Below are positions 1 to 64,000 of a DNA stretch of 64,000 nt, one piece after another (the first letter of the stretch is position 1; each line of letters opens with the position of its first letter). The position numbers and the translations under genes are program-made. This stretch comes from Azolla caroliniana. Lineage: Eukaryota > Plantae > Polypodiophyta. Below the pieces are notes generated by a model. It saw nothing but the letters and a program-made list of their open reading frames with translations, was not told the DNA's origin and made no database searches. The DNA is taken from the NCBI GenBank assembly GCA_043228905.1, contig JBHGNT010000011.1:11036001-11100000 (forward strand), written 5' to 3'.

Positions 1-540
1 AAATTTGCTCCATCAATGCTTGATCATCCCAAGGGATATCGGTGGCGAGTAGGCGGAAATCTGCAGGGTATACGGAGGTTGGACGATCACCTTGGCATAA
101 TCGTCGGATTTTGTTGATTGTTGTCCTTATGTTGTTAGTATCTCCAAAACAAGCTTTAAATTCACTTATAAATTCTTCAAAATTGTTTAGTAATGGAGAT
201 TCCTTTTCTAACAACGGAGCGAACCATGCCAATGTTGAGCCACTAAGTAGAGTGCCTACTAGTCCCACTCGTGATGCATCAGTGGGATATCGAGAAGGAT
301 GCATTTGAATCACTAAACGTACCTGATTAAGAAAAACTCTAAACTGTGATCGGGTCGCATCAAATTTTGTAGGAAAACCAATCTTGGGTTCTTTGTGAAT
401 CCCTTGAGTGCTTGATCCTTGTTGTTGTAGTGATATAATAGTCGCTTCAAGTTGTTGTACATGTAACGTCAGCTCCCCATGTTGTTGTTGTTTTTCCAAC
501 ACTATTGGTTGAAGACCCCCCAACAAACGGTGATTTTCAA
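1..540 (-). mobile_element. Ty3/gypsy (chromovirus, Tcn1/Tf1-like) gag, 5' part; runs off window start
   Basis: Minus-strand translation HKEPKIGFPTKFDATRSQFRVFLNQVRLVIQMHPSRYPTDASRVGLVGTLLSGSTLAWFAPLLEKESPLLNNFEEFISEFKACFGD...IRRLCQG...YPADFRLLATDIPWDDQALMEQ matches the retrotransposon-gag/PEG10-like pattern. Confidence 0.85.
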
Positions 541-738
541 TCTGAGAAAACATATTGGTATTCCTGAGCGCTAACAGTTTCCATTTTACTAGGGAGGATA
601 ACAAGATTAGTATGAAGGGAAAAAAGGGGCAACAAGATGAGGGAAACCGGAAAGAAGGCCGGAAAAAAGGGGATATGTAAGAAGATAAAAGGAAGAGGAG
701 GAAAGGAGGAGACGGAAGGAGGGAAAATCGGTTCAAAC

Positions 739-843
739 TGTCAAGAATAGTACTGAGACAGAGAAGAAATTAGTACTAAGAGAGGAATATTACTACTAAG
801 AGGAATAGAGGGTGTAGAACACTCGAGAGAAGGAGAGAGAGAG

Positions 844-896
<53 letters not shown>

Positions 897-1206
897 TCGA
901 GGGAGAGAAAATGATGATGACAACAATATATTATGTGAGAAGAATACACAAGGAAGGCTGGGAGGCTTAAGACTGGCATTGAACCAATTTGGTTTGAAAT
1001 AATGCCTTGTGCCTCCTTTTATAGTGTTCTCAGGAGTAACCCTGAAGCTTCTAGAAGTTCCAGAGAAATCTGGAATATACATTAATTTTCTATAGTAAAA
1101 CTTAAATAAAATTAATATCCTACGTATTACAATAGGTAGTGTAATGGTCAAGAGCTCGACCCATCTAACATAACGTCATGGGTTCGAGTCTTGTCATATC
1201 ATGACA
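739..1206 (-). mobile_element. 5' LTR of the gypsy element, inserted into a copia integrase
   Basis: TGTCA...TGACA termini; minus-strand TATAAAA at 1017-1023; internal (GA)n/(GT)n; copia integrase sequence begins at 1207. Confidence 0.8.
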
Positions 1207-2844
1207 CGAAGTCCCGACCATGCATATTCCTTGGATACGGCGATGATGAGTTCGGTTACCGGGTGTGGGATCTGGTCGACAAGAAGGTGTTCCGAAGTCG
1301 GAACATAGTCTTCATGGAAGACAGGACCATTGCCGACTAGGAGTTGGAGAAGAAGGTGATGAACTCCGGATCATCCAATGAAAAATGGGCTTGAGGACAC
1401 AAGGACTTACCCGGTTGAAAACCGGATGACACTCCGACAAACCGGCTGGATACAGACAAGAAACCGAACCAACCGAAGAAGAAGGAGACACCAGAATCGG
1501 ACAAAGATCCCAAATCGGATTAAGATGAGGAACAAACGGAGGTTCCTCCGGTAGTCAGAAACCAAGGACAGAGATATCCTCTCCGAGAGAGAAGAGACCC
1601 TCGGAGATTTCCGGATGCAGAGCATGTGTTGCTAACCAATGAGGTGGAACCGGAAAGCTTCGAGACAGCACTCCTACATCGCGACCTCGAAGCATAAATC
1701 TACATGCATCAACCGGAAGGATTTGAGAAGAAAGGGAAGGAGCACTTGGTGTGCCAGCTGAAGAAGAGCTTATACGGACTGAAGCAAAGCCCTTTGGCAA
1801 TGGTACCGAAAGTTCGACTCCATGACAGACCAAGGGTAACACAAGACGCAGGCCGAGCACTGCGTGTTTGTGAAGAAATTTGACGGAGACCAAGGCAAGA
1901 TTCGGATGCTGAGGAAGGCTCTGAACTAGACCTTCTCAATGAAAGACTTGGGTCCGGCAAGACAGATATTGGGAATGCACATAATCTGGAACCGGTCGAA
2001 GAAGCTGTTGTGGTTGTCACATGAGAAGTACGTGACAAAGGTGCTTCAACGGTTGAACATGTCGGAAGCGAAATCGGTCGGATCGACACTTCCGGCAAAC
2101 TGCAAGCTATCCGGAAAACAAAGTTCGAGGACAAAGGCGGAGAAGACGGATATGATGAAGATACCATATGCCTCTGCCGTCGGAAGCTTGATGTACGCGA
2201 TGGTATGTACCCGACCGAATATATGATATGCAGTCGGAGTGGTGAGCGGTTCATGAGCAATCCTGGAAAAGAGCACTGGAACGCGGTCAAGTGGATACTC
2301 CGATATCTTAAAGGCACCTCGAGTATGTGCCTCCGGTTCGGCTCCGGTAATCCCCAACATGACGTATTCACGAATTCGGATATGTCGGCTAATGCGGATA
2401 CCAGCCGGTCTACATCTAGACATGTCATGACTTATGCAGGGAGAGTTGTTTCGTGGCAGTCAAGGCTGCAAAAGACGGTTGCGTTGTCAAGCACAGAGGC
2501 AGAGTACATGGCAGCTGTGGAAGCCGACAAGGAAATAATCTAGATTAAGGACTTCATCGGAGAGCTAGGGATCCAACATGAGGAATACCAGCTCTACTGC
2601 GACAGTCAAAGTGCCATCCACCTTGCAAAGAACGCGGCCTACCATTCCCAGACGAAACATATCCAACGGAGGTACCACTGGATCCGAGAGAGAGTAGAAG
2701 ATCAAGAGTTCGTGCTGACGAAGTTCCACACGGAGGAGAACGAGTCGGATATGTTGACCAAGGTGTTGACAACCGACAAGCTGGACTCGTGTCGAAAGCG
2801 GATCAGGCTGGTGAGACGCCCCATGCCGGAGTGAAGGGGGAGAT
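1207..2844 (+). mobile_element. Decayed Ty1/copia pol (integrase C-term, partly deleted RT, RNase H) with PPT
   Basis: CIFLGYGDDEFGYRVWD..VFRSRNIVF; LYGLKQSP; MKDLGPARQILGM; PYASAVGSLMYAMVCTRP; VALSSTEAEY; PPT TGAAGGGGGAGAT ending 2844; multiple stops and frameshifts. Confidence 0.92.
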
Positions 2845-3409
2845 TGTTGGCAAATTGGTCCCTCTGGATGGGATTCAGTTATGGATGAAGAGGACCCGGT
2901 GAGCATCGGAAGAGATCCGGTAACCGGATCGGATGGACCCGATGAGAACCGGAAGAGTAGACATATTTGTAAATATGTTTTGAATAAGCCTATTAAGGCT
3001 ATATTTGTAAATAGCCCTAAGTTCATATAAGTATAAATATGACTTAGGGCAATCATTTTAGAAAAGAAGAGTGAGGGTTGTAGTCATATTGTTGTATAGA
3101 GTGAGTGACAGAGAGAGAGGGATATACATAACGGTTTCTGTTGTAACCGTCGCTTGGCAAAGAAACAAAGCTCGAGGTCGTTGCCTCCGAGTCTCTGATT
3201 GTACCTTTCTCATATAGTGATAGTTCGGAGTTTGTGGGCTCCTGTGATTTTTCCCTATTAGGGTTTTCGACGTAAACATCCTGTGTACTCTCTATTGAAT
3301 CGTGTGTACGTGCGTTCACTCCCTATTTCCCATTTCTGTGTTTCATTCTCATTGAAGTGATCCAAGACTCGGTTGTGGCCAAGCAATATTCCGCGTTGTT
3401 CTCTTCACA
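2845..3409 (+). mobile_element. 3' LTR of the copia element
   Basis: Starts TGTTGG directly after the PPT and ends ...CACA; similar to LTRs at 42160, 45493 and 49998. Confidence 0.75.
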
Positions 3410-3640
3410 ATGTGCTATGTGAGCACTTTTATACAAGTCCTTAAAACGAGTGACAGAAGTACTAACAAGTACTTCAATGCTCATACTGAGTGACTGACAC
3501 TAACTCCTAAGAATATGCCTACATACTAGGCTAGGATCGTAGGCCTCTAACGGCCTACCGGTTAAACTTAGATACGGACACCGATCCGGCTCTTGGCTTA
3601 GTCAGCCGATCCAGATCATGTTGAGCTTGCTTGCTTAACA
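3410..3640 (-). mobile_element. Partial LTR of a second copia family
   Basis: Ends ...TTGAGCTTGCTTGCTTAACA and contains CTTTTATACAAGTCC, like the LTRs at 46991-47423 and 53840-54223. Confidence 0.65.
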
Positions 3641-5466
3641 AGGGAATTATTTGAATTCAACATTTAGAAGCCGATTTGGTGAAGATATCGAGTGATCTTC
3701 GAGTGCCAAGCATGTGGTGCTTGCTTGAGTCCATACAACGGCTTCTTGAGTTAGCAAATTGTTGGCGAGTGTTTGGTCAATTCGAAACTAGGTGGTTGAA
3801 TCATGAAAACCTCCTCTTCTAATTCACCTTGTAGGAAGGCATTCTTTACGTTCATTTGGTGGAGGTGCCACCCTTTTGCAGTTGCGAGTGCAATGACTAT
3901 ATGAACAGTCGTCATCTTTGCAACCGGGGCAAAGGTCCCCTCATAATCAACTCCGTGTGTTCGAGCATATCCTTTGGCTACGAGTTGTGCCTTGTAGCGA
4001 GTGACCGAGTCGTTGGCATTATATTGTCTTGTTTTTGCATAGAGCCTGCATTTCTTCGTTCATAGTTTCGATCCATCATGGATCCTTGGCTACCTCGGAA
4101 AAAATTTCTAGTTCTCGGATTATCGCCACCTTCATCATAAAGGTATAATGTTATGCCATATACTCATCGTAACCGAATCGGCTAACCGGGTTTTTCTCTT
4201 GGGTAGAGTGATAGAGCTTCTCGTTTGCAGAGATTATGGATTTCTTTGCTCCATTCGTCCGGATGATTGGGATGTCAAGGCCTTCGAACTCATAGTCAAG
4301 GGAGTGAGTTGACTCATTGTCGATTGGATTTTTGTATTTTGGCATTTTGGCCTTCCCTTTGTCTAGCTTCGGACTCGATTCAGATGTGCTTTGGTCACTC
4401 GGGGGCTCTTGTGGTCCACTCGGCCTTGTCATAACTGAACTTTCTTCGAACATCTACCTGGTTCAATCTTCCTCTCCTTTGTCTTGGTCGGCCTAATCCG
4501 GGTCAATTTTTGTCGGAATCGGAGGCGTCTCTGGTTCGTACCAGGATGCCAACTTGTTGAAAACGACATCTCGACTCACTCGAAATTTTCGGGTGGATAG
4601 ATTGTAACATTTGTATCCCTTTTGTTCGAGTGAGTAGCCTATGAGGATACATTTCTCCAACTTCGGATCAAGCTTTTGTAGCTTCTCGTCGGGAATATGT
4701 CCATAGGCCATTGAGCCGAATATCCGAATGTGGGATAAATCTAACTTCTTTCCGAAGAACTTCACGTCAAGGGTTATGTCATGTACCCCAGAGGTTGTAC
4801 ACCTGTTCATGAGATAGACGGTTGTGTTAGCCGCTTTTGCCCAATACGATTTTGGTAGGTTCTTCTTGTTCATCATTTCCCTTGCCACCTCTACTATGTG
4901 ACGATTCTTGAGTTTGGCTACTCCATTTTGTTGAGGTGTGTGTCAGCATGAGAATTCTCGTTCAATTCCTTCCTTTCGGAGATACGTTGTAAATTCATTT
5001 GAGAAATACTCATTGCCTCCATCCGATCGAAGGCATCAAACATGCCGACTTGTGGTTTTTTCGACTTCGTTTTTAAACTTTTGGAAGTGTCTGAACACTT
5101 CACTCTTTTGCCGCATAGGGTAAATCTAGGTATGCCTACAGAAGTCGTCGATAAACATGACATAATATTGTCAACCACCGAATGTTGCAGTCTGGGCTGG
5201 TCCCCATACATCTTAATGTACTACATCCAGGATCCCTTTCTTCACGTTCCTATCTTTCGGAAACAGTTGTCGATGTTGTTTGCCGAACTTATAGGCTTCA
5301 CATACACCTACCATCTCCTTTTCGGTAAAAGTCCGGAGTTCGATGATGACTCCTTTGATTGCATTCCTTTGAGCTTTTGGAGTTTGATATGGCCAATTGT
5401 TTTGTGCCACAATTTCAAGTCAGTTTTGACATTGAGACCTTTTGCAAACATAGCCGACTTCACCTC
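3641..5466 (-). mobile_element. Decayed, internally deleted Ty1/copia pol (GAG-pre-integrase, integrase, RT fragment)
   Basis: ORFs LPKSYWAKAANTTVYLMNR..KCILIGYSLEQKGYKCYN..VSRDVVF and CEAYKFGKQHR; RT motifs WHLHQMNVKNAFLQGELEE and PLYGLKQA at about 3720-3990. Confidence 0.88.
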
Positions 5467-5967
5467 TGTCACAGACACACCAATACAAGACTATGACAAA
5501 GCACAGATGACAAGGCTACAACCGATAAGGTTACAAACGTGGAACTCGACATGATGGGGATAGAAACTCGGGAAGTTGGGAGCGACGAGATGAGGAAGTT
5601 AAGACTCTAGGAACAATACAAGAGCATAAAGAGAGAGATGTAAATCAAGGAGAGAAGATGGGGCTAAACGAGAATACTAGATTGATGTGTCAATGACTGG
5701 TGTTGAATCCCTTGAAAGGGACCAAGGAGGTTACAAGTATTTATACTGTGAGTCGAAGTACATGCATTAGAATATTTTGGAGAATATTCTAGAACCCTCT
5801 AGAACCTTCTAGTTCTAGAACTTTCTAAAAACTCCTAGAACTTAAAATAGATAATCTACTAATAATCTACTAAGATATACATAACATGACGATATGTTGG
5901 TTAGAATACAACACTTGACTATATGTGTCAAGAGGTCAAGAGTTCAAATCTTAACATGATTGTGACA
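5467..5967 (-). mobile_element. Gypsy-type LTR (related to 739-1206) preceded by a PPT
   Basis: TGTCACA...TGTGACA termini; minus-strand PPT AAGGGGAGGATAA at 5968-5980; minus-strand TATAAATA near 5740. Confidence 0.75.
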
Positions 5968-5980
5968 TTATCCTCCCCTT

Positions 5981-6720
5981 GACACTTAATTTAGTATGCA
6001 TGCAAATTTTTTCCAATGCTTTCATAAGTTTTTGTGCATCTCCTAAAGTATTTGCAAAAAGCATTACATCATCTGCATATAGCAAAAGCATAATCACAAC
6101 ATTCCCAATGGCAACTTCCTCAACACATTCTTCCTTTGAAAACTTGGTAACCATTGCTTCCAATTCATCAATGCATAGACCAAATAGTGTTGGTGAGAGT
6201 GGGCATCTTTGCTTAACACCAATAGTGCTTTTGAAAAACTCTGAAAGTCTATCTCTCATACGCACACAACATATAACCTACTCATAAATTCGGGAAATTG
6301 CAAGCATATATTCACTTGGCACCTCAAGTTCTTCCATTCACCTCCAAGGATGCTCAAGAGGTACCATATCAAAAGCTTTCTTGAAGTCTACAAAGCAACA
6401 ATATAAACCTTTACCTCTAAGGCGACTTTCCTCCATTAATACTTGAAGGGTGACAAGGTGATCAATGGTGCTATGGTGTTTTCGAAAGCCAGCTTGTCCA
6501 TAAGCTCTCTTACCATTTTTATCAGCCCATACACTTATCTTTGATTCCATTATACATCCAAATAGTTTTGCCATTAATGAGCCAACCATGATGGTTTGAT
6601 AGTTGTTTGCATTATCTACATCTCCACCTTTATGTAAAGGTTAGATCCAATATGTAGTCCAATCGTACAGCATACCATGTTGCAATGCATCATTAAACAT
6701 ATCGCTTATGCATACATGTG
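5981..6720 (-). mobile_element. LINE (non-LTR) reverse transcriptase fragment
   Basis: QAGFRKHHSTIDH, CFVDFKKAFDMV, GVKQRCPLSPTLF and LLYADD motifs in ORFs 6338-6589 and 5951-6265. Confidence 0.92.
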
Positions 6721-9700
6721 CAAATCTAGAGAGAGAGAGAGAAGTTATATAGCTTAGAACAAGAAGCTATATTAGTGAAAAATGAAATTACATCCAACAG
6801 TAACTAAGTTACAAAAGGTTGGTTTAAATACCAACTAGTCTAGGGCAACTGCCCTTTCTATTATTTACAAAACTAGCCTAGTGTGTCCAATGCTAGTGTG
6901 AAGGCACTTCATTGGGAAAGTTGAGTTCGATTCTCAACACATAAGGAACCCACTACTTTGGTAGAGCTTTTATTCAACATATGAGAGATATGTTGATTAG
7001 TAAGCCATATTCCATTTTCTCTTTTTGTCATTATTTAAATGTACACATTTCACCCTAGCCAAAGGTCTAGTTCCCCCAAAATTGCAAGATTAGCTAAACC
7101 ACTTCCTAATTTTGAAAATTCAAGCATCAAATTTGAAAGCTCTCCATAATAAAATGATAGATGTCCCTAGGTGTGTTTTCAATTTATTTGGATGGAGATT
7201 ATGTTTTGTGCCAATATTCATTTTCACATTTTCTAGAATTTTGTTTAATAGATAAATTCCAAAATAATTGAATGATTCATGATTCACACTTGTTAGTTGG
7301 ATGAGTGATCATATAAAATTAAATCCTTGTGTAAGTATGGCTTGTTTGAATTATCATCTACTCCAAGTTATAGGAGTCGATCCACGGAAGCCCTAAATGT
7401 CATCGCTTCACATGGTTATGAACTAGAATGTGATCAACAATCCAAATTTAAAGATTTGATAGAACATTGTCAACTCTAGTAATGAAGCATGATTATATAG
7501 ACTTCAATTTTCAATTGCTCAGAATTTAATTTGAATGTTATAAGGCTAGTTTCCTAAGACATTGTGAGCTTTTATAGCTAAAATGAATACACATGCATAA
7601 CCTCGTGATGCGTAAGCAAATCCTAAAAGTAGTTGCATTCATTACCTTTGTATCCAAATGTGGAACATGTGTCCTAGCAATGCTCTATATGTGATCCCAA
7701 TATTCATTTATTCACAAAGCACGCCCACATTTCCATCTTTGCCCCCATATATAAATGAGAGTGTCAAATCTCGACACCAAAATGATTATTGTTGGACAAT
7801 TGTATGTTGTGAGAAGAAACAAAGACAACATGGAACATATGTCATTGTACGTTCTACCAAATAATATTGATTTGTTTCAGATGAAGCACAGTAATTCTAA
7901 TTATCCAAAAAGAATGAAAAAAGCAGTGTGCTCTTCTACGCGTGAAAAGATGTGCATGAGCTTGCTAAAAGGAATCTCGGAGAAGGAGAGGCATAAGCTA
8001 AAGTAGTATATAAAAGAAAGTGTCATGGTCCAAGAATCCAATAAAGATGTCCCCAATCCTGAGAAGACAACCATGCACAAACAAGGAAGTGGACAATGAA
8101 GTCAAAGAGAAAGCTCAAAAGCATTTAAAATAATTGAACTCATTTCGCTTCTGAAAAGATGGGGAATTGCGAAACGCCACTACCAATAGAAGAAACATAA
8201 CCATTCCCATGAAAGGACATGAACCCAACTCAATATAATGGAATGAAAAATTTGTAAATTGTAATTGTGTTTTAATACATATTCACAACGAAACAAACCC
8301 CTTCGTCTCTTTGTGAGAAACAATATGTGACACTTAAAAGATATAATTGAAGATTGAAGAAAATTTTGCAACATTAGTGCACATGGCTTGCACATCTCTC
8401 TAGTCCCTACACACGGATCCTTGTGTTTCTTCCATTTGTCATATTATACCCACTCTTATTATATCACATAACATGTCCCGATCTTCATGTGCACAATTCA
8501 TATCTCAACTACCAAGTTGACATCCCTCCCATTTTTTTCCAAACTTTTCCAAGGGAAAGTAAAAAAATTATAGTAATCTTCTTAACAAGACATAAACTGC
8601 ATCTATAAATAATTTGCCCTTTGCAAGCAATATCCCAAGTAACAAACAAAATTTAGTAAACTGATTGATCATATATTGGCTCTCTATCCAAACATGACCC
8701 CTTGGTTTTGTACTACCATAAGAGAAATTGAGAGTGTATTAAATATGTTAGGATTAGGCCATAATTGTCTAGTTGAATGACACTTCCAAAGACTCCTTGA
8801 AGAGAATTATTTAGAGTTATGAATGGAAATTATTTGAGGCCTTGCAAATGAGTTTACTAAAATCACTTCATTGCATTGAACTCTAAACTTTTGTAGAGTT
8901 AATTTTCTTGAAAGGTGGCATGCAATTTTATTACATATTTTGCAAAAAGAAACATTTCAAAGCACTTCATTCTATATGTTTTAGCCCTCGGTAGGAACAA
9001 CTACTGCGGGCATAGATATCTTGCCTACTTTAGTTAAGGTTGTGAGATGCATCGTCCTCGAGGGTTACACATTAAAAACTCTTGAGCAAATTCACAAAAG
9101 TAGGGCTAGCCTCTTTGGATTTCTAAGCAATTACCATATGTTTTTGGAATATTGGTTGTAATCCCCTTACTTCATTGTGAAACCTTCATCGGGCTAAAAG
9201 CTCTCAAATCCTTCAAAGAGAAAAGCCATTTGGTGATACGTAGACAACCATGCTTATGCTTTAGGTTGATGCCGCATGTTATGCATAGTGCATGGAATTC
9301 ATACATGAATCAATGTCTAGATGTTTGGACATGTTAGAAATCAAGGAACTCCCATGTGATTGCATATGTTACAAGAATCTAGTTTTTCATGCCAATGACA
9401 TTTTGTGGTGGACCAAGAGACAATGTTATGATTCAAAGAACTTGAAAGAATTATGAATTGCAAAGCAAAAAGTAGCAAACAAGCCCGGTACAATCTGCAT
9501 GGTCTTCCTCAACAAGTTTGATCATTCATAAACACAAGGTACCAATAGTCAAAATCCACACAACATAGAAACAATGTGTGTAGATGAATGCAATGGATTA
9601 GAGAGCCAGGGAAGGGTGCCCAAGTGATTACAGAGGTGGAATCTTTCATAATGAGCTATAAAGAACTTGGCGGTGGGAGAAAACTATCGACCATCTTGAC

Positions 9701-10096
9701 ATGGGGGGTCGGGGTTTAGCATTTACTATGTGGGGAAACCTCAGGGTGGGTAAAAGGCTCACGAATGGTTGATGATGCTGACTAAGTTCGACAAGGGGCT
9801 AACTTCTTGCTTGCACACAAGCTTCCACGAGGCAAGCACTTGTTATTTTCTTTGTTGTTTGTTTGTTTGTTGTTGTTGTTGTTGTTGTGGAGGTGGTGGT
9901 GGTGGGTGTTGTTAGTCGCAATGTAGGTAAGCTTTAAAGCGAGTGTTTCAAAGTGGTTCATGTGATTGGCATATGGACAGACGTGCGAAGGAGCTCTTTG
10001 ACGTTCTAAGCTGACGGGAGTCTCATTTTGATGTTTCGTGGCACGATACATCTACAAAGGTGTAGGAGCATAATCGGGCAACCGAAATGTTGGTTG

Positions 10097-10247
10097 GGCC
10101 GACAGAGCGAGCAGGGTGAGCACATAGTAGTGTGTTTGCGTGGATGGATGGGCGGACAGTAGCGGGCGATCGAAATATGGGTCGGGCCGACAAAGCGAGC
10201 ATATTGAGTACATAGTGGGTTTGCATGGATGGACGGGCGGACAGACT
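10097..10247. repeat. Two diverged ~90-bp direct repeats in a GC-richer, promoter-like region
   Basis: GCCGACA(G/A)AGCGAGCA...GAG(C/T)ACATAGT...GTTTGC(G/A)TGGATGGA(T/C)GGGCGGACAG occurs twice. Confidence 0.65.
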
Positions 10248-10812
10248 GACGGACACCCGGCCCCATGACCTCATCCCCCCTCCCAAAGAAAGTCTCTTTT
10301 CTTCTTCTTCCTCTTCTTTTAACTGTTGCCACCCTTTTGCTTTTCCAAGGCTCATGATTTGATTGTCACTGCTGCTTCCTCCTCCTGATGCGCTGCTCCT
10401 CCTTTCCTCTCTTTTTTCCTTCCTCTTCCCATCCAAATACATATATCTATACACACACACTTCCTTTCGATCGATCTCCTGCAAAGTTCCATCTATCCAT
10501 CCTTCCGCAATGTCCATATCCTTCGCTGAGGATTCTTGCAGAAGAAAATAGTCGTCCTTCTTCTTTCTGCTCTCTGAAACTTCTGCAATATCCATTTCAT
10601 TTTCCATGAATTCTTGCAGAGAATTAGTTCTTCCTCTTCCTTTTCCCCTACTGCATCCAAATAATTTGCCATGGATTTTTGCAGAAGATATTGGCCATAT
10701 AACCAACCGGTATGTATTCCTCCTTTTTCTTTTGTCATTTGATCAATATACCTGTTGCTGTTTTCTGAGAGAATTCATGGCAATGGAGTGAAGCAGCAGA
10801 AGAACGTTACTC

Positions 10813-10854
<42 letters not shown>
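10813..10854. repeat. (CA)n microsatellite
   Basis: Seen directly. Confidence 0.95.
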
Positions 10855-10855
<1 letters not shown>

Positions 10856-12862
10856 TGCTCCATTTTCTGATTGATGAAGTACGTAAGGTTTTAAGAGCGG
10901 TAGATTCCTTTCCCTAGATTTAAGTATACCGGAGACCTTCTTCTTTCCTCTTCAACGGATTATTCGTTCCGTTGATTGATCTCAGTGCACAAGGTTTAAG
11001 AAGTTGTCTGATTACTTCTCTTCCTGAAAAATGTAGGGCTGGAGGTCTAACTGCATTTTTTGCATCCATCGCCATGAATCCTTGCTAGGAAAGAGTTTCT
11101 GCACCTAACATATCCCTCAACAGTTATTGTAGCTCCTTTCTCCTTTTCATTCTGTTGATTATCGGCCCTACTCGAGGTTTTGTGTACTGTTCTTCCTACT
11201 TCTTCTACTAGTCATATTCAGCATGGATACTTGCAGAAGAAAAGCAACAGAAATATTGCTCGACCACACAATGTTGGTTCAATTTCTCAACGGAGTTCCT
11301 TTGCATTAAGCTAAACTATATTCAATTTCGTTCTTTCTTTATGTGGAAGTGTGAATACCTTATTGCTTCCATCGCCAGATTTCTTGCAAAAATAACAATT
11401 AATCACTCAAATTTCTATCTTTCATTCACTCTTTATTTCTCTTACCACACGTGTAGATGCCTTGCACTTAAATTCCTATATTGCTATCAATTCTTGCAAA
11501 AAACTAAAACAACAAATTTTATCAACAGGGATGCAATGCAGCCTCTTGATTCCGAAGGCAAATTTTAATCGAGAATACATCATTTCTCCTTTCGCACTTG
11601 GAATTTACGCCTCTTTTTCATACCTCCTATCTTTCAGAAGTGTGGATTTGCTTGTCCTTATTATTAACCTGCTAATTCTGGTGCTACCATCGCCACCAAT
11701 TCTTTCAGAAAGAGAACAGTTTGATTCCTCAACAGGTATGCTAGTTTTTCCTTTTGCTGTCCATTATATTGTTGACTCAACCATACAAAGGTTCCACAAC
11801 TGCTCACCTATCCACTTTTATCACCTGTCATTAAATGGTTTCTCTTTTTCTTTTCTCATGAAGAGGTGTTGAGAGACCTTGTCCTTAACCTATTTTTTGT
11901 GGCTGCTACCTCCATGGATCCTTGCGAAATCAAACAACACCAGATCTCTCAACAGGTATGCCTCCCCCTCTTGTTTGTTCTATCATAAAGTGAGTTGTGA
12001 ATTATCATCGTGGAGGAGCACATCGAAGATCACATCTCCTCTTCATCTTTTTCCCTGTGAAAACAGTAGTAGAACTATCTATTTATCTATATATATTATA
12101 TCCTTGAATACTATCCTGAATTATGCTTTAACTCCATGTGAATTATGCTTGAACTCCATGCCTACCGTCAAACATAGAAAACGGTGACTACGGAAAAAGG
12201 AAAGTTCAATAATTGATTAAAAGGCTACTAATACGATTTCCTTAAGAAAATTCGAATTATGTTGTAACCCCTCCTGATATAACTAAGAATTGGAATATGA
12301 TCTCACATCTCATCATTTGAACCACTATGAACATACGTATTACTAAGTAAAGACCAATTACATAGGCTTCAAATAACAATGGGTCAAAACTTGCCAAATC
12401 TGTCGATAAATACTTTGAAAATGATATAAGTAATAGGGCATTCAATAAACCTATCCACTATCTTCAATTGGAATTGTCCAAAAGAAACATGTCCCAAATC
12501 CCAATCCTCTCTTGCTTAAGACTGAACTTATTGGTAGGCCCCCAACCATCACTCTCCAAATAAATATGTTTGTATGGAACATTATAACTTTTCCACCACC
12601 CTGACTTACACTCCATATTATTTTTATCCGAGAGCCAAAAAAATGAAAACATGGAATGATGATACAATATAATCCTTGTGACATGTAACAAGCACCAATC
12701 CACCCAAGGAATAATATATCTTAGGATTGATAAAAATCCATGCAATAAAGCTATGCTCTACAACTTTTCCCAAATAAACCCATATTTTGTGGGACAAATA
12801 ACAAACATTTAGCATCTTCAAACTCTAACAACTTTTGAGATTTAGGCACATCACCTAACTCT

Positions 12863-13542
12863 ATCACCCCATGGTTCATCTTGTCAACACATCTATCAAT
12901 AATGAAATTTTCTAGCCATCAAATGCATATCTAAATTCAAAACAACACCTCGTCATCACCCCATGTTTCATCCAAACCCATGGTTCACATCTATCAATAA
13001 TGAATTTTTCAATCCATCAAATGCATATCTAAATTCAAAACAACACCTCGTCATCACCCCATGTTTCATCCAAACCCATGGTTCACATCTATCAATAATG
13101 AAATTTTCTAGCCATCAAATGCATATCTAAATTCAAAACAACACCTCGTCATCACCCCATGTTTCATCCAAACCCATGGTTCACGTCTATCAATAATGAA
13201 TTTTTCAATCCATCAAATGCATATCTAAATTCAAAACAACACCTCGTCATCACCCCATGTTTCATCCAAACCCATGGTTCACATCTATCAATAATGAATT
13301 TTTCAATCCATCAAATGCATATCTAAATTCAAAACAACACATCATCACCCCATGTTTCATCCAAACCCATGGTTCACATCTATCAATAATGAATTTTTCA
13401 ATCCATCAAATGCATATCTAAATTCAAAACAACACCTCATCATCACCCCATGTTTCATCCAAACCCATGGTTCACATCTATCAATAATGAATTTTTCAAT
13501 CCATCAAATGCATATCTAAATTCAAAACAACACCTCGTCATC
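12863..13542. repeat. Minisatellite, 98-bp unit, about 6.7 near-identical copies
   Basis: CAC(A/G)TCTATCAATAATGAA starts at 12888, 12986, 13084, 13182, 13280, 13375 and 13473 (one copy has a 3-bp deletion). Confidence 0.95.
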
Positions 13543-13588
13543 TAGGAGTAGCCAAAGGATCCTATGGAGCCCATATAATCCCCATCTT

Positions 13589-13703
13589 CTTCTTCTTTTC
13601 CAAAATGAAGCTACTTTCCCATTAGTTCGGTAGGATTATTACAAAGAGACTGTACAAGGAGGCTTAAACATAGATCGGGGAATCTCCCTCCGATCAAGTT
13701 CAA
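13589..13703 (-). mobile_element. Short 5'-truncated retroposon end with (GAA)n tail and 16-bp TSD
   Basis: ATATAATCCCCATCTT is repeated at 13573-13588 and 13704-13719; the insert begins with (CTT)n on +, i.e. a (GAA)n tail on -. Confidence 0.55.
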
Positions 13704-13789
13704 ATATAATCCCCATCTTATCCTTCTTTCGCTACAAAAGATATCTCTCTTCATAAGTACCTTACCCTAGTGGTAAGTTTTTACACTAC

Positions 13790-14242
13790 AACCTTACCAA
13801 CTAAGCTACATCCATCTAGGCACAAGCATTATGTCTTGGGTTCGAAACCCAATTATCTCACCTCTCTATTAGATACTTCATCAATCTTGGGTTCCATTGG
13901 GCAACCTTACCAACTGAGCTACATCCATATGGGCACAAGCATTATGTCTTGGGTTCAAAACCCAATTATCTCACCTCTCTATTAGGTGCTTCATCTTACA
14001 TATCTCTTTTAATTCACTAGATGCAACTGTGAAATGTAGGGGTTGAACCCATGACCTCCTGGTCTCCATTGGGCAACCTTACCAACTGAGCTACATCCAT
14101 CTGGGCACAAGCATTATGTCCTGGGTTCGAAACCCAGTTATCTCACCTCTCTATTAGATACTTCATCTTACATATCTCTTTTAATTCACTAGATGCAACT
14201 GTGGAATGTAGGGGTTGAACCCATGACCTCCCGGTCTCCATT
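13790..14242 (-). repeat. Tandem array (172-bp period, partial and complete copies) of a tRNA-derived SINE/TRIM-like unit
   Basis: The minus strand reads GGATGTAGCTCAGTTGGTAAGG...AGGTCATGGGTTCAACCC (A box, variable loop, B box). Unit 14028-14172 is bounded by TG...CA, with 27-bp spacers at 14001-14027 and 14173-14199. Confidence 0.7.
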
Positions 14243-14667
14243 CTTGTCAATCTCCTCTTTTACTTTAGCCGCGTAATTCGGATTCATCCGGTAACGTCTC
14301 TGCGCTACCGGTTTCGCAGCCTTGCTTAAATGAATCTGGTGTTGATATAATTGCAGGTCCAATCCCCGCATGTCTTCATATGACCACGCAAATACATCCT
14401 GGAATTCTTTCAATAATGTGACCATTGCCAATTTCTCCTTTGGTGGCATTTCTTTGGCCACATGCACCGGTCTTGCTTCTTCGTCGGTTCCCAAATTCAC
14501 TTCTTCCAATTGTGATGCTTTCACCTGTTGTGATACCGCCATCTCCCACTCTAGGGCTTCTTGTGCTTGTCGCAGTTACCAGATCACGTCCCTATCCGGC
14601 TCCTCACCGGCATCCTCCGGTTGCCCAATATATGGGGAGACCTTCTTTAGTGCTTGGGATCATGCGT
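14243..14667 (-). mobile_element. Ty3/gypsy (Tat/Athila-like) pol fragment, protease-RT linker
   Basis: LEEVNLGT..LLKEFQDVFAWSYEDMRGLD..HQIHL..KPVAQRRYRMNP..VKEEIDK. Confidence 0.88.
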
Positions 14668-15014
14668 AGCAAGAGCTATCTAAGTTCATATTGATAATCA
14701 TCCATGAACAATTTTCCATTGACAGTATTAAACTAATCAGTAAGTAATATCTACTAGCAATAGGTTTGATGTAAAAAGTTCTAAAATGTGTGGTGGATAT
14801 TAGCATGAAGCCATTGTCATATCTAAGGGGAGTATCATGTTGTTGCCCCCTATCCATGCAAAGTATGCAAAGAAAGAGAATGTAATATCTAGTTGTGCTA
14901 CATGAGCAACAATTGGTGACATCTCAACTAAAAGGGGACATTCTCTTGTAACATTCTTTTTGGGCGACCACGTAGGTCATGTTTTTGACCTCTCGAGGCC
15001 CATTAAATATCATC

Positions 15015-15018
<4 letters not shown>

Positions 15019-15073
<55 letters not shown>
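15019..15073. repeat. (CT)n microsatellite
   Basis: Seen directly. Confidence 0.95.
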
Positions 15074-15074
<1 letters not shown>

Positions 15075-16147
15075 ATATTGTTCGTCTATAGACGAATTGA
15101 TATCTTCATTAGAAAATTAACCTCATTTTTATGGCATCTCAACAACATTTCTGTTTAGATTCATATAGTGATAGAAATTTTGGACTTAAAATTAGGCCTA
15201 GTATGGAATTTAACGTCATCAATATACTTGTGCATTAATGCGACTAAAGGTTCATGTAGATGTAACTAAAACCCTATCACATGACTATAACAAGAAAATT
15301 CTTTATGAGAGGATTAAAGAAGACCAAGGATTGCTTGGTTTGGAGTTGTCATGTGAAAGGTATAACCTTTTATAAAAAACAATCCCAAGAGAAAAACATT
15401 TGAAATGGCCCAAGATTGAGTCTAAAATTATCCTAACTCAAGCCACAATCTAGGTTTCCTTCATCACTTATTGCAATCACATATATTACTCAAAATCAAC
15501 CTATAAAAACATTTAAGACTTGTTTCTCTTGTGAGAAACATTCTTCATTCATGTGAGAAATAGGTATACCGAGGTACAATATGGATTTTCTCTCTAATGG
15601 ATTGACAGTTTACAAGAGGTTGCATGACAATAATCTTTATAACTTCACTTAAGATCATGTTAATGAGTGACCATCCTCAAACCACTTGATATAAGAAATA
15701 AGAGGGAAGCCTTTGAGATGGAAGGACACATGAATTTGACATAATTATAAGCTATCCATATGAGCTTGGCATCATTATAAACTACGACGATATGTATTAC
15801 ACTTGAGAAAACATTTCATGGATTTCTAAAGTGTTTTATGCTGCTTCTATTTAGCATAAACGACAAAATTACGTTGGAAAATGAATGATGCATATTGGTG
15901 CAAATATGGCAACATATTTTCTAAAGTTAGTTCATTCCATATATAACATAATTGTAATCATTATGAGTTGAGGTTTACTTTTCATTCCTTCCTTTTCTTC
16001 CTCAAAATATAACATAAGGCGATCACTTCTAAAATTTAGCTCATTCCATTAATAACAATGCATTAAAATAATTAAATTAAATTCAACAACATTAAACTTC
16101 AATTTACAAGGGGCAATGATTAATAATTAATAATTGTTAAATGAAGA

Positions 16148-16354
16148 TTAACAATCTTGTGGTTATGTAAGCTATTATGGTCATTCACATTTGGTATCAT
16201 TTTAGGTCATCACCAAAGGCAAAAAGTTAACACTAACATCAACCTTAATGGTTAACAATCTTGTAGCTATGGAATCTATTATGGCCATTCACATTTGGCA
16301 TCATTTTAAGTCATCACCGAAAGCAAAAAATCAACGCTAACGTCAACCTTAATG
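16148..16354. repeat. Diverged ~104-bp tandem duplication
   Basis: TTAACAATCTTGT...CATTCACATTTGG.ATCATTTTA.GTCATCACC...TCAACCTTAATG occurs twice. Confidence 0.8.
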
Positions 16355-17004
16355 TCACACACATTTTGACATTAGTTTGGACAAGCAACTAAGCTAGACA
16401 AGTCAACATATTTACCTTCTAAATACAAAAATAAAATAAAAAAGTGAATTGGAAATAATACATACCATGAATTTTAAATTATTTGATGATTCTTAAGAAA
16501 GCATGAAATCTTGGTATCATTGATGGGACCAAAATGAGACAAGTTCTTGTAACAATCAATGTGTTTTGAGGATAACCTATTGGACCTCCCATGAATCAAG
16601 TCAACATCGATGCTGGAACAATGAAATGCTATAGACACTTATTGAAAACTTGCCACATCTTGGTGACAACATGTGTAATTAGTTCCCCAATCTAAACGGT
16701 GCAAAACATGTAAAGTATGCTCAAACAAAAATGTCCACAAACATCTATAGTATGAGCTCTCCTAAAACTATTAATTGGATTTTTTCCTTCAATTGAAATA
16801 GTTCTCATCTTTCCAATTTGCTAGTAGAAAATGTCATTTTTCCTAAAGTAATTCAAGTGGCTACCTTACTTGTTGTACTGCTTGATATTTGGAAATTGGT
16901 ACCAATAAAATTACGACCCATTCTAGTAATCCAAGTCCTACTATCAATGAGTTTACGCCATTAATTCACAAAGACGAAGAACTACATAGCAACTCCTAGA
17001 TTGT

Positions 17005-17292
17005 TATCATTTTCTAGAAGTTGATGAAATGTCTCTAGTGGGCTCACCTAGTGTTGCATTATCTTTTCCTATCATTTCTAGAAGTTGATGAAATGTCTCT
17101 AGCGGGCTCACCTAGTGTTGCATTATCTTTTCCTATCATTTCTATAAGTTGAATTCAGAATGGCTATCATTTCTAAAAGTTAATGAAATGTCTCTAGGGG
17201 ATTCATCTAGTAATGCATTCGAGTTTCCTATCATTTCTAGAAGGCGATGAAATGCCTCTAGTGGGCTCATCTAGTGATGCATTCTCTTTTCC
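17005..17292. repeat. Tandem repeat, 64-bp unit, about 4 copies plus a partial copy
   Basis: TATCATTTCTAGAAGTTGATGAAATGTCTCTAG.GGGCTCA.CTAGTG.TGCATT is repeated. Confidence 0.85.
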
Positions 17293-20200
17293 ATGTGTTT
17301 TGCATCTTTTTAACTAATATACCAACAAATAATAATTGAGGTTTTTTCGACATTATATCCTTTGATCATGTGCCTAACTTGCAATTTCTACTAACATTAA
17401 GGAGAATTAGAACTAGAGTATCACACTAAACAAAGGACACAAAGATCATTCAAAGACCATGACACCAAGAGAATATATCTAAAATTCTGGAATATGATGT
17501 ATTTCCATTTTGAGACTCTAGACAATCATTGCCCTTAATTATCCACATGGAATTTTAACTTAGAGATGATGGTGTTTGGGCTTGGGGATATGCTTGAAAG
17601 TTGAAGTTGAAACCACTCATTGGGGCAATGACAAAAGTATTCAATGTTATTACATTCATGTTCTTGCCAAGAACCTTATATAGGCAATTGAGGTGACACA
17701 AAATAGTTCCGCCATAGAATTCCATAATAAATACTTGACAATCAAAGTCAAATTTGATGGCCAAACAAATTTGAATGTTGTATACAAACAAGGAGTGATG
17801 TTTTCTTTCTTGGGAGTTACATTCCAACTATGTTGGATACAATTACACGTTGTCGTTTCGACAAACATGACAATTGATGAAACGCTAAAATAACATTACA
17901 AAGACACCCTCACATCCAAGAAATGAAGATATTACAATGATATTCAATAACGAAGGGTTTATACCACTATTCTTTGCATATGCAAGATTTTACCTCACTT
18001 CAAACAAATGGCACTTGTACATTAATTCCTCGACTTACACTCAAACTGAATAATCTCTTATAAGTGGGTTCTTGAAGAAACCAAGTGTACTTGGAACCCC
18101 AATAAGGTATAAATCTCACATAACATCTATAGTTTTCTAACAACCTGGTTCCAACTACGTTATCACTTCCTCTCCGACTCTTAGTCTCCCATCTTTGAGG
18201 GTTATTTTAGCTTTGCAATTGTATAAGACTCGAAGCAACATCAACTTGAATTTCACAGCCAATCAAATTTCTTAATGTTGCTCATAAATAGGACATTGGT
18301 GTACAACAACCTCTACACTTGTGAGTTGAGAACATCGTGATCTTACACATAATCTTAAAAGATCTACCTACTCTTAATAGAATTCCTATATGCACAAATG
18401 AAATTCTCCTTTCAATTCCTTTATTGTCAAATCTGGTTTGCAATGACATTGATTACCTTTGTAGAAAATTTCATAGACTTGGCACCCTATGTTGAGGATG
18501 GTACTTGCGAAAGAAATAGAAGATTGTAAAAATAGGTAAATACCTTAATGATAGATGAGCATTGAAGCATGCTTGCATGTGTATGATTCTTGGTTTCCAT
18601 GTATGAGAGATGCGATCCAACTTTTACATTCAAGAGTTTGTAGAGTTTTATGCATAACACTAAAGAAATACACACTAATAATCCAAATAAAACACTCCAT
18701 CACCTTTGACATACTATAAAGACTTCTATTGCTTATAAACAATTGAGGGATTTATAATAATGGAACAATTGGAAGCCTATGCCATTAGGTTTAACCATAA
18801 GTATATCTATACAACGTGTTTTTAAGATTGCAAATGGTGCGCTCTCTTCAAAAACAAGAGACAACCATGATTGAAGCATTAAAAGAATCTAAATGGATTC
18901 GAAACTTTGTAATGGAACAAACTTTAACATTAATACACCCCATGTTATGTATTCACACACATGACACCATGGGTTTGAGTAGTGTAGCAAGAAACCTAGA
19001 TAATATAAGAGATTTAAGCATCTACTACATAGACAACATCATTGTATAAGGCAAAAGCTTCAAGGCTTCACTACTTTATAAGTGTATCTCAATGCAAATA
19101 ATAATGCCACCGATTTTCATTTTCTCAAGAAATTTCGACAAATACTCAAAATAGGACTAACTACGAAATGCCATGTTCTGTTAATATGTTGTTCAATGGG
19201 AGAGATTTTGACTTCTTACCAATCTCATTATGATGATAAAAATGCATTAGAATAACTCAATTCAATACAACAAAGTAAATATTCAATCTACTAGATGTCT
19301 TGAGTAATAAAATCTCTCAATCGACTAGTTATTGGTAAGTCGAAATAGATAGCATGTTTCTATATAAACTGGGACAAAGCTTCACACCATGCACACACAC
19401 CTCTTCTGTTCCATTGGAGTACTCAATTACTCAACATTGTTCTCCTTTTTATCGGCGACGAATCGTGCAAATCTATATTTCTGTTTTTTGGTAAAAGCTA
19501 TGATATTCAGAATAAAGAGTTAAATACAGGGGCACAAATCCGGGGAGCAAGCTCTCTTTGTGTGTATGTGTGTGTGTGTGAGTGAGACCTATTGAACCCC
19601 AAATTGGGAAAGAAAGAAACCAAAAAAACCCCCAAAATTAGCCATGGGTACGTAGAGGATGTAGTTATGACATGATGACCGGAACATCAAATCATCAGTC
19701 AAATATTTTGTGGAAATGTAAAATGTTGATTGTGAAGGCAGTGGATGAAGATGATGGTCTTCCACTGCCTCGTGGATTGGATTATTGATGGCTAATATGC
19801 GGCAAGACATCCCAAGACCTTCCCAACCCAACCGTATCTTGGCAATGGCAATGAGGGATTATGCATTCATTCTTTCGGCTGATAATCCCAACAAATGTGT
19901 TGCTGTAGCAAGGGAACCTGTTAATGCATGCATCTTCAAAGATGAGTTGCGTGATGTGTTGTAGTTCCATCACAAAGAATGTACAGTTGTCTTAAACTTC
20001 ACTTGCAATATACAGCCTTTGGTGTCATCAGTCCCCTGCTCTGTGACTCTAAAATTACCAAATCAAAGAAACATCAGGCTATAATTATGTGTATAGTATA
20101 GTAAAAATGTGGCGGTTCGAATTAGAACATTGATGATTCGAACAATGTTATCCTCAAAGTTCAACCACGAACACGACTTGTCAAACTGATGGGTGCTGTA

Positions 20201-20692
20201 CTGTAGATTCAAGGCTACACATTTTACAATTAAGTAAGTCATGGTACATATTTTTTGATATCCTGGCATTGGTATGTTCAACGTGTGTTAATGTGTGCAC
20301 ATGATACACTTGTTTGTGTAATCTTTACTAACTAAAAATATGGAATGTTCTTGCCATAGAGTTTATGAAACAGTATATCTGCCATTATGATTGAGATAGA
20401 TTAAAACTACCTGTAATTTTCTCTACACATTTGTCAAAGAAAAGGTAAATATTCAAGAGCTAATCCAGACTTTTAATATATTTCTGAGGCTGAACAGGAT
20501 GACATTTGAATAAGATGAATTGAAGACAATGATATATCAACAACAATGGAAACTATCAATGTCTAACAAACAAACAGAAATTTGAAAAAATATAACCCTT
20601 TGTGCATATTGTATGATAGATGACTTCCACAATCTCTAACACTATCTGAGTTTCTGTTTATCCAACTTCGATTTTGTTAAAAATATTTGCAG

Positions 20693-23600
20693 CCTTCTGC
20701 TGTCATAAATGTTGGCCGAGGATCTAAGATATGGGTCGAGGATGAACAATTAGCATGGGTTGCAGCTGAAGCAGTGGATATCCAAAACCAACATGTGATA
20801 GCTAGAACTGAGAAGGGGAAAACAATGGTAATGTTTAGATTTTGCTGAAAATTTATGTGAACCATACTTGAGAATGTACTCCAATTTTGTTGCAGGTCTT
20901 TGTACCAATTTCTAGAGTATATCTAAGGGATGTGAACGTTTCTCCTAGAGGCCAAGATGATATGACGAAATTAGCTTACTTGCATGAGCCAGGGGTTCTG
21001 TATAACCTTGCAAGTCGTTATGAGTTGAATGAAATCTATGTGAGTAATTGTGTTAATATACTCTCTTTGTCATCACTTGTTTGGTCTCCTTAAACACGCC
21101 AACTTATATTTCGTAAAGATAGATCAAAGCACACTAATATGCTCTCTTTGTCATTTCTTGTTTGCTCTCCTAAAACACACCAAGATATATTTCTTTAAAC
21201 ATAGATTAAAACACAGTAATATAATATTTTTGTAATCTGTTTGGCCTTTTAAAGTAAGCTAACATATCTTTCTCTCTTGGTATTGTTTTTAAGCATTGAT
21301 ATTCTATATATTAGCAGATGTGTAAATTTAACTCACATGACTAAGGATGTTGGGATTGCGTCTAATTCTTGAACAAGAAAACAAAATCTTGTAGTATCTT
21401 GTGTTCATAGATCACTTGACTTCATTATCTCTTCACCCAGTCTTTCTGGGTGGATGTACCCTGCTCGACTTGAAACTAGATGTGCAAGTTCTATATTCTC
21501 CTTAGAACTAATTTAATTAGTGGAAATATCTTTTCTCAAAGCAAAACAGTGTATATTTTCTTGTTGTGCACATGTTTTTGAGGTCACCATACTTTTGTTG
21601 GTTTCCAGTGGCCTATGGATGATGTGGTTCTATCATGAGAACCTGAAACTAAGCTGTTTAGGCCAGATCTCACAATAGATATATAAACTGCAATCAAGAA
21701 AAGGCAGATAAACAAATACAGAGAATGAAAACTACAAATCCTGAATGTGACTACCGTAGGAATAAGTCATCACAATTCCAGCTGCTGATGTGTCATCATG
21801 AGTTTAAAAACTAAAATAAAAACTGTCAGTTGGTATATTGTGATGCGATTCAAAGTTGCTCATTAAAATTCTAGCAGCTGATTGGCATGCTCTTTTTAAA
21901 TGTAAGTGTTTATTCCTAAAAATAACCTTACTCAATTCAATGGCCGAGATTAATCTTAAGCTTACTTTTGGCCTATGGTGGTGGTGCATTTGTCTCGTTC
22001 ATAGTAGTGAGTAACCTCCTTAATGATTACTTTAGATGGGCATCGACAATATTGTCAAACCTGCAATTTTCTAGCAATGACATTGAAGAATTTTGATACA
22101 TCTTGAAATATCTGAAACTTATTTACTACTTTGCACAGTTTTCCATGTAGTCAAGCAGGCTCCAAATTAATTATGTATGATAAACATTATGTGTTCCCAC
22201 TCGAGACAAGCATTTTTCTACTCTTCTGCCTAGAAAAGACTAATCCACCAATGCTACCTCTGATGTGCAAGTAGATAGGGGAAGGACAAGGTAGCAAAGT
22301 CCTTGAAGCTGCTCCCTTCCAAACAGGTTAGCCATTTTCCTCTCGTGAGTATGGAAGACCATATCTTGGACTCTGACCATCCCCAAACTTTCCATGTGGT
22401 TAAATTGAGAAATGAAGGAATGCTTAACATCCCAGTCCAAAAGACTAGATGTTGCCAATAGATCAATATCTAATGGGTCCACATTTGTTCTATTCTTCAT
22501 TGGTTTCTAACACACACGTCATAATATCCCCTCCCATGAAGTAGTGATCAAGTGTTATAATCTCTTTCTTGTTTATTCATTCACTTATAAATATTTTGAT
22601 TTTATTTCTAATTGTAGACTTTTTTATATCTCTTTTTTAATTTCTTAAATTTTTTTTATACTATTTTCTAGACATACACAGGAAATATTTTAATTGCAGT
22701 GAACCCATTCATGAAGCTACCGCACTTGTATGATTTACATATGATGGACCAATATAGGGGGGCTATATTTGGAGAATTGAGTCCTCATGTTTTTGCTATT
22801 GCTGATTCTGCGTACAGGTACTATGATTTGTACTACGTTATTACTTTTTCTGAATCAATTGTCTGATTTCATTTTTAAATTTATAGAGCTATGATTTATA
22901 AGAATCAGAATCAAGTGATCCTTGTAAGTGGTGAAAGTGGAGCTGGAAAGACAGAGACGACAAAACTAATCATGCGATATCTAGCTTTTGTGGGTGGGAG
23001 AGCTGGTAGACCTGGCAACGATGGAAGAACAGTGGAACAACAAGTCCTTGAGGTCAGGAGTTAGTTCGTTTCTTCAAAGGATTGAGTATAGGCAGGAAAG
23101 CATGGTTATAGATTCACCTTTCTAAATATAAGCACATCTCATATAATGATTTGTGTTTGATTGCTTCTATGCGTTGGCTACGAATCAGTCAAATCCTCTT
23201 CTTGAAGCATTTGGCAATGCTAAAACAGTTCGGAATGATAATTCGAGGTGAGCTGGAACAGGTGTGCATTCCCCTTATTGCTTGCAAGTTTTAAGCTAAC
23301 ACTCTTCCTGACCCCACCACAAAGAAAGACCCTAAAATTTCACGATTTGTCTTCTAGCACAGTTCCAGGTAGAACCTGATGGAATAAATAAAAAGCCATT
23401 ATCGCTAGTCCTGTTTGGGTACCTCACGAATGTTTCTTATAAATAACGGAAAAGAGATCTAATTTATATGGGAAAGACATTTTTGCCTGCTGAGTAGCTG
23501 CATCATGCAATTTTGTTTTTGTTTTGGCGCGCAGTCTTCACCTCCTTATAAATGTCAACGTCCAGCGGACCTACAATTTTCATGTAAATGGTCTATGGAT

Positions 23601-26600
23601 TCCATAATAGTAGTGATGTTATGAAGAAATTCCATATTGGACAAGATAAAGTGGAATATTTTCCATTCTGAGGCACAAACACTACTGATCTGAGTTTTTT
23701 TTCTCATGTTCCCCTGGCTGCATTTCACCATTTCATGTTCAAATCATTGTTATTAGGATATGTATGTGTCCTAAAGGATACAGTGCCCACCTCCCTAGGC
23801 TGTAGGATAGCCAATGGTGTACTTCTATGATAACAATAAGCACATTATCTTCAATGCTTCTCAACCAGCCATCATAAATGTAACTACACTATAATCTAAT
23901 CATAAATGAAAAATGGTTGTCACTATCCACACTGCACACTGCATGCTCAAACTCAGTAACGAATAATAACAAACTGCAAACATGTAAAATATTGCTCGTG
24001 CTGTATCCTTGGCCTGAGTGTGATGCTATTTTTTTATTTTACCACGTATCCTCTTCTCTTTTATCATTGGATTTTACATCGTAATCTATTGTTATTATTC
24101 GTGCCTTAGTTTCTCCCTAATCTTATACATAGATGTGTACAGACAGATATGTTTAATTGTACAGACAGATTTTCCTTTTATATAAATATTGAGAAATCTA
24201 CGCTTGTATTTGGATCAGAAAATGTATATTCTGCTTTTACTTTCAAGCGTCATTTCTGTGGTTAAGTTTCAATCTTATATTTACACAGCCGATTTGGCAA
24301 ATTTGTTGAAATCCAATTCAATTCCATCGGAAGGATTTCTGGTGCAGCCATCAGAACTTATCTGCTTGAGAGATCTCGAGTTGTAAAATTAAACAATGAA
24401 GAGAGGAACTACCATTGCTTTTACCAACTCTGCTCATCAGCTATAGTAAGCACATCTATTTTTTTACTTCAATGATTTGTATCATATACATAATTGGTTT
24501 ATATATTTATCGACTGCACAGGATGCTAAAAAGTACAAGCTTATTGATCCAAGAAAATTTCACTATTTGAATCAAAGCAAATGCTTTTTTCTAAGTGGTG
24601 TGGATGATGGATTGGAGTACACTAGAACAAGAAGAGCTATGACCATAGTTGGAATAAGTTCAGAAGAGCAGGTTGTGTAAAATATATGATTCATGTATAT
24701 ATGACTCTTGTTTTTTTACTAATTTGGACATAATTTTTGATTGACTTTTTTCTAGGATGCCATCTTCAGAATATTGGCTGCAATACTGCATTTGGGAAAT
24801 ATCGATTTTGAACCTGGAAAAGAGCATGATTCATCATTACCAAAGCATGATCAATCGTACTTCCATTTACAAACGGCGGCTGAATTACTAATGTTTGTAA
24901 CAACTACATACCTTACTTCACTACCTGCATTTCTGCATTTCGATTTATGTGTCACAAAAGCATATGTAGATGATTGCATTCTATAGCATGATTGACATAT
25001 AATGAAAAATATCTTCCTCCCTGTGTCTGTGCTATTCATTCCATGCTTACAGAGGGAGACTTATGGTTCTTAGGAGACCTTAGGTTCATGAAAAACTGAA
25101 GAATAGCATTATTATGCTTCTCCTATATCCCCTTATAATTTCTACCAGAGTTTTTTGAAATTTCTGTAGCATATTACAATGCTATACAAGTTAAGGAATT
25201 CAAATTGGACACACATATGATAATATATATATATATATATATATTTATAGGTGCACAATGAAGACCTGAAGAATTTAAAAAAGAATTTACATACGAACTT
25301 TACAATTCAGGTCAGCCCTTTTTAGCCTAATATTTCAGGACAGTACCTTAGACCATCTCTCATGCTACAAAATGTCAAAGGGATCAAGCTGGCCATTGCA
25401 TTTTCTGATGGATGCCACTATACTCTAGAAAATGCTTCCTGGTATCTAATGCAAAGAAAATGAAAATGTTGCACAGCAATCATGCAGCTTCGCAAATTGA
25501 GCTTATAGTGATTGTCAGGCACAATGGCTTCCACTCTGTGAGTAGTCAATGGAATAATGCAGGCTCCTTGGAAATCGATTTTGTATCTAAGGAAAACTGT
25601 CTTCTATTCACTTCAAGGTTTGAGGTAGGCTGTGTATGGGTTATAATAATGAAAATGTAGAGTTTTCTAGATCCATCCACACTAGGGTTGTGTGGCATGG
25701 GTTAAGAGTATCCATATGATTGCCATGCATTGGAGGATATTCACCAAACTCTCATCTTGATTGTGTTCTTGAGAAAAATGCTTCTGATCTACTGCAGCAA
25801 TTCAATCTAGTATATGTCTGTCTCCCGTTTGTTGGTTTACACCTTTCCTACAACCCATGTCAAAGGTATTATTTACGAAATGAGAATTATGTTCATCAAG
25901 TGTAAGACTGCTATTTGTGGGTCGTAATGCAAAGATATTTAATAGAACAAGTTGTGATGGCATAAAACTTAAAAAGCTTCTTTTTATTCATCCTGACTTA
26001 TGAATATGCTTCTTGATCAAAATTCAGGTGCAATGCTGAGAACTTGAAGGATACCTTATGTACACGGGTCATTATTGCTCATGGGGAAGTGATAAAAAAA
26101 ATGTTGGATCCTGAGACAGCTATAACTAACAGGGATGCATTGTCAAAAACAATATATTCTCATTTATTTGACTGGTGAGACTACTCTTCTTGGTATTAGA
26201 ACTGATTCTATTCTTTTACACATCACACATACATGTGTTTGTTTAGATTACATGAGGGCTCTTCCTATGAGGGAGCTATGTTGTTTTGTGACTTGTGACT
26301 TGTCCAGAAAGGCTTAACAGCCTGAACATGAATGTATTATGCATGCAAGATAACCTACAAAAATTTGGCACATGATACAAATGAACGCATCCCAGCCATT
26401 GGTTCTAGCATATGAGGTGGTGGATTGTAGGTTGATTAATAAAAAACTAATGCATACAAAGGGTCATGTATCTATGTGAGAAGAGTTTCCAGGGCATGCA
26501 TTGCATCTAACATCTAGCTTTGTTAAAAAGCACTAAGATTGCATATTTTCACAGTTTAAGCTTCTATCCAAGATACATTGCTACTGAAATATGTCCAGGT

Positions 26601-29600
26601 CTATTATTGAGAAATTCATTAAAGCTGCAAAAACTCCTACATAAATGGGGAAGTGTGTTTCTAAATTTTTCTAATATACGCTAGAGATCTAGAGATTTCA
26701 TTTGTTAATCTTGTAGGCTAGTTGACAAAATCAACAAGTCGATTGGTCAGGACATGGAATCACAAGCTCAAATTGGACTTCTAGATATATATGGCTTTGA
26801 GAGTTTTCCAAATAACAGGTAACCCGATGTGCTTCAACTTTTACGCTTTTTATGACTTGGTTTATTGATGATACCATAAATAAGACACTGATATGGCAAT
26901 ATACCCAGCTTTGAGCAATTTTGCATAAATTTGGCGAATGAGAAGCTGCAACAACATTTCAACGAGGTGAGCTCTAGTCTGAATTGTATTACTCCTTACA
27001 TTTAAATATTAGATGATTAGTTTACTTTTAAGTCATGATGATGATCACTGAAATTTAATAACAGATAACGTTAACTTGCTGCAGCATGCATTAAAACTGG
27101 AACAAGAAGAGTATAGTAATGAAGGTATCGATTGGAATTACATCGAGTATATTGATAATCAAGATGTCTTGGAGCTGATTGAGAAGGTGAAAATAATTGT
27201 TTTTTTTACTACGATTGTTTTGAAAAGAGATATCAACTTACTGGTTGGTAGAAATTCATGATGTTAATGTTTTCAAGGAACAATTATGAGACAACATCTT
27301 GAGGAAGTGATAAATCCTGAACCGTGTAGATGAAATGAGGAAAAATGTGAGAAATTGCTATAATAATACATACATATTCTGTTCATGATCACATCTCCCA
27401 CACTCAAGCAATACTAATAGAGATTTTTGTATGAATGCTTTTACACAATTCAGGTGACTAGTTAACTGTGTGCAGTAAACGTATGTGTTGTTGATCCTCT
27501 GACTGCTTGTTGTAATGCCTTATGCAAATGGCTTGTTAAAAAATCCACCACATGAATGATTCCCAAATTTCCCTTTAATTTTGGTATAGATTGAGCGATA
27601 GCTATAATGGATGAACTCCTATCTACTTCAGTTATTTACTTAAAATAAATACATTTATCAGTAGCGGTAATGAACCCTGATTTATACATCTACCATTATA
27701 GATAACTAACCCCTGATTTAGATCTCAATCTTCCTTAGGAGTGTTTATGGCTGCATACTCAAGTTTTAAATTAGTAAATGGATTTATGTTTTCCTTGCTA
27801 CTTCACTCTATCATAACTATGTCAATTTGAACACAGCCATTGGTATATTAATTGATTCAGAAGTAGCTTCAGAATATGTCAATAGGAATGTTTTTAACTA
27901 GCAAGTATTCAATGGACACACATACATATAATAACAGCAAGGTAAGGAAATACCTCTTGAAGACAAGATACATGTTATAAGACATGCCATGGAAGGTCCT
28001 ATGTATATATACCCCACACATTTCTTTGCATGTAACATTTTTATAGATATGTTCATATATTAACGTCATAAACTCTCCATTGCAGAGACCAATGGGAATA
28101 ATTGCACTCTTGGATGAAGCATGGTAATTTCCTTTGATTTCACTTTGGTTTTCTCAAAATGATGATTTTAAAATACGGCTAAATCCATTACATTATGTTC
28201 CACATTTTTTGTATAGTTGCTTTTCTTTAGGGGGGATTATCATCTCTAAAACGCCATAATGTGCTATAAATTTTCATATTTCCTAATTCTGATGGAAGTA
28301 CAATAGACAAACAACAGCTGTAGGCAGGAAATTTTAACTATGTAACCAAGAGATACCATGACAAATAAACCATAGTAGTGGTGCATACTTCCTAGTAATT
28401 GATACTGAAATTCATGAAGAGGTAACAGCATTCTCAAGTTTTGAGGAGTTCCCACCTTCATTCCCCAGCCACCTTAGAAGAACCAGTGGATTTATCCCAT
28501 AGATTCTTCAAAATATGATCCAACTCATGCCAATTAATGGTCTACGTCTGATATTAGTTTGCCAAATCTTGATTCCAGTTATTGGCACCACTACAGTCAA
28601 CCTGAGTATCACATGCAAGCATTCATGGCTGAGTCTTCTTTATGCGTTATACCAATAATTCCATGCATATAACTCTCAGTATGATCATTTGCAGTATGTT
28701 CCCAAAATCAACCAATGAAACATTTGCTTCAAAATTGTTCCATGCTTTCAAAAACAATGAGCGCTTCAGAAAACCAAAGCTATCTCCCACAGACTTTATT
28801 ATTTCTCATTATGCTGGAGAGGTATATATGCAGATTTTCATGGTGGTGAGACTTTCAAATTTTGTTGCATTGATGCAGAGATTCAATTTGTTTACAGGTT
28901 ATATACCAAACAGATTTGTTTATTGATAAAAATAAAGATTTTGTGATTGTGGAGCATCAAGCTTTATTAGAATCTTCAAAAGATCCTTTTGTGTGTGAAC
29001 TGTTCACATCCAGAACAGATCATAAAATGAAGCCCTCATACAAGTTTTCTTCTGTTGCAACACGTTTCAAGGTTAAGTGTAAATAATCAGAGTAGATAAG
29101 TTATTTCACATATTTTTATTTATGAAAGAACAAAAGAATTGTGGATTGAGGTTTTTCTATGACCTTCAGCAACAACTTCAATTACTCATGGAAACTTTGA
29201 GTTCATCAGAGCCACATTACATTCGCTGTGTGAAACCAAACAGTGACAACAAACCTGGAAAGTTCGAGAATCAGAGTGTCCTCCATCAACTGAAATGTGC
29301 GGTAAGTGCTTTCTTATTCAAAAGACTGTTTGCATACATCAATTCTTAATTTAAGTGCAACTGCAGGGAGTGCTCGAGGCTGTGCGAATAAGTTGTGCAG
29401 GACACCCGACACGAACACCATATAATGAATTTCTCAATCGGTTTGGTTTCCTGGCTTCAAATATAATCAGCGGATAGTAAGTACCATTAATATACAGGTC
29501 TAGGTGATATTTCGTTGAGTTATCACAAGATGTTTAACTTATCATTGAACAATACACAGTGCTGATAGGAGAACAGCAACCGAGAAGCTGCTCGAGCATA

Positions 29601-29810
29601 TGAAAATCACTGATTATAGAGTAAGTAATATAGTAACCTTTTTATATTGGCAAATTTGAACTCATTCTTATGAACACATCCATTCTTTAAATTTGACACA
29701 TGCTCCCAGTATATAATGATTTATACTTGAAATTGGGTTATGTTATAGTTGGGAATGACAAAAGTGTTCCTGAGGACAGGACAGATGGCAGATTTAGAAG
29801 CTCACCGAGC
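20693..29810 (+). CDS. Myosin N-terminal SH3-like plus motor domain exons
   Basis: [117 protein letters not shown]; exon sizes 144/146/59/150/137/147/102/58/102/38/127/132/110/61 fit the conserved plant myosin XI structure. Confidence 0.95.
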
Positions 29811-32800
29811 AGAAGCTCTGAGTAAAGCTATTAAAATCATACAACAGAAAACTAAGAGCTACTTATTGAGGAAGAAGTTCTTGTTGATTCGGAGTGCAAC
29901 TTTGTGTATACAGGCACATTGGAGGGGTAAAGATTGAAACTCTCAATTTTAATATACCATTTGTATTTTATAGGTTCATTATATATCATGTTACATCCAG
30001 GACATCTTGATCGTATTGTGTATAAAGCTAAACGTAAGGAGGCTGCCACTATCTTGATTCAATGCTTTGCGCGAATGTGGCTTGCCCGAAAGACCTACCT
30101 CTCTTTATGCAGAGCAGCCATAAGGATTCAAAAGCATGCTCGCATCTTTCTAGAACAAAAGCGGGGAATTAGTTACCTAAAAACAAGCGCTGCAGTAACT
30201 ATGCAGGTGCATTTTGATTATTATTTATGGTCTCGTGAATTTTTCTGTATTTTATTGTTTTGAGAGTATACTTCTTCTGCAAGAGAATGTGTGTGGTTTG
30301 CTCAAACTTCAAACCTTAAACCAAGCTATGGTTATTTAAAAATGTGCTTATTCCTGAAACCTCAGTATATATAGGAATATGAGATTATCACCTAGATGGC
30401 TCTTCAATAACCATTACTTTGATGCATGAGAATTCATGAACTTAAATTTTCCATTATAATGCATGAACAATGGGTCAGACGTAAGAACAATATCATCTGG
30501 ATATAGAATCTTTGCACTATATCACTATCTATATTATATAAGATGTAGAATCTTGCCTGTATTTATAAGCGTTTTGAAAAGAGCAGGTGAAATACAATCT
30601 ATGTTAAAGTTTCAAAGACGAACATGTTGGTATATTTCATTATATTATCACAATTTAAATACACTACGCCAGGATCTCTACTTTGGCAGTGGAGTATGAT
30701 TGGCCACCATTGAAATTCATCACACATTCTAAGTGGAACACCCGCATATACATTTGTTTTTTGAGAGTCCAAGTAGATCAACACACCACTATAGACAATC
30801 TAGGGTTTTTTTCTAGTTGTGTGTGGTAGACCCAAAATGCCAGCGTTACAGTGAGATGGTTTTATAGATAGCATAATTCAAGTGAAACATTTTCAAGGCA
30901 TAGTGATGCACATGCATCCTATGAACATTTCCAACTTTTTCTTTGTATATGGCTTAATGGTTCCCAAGGACTTGAATTAGCTTTAATGCAAAACTGAAGT
31001 TCGTTTATGGAATTTTTATTTTAACACTGATCTTGATTTTCTATCTTGGATCATGATCTGATTCAATATCTTAAATCTCAATCCTGATCTTTTCATATAT
31101 AGATCTTAATATCTATATTTAAAACAATATGATGAATATTTCAAATTCTAGTCTCATAGGCATCTGTGTTTTGGTTATGCTTTTCTATCCTCACACACTT
31201 CCTAATAACATAACCACAATGCTTCTTAGCATAAAATTTTCTATTTTTCTTTTTCTTTTTCAAGTAGGTGTTGAAGAGATGGAAACATCATCTTTTGGTG
31301 TTCAAATGACCAAGAAGCGAATACTTCGTTCACAAACTTGAAAGATTGATTCTATTTGTCACCACCTATTTATTTTCTCAAATTCCTTGGAAGGCCTGGA
31401 TTTTGTTGCTAAACCATCATTGCCCTAAGATTCGTACAAAGAAGCTTTGTATTATTTTGAAAAAAGCACATGTTTGCAACAGTCCCAATGCAAATTTGAT
31501 CTGCTATGTTTCAAAGAACATAATAGTGAACATGTCTTAGGACATTGGCCTTTGACTGAGGTTTGGAAGTTACCCGTGCAAATAAATACCTTCTGCTAGA
31601 TTCCCCACTGCTAGATTCCCCACTGAGAGCTAAAATGATTCGTCTCCTTGTAATTCCTGCTAAATCAAGAACATCCCAACAAATTATCACATTTCTCTCT
31701 TTCTTTCTGAAACTCAGTACCTACTATCAAAACATGTGACGTTAATGATCCCCTTTAATATTTTCAGACAAAGGACAAGGGGACATGTGTCACGGTGTAC
31801 ATTGGACTGCATAAGATATACCTGCACAACACTCATTTTATAGATTTTGTACACTTGAAGCAGTGAAAATGAATATTGCCAATCCCATTTTCTAAACATT
31901 TGACTAGGAGTACTCACTGACATAAGACTGCTCTACAAACACTTTTTACATTCATGTCTGGACCCTCTTTGGTTTTTCAACACATATTTGAATGGCTCAT
32001 AAATTTTGGTAAGACAGTGCCCACTAGGAAATTGAAATGTGTTTATTATATTGACATGAAGAAAGTATATAATACAGTACTGCACAAGGCTTGCTCTGGG
32101 TGCTCAAAGTTATGTTTTGAAGAAAAGAAAGAAAGAAAGAAAGATATATTAACGTCTTTTAAGAGGCCAAAATGGCCTATAAGACCGAATAAGAGATTAC
32201 ATCTTAAATATTTTCTCGTCTTTGAGAACAAATCAAAATAAAGTAAATATTACACAATAAATATAAAAGTAAATAAGATGAAGAGAAAAGAGACAAGAGA
32301 ATCTGGTTTTTGGCACATGCGAGATTCTCAAGTTAGGTGTATTGTAGCCTTTGTCTCTGAAAGATCTCTATCATAGGTCGATCTAGAATGGAAATGTCTC
32401 CAAAGCGAGGGAAGCACCTACGATGGCGGGAGATAATGGCTTTTATTTGTCGATGACAAGGGTGTCGGGGTCGTGGTCCATGGGGCCGGGGCCTACGTGC
32501 ACGACAAATTGCCATTGCCCGATCAATCGTAACCCCTTTGTTATATCCTGGTTTGGATCCCATTTCTGTATCCTGGGGTTGATTTCTAGCATTAGGAGTG
32601 ATGGAGCTAAAGAAAGTTGTGATTGTTCTTTGTGGATGAGCTTGTGTGGCTATATTCTTCAACAACTTTTCCCGATGTCTCTTGAGCTCGAGCAAGAAAA
32701 GTCCTAGGCATCTTTGGTCCTCATAATCCATTACCTTGCGTAGTGGGCCAAAGCCTTGTTTAAAGAGGCAATGGTATCTCCCTCTGATTTCATAAAAGAC

Positions 32801-35800
32801 ACTACAATGACAAACGTAGTGTTCTTCAGATTCCACTCCTTGATGACACAATTGGCAAATTCTCTCTTCTAGAGGTAGTCGTGTATATCTGCCCACCTCA
32901 ATCTGTAGCTGATGTGATGAGGTTCGCAGCTGCCCTATCACACTACGCAACGCATAGGATAGATGTATGTCCATATAAGGTGGCCTTATGACAAATCCAT
33001 CCTCCGATGTATGTAAGAAGTGTGTCTTATAGTGGGCCATCTTTGTACCAAGTGCTATTTTGGGGCTGATCCATGTTATCTTGTTTTCTAAGTTAATAAT
33101 ATCAGTTCGGATCACTCTATTCTTTTCCACTTTGGTCATATTGAGATGGGGACAGTCCAAGCTATATTGGAACGGGGGTAGTGCATTTATACTCATGCCA
33201 TGTCAAGTTATCACAGCGTTGGATCCCGTATATAGACAACATTCTGGTCACACTGTTGGGCATAAAACGACAGTGAGGGCATGGCAATGATACATTGGAT
33301 TTCCTGTATACACACAACATTCTAGTTGTGGTTGCCTGAGCTGAGACAGAACCGTAGACAACTGAGATTGAGTACTGGGCAAAACCTATAGCTGTCTAGG
33401 AATCCTTGTTGATCTTTAATTTTACCTGAAACCAAGTCATAGATTGACCAAAAATATTTAGGAGAAAAGTTTCCTTCTAGATTATGGGGTTTATAGTCTT
33501 TAGTGATTTCTTACTATTTTTATAAAAAAATAATTGAAACTGTCTCGGGGAGCAGGAGAGATCGTAACTCTTCATGCAATGAGTGTGAGATTGTGTGTAT
33601 GTCTCATGCATCTCAGAATTATACAAGCTAGTCATAAAACAGTCATTGCATTGATGCGGATTTCTCCTTGCTTTCAGCAATAATGGGAGCTAGCCCCTTC
33701 ACTTTATCCGTTCATAAGTAGATATTACAAGTATTTTTCCACAGGTTAAAACTGCAGAATCAGAATCAGAAGAAGTTAAGACAGCTGGGCTGCAACATCA
33801 CTTCCTTAAAATTGAAAAGTATAAGCAAGCAGAATTAGCAACAAGGGAGAGAACTCTTACTGAAATGGACAAGCCAAAAGGAGCAGAGCTCAAAGGACTG
33901 CAGATCGCACTTATTGACATGAAAGAGTCGAAACAAGCAGATTTGGCAAGGCTGCAGGGTGCACTTACTGAAATTGAAGAGTCAAAAGGAGCAGAGCTAG
34001 AAAGGCTTCAGAATGCATTTACTGAAATGGAACAATCAAAAGACATTGAGCTAAAAATGCTGCAGAATAAACTAGTTGAGGCGGAAGCATCCAAAAAAGC
34101 AGAATTGGAAATGTTGCAGACTGCACTTCTTGAAATGGAACAACGAAAAATATCAGAGATAACCAGGCTGCAACGTAAACTTCATATCAAGGAAGCAGAA
34201 TTGGGAAGGATGGAAATGGCAGTTCTTCAAACAGAGCTGGCAAGGCTCCTCATGCTTTGTGTGTATGTGTCTTTGCATTAATCAGACATAGGATTTTAAA
34301 AGTTTAGAGTCCTCAGTTCCGTGGATACTTTTTCTAATTTGGTTACACCAATCATGCAGGCTAACCCATTGATCACTTTATTGTAAGAATTTATTTATAA
34401 ATAATCTTCCCATCTTTCTACAGGATAAAACAAGAGAAACAGCAGAATGTCAAGAGTTGGCGTTATTTGAAATGGAAAAGTCAAAACAAAAAGAGCTCGC
34501 AGGGGTGGAGGCCACGCTTATTGAAATGGAAAAGTCGAAAGGAGCAGAGCTCACTAGGCTACAGAGTGCACTTATTGAGATGGAAAAGTCTAAAGGAGAA
34601 GAGGTGGCAAGGCTGGAGGCTGCACTCCTTCGCATGGAAGAATCAAAAGATGCAGCGGTGGCAGAGTTGCAGGCAGCACTACTTGAAATGGAAGAATTGA
34701 AAAGAGAAGAGATATCAAGGATGGAAAGTGCATTCCTTCAAATGGAAGAAACACACAGTGCAGAACTAGCAAGGCTGCAAAGCACAATTCATGACATAGA
34801 AGAGAAAAAGGAGGCAGAGCTAGCACAGCTACGAAATGCACTTTTTGAAATGCAACAACAGGCAGAGTCAATGGGCATCCTTATTCTAAAAGAACGTGAG
34901 ACAAATAAAATGTTATCCATCCAACTGGCCAGTTTGATTAAAATAAGGCCATTGCTTGAAGTCACTGAAGCTAAAGCATACCAGCTTGCAAAAGAGAACG
35001 GGCATTTAAGAGTATGATCTCCCTCTCTTTTGCATGCATTTTCTTTTAAGTGCCCTTGATAGATGGTGCTGATAATACAATATACTTATAGATACTCAAA
35101 GACATCCATGAAAATAAGTTACTAGAAGCTGAAAAAGAATTGCTTAATGCAAGAAAAGACAGTGAGCACAAGGTTCAAAGGAGCAATGAAGCTGATTCAA
35201 GAATGGATAAAGTACAGGAAACTTTGGACAGGTCCAAATTCCATTACTTTTTTAGAATTGATTAGATAATATCTTTCAACAAAGCAAACAGATGTTTATT
35301 GACTATGGCTGACACAGAATTACACTAACAGGCATTGTTTTTCAGGTAATGTTTTAGGGTCACGGTGTCGGTAAGTGATACAAAATCTGTACAAGATGCA
35401 CAGATGTTTTCGAAAAAGTGAAAGACAGGATCTTTAATAGTTTTTGAAAAGAAACCATATGTCATCATTCTCAAGTTTTTTATCAATATGATTATGTAAA
35501 GCTATGATAAATAAATCTTAGGAATGGATAAATATAACTTATTTTTTTAGGAAAAAGCTAGCAAGCACCAAGCTTTAGAGAAGAAAATTTGGACGAATAA
35601 CATGTGTCATTACCCTCTATGCATTTCATGTATAGAATCACTAAAAACTTACGGTTGTGCAGGTTGGAAGAGAAAATAGCATATATGGAGTTAGAAAATC
35701 AAGCTCTTCGAAGACAAGCACAAGTATTCTCTCCAAATGGCCGTAAAGATCATGTGATGCCTCTTCACCAGGTAGTTTTATATCTTGACTCATGATATGA

Positions 35801-38800
35801 AATAAAAAGTCTAATCCTATCACGACATTCTTGCATTTCCTAGTGTGTATATTATAACCTTATATGAGAGATTTCTCTGTCCATACATTGGTAATTTACA
35901 GAGAACAAGAAGTAATCGTAGTTTTGACTCCGAGTCCATTAGTGCAGATGAGCAACTAATAATTAAGGTAGGAATACACTTTGAACATACATTTCTTTGT
36001 TTTAGAACATTCATAAACAGAAAATATGCTGAAACGGAAAGAGCCCCTGCAGATTTCTCCAGAGAGATATTGTGGCACAAATTACATGCAAGATACTCCT
36101 GAGAGACAATGTGCTGCAAATGGGGATCAGAGATCTTTGTTTACAAGTCCTGCACAGGTGACTGGTCCTTCCATTCACGCAATCCAGAATGTTCCAACAA
36201 GGGCTATAACTCTAATATATTTGTATTTTATGTAGAGTTTCAGCACTGTACCTCATGTTATCCAACATTCTGAGCATAGGCAACAAAGATTGTTTCCGGA
36301 AAATCGACTAGTAAGTCAGTGGTTAAGAATTTTTTTCATTATATGTAAGTAGCACTATAACTATATCATGAAAAAATGCAGGAAAATCAAGACATCCTTG
36401 TGGATTGGATTACACAAGATGTAGGTTTTAGCAATGGGATTCCCATTGTTGCCTGTACTATTTACAAATGTCTATCTCACTGGAACGCATTTCAGTCTGA
36501 GAGGACAAACATATTTGATCGTCTAGCACAGACTATTGGAGCTTGCATCGAGGTAAAGTTATCTGGATCCTCAATCATCCATATATCTTATTACATGAAC
36601 GTAATTTAGGTTCAAGATGTATGAAGCAACTTCAAGCCTCAATGAAATCCTAATACATTGGAGAAAAATGAAAAACATGTTGAAGTTACTATTTTTTTAC
36701 TTATTCCACACAATAGTTTTCTCCTTTTACAGGCTCAGGAACGCAATGATGTTTTATCATATTGGTTGTCCAATGTATCCACTTTACTTCACCTAGGGCA
36801 TCATTATATGAAGCCACGTGAAGCTCCTAGCACTCCGATAACCCCGAATACTCCACGTCGACTTGGCCTGTTAAGCAGAATGACTAATGTAAGACACCTA
36901 AAACGGCTATTTAATTGTCTTTGATTTCACTGTCTTAATATTCTATTTTAGTATGTTTCCACAGAGCTTCAGGTCACCATCACGTTTCAAACGTTTTCAT
37001 GTGAAACGTGGACTTAGTAGTTTGGATAGTTTGCGTCAAGTTGAAATAAAGACACCAGCAGTAGTTTTTAAACAGCAACTGATTATTTTTGTTGAAAAGC
37101 TGTACGGATTACTTAGGGACAATCTTAAAAAGGATATTTCTCCTCTGCTTACAGCATGCATTCAGGTAATGTTCCCAGAATCACATGCTGTAAATTTTGT
37201 AAGTTCAAATTTTTAGGGGACTATAGCATGATTCTCATGAATTGTAAATATGTTTATATTATTTATATGAGGTACCAGAGCCATGCCCTTTTTTATGCAT
37301 CATTGCATGTCTTCTGATTTGCGTATGCTGTTCATGAAATTGTCAAATGGGGCTAATGACAGACAACCTTTCTTCGGTGTCTCACCATTACCTATCATGT
37401 ATAATCAATATTTATAGATATATTTGGGGCATGCATAGATGTTTCTGGGTGTTCATTGTGCAATTGCAACATCAAAATGCATCTGTGAATGTGAAATTAA
37501 CTTCATATGAGAAGTAAAATAATTTCATTGCTTATTTAAAGCATGTTTGATTTAGGCACCAAGGGCGTCGCAATTAAAAGTGCAACCACTTGGTCCATAT
37601 ACCATCTCATCCTTGGCACATAGCTTAGCAACCACTCATTGGAGTCGGATTACAGATTGCCTCAATTCACTTTTCATCAAACTACATGCCAACCACGTAA
37701 GCAATGCATTCAACCTTTTTAAACATCCTTGATTCAAATTCTTTTTAAGCATTTTCATGAAATTAATTGTGTAGTGTTGCCATTGTATATAGGTACCTCC
37801 TTTCTTTGTTTGCAAAATTTTCACACAAATATTCTCTTTCATCAACGCTCAACTATTCAACAGGTATTTTTCATTTAAAATCATTGTGTCAGGGAAGAGT
37901 TTTTACTTGGGAAAATAAAAATATATTTTCTTAACTGGACAGTTTATTGTTGAGGCGAGAATGCTGTTCATTCAGCAATGGTGAATATCTTAGAGCTGGT
38001 CTAGCAGAGCTGGAAACATGGATTTGTAAAATTTCTCAGGAGGTAAAAACACTTGCAAACTGGAATTGTAAGAGGAAATGGCCATTAAATTGTCTCAAAT
38101 CTCGATTAGATTCATGAAAGTGATCATATCTAATCTTAAAAACGTTGCAGTATGCTGGAGATTCATGGGAGGAACTTCGACTTATTAGGCAAGCAGTTGC
38201 TTTTCTGGTTGGACTCTTCTTCTTTTTTCATATCATGTAATTTATCAATTGCTACGTACCCAATGCAATTCTAATTATGAATGATGATTTGGTTCCTTCG
38301 TATGGGGCCATATATTTGGTTTCTTTGTTAGAGATGCAGTTATTTTGTTTCGCTTTTAGTTATTACGTGAAACGAAAAACGAAACAATCACATGTCTAAA
38401 AGAAGAAACTGAATTGAACGCTCCAAAATCATCCTTAGTAAATCTGAACTGGTAGTGAAGAAAATCTGTCAAATGGATGATATGACCATGCACTAAAACA
38501 TGGGACTCAGAGATGAATATATCCCTGATAGTCTAATTATGCTGACCGCCTCAAAAATGCAGAAATTTGAAGACAACCAACACGTAGTTTTGCATTGGGC
38601 CTGCTAGTTTCACTTTGCGAATTGTGTGAATGCGTGATTCCCCCAGCAAAAGAATATCACACCTGAGATAATAGAGATCATATGCATCACACTACTTTGC
38701 AAGAAATAAACCTACACTGATAAGTCCACTTGGCTGTAATACAAAAGAAGCAGGAATAATTCGAAATACTGGACCTGCCCATCTTGGATATGTTTTGAGG

Positions 38801-41150
38801 GCATAAGTTTGAGCCTAACTGACTTCCAGAATCTTTAATGCTTAGATACCTAAATTCTTTATTTCCCTATGTTTACTTATATTTATTTTGATTTGTCGCC
38901 CTCAAAGATGAGACTACATTTTAAGATATAATCTCTTGTTTGATTTTATAGGTCATTTTGGTCTCTTAAAAGACATTAATATAGCTTTCTTTCATTTTTC
39001 TCCAGGGCATACTTCTAGTACCTCTTTAGGGAGGAATTCGGACCCTTCTCTCAGGTCATGGACTTCCATGATCAGAGATGTTTGGGGCTTCTCTTATTAG
39101 ATATCTGTATATTTAGGAGTCACTTGTGAGAAGTAGACAGGCAGTAGGCCATGTATAAAGCTAAATGTCTGAGTTCTTCAGAAGACCCTACCAAGAGACC
39201 TCAGGGAAAGCACAATCAGCTCCACTTAGAGAGATATTGCTTGACCAATCTGTTCATTTGGCTCACTCTAGATGCCCTAGGATTTGCTTATCATCATATC
39301 AAAGACATTGCCTCCATTGGAGGATACATATCATCATTGCCCAAGGTGGAGCATGAGCCCGCCAGGCAGCTCTCAAATGAAGGGCATTGATGTCATATGG
39401 CATCCACCTCTGAGTGTCCATGAGCTGATCCACTCCCAGATGTGTATTTATTTTGTACATTATATCCTTCATATCTCTTTGACGCATGGTCCCTACCTTA
39501 CTATACTTTGTTCACATTACAGGGCAGCCACTTTATTTTAGTGTACAATTTAATTTTGATTTAATTTTCCATACTTCTATAAGATTCAAAATGACTTTTG
39601 GTCCAATAGGTCACTTTGTCGTTTTGAAGACATTATCCTAACATTTCATTTCTTCCCTCTTAACAAATTCATCTTGTATTTTCTTGGCTTCAGGTTATAC
39701 ATCAAAAACCTCAAAGAACGTTTGGAGAAATAAGACAAGAACTATGCCCGGTATGGTGATTATCTAAAGCCATAGTTTTAGCTTCCAAACCCAAAGATAA
39801 TCTGAATATTTTGCCAATCCTTTTTAAGATGATAGAAGTATGTATTTGATCCTTTTTAAGGTTAATCTGAAACATTTTTTGATGCTTCTTAAGATACTCT
39901 TAAGCATTTTTCTGACCGCCCTTTTCAAACTAATCTAAACATTTTCTGGATCCTTTTCAGGATATTATTCTAAACATTTTTTCCAGTCCATTGCAATATA
40001 TTCTACACATAAGCCCAATCGTTTTCAAGATAATCTAATCATTTCTTTCAACGCAATCTTCCCAGTCCTTTTCAAGATAATCTAATCATTTTTCAGATCC
40101 TTTTCAAGATAACCTATATATTTATCTGATTCTTTTAAGCACTTCTTTCCCATCATTTTCAAGATAATGTACCCATTTTTCTGATCCTTTTCTAGCTAAT
40201 TAAACATGTTTCTCAACATTTTAATTGTATTTGTTTCAGGGCTTGAGTGTACAACAGCTATATCGGATCAGCACAATGTACTGGGATGACAAATATGGCA
40301 CACACAGTGTCTCTTACGAAGTAAGTAAGAAGGAAATAAAACAAGTCTGGTACATATTTCTTCCACAAATTTTATTCTCGCATGAAAGACAAGAATACCT
40401 TTTATCAGGTGATTGCTTGCATGAAGAAACACATGGCAGAAGAATCAAAGAAGTCATCAGGAAGCTCATTTCTGCTCGATGATGACTCGAGGTAAACATT
40501 TCTGGCCATGGAGCGTAATAAAGAAACAAAAAACTTACTATGCTTTGCAAAGAAACCAAAATTTCTCTTTAATTGACTCATAAGCTAAAAATATTTTTCA
40601 AGTAAAGAAAATAAAAACAAATTGATCTACTCATATTTTTTCTCTGCGTATATTGCAGCAAAGTGTTTTTCCATCATTCCACTCATTCATCAGCTAATCA
40701 TGTGTTGTAAGAGACCACAAACAAATCCATTCATATATATTCTTTGTTTGACTCATTCATACAACATCTTATAATGGTTTGCAACAAGGAAAGAAAGAGA
40801 AGAAAAAAAAACATTATTCTCAGTCACCTTCGTGTGTATGGCAGCCAACTGTTCTTTTTCAGTCAGTTTTTCTTCTTCTTTTTGTATATGAATGCAGTTT
40901 TCCTATTCATCCATTCGACTAATCAGCTTTACAAGTTTTTGCAAAGAAAGAAAGACATGACTAAGATTTTTTCTGTTTATTCATTTCTTTGTGTGCATAT
41001 TACGGTAGCATACCCTTCTCAGTTGAAGAGATTCTCCTGTCAATGCCCCATATTAATCTGACTGCAATTGAGTATCCGCGTCAGCTTCTGATGAGAGAGA
41101 CATCATCAACACCATCTCCTACCCACTCCCACAACCAGTACTCCCAATGA
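20693..41150 (+). CDS. myoXI: Class XI myosin (XI-I-like motor) with expanded coiled-coil stalk; 38 coding exons, ~1,790 aa, start exon upstream and unresolved
   Basis: Phase-consistent exons: 20693-20827, 20896-21039, 22672-22817, 22887-23052, 23189-23247, 24289-24445, 24522-24671, 24756-24892, 26028-26174, 26717-26818, 26909-26966, 27085-27186, 28086-28123, 28695-28821, 28898-29071, 29170-29301, 29367-29476, 29560-29620, 29749-29926, 30001-30206, 33745-34239 (end uncertain), 34424-35011, 35092-35231, 35663-35771, 35902-35967, 36053-36157, 36236-36310, 36382-36552, 36733-36888, 36965-37165, 37556-37696, 37793-37863, 37943-38042, 38151-38207, 39694-39750, 40240-40320, 40409-40491, 41009-41150 (TGA). 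Motifs: [49 protein letters not shown] motifs, and the DIL domain [15 protein letters not shown]. Confidence 0.95.
29811..30206 (+). CDS. Myosin neck: four complete IQ motifs plus the start of a fifth
   Basis: [65 protein letters not shown] followed by a GT donor. Confidence 0.85.
32115..33200 (-). mobile_element. 5'-truncated LINE 3' end (ORF2 C-terminal zinc knuckle) in a myosin intron
   Basis: 287-aa ORF with [42 protein letters not shown]; (CTTT)n-like tail near 32120-32143 on the minus strand. Confidence 0.88.
33745..35011 (+). CDS. Two large myosin exons encoding about 17 tandem 18-aa coiled-coil repeats
   Basis: ORFs 33865-34281 and 34457-35017 extend in frame to AG acceptors at 33744 and 34423; consensus AELxRLQxALxEMExSKx. 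Confidence 0.88.
36382..41150 (+). CDS. Myosin globular tail / Dilute (DIL) domain exons
   Basis: [109 protein letters not shown]. Confidence 0.95.
38830..39640 (+). mobile_element. Old LINE 3'-end fragments (same family as 32115-33200) in a myosin intron
   Basis: 39010-39105 encodes [19 protein letters not shown], matching the 32.7-kb LINE; 38920-38980 approximates the reverse complement of the 32140-32210 3' UTR. Confidence 0.7.
39790..40210. repeat. Degenerate ~33-bp intronic tandem repeat
   Basis: Recurring CCTTTTCAAGATAATCTAA.CATTTTTC.GAT units. Confidence 0.7.
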
Positions 41151-42159
41151 TGAATGAGAAGCTATGATAAACTTAATATCTTGGTCAGGCTTCATGAACA
41201 AAAGCAAGCAAGCAGCCGACCAACCAACCAACCAACCAACAGCAACAAAAATGTGCATGTACACTTTTGTTTTAAATTGTTTATGCCTTTGACAACGAGG
41301 ACAGCAATGCTAACAATATCACAAACATCATGATGAAGTCTATGATACTAAAAATGGACCAATGAATAAAATCATCAAACTAAAGGGTTTTAGGCTGCTA
41401 AGGCCATGGAATTATATAAAAAACGAACTAGTGTCCTTGTTTATAAGCTTTCTTTTTCTTTTTCTTTTTCCTTTTATTCTTAAAAACAAACTACATTAGT
41501 ATTAAGAAAACATCCTAAGGCTATACCTATAAGATGTACCTTTCAGTAATGAGCCTCTTATTTCTAAATTCTAACTGTCATATTAAATAAATACTTCGGT
41601 ATTTAATATATACTTCGGTGTAGAGTAAAACCACTCCACCTTATCACAAATCTGTCTATAAAATATGCTTTTGTCCTAGGTGGCGTGAAACTCTAATCGC
41701 TTGAACTTCATCTGTTGCGTATTACCTTTTATGTGATCCAAAGAACTTCTGAGGTTATGTACAATCTCTGTTCAAATCCTAGAAATTATTTGGCTAGGTC
41801 TTTCAATCACATTTTGAAATATCTTCAAACATCGAGCTTTCCAAATATACCAAATTGTGATACTACTTACCAATTGTCATATTTGAGGTTTATCAGTCTT
41901 TATTTGTGGATTCAAAGGTATCAATGTTTTTTGCATTAGGCCATGTCTCATAGCAATAGCATCAACAACCTCCTCTTGTTCATATACCACAGGTTTATCT
42001 TGTACCATTGCTTATAATACCGATCCCCATGTATACACTGCTCGAGGATATATTGGTATTGACAGTGTTATGATTCATTTACATATTTCCATTTAAAAAC
42101 CACAATTCCACAAACAATGCTTAGTAGTCTTTACTAGAACTGTACAGAAAGCGCACATA

Positions 42160-44043
42160 TGTTAGGATCGTGACCGACAACAACCAATTTCTCCCCCTTG
42201 TATATTCGGGTGCAAAGAACATGAATGGCAATATGTTGACAAAGAGAAAAACGAAAGATAGAGACACAAGTATTTTTAACGTGGAAAACCCAAATGGGAA
42301 AAACCACGTGGAGTTCACAAACACCAAAACCAATCATTATAAGGGCAGGAGTACAACAAGAGGATTCAAAGGCAATGACCTTGAACTCTTCTTCGTCGAC
42401 TGACAGCGATAGAGTTACACACTCTCACACATTCACTCCTATCTAGTTACAAAGGCAACTACCTTCTCCAACTATACAACAATAACCAACTACTAATGAT
42501 TTATCTCACCCATAAGGTTTGCCCTAGTTGTATTTATACTTATACAAATTTTTGGCTATCTACATATATAGCCCACAAGGGGCACATTTAGGCTATTTAC
42601 AAATATAGTCTCCTGAATCCGTCATAAAATCGACTATTCGATTTCGGCCTCCGCCAATTACCCACTTACTCCACCCAATTCAAGTTCGTTCTCTTCCCAT
42701 CTCGAGGGACTTGTTATCTAACAAACTCCCCTTCACTCCGGTATGGGTTACTTTACCAATCCAACCCTTTTTCGGCACTCGTCCAACTTTTCGGCCGACA
42801 TCAACTTCGTACGCATGTCCAACTCGTTCTCTGTTGTGTGCACCTTTACTAGAGAAAATTCCCTTTCTTCTACTCTGTCTTGGAGCCAATGGTATCTCCT
42901 TTGGATGTGCTTGCTCCTCAAGTGGTACTCGACGTTCTTCGCAAGGTGGATGGCACTCTCGTTGTCGAAGTAGAGTCAGAATTCATCTTGCCGAATTCTC
43001 AACTCTCCGATGAACTCCTTCATCCATATTATTTCCTTGCCGACTTCCGTTGTAGCCATGTACTCGGCTTCTGTGGTTGACAGCGCCACGACCTTCTACA
43101 ACCTCCACTGCCACAAAATAGCTCCCCTTCCATAAGTCTAATGTTCTTGATGTGGACGTGGATCGGCTAGTATCCGCATAAGTCGTCATGTCCGAATTGG
43201 TATAACCTTCCAATGTGGGGTTACTTGAGCCGAATCGAAGACACACGCTCCAGTGCCTCTTAGGTACTGAAGTATCCATTTGATTGTCGTCTAATGTTCC
43301 TTGCCGGGATTGCTCATGAATTGGCTAACCACTCCGACTGTGTATCCAATGTCAGGCCTGGTACAAACCATCGCGTACATCAGGCTTCCGACTGCTGAGG
43401 CATAGGGCACCTTATTCATCTCAGCCTTCTCCATTTTCATTTTCGGACATTGGTTTTTGCTCAGCTTGTAGTTTGTCGGCAGTGTCTAGCCGACCGTTTT
43501 CGCGCTTTCCATGTCCAATCTTTAGACCACCTTTGTCACGTACTTCTCTTGTGACAAGCACAATAGCTTCTTTGTCCGGTCCCGAACAATGTGCATTCCC
43601 AGGATTATCTTTGCTTGACCCATATCCTTCATTGAGAATGACCTACTCAAGGCCTTCTTCAAGCTTTCAATTTTCTTTGGGTCTCGTTCGACAATCAACA
43701 TGTCGTCCACGTATAGCAGGAGAATGAGGAAATCTCCTCTATTGAACTTCTTCACAAACACGGAGTGATCAGTCTGCGTTTTGTGGTACTCTTGATCTGC
43801 CATGGAGGATTCAAATTTTCGTTACCATTGTCAAGGTGCCTGCTTCAACCCATACAAGCTCTTTCTCAATCAACATACTAGGTTTTCTTTACCTTTCTCC
43901 ACGAATCCTTCTGGCTGGTGCATGTAAATCTCTTCCTCCAAATCTCCATGAAGGAAGGCAGTCTTGACATCTAGCTGCTCGACTTCGAGATCCATGTTGG
44001 CCGCTATGCTCAACACTATTCGGATTGATGTAATATTCACCAC
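42160..44043 (-). mobile_element. Ty1/copia 3' portion: RT, RNase H, PPT and 3' LTR (42160-42723)
   Basis: EQLDVKTAFLHGDLEEEIYM, LLLYVDDML, FSMKDMG; PPT TGAAGGGGGAGTT adjacent to the LTR; TG...CA termini. Confidence 0.9.
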
Positions 44044-45492
44044 TGTTATCGGCCTACGATAACACAGTGTCAAATATCCGGTCCTTTGGGTATTCGACTC
44101 AAGGTCTTGTGTTCAAGGAAGGGAGTGCCTTTCGCTTTGAACTCATTCAGGATTTCGAATTATAAGGGTTTACGGATGATTTGAACTGAGGTTGTGTGAC
44201 TGTGGAGATGAACGAGCCGGCTACAACCGACCGAAAACACAACATTTACACAGAACGTTGAGACTCAACACAGGGAAATTAGGACACAATTTTAGACTTA
44301 GAGTATCAGGGGCAAGCAGAAATCTATTATCAACGCAAAAAGATAAAAGTGATCGATTAGATTTTACATTCTTCCCATGGCCATTTTTATAGGGCTCATG
44401 TATGGTTACGACTGTGCGTGAACTGTTACTCCCTATTCAATATCTTTACTATTTTTCGAGTCTCTAATTCCTACTTCTTTATTGCTTAGCCCTACCCATT
44501 CCTATTTTGATTCGTAACCATTATCCGTTCTTTTTACACTTGGTCGTCCGAACCGGTCAACACATGGCAAACCTGTGGGACAATGCATACGCAATCGAAC
44601 CCACGGGCCACTCAGGCGTCATAAAAAATGTGCAAAATGCTCAGCTCTGTTTGTGTCGATTCGGGTTCGCATTGTTGGTTTGGGGTTAGGGTTAGATCCG
44701 TCTCATCGACGTGTTTCTTCTGTTCATTTTCTGGTAGGGGTTCGTAGGGTTATGGCTCAGAGGGGGGGGGGGGGTGTAGGCTGTGGCGGTTGCATCGTCA
44801 TCTACGACAATTCTTCGTCCAACCGCTGCTCCAATTTCTACATTGAGTGTTGGTGTGAGCTTGGTGGGATGAAGGACGTTCAACGATTGTTCGTCTGATC
44901 CATTGTCGGGGAGTGGAATGATTTCTAGCTCTTTTGTAGTGTCCTGCTCCTTTTCCGCCTCCACGCGTTCGATCTCGTATGCTTTCATTTCGAGTGCGAA
45001 GTCGATTTGATATTCGACAAATTCTTCTAGAAGTTGCACTATTTCCCTGGAGTGTCGTGCTGTGAGCGCCTTGTGGTCCTCTGCGAGATCTGTCAGAACG
45101 GTGCTGAAACTCTCTTAATAGACTTATAGAATCCTCGGCCTTCTTTCCTGTTATTTTCCTGGCCCGCTTGATATATTTGGAGCTCGGCAGCTTGTGTGGC
45201 CCAATTGTCCCACCCTTATTGCAGTCTGTTGGCTATCATTTGGATAACGTTCTCTTTCTGCGTATCGAGCCATGTTTGGATTCATTTCTCCGACATTTTA
45301 GTCTTTGCTCGCATGTGCTCGATGGTGGTTTCGAGTTGTGTTATTTTGCTTGCAGCGTGTCCCGATTGTAATGCATACCTATCCTGGATGATGTCCATAT
45401 TCGTCCGCAGGATGTCTAACTCCTTCATGTAAATTTCCTCCATCTGAGCCATTTCGTGCCGTATCTAGGATTGAATTTCCTCTGCCAGTTTA

Positions 45493-46680
45493 TGTTGGGA
45501 TCGGAACCGGCCACAACCAATTGCTTGTACGTATGTTCGGGTGCAAAAACGAAAATGATAGTTGTGAAAGTGTTTTTAGAATTCAAGGTATTGAAGTCTA
45601 CAAAAATATAAGGTATGGAGCATTCACACCCGAAGGCCAAGAACACGAGCTAAGGTTTCAAGTATAAGTCAAACTAAAAACAAGAAAGATGGAGAAAAGT
45701 AAAAGAAGGAAAAAGCAGACCACCAAAAAGCAGTCAGAAACCAACGCTCATAACTCTCTCGTTTGACACCCAAATATCACGTGTAAATATGGGTTAGAAA
45801 GTTTATGACGAGAGCTATCCGTAGCTTTTTAAAACTCTAAATTTGGAGCATGGATGAGGGAGATATGACGATTAGAAGATCGTTGTGTCATAACTAAGAA
45901 TAGGAGATGGAAAAGCTCTAAAAAAAGCGTGGAAAAGAAAGCAAGCGAAACTTATCTACTAGAGGAGAACATCATATAAAGCAAGAAGAGTGAGGTGGTG
46001 AAGAGAGTTTTTTTTCTTGTGGTGTTTTTCTTGCCTATTCATGTAGTGCGTTTTTCTAGTGATCAATTGATCCTTGTAGGCTTGAGTTTATGTATCTTCT
46101 TTCTCTTGTTTCTATGATCATCACTCCTTATTAATATATCTTTGTAGATTTGGGTTTCTATATCTTCCTTCTCTCTCTTTTCTATCATCATATCTCTTTT
46201 CAATAGTGCACAGACAACAGGAAACAGAAAATACAGTGCCACAGAGAACAACAGATGTTTTAGGTGGAAAACCCGTAATGGAAAAACCACAGGAGTCCTC
46301 GAGCTCCGAACTAAATCACTATATGGTAAGCGGATTGTAGAATAAGAAACTCGAAGGCAACAACCTCGAGTTCTTCTTTGTCAATAGATGGCTATAGAGT
46401 TACGACTCTGTTCACTCTCTCCTACTAACACTCACGTCTAGTTACAGAGGCAACTACCCATTGTGTAACTTATTACGACTATAATGATTCAACCTTTAAG
46501 TTTGCGCTAGTTGTATTTATACATATACAACTTTCTGGCTATTTACATACATACAAGGGGCACATTTAGACTATTTACATATATGGTTTCCCGATTTCAA
46601 CTGAGGCCTATCGGCCGAAATACTCATTTTTATTCTCTTTTCCTCGATTTGAGCTCCATTTCCCATTCGGAGGGACTTGT
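45493..46680 (-). mobile_element. Copia solo LTR (42160 family), split by another solo LTR
   Basis: TGTTGGGATCGGAACCGG start and GGAAAAACCAC, CTATTTACA and GAGGGACTTGT motifs shared with 42160-42723; right terminus eroded. Confidence 0.7.
45563..46202. mobile_element. Solo LTR with 5-bp TSD
   Basis: TG...CA flanked by ATAGT at 45558-45562 and 46203-46207. Confidence 0.8.
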
Positions 46681-46990
46681 AGGGTTTGACTGCCATCTTC
46701 TCCTCATACCACTCCTTCTGCTTGGGCTTCGCCTCACGAAGTTCTGCGATCGTCTGTTCGGCGTGTGAGGTAGCCACTGTTTGCTTGTCTAGGGTTGCGA
46801 GGGTCCGATTGTGTGTGATCATAAACGTGTCAAGCTTGTCCTAGAGTGTTTTCGCATTTTTCCGGGTTGTGGCCTGAACACCTTTCTCGTGATCCGAGGA
46901 CTTTAGAAGTTCTGACCGGAGCCACTTGATCTCCGTTTCCGCCAACGCCGTTGCTTTCTTTGCTTTGGCCACTATTGTTTGTTGGGCCTC

Positions 46991-49900
46991 TATAAAAGAA
47001 TACGTTGTGCGGAAGTGTGTGCGTAAACACAGAGTACACAATTCAGAGGAATAAGACAGTTTGGTAAAACACAGAAAATGCAGTGATGGAGATGGAGAGG
47101 GAGAGATAGAGATAGAGAGAGAGCAGACAACAAAAAACTCAGATCTATTCACAATAATGACTCTCTGTACATACACCGTGCTTAGTGAGCATCTTTTATA
47201 CAAGCCCTGACAATCGGGCTGACACAAGTACTGACAGTACTTGACACTCATAAATGAGCCGCTACACTCACTCCCAAAATTATTCCTTTCGAGGAATATC
47301 TTTCCAACGGCCTCATGGTTTACGCACCGCTATGGCCTATTGTGCGCATGGTTGTATGCACCCAGTTTACGCACTGGGTTACGCACCCGATTACGCATCG
47401 AATGTTGAGCTTGTCTCTCAACACTCTCCCTCAAGCTCAACTTGAGGTTCTGTCCGCTCTTCCAGATCTACGCTCCAGTTCCTTCTGGCTTCACGCCTCG
47501 CTCGCGCTCCTCGCCCGTTCGATTCCGTGCGCCTTGACCCTTCCGGTAGGCTTGTCTGCTCATCCAGCCCTTCTCAGCTCCCATGCTGTCGCAGTGTCGA
47601 CATGTCCTTCGCTGGCCTTTTTTCCGCATGGCCTTCAGTTGATTCGACGTATCCAAATCAAACATTCTGATTGAATCAAACACTTCCGATTCAATTCCAC
47701 CCTCATTCGAATTGGTTGTATCTCCCCTTGATTCGGCTATCCTCGGCTCTTCCCTACAGTTATGGCCCTTGCTCTTTTCTTTGGCTTCTTCAGCTGGCTC
47801 GAAATTGAATTCTTCATCTGATTCCGCGTCACGGTCACTTCTGTCGCGATGACCACCTCCGCTCCTTTCACGCTCTTGTTCTTGTTTGTCTTCCTTTCTC
47901 CCCCTCAAGTTTGGCGTGTCGAGGTGACGCAACCCAAGCTCACCCGAGAAATGCCGTAACTTGTCGAGACCAAGAGGCTTGGTGAAGATGTCGGCAACCT
48001 GCCGAACAGTCGGAACATGCACTAGTTCGACTTCACCTGAAAGGACCCGCTCGTGGACAAAATGGTAATGCATCTCAATGTGCTTGGTCAGGGCGTGGAA
48101 GACGGGGTTTTTCACAAGGTGGATACTGCTGAGGTTGTCGCAATAGATTGTCGTCGAATCAGACACCTCTTCATGCAGATCCCGCAATAGCCGTTTCAGC
48201 CAAATGACTTCGCTCGTAGCGACAGTCACCCCTCGATATTCGGCCTTCGTGCTCGACAGTTCCACTATCGGCTGCTTTTTGCTGCTCCACGCAATCGCTG
48301 CACTTCCTAATGAAAAGGCATATCCGGATGTGGATCTACGATCACTGGCGTTTCCGGCCCAATCGGCATCCGTGTCACCGACTAACAGTTTGGCTATGCT
48401 TGCCTGATAAAACAACCCCATGTCTTTCGTGCTGCTGACATAACGCAGTATCCTTTGCGCTCATTGAAAGTGTTCAGCCGTAGGCTGTGACATGAATTGA
48501 CTGATCATGCCAACCGGGTAATTGAGGTTCGGCCGAGTAATAGTCAAATAGATGAGGCTTCCGACAATCTGTCGGAACCGTGTCGGGTCGCACGCTTTTC
48601 CCGAATCTGGGCGAAGCTTTACGTTTCTATCCATAGGGGTCGAGATGGGCTTACAGTTTTCCATCGCGAACTTGAAGAGCATATTCAACACGTAATGACG
48701 TTGGCTGATCAATATGCCTTTGGGGGTACGGATCACTTCGATCCCGAGGAAGTAATGAAGGTCTCCGAGATCCTTCATTTCAAACGATGCCACAAGCTGA
48801 AACTTCACGTGGCGGATTTCGTCAAGGTCGGCACCGACGATGACTAAATCATCAACGTACAAGAGCAGGCTGACCGGTCCATATTGTCCGTGCTGAACAA
48901 ATAGAGAAGAGTCTGATTTCGATGACGCAAACCCCATCCTACGCAACTGTTGCGTAATCTTTGCGTTCCAAGCTCGCAGGGTTTGGTTTAGTCCATATAA
49001 GGATTTTTTCAATCGGCAAACTGCCGAGGTGTTTTGTTCGGATAGAAATCCGGGGGGTTGTACCATGTACACCTGTTCCTTAAGATCACCTTGTAGGAAC
49101 TCATTCTTTACATCCATCTGATGTAAGTGCCACCCCTTTGCTGCTGCTACGGCTACCAAGACTCGCACGATAGTCATCTTCGAGACAAGCGCAAAGGTCT
49201 CGTCATAGTCCACGCCGTGCTTCTGCGCGTAGCCTTTTGCTACTAAACGGGCCTTGTAGTGGTTGACGGAGCCGTTCGTGTTGTGTTTCACTTTATACAC
49301 CCACCGACAGTTGATCGACTTCACACCCTTCAGTGCGTCAACCAGGTCCCATGTCTCATTCTGCATTAAGGCGCGTATCTCTTCCTCCATTGCGGCACGT
49401 CAATTTGCGTCCTTTGCCGCTTCTGCGTAGCTCTCCGGCTCACGCACTTCTGCCACTTGTGTCATGTACGCGTAATGGTGCGCCATGTACTCATTATACC
49501 TGTATCTCTTTACGGGGTTCTTGAGGTGGGTAGATCGGCCTAATTCGTGATTCCCCGATTTCATGACCTTTCCGGCTACTGGCGACCTCTTCTGTGGAGG
49601 TTCCTTTTCAGTTTGCCCATAGTCAGACTCACTCCGATCTGACTCGGCGCTGCCGAAGTCGTATTCTGGCATTTTCTTCTTGCCCTTCTCTTTACGCATA
49701 AACCGTCTCCTCGGTTCTTTATGCGGGGACATCACGGCCGAGTCTCCACTACTCGCCGTCTCTTGAATAGGTTGGTCATTTCGGCTCAACCCTTCAGTTG
49801 GCCCACAGAGCCGAAATGAGATCGGACTCTCTCTCAGAGCTCCGATTTCATCATGCGGAGGCATTTCAGCCTCGCTGATCTCTTCTTTAGAAATCGGAAT

Positions 49901-49997
49901 GGAGTCTTGAGGTATTGGAGGTGAAGGCAAGTACCACGAAGCGGACTCGTCGAACACGACGTCACGGCTTACACGTACTTCCTTTGTTTGAGGGTTA
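46991..49997 (-). mobile_element. Ty1/copia 3' half: integrase tail, RT (48461-49390), RNase H (47468-48421), PPT and 3' LTR (46991-47423)
   Basis: YKARLVAKGY, QMDVKN.FLQG, LYVDDL, DADWAG..DRRSTSGY, YCDN.S, KHIE.HYHF, ADIFTKPL; PPT CTTGAGGGAGAG. Confidence 0.93.
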
Positions 49998-50480
49998 TGT
50001 TGGGAGACAGGTCCCTCCAGATGGTGCAGACCCGGTGAAGAACCGGATGAGGAGTACCCGGCTACGGAGAGCCGGATGGTGCAGACCCGGTGAGAACCGG
50101 ATGAGGAGTACCCGACTACGGAGAGCCAGATGGTGCAGACCCGGTGAAGAACCGGATGAGGAGTACCCGGCTACGGAGAGCCGGATGGTGCAGGCCCGGT
50201 GAGAACCAGATGAGGAGTACCCAACTACGGAGAGCCGGATGGTGCATACCCGGTGAAGAACCGGATGAGGAGTACTTGGCTACGGAGAGCTGGATGGTGC
50301 AGGCCCGGTGAGAAGTGCTCACTGGATGAAGAGACAAATTCGTAAATATGTTTCTGAGAGTTCATCGTGGCTATATTTGTAAATAGCCGAAAAGTAATAT
50401 TAGTATAAATATGACTTAGGGCAAACTTTTAGTGGTTGTTGTTATTTCTTGTCTGCGCGAGATCAGAGCGCGTAACTGTG

Positions 50481-50534
<54 letters not shown>

Positions 50535-50786
50535 GAGGTCGTTGCCTCTGTTGTAACCGTCGCCTGTGGCGAAGGTCGTGAGCACGAGGTCGTTGCCTCC
50601 GTGAACTCACAGTTGTACATTCTAACATAGTGATAGTTTGCAGCCTGTGGGCTGCCGTGGTTTTTTCCCTTAGTTTGGGTTTTCCATGTAAACATCCTGC
50701 GTACCTTTCTCTTCTTCGTGTCGTGCATTTCTTTCCCGTTTTCTGTGTATGATCCTAAGCTCGGTTGTGGCCGAGCGTTGCGCATA
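49998..50786 (+). mobile_element. Copia LTR (2845 family) with an internal 55/54-bp tandem repeat and (GA)n
   Basis: TGTTGG start; body similar to 2845-3409; repeat copies at 50021, 50076, 50130, 50185, 50239 and 50294. Confidence 0.75.
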
Positions 50787-50789
50787 AGT

Positions 50790-51532
50790 TAGAGCAAAAG
50801 ATATTATCTTTGTGTGGAGCATAGAGAGTTCAAGGTAACTTGAACTAAGAGTGGAGGTGGGCTAGCTACTTGTAAAGGGTTTTGGCCAACCAAAACCGGA
50901 CCGACGATGGAGACGACGGTAACCGGCGAGGCACCGGTAACCGGCATCCGGTGACTAGATAAATAAATATATAAATATATATACATATATACATATACAA
51001 GGAGGGCAAGTAAGGATTCGAACCTTGCACCTCCGAGTTAAGAGTCAATTGGCTTACCATTAAGCCATGCCATTTAGTTGAATTTATATTTCTATCATTG
51101 TACTTTTATGTGTAAATTCTCATACATGAGAGCTAAAATGAGTGACATGGTTATCATGCACCACATGTAATACATAAGCACCAAATGGCAAGCATGCATT
51201 TTATGCATGTCTTGTACCCTCACATGCATCATATGCATGAGAGCATCTATAAAAGAAGGAAGGGGGAGGAGAAAAAACGCATTTTTTTTATGAAATTAAG
51301 AAGAAGAAATTCGTTATCAAATTGATCGTGTAACTTGTTTCTTAAATCTAAAGTTAAAAGTTCAATCAATCTCTCTCAATCGTGTAATCTCAACTTCTCT
51401 CTTTCCCAATCTATCTTAAGTACTTTCTTGCTAAAGCTTGCGCCAAAGCTTGTACCGACTTTGAATCCTTCCGGTCCAGAACCCCGGCGGTTCCGCCTCA
51501 CGATCCGCGTGTAGTGACGGATCTTCACGACA
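50790..51532. mobile_element. Partial LTR-like segment ending ...CACGACA, containing a tRNA-Lys-like sequence
   Basis: Ends in CA exactly where copia RT (YAQTHGVDY) resumes; left boundary not resolved. Confidence 0.5.
51001..51072 (-). pseudogene. tRNA-derived (Lys-CUU-like) sequence with A and B boxes
   Basis: GGCATGGCTTAATGGTAAGCCAATTGACTCTTAACTCGGAGGTGCAAGGTTCGAATCCTTACTTGCC: A box TGGCTTAATGG, CT-CTT-AA loop, B box GGTTCGAATCC; stems imperfect. Confidence 0.6.
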
Positions 51533-53518
51533 ACGCTCAGACACATGGTGTCGACTACGAAGAGACCTTTGCCCCGGTAGCAAAGATGACGACGGTGCGG
51601 ACTGTAATTGCAATTTCCGCGGCGAAAGGGTGGCACCTCCATCAAATGGACGTCAAGAACGCCTTTCTACAAGGCGAATTAGAAGAGGTGTACATGATCC
51701 AACCACCCGGCTTCAACTCGAGCACTCATCCAAAAGCCGTATGCCGACTCAAGAAGCCACTCTACGGCCTCAAGCAAGCACCGCGTGCTTGGCATTCGAA
51801 GATAACACAATATCTTCATCAAATCGGCTTCTGTATGTCTAAATCGGACAACTCCCTCTACATACGAAGCGATTCCGCAAGTCTGATCGTCCTCATCTTA
51901 TATGTGGATGACCTAGTCATTGGAGGTGAGCATCTCGTTGAAATCACTAAGGTCAAATCCCTCCTTTCCGACAAGTTCGAGATGACATACATGAAGGAGC
52001 TCCACTACTTCCTCGGCATCGAGGTAATTCGGACTCCGGTCGGAATCATGATCTCTCAATGGCACTACATCCTCAACTTGTTATACAAGTTCGGGATGGC
52101 TTAGTGCAAATCCGTGGCAACCCCACTCGATCGTAATCTCAAACTAGATGCGAACTCCGGTACCAAAGCGTGTGAGCCGACTCAGTATCAGCAACTCATC
52201 GGGATTCTCATCTACCTCACGATCACACGACCCGATCTCAATTATCCGGTCGGTCTCCTTAGCCAATTCATGCAAACACCACGTGATACTCACTTGGATT
52301 GTGCCAAGCGAGTTCTACGCTATGTGAGCGGCACAATGGATTGCGGCATCCTCTACATGACCGTGATGCCAATACGACTCGAGGGGTACACAGACGCCAA
52401 TTGGGCCGGCCATAAAGCTGATAGAAGATCAACCTCCGGATTTGTTTTCTCCCTCGGCAGTGGAGCAATATCCTGGAGTAGCAAGAAGCATCCTACCGTC
52501 GCTCTTTCGAGTACGAAGGCGGAATACAAGGGTGCAACCATAGCTGCATGTGAAGTTGTATGGCTCAAGAGGATTTTGAAGGATTTGGGCGTACCCATCA
52601 AGGATCCGACTTCCCTTTACTGCGACAACATGAGCAGTATCTATCTAGCTCGGAACCCAGTGTTCCACGTGCAGACAAAGCACATCCGAGAGCGCATTCT
52701 GGCTGGCGATGTCGACCTACAACACATTAGCACCAATCTTCAAACGACCAACATCTTCACTAAAGCTTTAAGAGCCGACAAGCTATGGCAATTCATGACC
52801 GATCTCGGATTGACGATCCCTGACCTGCCAAGCTTGAGGGGGAGTACTGAAGACACTACGCAATAACGTGTGGATTCCGCAACCACGCAACAAAGCAACG
52901 AAGAGCCGATCTACCGCGCAAAGCTGCGAAGAAAGACGCAAGCCGAAGCACAGACTTCACAACTACACACGCAAGCCGAAGCACAGACTTCGTAACTACG
53001 CACAACGCAAGCTGGAGCATGGATTCCACAACTCCGCATAAAGCAAGCCGACGCGAGTCGACACAGACTCCAGAACGCGAGTTGAAGCGGATTTCGGATA
53101 CCGTCTGAAACCGACCCGACTTGAGCTTGAGGGGGCGTGTTGAGAATCAAGCTCAACTTGGTCTAGTGTGCGAACTCACCTTGAGAGTGAAGAGACACTC
53201 CAACGGTCAAGAGTCACCATTATGTCACCACTTTGTATTCTAGCATTTAGTATGAGTCATAGAATCATATTCTATGACACATAACTTATGAGCTTTCACA
53301 TTCCCCATACTCCATGAGGCTTGTAGTTAATGAAGAGAGAGGGTGACTACATAAAGCACCCTCCTCCCACCTTGTATAATGTTGAGTCTTTCTCCTTTGT
53401 CAATATACTTTTACCTTGCATATTCTTTGTGTTTCACTCTCTCTCTCTCTCTCTCTTACACACACACATAACTCATATCTCTTCTGCTTCACAAGAATCC
53501 ATCTCTTGATTCTTTACA
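51533..53518 (+). mobile_element. Ty1/copia 3' portion: RT, RNase H, PPT and 3' LTR (53138-53518)
   Basis: ORFs 51514-52104 and 52114-52866 with ETFAPV, YVDD, GYTDANWAG and YCDN; PPT CTTGAGGGGGCG before TGTTGAG. Confidence 0.93.
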
Positions 53519-53839
53519 ATGTTGATTCGTCAAAGACAACATCCCAACTTACACGAGTCTTCCGAGTAGAGGGGTTGAAGAACTTGTACCCCTTTTGCTC
53601 TAGTGAGTACCCCATGAGGATGCACTTCTCTTATTTTGGATCAAGCTTCTGCCGCTTCTCATCGGGAATGTGTACGCATGCAATGGAGCTGAATATCCTT
53701 ACATGGGATAGATCCGGCTTCTTCCCATAGTATTTCTCGTGCGGGGTGACCTCGTGCACTCCGGATGTTGTCCACCGGTTCATGAGGTAGACGGCGGTAT
53801 TTGTAGCTTCTGCCCAATATGACTTGGGCACATGCTTCT

Positions 53840-54223
53840 TGTAGAAAAAAATAGCATGCGGAAGCAATAGAAAATAGAAAATAGAAAACAGGTTTAATGG
53901 AGAGCTTAACAGTACACGGGAGAGACAGAGAGAGAGCACACAGAAACTCAATTCAAAAAAACTACTCAGTCTGTACATCGTATGTGTTCAGTGAACACTT
54001 TTATACAAGTCCATCCGGACTTACAGAAGTACGGTGTACTTCAATGCTCACACGAGCGCCTGACACTAACTACAAGATATTAACTCCCTAGTAGACTAGC
54101 TGCTACTTGGCTTCCGGTTACTGCTTGATTCAGCTAACCGGCTCCCCAGCTCACTAGCTCACTTGCTCACCGGCTCATCCGTCTAGATGCCGATCTGGAT
54201 CCGGTTGAGCTTGCCGCTCAACA
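53840..54223 (-). mobile_element. Copia solo LTR with 5-bp TSD
   Basis: TG...CA flanked by CTTCT at 53835-53839 and 54224-54228. Confidence 0.88.
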
Positions 54224-55951
54224 CTTCTCATTTAGTATGGCCCTTGCTACTTCGAGGATGTGCCGATTCTTGCGTTCGGCTACACCGTTCTGTTGCGGTG
54301 TGTGTCAGCGAGTGAATTCTCACCGAATTCCTTCTTGTCGAAGGTATGCCGTGAATGCATCGGAGAAGTATTCATTTCCTCCGTCTGACCAAAGACATCG
54401 TTCATGACGCCCAGTTGTCTTTTCGACTTCACTTTTGAATTTTTGGAAGTGTGTAAATACTTCCTCTTCATCCTCGTGGGAAAGATCCATGTGTACCTAG
54501 AGAAGTCATCGATGAAGCTAACATAGTACCGACATCCTCCGAACATAGTTGTTTGTGCCAGTCCCCACACATCCGAGTGGACTGCGTCCAATAGGCCTTT
54601 GCTCACGTTCCTCTCCTTCAGGAACGGGTGCCGATGTTGCTTGCCGAATTGGCATGCTTCACATACTCCTTCAATCTCTTTCTCTTTGAAGGTCAGGAGC
54701 CCGATGACAACTCCTTTCGATTGCATCACCTTGAGTTTGTTGAGATTGATATGGACGATTCTTTTATGCCATAGCTCTATGTCGGTGTTGAATTTGAGGC
54801 CCTTTGCAAGCATGACCGATTTTACCTTGTTCGTTTCGAGGATAAACATTCGGCCTTCCCTTTGACCACGAGCAATTAGTTGGCCTTCCTTCTCGATGAA
54901 GCAACCTCCTTGGTTGAATCGAACTTGCATCCCTTGCTCTACAATTTGGCCAACCGAGACCAAATTCTTCGTTATGGTGGGTACATGTAAGACATTTTTT
55001 ATGCAAGTTTGTTCATCTTCTTTCCCAAATGGGACATTGCCGACATGCCGAATTGGATGAGTGGTGTCGTCTCCAGTCTCGACATAACCGGGTCGATCCG
55101 GCTCTCGAAGGTCTTTGAAACATTCTTGATGGGACGTCATATGGTTCCAAGCACCGGAGTCAACGAACCATACATCTTCCGGATTGGAGGCATTAGTCGA
55201 AGTAGAGACCAACATAGAATTTGCTCTATGTCACATTATAAACATTCCGCCATGATCTTCATAGTAGGAGTTCGTGGCGTAATTGGTGAGTTGTCGGCTT
55301 GTGGAAGCCGACTCGCGCTTCTTCTTTTGGCACTCTTCTTCATGGTGGCCGATTTTTCCGCAATAATCGCATTCGATCGAGGTTTGTTGGCTTGGACCGG
55401 AATGGAAGCTCCCCATTCTTCCGAAGGTTCCTCAATGGCTTCTGTCTTGATGCTGAAATTGCGAGTTGTTTTCGTAAGTCGAGCCTCGTCCGCCTCGTCC
55501 TTGGCCGAATCGGCCTCTTCTTGCACGACCGCGTCCCTTCCTCCGTCTGAATGCGTGTAGAGCATGTGGCCTTCCGAGGCATTGCTCCTTGTTTGAACAT
55601 GATTTTCTTCGACCAACAACATGGATTGAAGATCGAAGAAGGAGGGTGGATTCTCTCGTGCTAGTACGGTGGTCCGCATCGCGCCAAACCGTGGTGCAAG
55701 GCCACCGAGGCATATTTGCACCATTTCTTCATCCTCCACATTGACGCTTATTGAGCCGAGTGCATCACAAAGCTCCTTGATCTTCAAGGTGTACCTTGTG
55801 ATGGACATATCCCGTTGTTGGATGTTGTTCAACTCTTGGCGGAGTTGAAGCTTTCGTGCCGTTGTATTGGCGGCGAATATCTTCCTTAGATTCTCCCATG
55901 CTTCCTTTGGTGTCGTGGTTTCTTGAATGTAGCCGAGCATGTAATCATGAA

Positions 55952-58900
55952 AACACCAGGTCATTTGAAACAGGTAATATGTCGCATTCTCTTTTTCATA
56001 TCTTAGTGAGATGTTAAAAAATGCCTTATTTAAGCAGAATTTCAACAAGGCATGACGCATGTGTATGTGGTTTATGAAAACATAGCGAAAAAAAGAACTA
56101 ACTAATATCACGTCAACAAAATCATCCGACGTATATTCTATCTACCATGTTTTTGTCCAAATCTTAGACAGGGGTGTATTTGTCAACACAAGTATAATAG
56201 TAACACGGGTCCTTGTGCATATTCTAAAAAGCATGCCCCATTGAATAAGTGACTTCTTCTAATTATGTGTGTATATTTAAATATAATACATCTTAAAGCA
56301 AATTGTGAACCTTGCAATTAAGAGATACTACTATGTCAAGAGAGAATTTCCATTGACACGTGATACATGACACTGTCAATGTATAAATAAACTAGTCTAC
56401 AATAACATTCCAATCATACGAGTAAATGATAGAGTATAAACTTATCTCCGATATACCCCAAATGATAAAGGAGAGTTTAGATAACATGTACACATACAAG
56501 TATACTTAATTTCTAAGTTCAATGATTGTTACACGAAAATTATAAGTAAGCTCAACTTATATATTATGTCAAAATTTAACAATTCATATTGTTCAAAATT
56601 TACAATAAGCCATAACCATTCAATCGAATAATAAGTCTGGTAAAGCCGTCTACTCAAGATTAGCTTTTTCATCAGGATTGTCCTCATTGGCTTCGTCAGT
56701 ACAATAAGTTGAATTGTTAGTATGTTCAGACTCTGAAACGTCTTCTAATTCAACAAGTTGCCCTGCGTCTTCATCTATAGTTCCACAAGTTTTCTAAAAG
56801 TCATCTGGAACATCTAAGTTTTATTGATATGATTTGCCCCAACTTCTTGGTCTTGATCAGGACAACCCCAGATACCTTGGATCCTCATTTTGATGACATT
56901 AACTTGCTCAAGGTCCTTCTCTAATGCAACAGAGTTCCTGATAATCTTTAAGGCGTATGTTTTAGTAGTACATGACAGTAGAATGAAATTGCACAGGTAA
57001 CATCAAACTGAAGAATAGAATATAACGTTAATCTAAATTGATGTAAGTTTTATATTATATACCTGTGTCAGAAAACTAATCTAAAACCCATTGAAATTTT
57101 GAAACAATAAAATTTGAAAAAATAAAAAATCTTGGATTTTTAATTGGAATCCAATGCGATGCACTAGATTTCAGTTGAAAATCCAAGTTTTTTTTTTTGT
57201 AATTTTTAAAAAAATTTCCATTAAAAAATAAAAAATGGATTTTCAGCTAAACTACTATGCACTACATTATATTTTAGTATATATAGCTAGAATCTAATGC
57301 AATGCGTTGGATTAGAGTCGAAAATCCATTTTTCTTTTTTCTTTTTCCAATGTTATTTATTTATTTATTTTCCATATAAAATAATAATAAACGGCTTTTC
57401 AACTGAAATCCGATACACTACATCAGATCGTAGTCTATACAGCTAGACATTGATGCATTGCATCACATTTTAGCTGGCAATCCTCTTTCTTTTCAATTGT
57501 TTTTCATTTTCTCAAAAAATAAATAAAACTATATTAAAAAAGTGGATTTCCAACTAAAATCTAATGCACTACATTGAATTTCAATTAAAAATCCAAATTT
57601 CTTTTAGGTTTTTCATAAAACAATGAGATAATAAAAAAATATTACATTTTCAACAAAATCTGAACCATTGAGTCGGATTTCAATTGCAAATTAATGTTTT
57701 ATGAAAAAACATAAGAAAAATATTGGAGTTTCAACGGAAATCCGATGCACTGCATCGGATTTCTGTTGAAACTCAGTGATTTTGAACGGAAATCCGATGC
57801 AGTGCATCGGATTTCCATTGAAAATCCTGTTGAAATGATGTGTTTTCAACGGGAATCCGATGCAGTGCATCGGATTCCCGTTGAAAACACATCATTTTAA
57901 ATGGAGAAAATCACAATTTGTTTATTTTTAACGCTTTTTTAGAGAAAAATATAAACAAATAAGAAAATTTGTAAACAAACAAGAAAAAGTGGACCTTCAA
58001 TGGAAATCCGATGCAGTGCATCGGATTTCCATTGAAAATCCATTTTTTTCAATTCCTATATATTTATTTATGATAAAAACAAAAACAATTCAAAACAAAT
58101 ACAAAAACAAATTCAAAATATCTGAAAAATTGGAAACAAATAAGACAAAATGGATTTTCAATAGAAATCCGATGTAGTGCATCGGATTTCTGTTGAAAAC
58201 CCATTTTTTGCAATTTTTATTTATTTATTTATGGGAAAAAAATACAAAAAATTAAAAAAATACAAAAAATTATTTTAAAATATGAAAATTTGGTAACAAA
58301 TAGCAAAAAGTGAACTTTCAATAGAAATCCGATGCAATGCATCGGATTTCCTTTGAAAATTCATTTTTTCAATTTCTATATAGTTATTTATGAGAAAATA
58401 GACAAACAAAATACCAAAAAAAATCTAAAAACTATAAAAATTTGGAAAAAAATAAGAAAAAGTGGATTTCCATTGAAAATCTAGTTTTTCAGTATTTATT
58501 TATTTTTTATAGAAAAAATTCAAAAAAATTCAAAAAAAAAAGTAAATTTGGAAAAAAAGACGTAAAAGTGGACTTTCAACCAAAATCCGATGCAGTGCAT
58601 CGGATTTCCGTTGAAAATCCATTTTTTCAATTTTTATTTATTTTTTTTTTGGAAAAATAAAAACAAATTCAAAAACAATTCAAAAAATAAGAAAATTTTC
58701 AAAAAAATAAGAGAAATTGGATTTTCAATTGAATCCGATGCACGGAATTGGATTTCCATTGAAATCTAATTTTTCAATTTTTATTTATTTATTTATGAGT
58801 AAAATAAAAAATGTTTATTTATTTATTTATGGGAAAATGTTTTATTTTTTCAATTTGTATTTATTTATGTATTTTCGGGAAATCCATGCAATGTATCATA

Positions 58901-59849
58901 TTTTAGTCTATGTAGCTAGAATTCAATGCAATGCATTAAAATGCAAGAGTATTTTTTTAATGGAAATTTTTAAAAAAATTCCAAGACTTACAGGAATCTG
59001 ATGCATTATATCCGATTCTAGATGTATAGAGTAAAATTCGACATGTTGTGTCAAATCTAGATGGAATGAATCAGATTTTTGTACGACATCAAAGGCTTAC
59101 TATGAGAATCTAAGAAAAATGGAAAACATCTTTAAGACATTTTTTAGATTCTAATGATTTTGGTAGAAAGCTTCTCTCACATAATCTAATCTTGTAAATG
59201 GAAAGTACATAATGAAATATCATAACCAAAAAGTGAGGAGGAAAGATGCATCAAGCACATCTACTCTTACATTGGATAATGTTTATATATTAGTGTATGA
59301 CTTATCTTTGACCAAAACAAGTTATCTGTGACAGACCACAATGAAGATACTAAAAGAGGATCTGGAATGTGGCTTCAGACACAACACAAAGACAAACAAG
59401 AAGCATGACTCATAAAGTCGATGAGGTTGGATTGCAATTGGATCAACACAATGCATTAGTTGCCATTGATGATGAGGATGAGACCTCATAAACTCGTACT
59501 AGTTCATCTAATGGGTATGAAGATGATGACATAAACTTGAAAAATGATTGTCCTGATATGTTAACTATAAATATTGTATTGCACATCAAGATTTGGATTC
59601 AGAATTTCTATAAATATTGGGGTTAGTCATTTTGGACATTCATTTGTAAGTTTGGCATGTCCATTATTTAGGCATTTTTTTGAACACCTAAATTTCCGTA
59701 CATGTTAAAAATCAATATATTTTTGGGTCATTTTTAAAATTCCTTTACGCATGCGGCACCCCTTTTTGTGAATCACCCTAACTTGTGTCATTTTTTGATG
59801 GACAGTTCTCAAAATGCAACATATTACCTGTTTCAAATGTCCCGGTGTT
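55952..59849. mobile_element. Probably non-autonomous TIR DNA transposon (~3.9 kb) inserted in copia gag
   Basis: TIRs AACACC(A/G)GG(T/A)CATTTGAAACAGGTAATATGT(C/T)GCATT at both ends; removal restores gag CVHDYMLGY; TSD TGAA (4 bp), or GA (2 bp) if each TIR is one base longer. Confidence 0.85.
57130..59025. repeat. Array of about 17 palindromic repeats with AT-rich spacers
   Basis: Core GAAATCCGATGCA(G/C)TGCATCGGATTTC; perfect hairpin with 32-bp arms at 57833-57897; ~160-bp period at 57990/58150/58310. Confidence 0.9.
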
Positions 59850-60574
59850 TGAACACATATCGCCAAGCAACACATTACTCGACTTGCCGCTTGCTCCCAT
59901 GTTGAGTAGTCGGCATCTTCCGGGCCGGGTCGGTTTTCTTGTGCTCCCTTGATGTAACCCCAATAGCCTTGACCAACAAGGCATTGGTGCATCTTGTACT
60001 CCCAAGATGCGAAGTTGTTTCGATCCAACTTCTCACTAGGGAGAGAGCTCCCCATTTGAGTATTCATGGTGTTTGATGTAGATTTTCTTCTTCTTCTTCT
60101 CTCTTGAATACGAGCTATGTAGCTGCACTACGATAGCGATGAGCCGGTTCTTCTTGAACGTCGGCGTGGAGCACAACACATGTGGATGGGCTAGATCAAG
60201 CTACCAAACCGCTCTGATACCATGTAAATAATCAATGGTGATTCTTGTGCAACGGAATAGACTAGAGATATGTGTTGTGAGTGTGTGTGTATGAGAGAGA
60301 GAGAGAGAGAGACAAAGAAACACAAGATAGATAGATTTGAACAAGAATAGAATACTCAAGACAATGTATATTACAAAGGAAATTAACCGAACTAATATAG
60401 TCATTCTCTCTCTTCATTAACTATCAAAGCTCACGGATCATGGGGAATGTGAAAACTCATTAGTAATGTGTCATAGAATATGATTCTATGACACATAGTA
60501 AATGTGTGACCTTTGAGTGCACACTCTCAAGGGTGTGTTCACACGCTAGACTAGGTTGAGCTTGATTCTCAACA

Positions 60575-60840
60575 AACCGTTATCTGGAGCAGAACGGAAT
60601 TCGGAGAGAATTCAGTTGCCGATACACACCGGAACAAAACGGTGTGGCCGAGAGAAAGAACCAGTCGATTGTTGACGCGGTAAGGGAAATGCTAGAGGAG
60701 AAGAGCATGCCCAAATTCTACTGGGCTGAGGCGGTCTGGATGGTCGTCTACATCCAAAACCGGATCGGTGACAAGGTGTCAGCACATGAGTTGTATTTCT
60801 GGCGGAAGCCGAATTTGAGACACCTTCGGATATTCGGAAG
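60575..60840 (+). mobile_element. Copia integrase core fragment
   Basis: TPEQNGVAERKNQSIVD..MLEEKSMPKFYWAEAV..VYIQNR. Confidence 0.88.
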
Positions 60841-63800
60841 TGTTACATATTAGGAACATTGTCTACTCTCAGTCCTCCGAGGTAAACTTCAAGGTGATTG
60901 CGGTACAAGGAATAGATCTGTATGTGCGTGAAGGGAGACGACTACAACCAAATCTCACCAGTGCGTGATCTCATATACACACTTACCCTACGCTTACTAG
61001 CCCACAGTTACCAACAAAGTACTACACTAAATCAGTAGATGACTTGCATAGACAAGGAAATCAGAGAAGATAGTATTGTATTACAGAAGGTAGCTCTCAA
61101 AATACACGCTCCGTTTTATAGAGGATTTCCGCCCTTTATATACACAAGTTTTTTAGTCTGTTACGCTCCTTGTGTGAGCCGTTACATGCGTTTCTTTAAC
61201 GCTTCTAATAATATTCTATTCGTTTAAGCGTTGGGTCCGGTGGTTACCATTCCGGTGGACAACACCTGACACGCATGTGGGACAGTGCCATGGCATGTCG
61301 GACCCATCCCTCTACTCGTCGTTCAAAATGTCCAGGATGTTCGGCTCCGTCCGTATGACATGGTTCGGAGATGACGTGACGTCCGTAGGCGCTTCGTTGT
61401 TTTGCTCGACCGGCTCATCTAATTGTGTGTCGTCCACTTCACCGCGCTCGGCCGGTGTGTGAGTTCCCATGTTATCATCTTTACTCTGCATGATCAAGGA
61501 CGGCTCAATTGGTTTTATGTCCGGATCATTCCTCCGAGGTTCTGGCGTTGGCTCTTTAGTTTGTGGACAAGCGGTTGGGCGGGGCTCATCCCTATCCGTA
61601 TCTTTCGTAGCGTTGACATGCGTAGTGGTCACCTCCAATGGGTTATTCGAATTAGGTTGAGGCTCATCGTGTTCGGCGGAATCGTTGTCTGGTACCGCAA
61701 TTGTCTTCGTCCTTTGTTGTTCGTTGTTGATCTCTATAAGCCGGTAGAAAATATCTTCTTGACTTTCCCCGAAATCTTCCACTAGCTGCGTGAGTTCTTC
61801 GGAGTGTTAGTCCGCTAGCGTGCGATAGTCCTACGCAAGGTCCTCGCGTACTGCCACAATGCTGTCCTCATTGATCTTGTAGAAGCCTCTGCCTTCTTTT
61901 CGTTGGTTTTCCCAATCTGCCTGGTAGGTGTGCAATTCTGGTGCTTGTGTTGCCCACACCCTCCATCCTTTCTCCAACGCCACTTTCAACTGTGCCATAA
62001 ACCGCTTACGATTTGTTTGAAGAAGAACGCGTACATTGTCCGTTATCGTTTGGGAGCGGGTTTGCACTTCATCCAAAGCTTTCTTGAGGTTTTCGATTTT
62101 ACGCTTATTGGCCGTAGCCACTTCCTCGTAGAGGCTCTTCATCTTTCTCCATATCTGGGATTCTTTCAAGTGTAGTTCCTTGAGCCGGCCCATTTCATTG
62201 TTCAGGCGGACTTCTACCTGATGCTTCAATTCCCGTTCCCGCTCGAGTTGTTCGTCGTACCATGCTTTCTTCTTTTCCAATAACTCTCGGAGTCCCGTGA
62301 TAACAACTTCTATCTTTTGGGCTTCCTCACACAGCTTTCTATTCTCTTCTTTTGTGCTGGTATGCGCTGTTGTCTCCGCCTCGAGCTTATCCTCTAGTGC
62401 TTTCGCCGCCCTTCGTCCTTTTGCCCAGATATCCTTTGCTCTATCTGATAATTAGCGAAGTTCCGTGCGGAGGTGGTCAATCTCAAACTTAGCTAACTGC
62501 GTAGCTCTTTTTGCTTTTGTGGCAATGGCGGTTTGTGCTTCGACCTCCTCTCATAAAGTCGTCAATGTGTGATCACTGGATGTCAATCCGGGGTTTTGTT
62601 GCGCCATAGTTGTGTTGCGTTCTAATTCCGCAATGCGCTCTTGGGCCTTCTGTAGTTGGGCTTGAGTCAGCTTGACTGTTTTCCAGACATTTTTATTTTT
62701 GATAGCCATATCTTTGGTGCCCATACTGAGTTTAGCCAACTCCCTATGTACTTCGACGAGGGCCGTATTCAATGGGGTTAATTCAATGCCCATGTGGTGA
62801 ATCCCTGCGTTCCGCTGCCTGCCTATCTTGGCGAGGGGTTCCTCATCTTCGCTTTCCTCCATTCTCATCAACGCATGCTCAATCATTTGTTGTTCCGCGT
62901 GCTCCTCGGCCATTCTCTGGGACACCTTGATCTGTTGTGTCGCCAAAAATTCCATGAGTTCGTAAGTCGTTCCAAACTGTAACAGTGCCCCAAACTCATG
63001 GGTCGTATCCAGGATGTTTGGATACCTGAGGACTTTGCTTTCCATTGTGAGCACTCCTTTGCCACGCTGCGACTGAGCCATAATGATCGGTTGTGGTTCC
63101 CGGATTATCTCCAATGTAGTTATGGGCTCCGTAGGGACAGAAGCGTCGACTGGTGCGGTTGTGTCTTTGACCATCCGCGGCCATCCTTCCGATCTAATCT
63201 TCGTCGTTTTGGCCTGGGGCTTTCGCGGTTTTGTTTCGTTTCTTGCTCATTCGTTGTTGTTGGTGCTTCAATTGTCTTTGTTGGTTGTTCCGGCTGCATC
63301 GGTTGTGCTACGGGGTGGGAAGGTTGTGGTTCCTCTTCCCATTCTGTGGTTGCCAATTCCGATAACCACCATTTCGCAGATCGTGGCGGAGGCGTAGGTT
63401 TACTGGACGATGGGGCGGGCAGACCATGAGGTGGAAACAGTATCGTAAGGTTTTGTTGTATAATCGGCCTTAGCCTTTTGCCGGCCTAGTATGCTTGCAT
63501 GCCCTCTCTTAGCGTTGGTCCCGTAATCACTCCCCAATCTACCGCGCGCCCTTCAAATATATCAATGATGATGCATGCCTTCTGTTCAAGGTCACCTTGA
63601 AGAAACGCATTCTTCACGTTGTCGCATTGCTACGCGCGTGCGTGGAGAAGGGCGGGACCACGGGGGTCTTGGACTAAGGAGTAGAGGAGAAGGAATCGAA
63701 CATGGAATGGAAGCTTTGCTCAAGAAGAAGAAGAATGAACAAGAGATTAGATTGAACAAGAGGAAGATGGAGACAAGATGATCAACAAGATGTATTAAAA

Positions 63801-64000
63801 CGAAATGAACAATTACAAAATGGTGGCCACATGGGCCGTACCAAACGACTACTCGAAAACCCTAACCGACGAAGATGAAGATAAAGATAAAGAAACCCTA
63901 ACCCTAACCATAACGCTCGACCTATGTGGTATACCTCGCACACTCAAAATAGGCAACCCCCACAATGGTGCCTTCCCTCTCCTTTTATAGCACAAGGAGG
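60841..64000 (+). mobile_element. Tat-like gypsy element: 5' LTR (60841-61264), PBS-like site and long antisense ORF; runs off window end
   Basis: TGTT...AACA LTR followed by TGACACGCATGTGGGAC (resembles the Tat tRNA-Arg PBS TGGCACGCCCAGTGGGAC); three minus-strand ORFs in one frame. Confidence 0.65.
61312..63580 (-). pseudogene. Decayed coiled-coil-rich extra ORF of the Tat-like element
   Basis: ORFs 61312-61782, 61831-62280 and 62551-63174 share one frame separated by stops; upstream IDIFEGRAVDWG segment; homologous remnants at 44692-45490 and 46681-46990. Confidence 0.7.

What the first reader, a model, noticed from the sequence alone, without database searches (positions are those of the whole stretch)
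739..5967. Gypsy LTRs carry a tRNA-like Pol III module at the U3 tip, antisense to the element
Seen: LTR 739-1206 ends on + with A-box-like TAGTGTAATGG (1137-1147), then CGTC-ATGGGTTCGAGTC (B box 1181-1190), just inside the terminal TGACA. LTR 5467-5967 has, at the equivalent place, TGGTTAGA, a 6-bp stem/7-nt loop (CTTGAC-TATATGT-GTCAAG, 5914-5932), the canonical AGGTC variable loop and GAGTTCAAATC (5940-5950). The two LTRs are otherwise very diverged, so the module appears positionally conserved. Known: small-RNA-gene-derived LTRs are described mainly in non-autonomous elements (5S in Cassandra; tRNA-like in Helenus, from memory). Here one LTR is attached to a gag-coding internal region. Inference: coding chromoviruses may use TFIIIC-binding boxes as an insulator or an antisense Pol III promoter, and could be partners or ancestors of tRNA-bearing TRIMs.
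Basis: partly seen in the sequence, partly recalled or inferred. Interest (0 to 1): 0.75.

Follow-up and report, generated by a model that had tools for sequence, protein, structure and literature searches.

The report
Backward Pol III promoter caps chromovirus LTRs
A whole branch of protein-coding plant jumping genes keeps the two promoter boxes of a tRNA gene, back to front, at the outer tip of its end repeats while the DNA around them has drifted apart, which likely gives the element its own chromatin shield in front of its real promoter.

Summary
Real and clade-wide. The two window LTRs belong to different Tcn1-like self-priming chromoviruses, probably of a moss. LTR1 has perfect antisense A and B boxes; LTR2 keeps the B half but has no credible A box. 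In relatives, 27 of 27 LTR starts placed by chromodomain and PPT (11 clusters; full gag-pol in many) carry antisense A+B at tRNA spacing (32-33 nt), 11-40 nt from the edge. Across nine families core box positions are 0.88 identical, against 0.41 at silent pol sites and 0.35 in the anticodon arm. Cloverleaf stems and a terminator are not conserved, so selection acts on promoter boxes, not on a tRNA. One subclade has a second antisense module in frame inside pol. Outgroup chromoviruses lack the tip module. Likely role: a TFIIIC/TFIIIB site that keeps the LTR's heat-shock/TATA Pol II promoter open in heterochromatin; no binding or RNA data could be obtained. It is not Helenus/TRIMp3 (those are non-autonomous and sense). 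Within one family the boxes are no better conserved than U3. The scan noted tRNA-like pieces in fungal elements before, mostly as relics; nothing matched this sequence.

The parts
739..1206 (-). LTR1: 5' LTR of a Tcn1-like chromovirus (TG...CA); U3 at the high end
   Evidence: 76-87% identical over most of its length to LTRs in L001, L002, L007, L063
2..481 (-). gag remnant (DUF4939, Retrotrans_gag, Ty3_capsid); 5' part broken in this copy, pol lies outside the window
   Evidence: 85% aa identity to gag of the full-length element L007
727..737 (-). self-priming type PBS right after the LTR (not a tRNA PBS)
   Evidence: pairs 10 of 11 with 988-978
978..988 (-). self-primer at the predicted Pol II start, 35 nt after TATA
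   Evidence: same 34-35 nt spacing in 18 of 18 relatives where both LTR ends could be placed
1017..1023 (-). TATA box of the LTR Pol II promoter
1044..1056 (-). three-unit heat-shock-element-like motif (pattern recalled)
1095..1125 (+). AT-rich stretch upstream of the A box, where plant tRNA genes have their TATA-like TFIIIB site
   Evidence: 82-90% AT at -40..-16 from T8 over 20 variants; PMC3082873 passages
1137..1147 (+). A box, antisense to the element
   Evidence: 0 mismatches
1173..1177 (+). variable-loop position 44-48; this copy reads ACGTC, most contigs of the family read G at 1174
   Evidence: 97% of summed contig depth in X1; same direction in X2, X5, X11
1181..1190 (+). B box, antisense, ending 16 nt from the LTR edge
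1207..2834 (+). Copia pol fragment into which element 1 is inserted
   Evidence: RVT_2; 70% match to another Copia at 42695-43967
3411..5466 (-). second Copia pol fragment, abutting LTR2
   Evidence: RVT_2, SH3_retrovirus
5467..5967 (-). LTR2: 3' LTR of another family of the same clade (inferred from PPT, TATA spacing, R-start motif and HSE-like array)
   Evidence: short matches to LTRs in L023/L038/L039
5697..5745 (-). TATA (5745-5738) and R-start motif shared with the clade
5898..5932 (+). degenerate A-box region and 6-bp hairpin; the loop carries frequent indels among copies
5933..5950 (+). AGGTC plus B box, ending 17 nt from the LTR edge
   Evidence: 21.5 bits vs shuffled maximum 17.0
5968..5983 (-). 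polypurine tract of element 2
   Evidence: same form as PPTs
5984..6640 (-). LINE reverse-transcriptase fragment in place of element 2's own pol
   Evidence: RVT_1; other LINE copies run on differently at 5979 (table 7)

Best explanation
One clade of autonomous, self-priming Tcn1-like chromoviruses keeps an antisense A box and B box at tRNA spacing at the outer tip of U3, and these likely bind TFIIIC (and TFIIIB on the AT-rich stretch inward of them) to form a nucleosome-poor barrier between the flanking chromatin and the element's own Pol II promoter. Shown: the layout LTR edge - B box - A box - AT-rich stretch - (often) heat-shock elements - TATA - self-primer; purifying selection on the boxes; loss of the cloverleaf and of a fixed terminator. 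Inferred: origin from a tRNA gene or tRNA-derived SINE head captured once in the clade's ancestor; TFIIIC/TFIIIB binding; a benefit to elements whose chromodomain integrase would place them in heterochromatin; the backward orientation would keep Pol III from running into the Pol II promoter. Any outward Pol III transcript would be a by-product.
For: 27 of 27 LTR starts placed by chromodomain and PPT, without reference to the boxes, have antisense A+B at 32-33 nt; 23 of 27 have <=2 mismatches, against 1 of 27 on the sense strand and none in the next 135 nt. 0 of 300 shuffles reach the score for each of 11 cluster representatives. Nine families with full pol (67-87% aa identity; Pfam RT, RNase H, integrase, chromo): core box positions 0.88, positions 44-47 (not in my search pattern) 0.89, anticodon arm 0.35, fourfold-degenerate pol sites 0.41. 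Positions that the promoter consensus leaves free vary (9, 11, 57, 59) while 8, 18, 19, 53, 54, 55, 58 are 19-20 of 20; U33 is 9 of 20 and R37 6 of 20. Stem pairing equals partner-shuffled controls (AC 0.36 vs 0.35, T 0.63 vs 0.64, D 0.66 vs 0.62; acceptor 0.40 vs 0.35, p 0.03). The B end stays 11-40 nt from the edge while the distance to TATA varies 114-253 nt. AT peak upstream fits plant tRNA promoters (PMC3082873). TFIIIC sites act as barriers in yeasts (PMC6950938); the moss chromovirus RLG1 sits in heterochromatin yet is transcribed (PMC7466625).
Against: No binding, chromatin or RNA data. Within the LTR1 family the boxes are not better conserved than U3 (A 0.83, B 0.91, U3 0.89-0.92; 12 copies, rough alignment). 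An unanchored 9-mer test gave only 7 of 10 families at the B box, and 1 of 20 shuffles reached that. C56 is lost in 8 of 38 modules, including L028, which has an open pol; G10 is kept in only 6 of 20; LTR2's family has no good A box. CAA lies near the start in only 8 of 20. DNA methylation impairs TFIIIC binding (PMC11346459), so most genomic copies may be unbound. SM-Tcn1 of Selaginella reached more than 200 copies without a visible module (by eye). The second module inside pol is not at a boundary. Barrier activity of TFIIIC in plants was not found in what I read.
Confidence: 0.5

Rival explanations
1. The module is a working antisense Pol III promoter and the RNA is what is selected: from the 3' LTR it would read across the PPT into the chromodomain region and tune copy number, silencing or plus-strand priming.
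For: Both boxes and an AT-rich upstream stretch are kept, not the B box alone. The independent module inside pol is also antisense.
Against: No common terminator: T4 lies inside the LTR in 9 of 27, elsewhere at 93-286 nt or beyond the DNA held, so the products would differ from family to family. No conserved RNA structure.
Confidence: 0.2
2. The sense genomic RNA uses these tracts to pair with the D and T arms of a host tRNA, as the U3 half of the bipartite PBS of yeast Ty3 does, to aid packaging, dimer formation or strand transfer.
For: Ty3 has D- and T-arm complements in U3 (PMC5371799). Orientation and place fit. A pairing model with wobble gives long runs (median 18 nt), though that test cannot tell pairing from transition bias.
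Against: These elements self-prime (18 of 18 relatives and LTR1), so no tRNA primer needs anchoring. A58 is kept in 38 of 38 although it is methylated and cannot pair in mature tRNA (recalled). G18 and G53 do not take the wobble-neutral change. Positions 10 and 12 take all four bases. The exact gene spacing is kept.
Confidence: 0.1
3. TFIIIC bound at the cDNA end, or at resident LTRs, guides integration (a Ty3-like tether or landing pad).
For: The module is held close to the integrase attachment end.
Against: None of 13 LTR-host junctions has an A+B pair with <=2 mismatches within 500 nt (best 3). Host tRNA genes in 4 of 79 loci lie at no fixed distance. The integrase already has a chromodomain.
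Confidence: 0.1
4. A neutral relic of a SINE head that once landed in an ancestral LTR.
For: SINE-like heads in the window score like the modules and share the AGGTC-B block. No within-family excess conservation.
Against: Box identity of 0.88 has survived near-saturation of silent sites (0.41) and of the anticodon arm (0.35). The spacing is fixed in 27 of 27.
Confidence: 0.05

Closest known systems
Helenus / TRIMp3 (Kojima 2024, PMC10886601; parts 1-4 of 6, passages and one supplement passage read)
   Same: tRNA-derived sequence in an LTR with conservation limited to boxes A and B; likely SINE origin; not a functional tRNA.
   Different: Helenus is non-autonomous (311-1263 bp), tRNA-primed, and in the consensus sequences I saw has the module in sense, as its presumed own promoter. 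Here the elements are about 5.3 kb with gag-pol, self-priming, have a Pol II TATA, and the module is antisense at the U3 tip. The paper argues that autonomous partners must use Pol II and are unlikely to share such LTR sequence; it notes that 'not a few' Repbase LTRs hold tRNA-like parts but kept only TRIMs.
Cassandra TRIM (as described in PMC10886601)
   Same: Pol III internal promoter conserved inside the LTR.
   Different: 5S-type promoter, non-autonomous, drives the element's own transcript.
Tcn1 clade chromoviruses (SM-Tcn1, PMC2864245 passages and supplement S3; Neumann 2019, PMC6317226 passages)
   Same: gag-pol with chromodomain, 415-535 nt LTRs, no tRNA PBS, self-priming, same LTR-PBS junction form as SM-Tcn1 (by eye).
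   Different: SM-Tcn1's LTR tip shows tandem repeats and no A/B pair (by eye). The passages read mention no Pol III boxes.
tDNA / extra-TFIIIC barriers (PMC6950938, PMC11346459 passages)
   Same: A/B-box DNA that could bind TFIIIC at a chromatin edge.
   Different: Known as host loci in yeasts and animals; here built into a mobile, protein-coding element and copied to both ends; activity untested.
Ty3 bipartite PBS (PMC5371799 passages)
   Same: Complements of tRNA D and T arms in U3 of an autonomous Gypsy element.
   Different: Ty3 is primed by one tRNA that these tracts match; these elements self-prime and match no single tRNA.

Membership tests
Tcn1-like chromovirus | Gypsy pol order PR-RT-RH-INT with C-terminal chromodomain | tested here: met
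   9 of 9 full pol frames scanned; the window's own pol lies outside the window, link through gag 85% and LTR 87% to L007
Tcn1-like chromovirus | no tRNA PBS; self-priming | tested here: met
   9-10 of 11 pairs, 34-35 nt after TATA, in 18 of 18 relatives and LTR1
Tcn1-like chromovirus | groups with reference Tcn1 in an RT tree | tested here: inconclusive
   one clade (SH-aLRT 99, quick tree) among unnamed relatives; no named reference was in the tree
Tcn1-like chromovirus | 5-bp target site duplication | not tested
   the far end of each window element is missing
Type-2 Pol III promoter | A box and B box at tRNA spacing | tested here: met
   for LTR1 and 27 of 27 relatives; LTR2 has the B half only
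Type-2 Pol III promoter | plant upstream TATA-like and CAA motifs | tested here: inconclusive
   AT peak; loose TATA-like pattern in 15 of 20 with no control; CAA in 8 of 20
Type-2 Pol III promoter | T-run terminator | tested here: not met
   inside the LTR in 9 of 27 only
Type-2 Pol III promoter | TFIIIC / Pol III occupancy or transcript | not testable with these tools
   needs ChIP or stranded small-RNA data
tRNA gene | cloverleaf with U33 and R37 | tested here: not met
   the two host tRNAs in the same Rfam search were found
Helenus / TRIMp3 | non-autonomous, about 0.3-1.3 kb, no coding capacity | tested here: not met
   gag about 430 aa and pol about 1200 aa open
Helenus / TRIMp3 | tRNA-derived sequence in the LTR | tested here: met
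Helenus / TRIMp3 | module oriented to transcribe the element | tested here: not met
   antisense in 27 of 27; sense in the Helenus LTRs seen
TFIIIC chromatin barrier | blocks heterochromatin spread in a B-box-dependent way | not testable with these tools
   needs a reporter assay

The most novel reading that the evidence does not exclude
Self-insulating transposons: heterochromatin-seeking chromoviruses have domesticated a host Pol III promoter as a portable TFIIIC barrier at the LTR edge. Capture is recurrent: once at the U3 tip of this clade, again in frame inside pol of a subclade, and separately (two sense copies) in the LTR of a distant plant chromovirus. Every insertion, solo LTRs included, then scatters TFIIIC sites through a genome whose lineage lacks CTCF.
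Probability: 0.4. Interest if true: 0.8.

Novelty: new variant of a known kind. Interest (0 to 1): 0.62.

Why it matters
How chromodomain retrotransposons that land in silent chromatin stay transcribed is an open question; a conserved 54-nt cis-element with known host binding factors makes it testable by point mutation in a moss with gene targeting. It extends small-RNA-gene promoters in LTRs from non-autonomous TRIMs to autonomous elements, in a role that cannot be driving the genomic RNA. These families are abundant (4,000-10,000 contig pieces laid per run on a 1.4-kb stretch that also holds a Copia piece), so they may supply many TFIIIC sites in such genomes.

Tried and rejected
No whole genome is held, so no genome-wide count. 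No RNA holder listed; expression untested. Viral-contig scans with gag and integrase found no relative, nor did the first genome-contig scan. Relaxed ARAGORN (-ps85/80) gave noise everywhere. Rfam found no tRNA at either LTR or at modules in 13 loci. One element bounded by LTR1 and LTR2: rejected (5' vs 3' LTR, no similarity, two Copia fragments between). Conserved cloverleaf: rejected. Isotype of origin: undecided; three host tRNA genes and two SINE-like heads give 0.46-0.55 mean identity, anticodon arm 0.26-0.31. Targeting to tRNA genes: not seen. The wobble-pairing test does not discriminate. The unanchored 9-mer test was weak. Sister element L080 lacks its U3 tip in the contig, so the age of the capture is not bracketed on that side. 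The careful tree did not finish; the quick tree was used. Two reviews on tDNA insulators were not held. An HIV-1 U3 tRNA-like tract is recalled only; one search gave a listing and I read none of it. Five .DOC supplements of PMC2864245 could not be read and the REXdb supplements were not opened; they may bear on novelty.
Full report
Setting. The window is repeat-rich plant DNA (GC 39%; myosin and IQ exons at 28.6-30.3 kb, many Copia fragments). No whole genome is held. A moss host is inferred from the element type: Tcn1 elements occur in mosses and club-mosses (PMC6317226 passages).

Anatomy. LTR1 (739-1206) is the 5' LTR of a minus-strand Gypsy element: gag domains at 2-481, TATA at 1023-1017, and a PBS that pairs 10 of 11 with the LTR 35 nt after the TATA, i.e. 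self-priming. It sits in a plus-strand Copia fragment. LTR2 (5467-5967) is a 3' LTR with a PPT at 5968-5983; upstream lies a LINE RT, not its own pol. It shares TATA spacing, the R-start motif and a heat-shock-like array with the same clade. The two LTRs do not match each other and belong to different elements.

The observation. LTR1 has a 0-mismatch A box and B box (consensus recalled), antisense, 33 nt apart; 0 of 300 shuffles match that. Most contigs of its family read G at 1174, which gives the usual AGGTC. LTR2 has the AGGTC-B block (21.5 bits; 20 shuffled windows give at most 17.0) but no A box (-0.5 bits), and its hairpin loop is full of indels among copies. Neither is called a tRNA by ARAGORN or Rfam.

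Relatives. A gag alignment fetched 79 loci. Many are high-coverage contigs with open gag (about 430 aa) and pol (about 1200 aa); 9 of 9 pol frames scanned have RT, RNase H, integrase and chromodomain. I placed LTR starts by chromodomain end and PPT alone: 29 hits, two dropped (L045, 9 nt left; L071, no PPT), one start re-set by eye (L033). All 27 carry antisense A+B at 32-33 nt, 23 with at most 2 mismatches; the sense strand does so in 1 of 27 and the next 135 nt in none. The 27 fall into 11 clusters and include near-duplicates from different assemblies; each of the 11 representatives beats 300 of 300 shuffles. The B end lies 11-40 nt from the edge; the distance to TATA varies from 114 to 253 nt. 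Self-priming holds in 18 of 18 LTRs with both ends placed.

What is conserved. Over 20 non-redundant variants (from 38 modules, which were picked by box match) the kept columns are T8, A14-G19, 44-47 and the B core. Stem pairing is at the level of partner-shuffled controls, except a slight acceptor excess (0.40 vs 0.35, p 0.03) at too low a level to fold. For nine families chosen for a full pol (67-87% aa identity), pairwise identity is 0.88 at core box positions and 0.89 at 44-47, against 0.35 in the anticodon arm and 0.41 at fourfold-degenerate pol sites. This is purifying selection on promoter boxes. Upstream DNA is 82-90% AT at -40..-16, CAA is present in only 8 of 20, and no terminator is shared (9 of 27 inside the LTR). 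Against: no excess conservation within the LTR1 family, a weak unanchored 9-mer test, C56 lost in 8 of 38.

Range. The 25 RT-RNase H rows from these loci form one clade (SH-aLRT 99, quick tree of 91 rows). In 87 outgroup loci (571 kb, eukaryotic Gypsy elements of unknown hosts) a whole-locus scan at 2 mismatches gave 4 hits: two outside the LTR tip, and two perfect sense-strand pairs in the LTR of L163, a distant plant-type chromovirus. Outgroup LTR tips placed by script scored 4 or worse (21, some placements doubtful; 12 of 27 tried). The sister L080 lacks its tip. SM-Tcn1 shows no pair by eye. Separately, 7 of 28 PR-RT linkers, all in one subclade, hold a second antisense pair in frame (0 mismatches in L038 and L067), and those linkers are longer (348-369 vs 219-330 nt).

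Mechanism. U3 reads edge - B - A - AT-rich - heat-shock elements (6 of 11 clusters and both window LTRs) - TATA - self-primer. The module cannot make the genomic RNA: it points outward. The conservation pattern is that of TFIIIC recognition. TFIIIC sites are barriers in yeasts (PMC6950938 passages), tRNA genes lie in nucleosome-poor DNA (PMC11346459 passages), and a moss chromovirus is transcribed from heterochromatic islands (PMC7466625 passages). I therefore favour a portable barrier or promoter-opener (0.5). Rivals: a regulatory antisense Pol III RNA (0.2); Ty3-like pairing of genomic RNA with tRNA arms (0.1; PMC5371799 passages; the wobble test does not exclude it, self-priming argues against); integration tethering (0.1; no pair at 13 of 13 junctions); neutral relic (0.05). 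All functional steps are inferred.

Novelty. Helenus and Cassandra are the nearest kinds, but they are non-autonomous and use the module in sense (PMC10886601, parts 1-4 and a supplement passage). Ten literature searches of a library that lacks most subscription papers showed no description of this in Tcn1 or other autonomous chromoviruses; passages of PMC12477314 and PMC9033089 held nothing on it. Kojima does remark that many Repbase LTRs have tRNA-like parts, so a database note may exist. Earlier scan notes report tRNA-like pieces in fungal elements, mostly as relics; a sequence look-up found nothing, and the eight notes shown for this genome concern a different, PPT-less lineage. Verdict: new variant of a known kind, interest 0.62.

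Noticed in passing
L038:2963 -, L067:11403 -, L023:1020 -, L024:527 -, L027:3241 -, L030:2663 -, L031:3538 -: Second antisense A/B pair (spacing 31) inside the open pol frame, in the protease-RT linker of one subclade; apparently an independent in-frame capture.
   Followed up: partly
L163:4820-5070: A distant plant-type chromovirus has two perfect A/B pairs in sense orientation about 100-330 nt into its LTR; its nearest relatives in the set showed none.
   Followed up: partly
window 1044-1056 and about 5780-5830; LTRs of L002, L016, L023, L030, L047, L069: Arrays of heat-shock-element-like units between the module and TATA in 6 of 11 clusters; suggests heat-inducible transcription.
   Followed up: partly
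window 50960-51080 (-), 13770-14245: tRNA-derived SINE-like heads: a clean one at 51024 with an AT-repeat tail, and a tandem at 14049 and 14221 that shares 13 letters with the LTR modules' variable loop and B box; possible source family.
   Followed up: partly
SM-Tcn1 supplement S3 of PMC2864245: By eye it has a self-priming-type PBS with a complement just after a TATA-like stretch, although the paper reports no evidence for self-priming.
   Followed up: no
window 727-737 and 978-988; The self-priming PBS/primer pair of many families itself resembles a B-box core; probably chance.
   Followed up: no
window 1173-1206; L025:4039-4085: In several families the letters at 45-50 are complementary to the LTR terminus, and in L025 both differ together; a hairpin directly after the PPT is possible. 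Not tested.
   Followed up: no
window 5979-5984: A LINE RT fragment is joined to the PPT of LTR2 at a short shared sequence; looks like a recombination or template-switch junction.
   Followed up: no
L067:527-9323: Tandem array of intron-bearing tRNA-Tyr-like genes or pseudogenes upstream of an element that lacks its 5' LTR.
   Followed up: no
L033:4878-5010: LTR starts with TA rather than TG and scores a sense-strand A/B pair (2 mismatches) overlapping the antisense one.
   Followed up: no
window 57100-58900 and 33800-34860: Palindromic repeat array with units of about 150-160 nt; 54-nt coding repeats (coiled-coil-like) near the myosin exons.
   Followed up: no
L080-L156: Many prokaryotic genome assemblies hold eukaryotic Gypsy contigs as contamination.
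   Followed up: no
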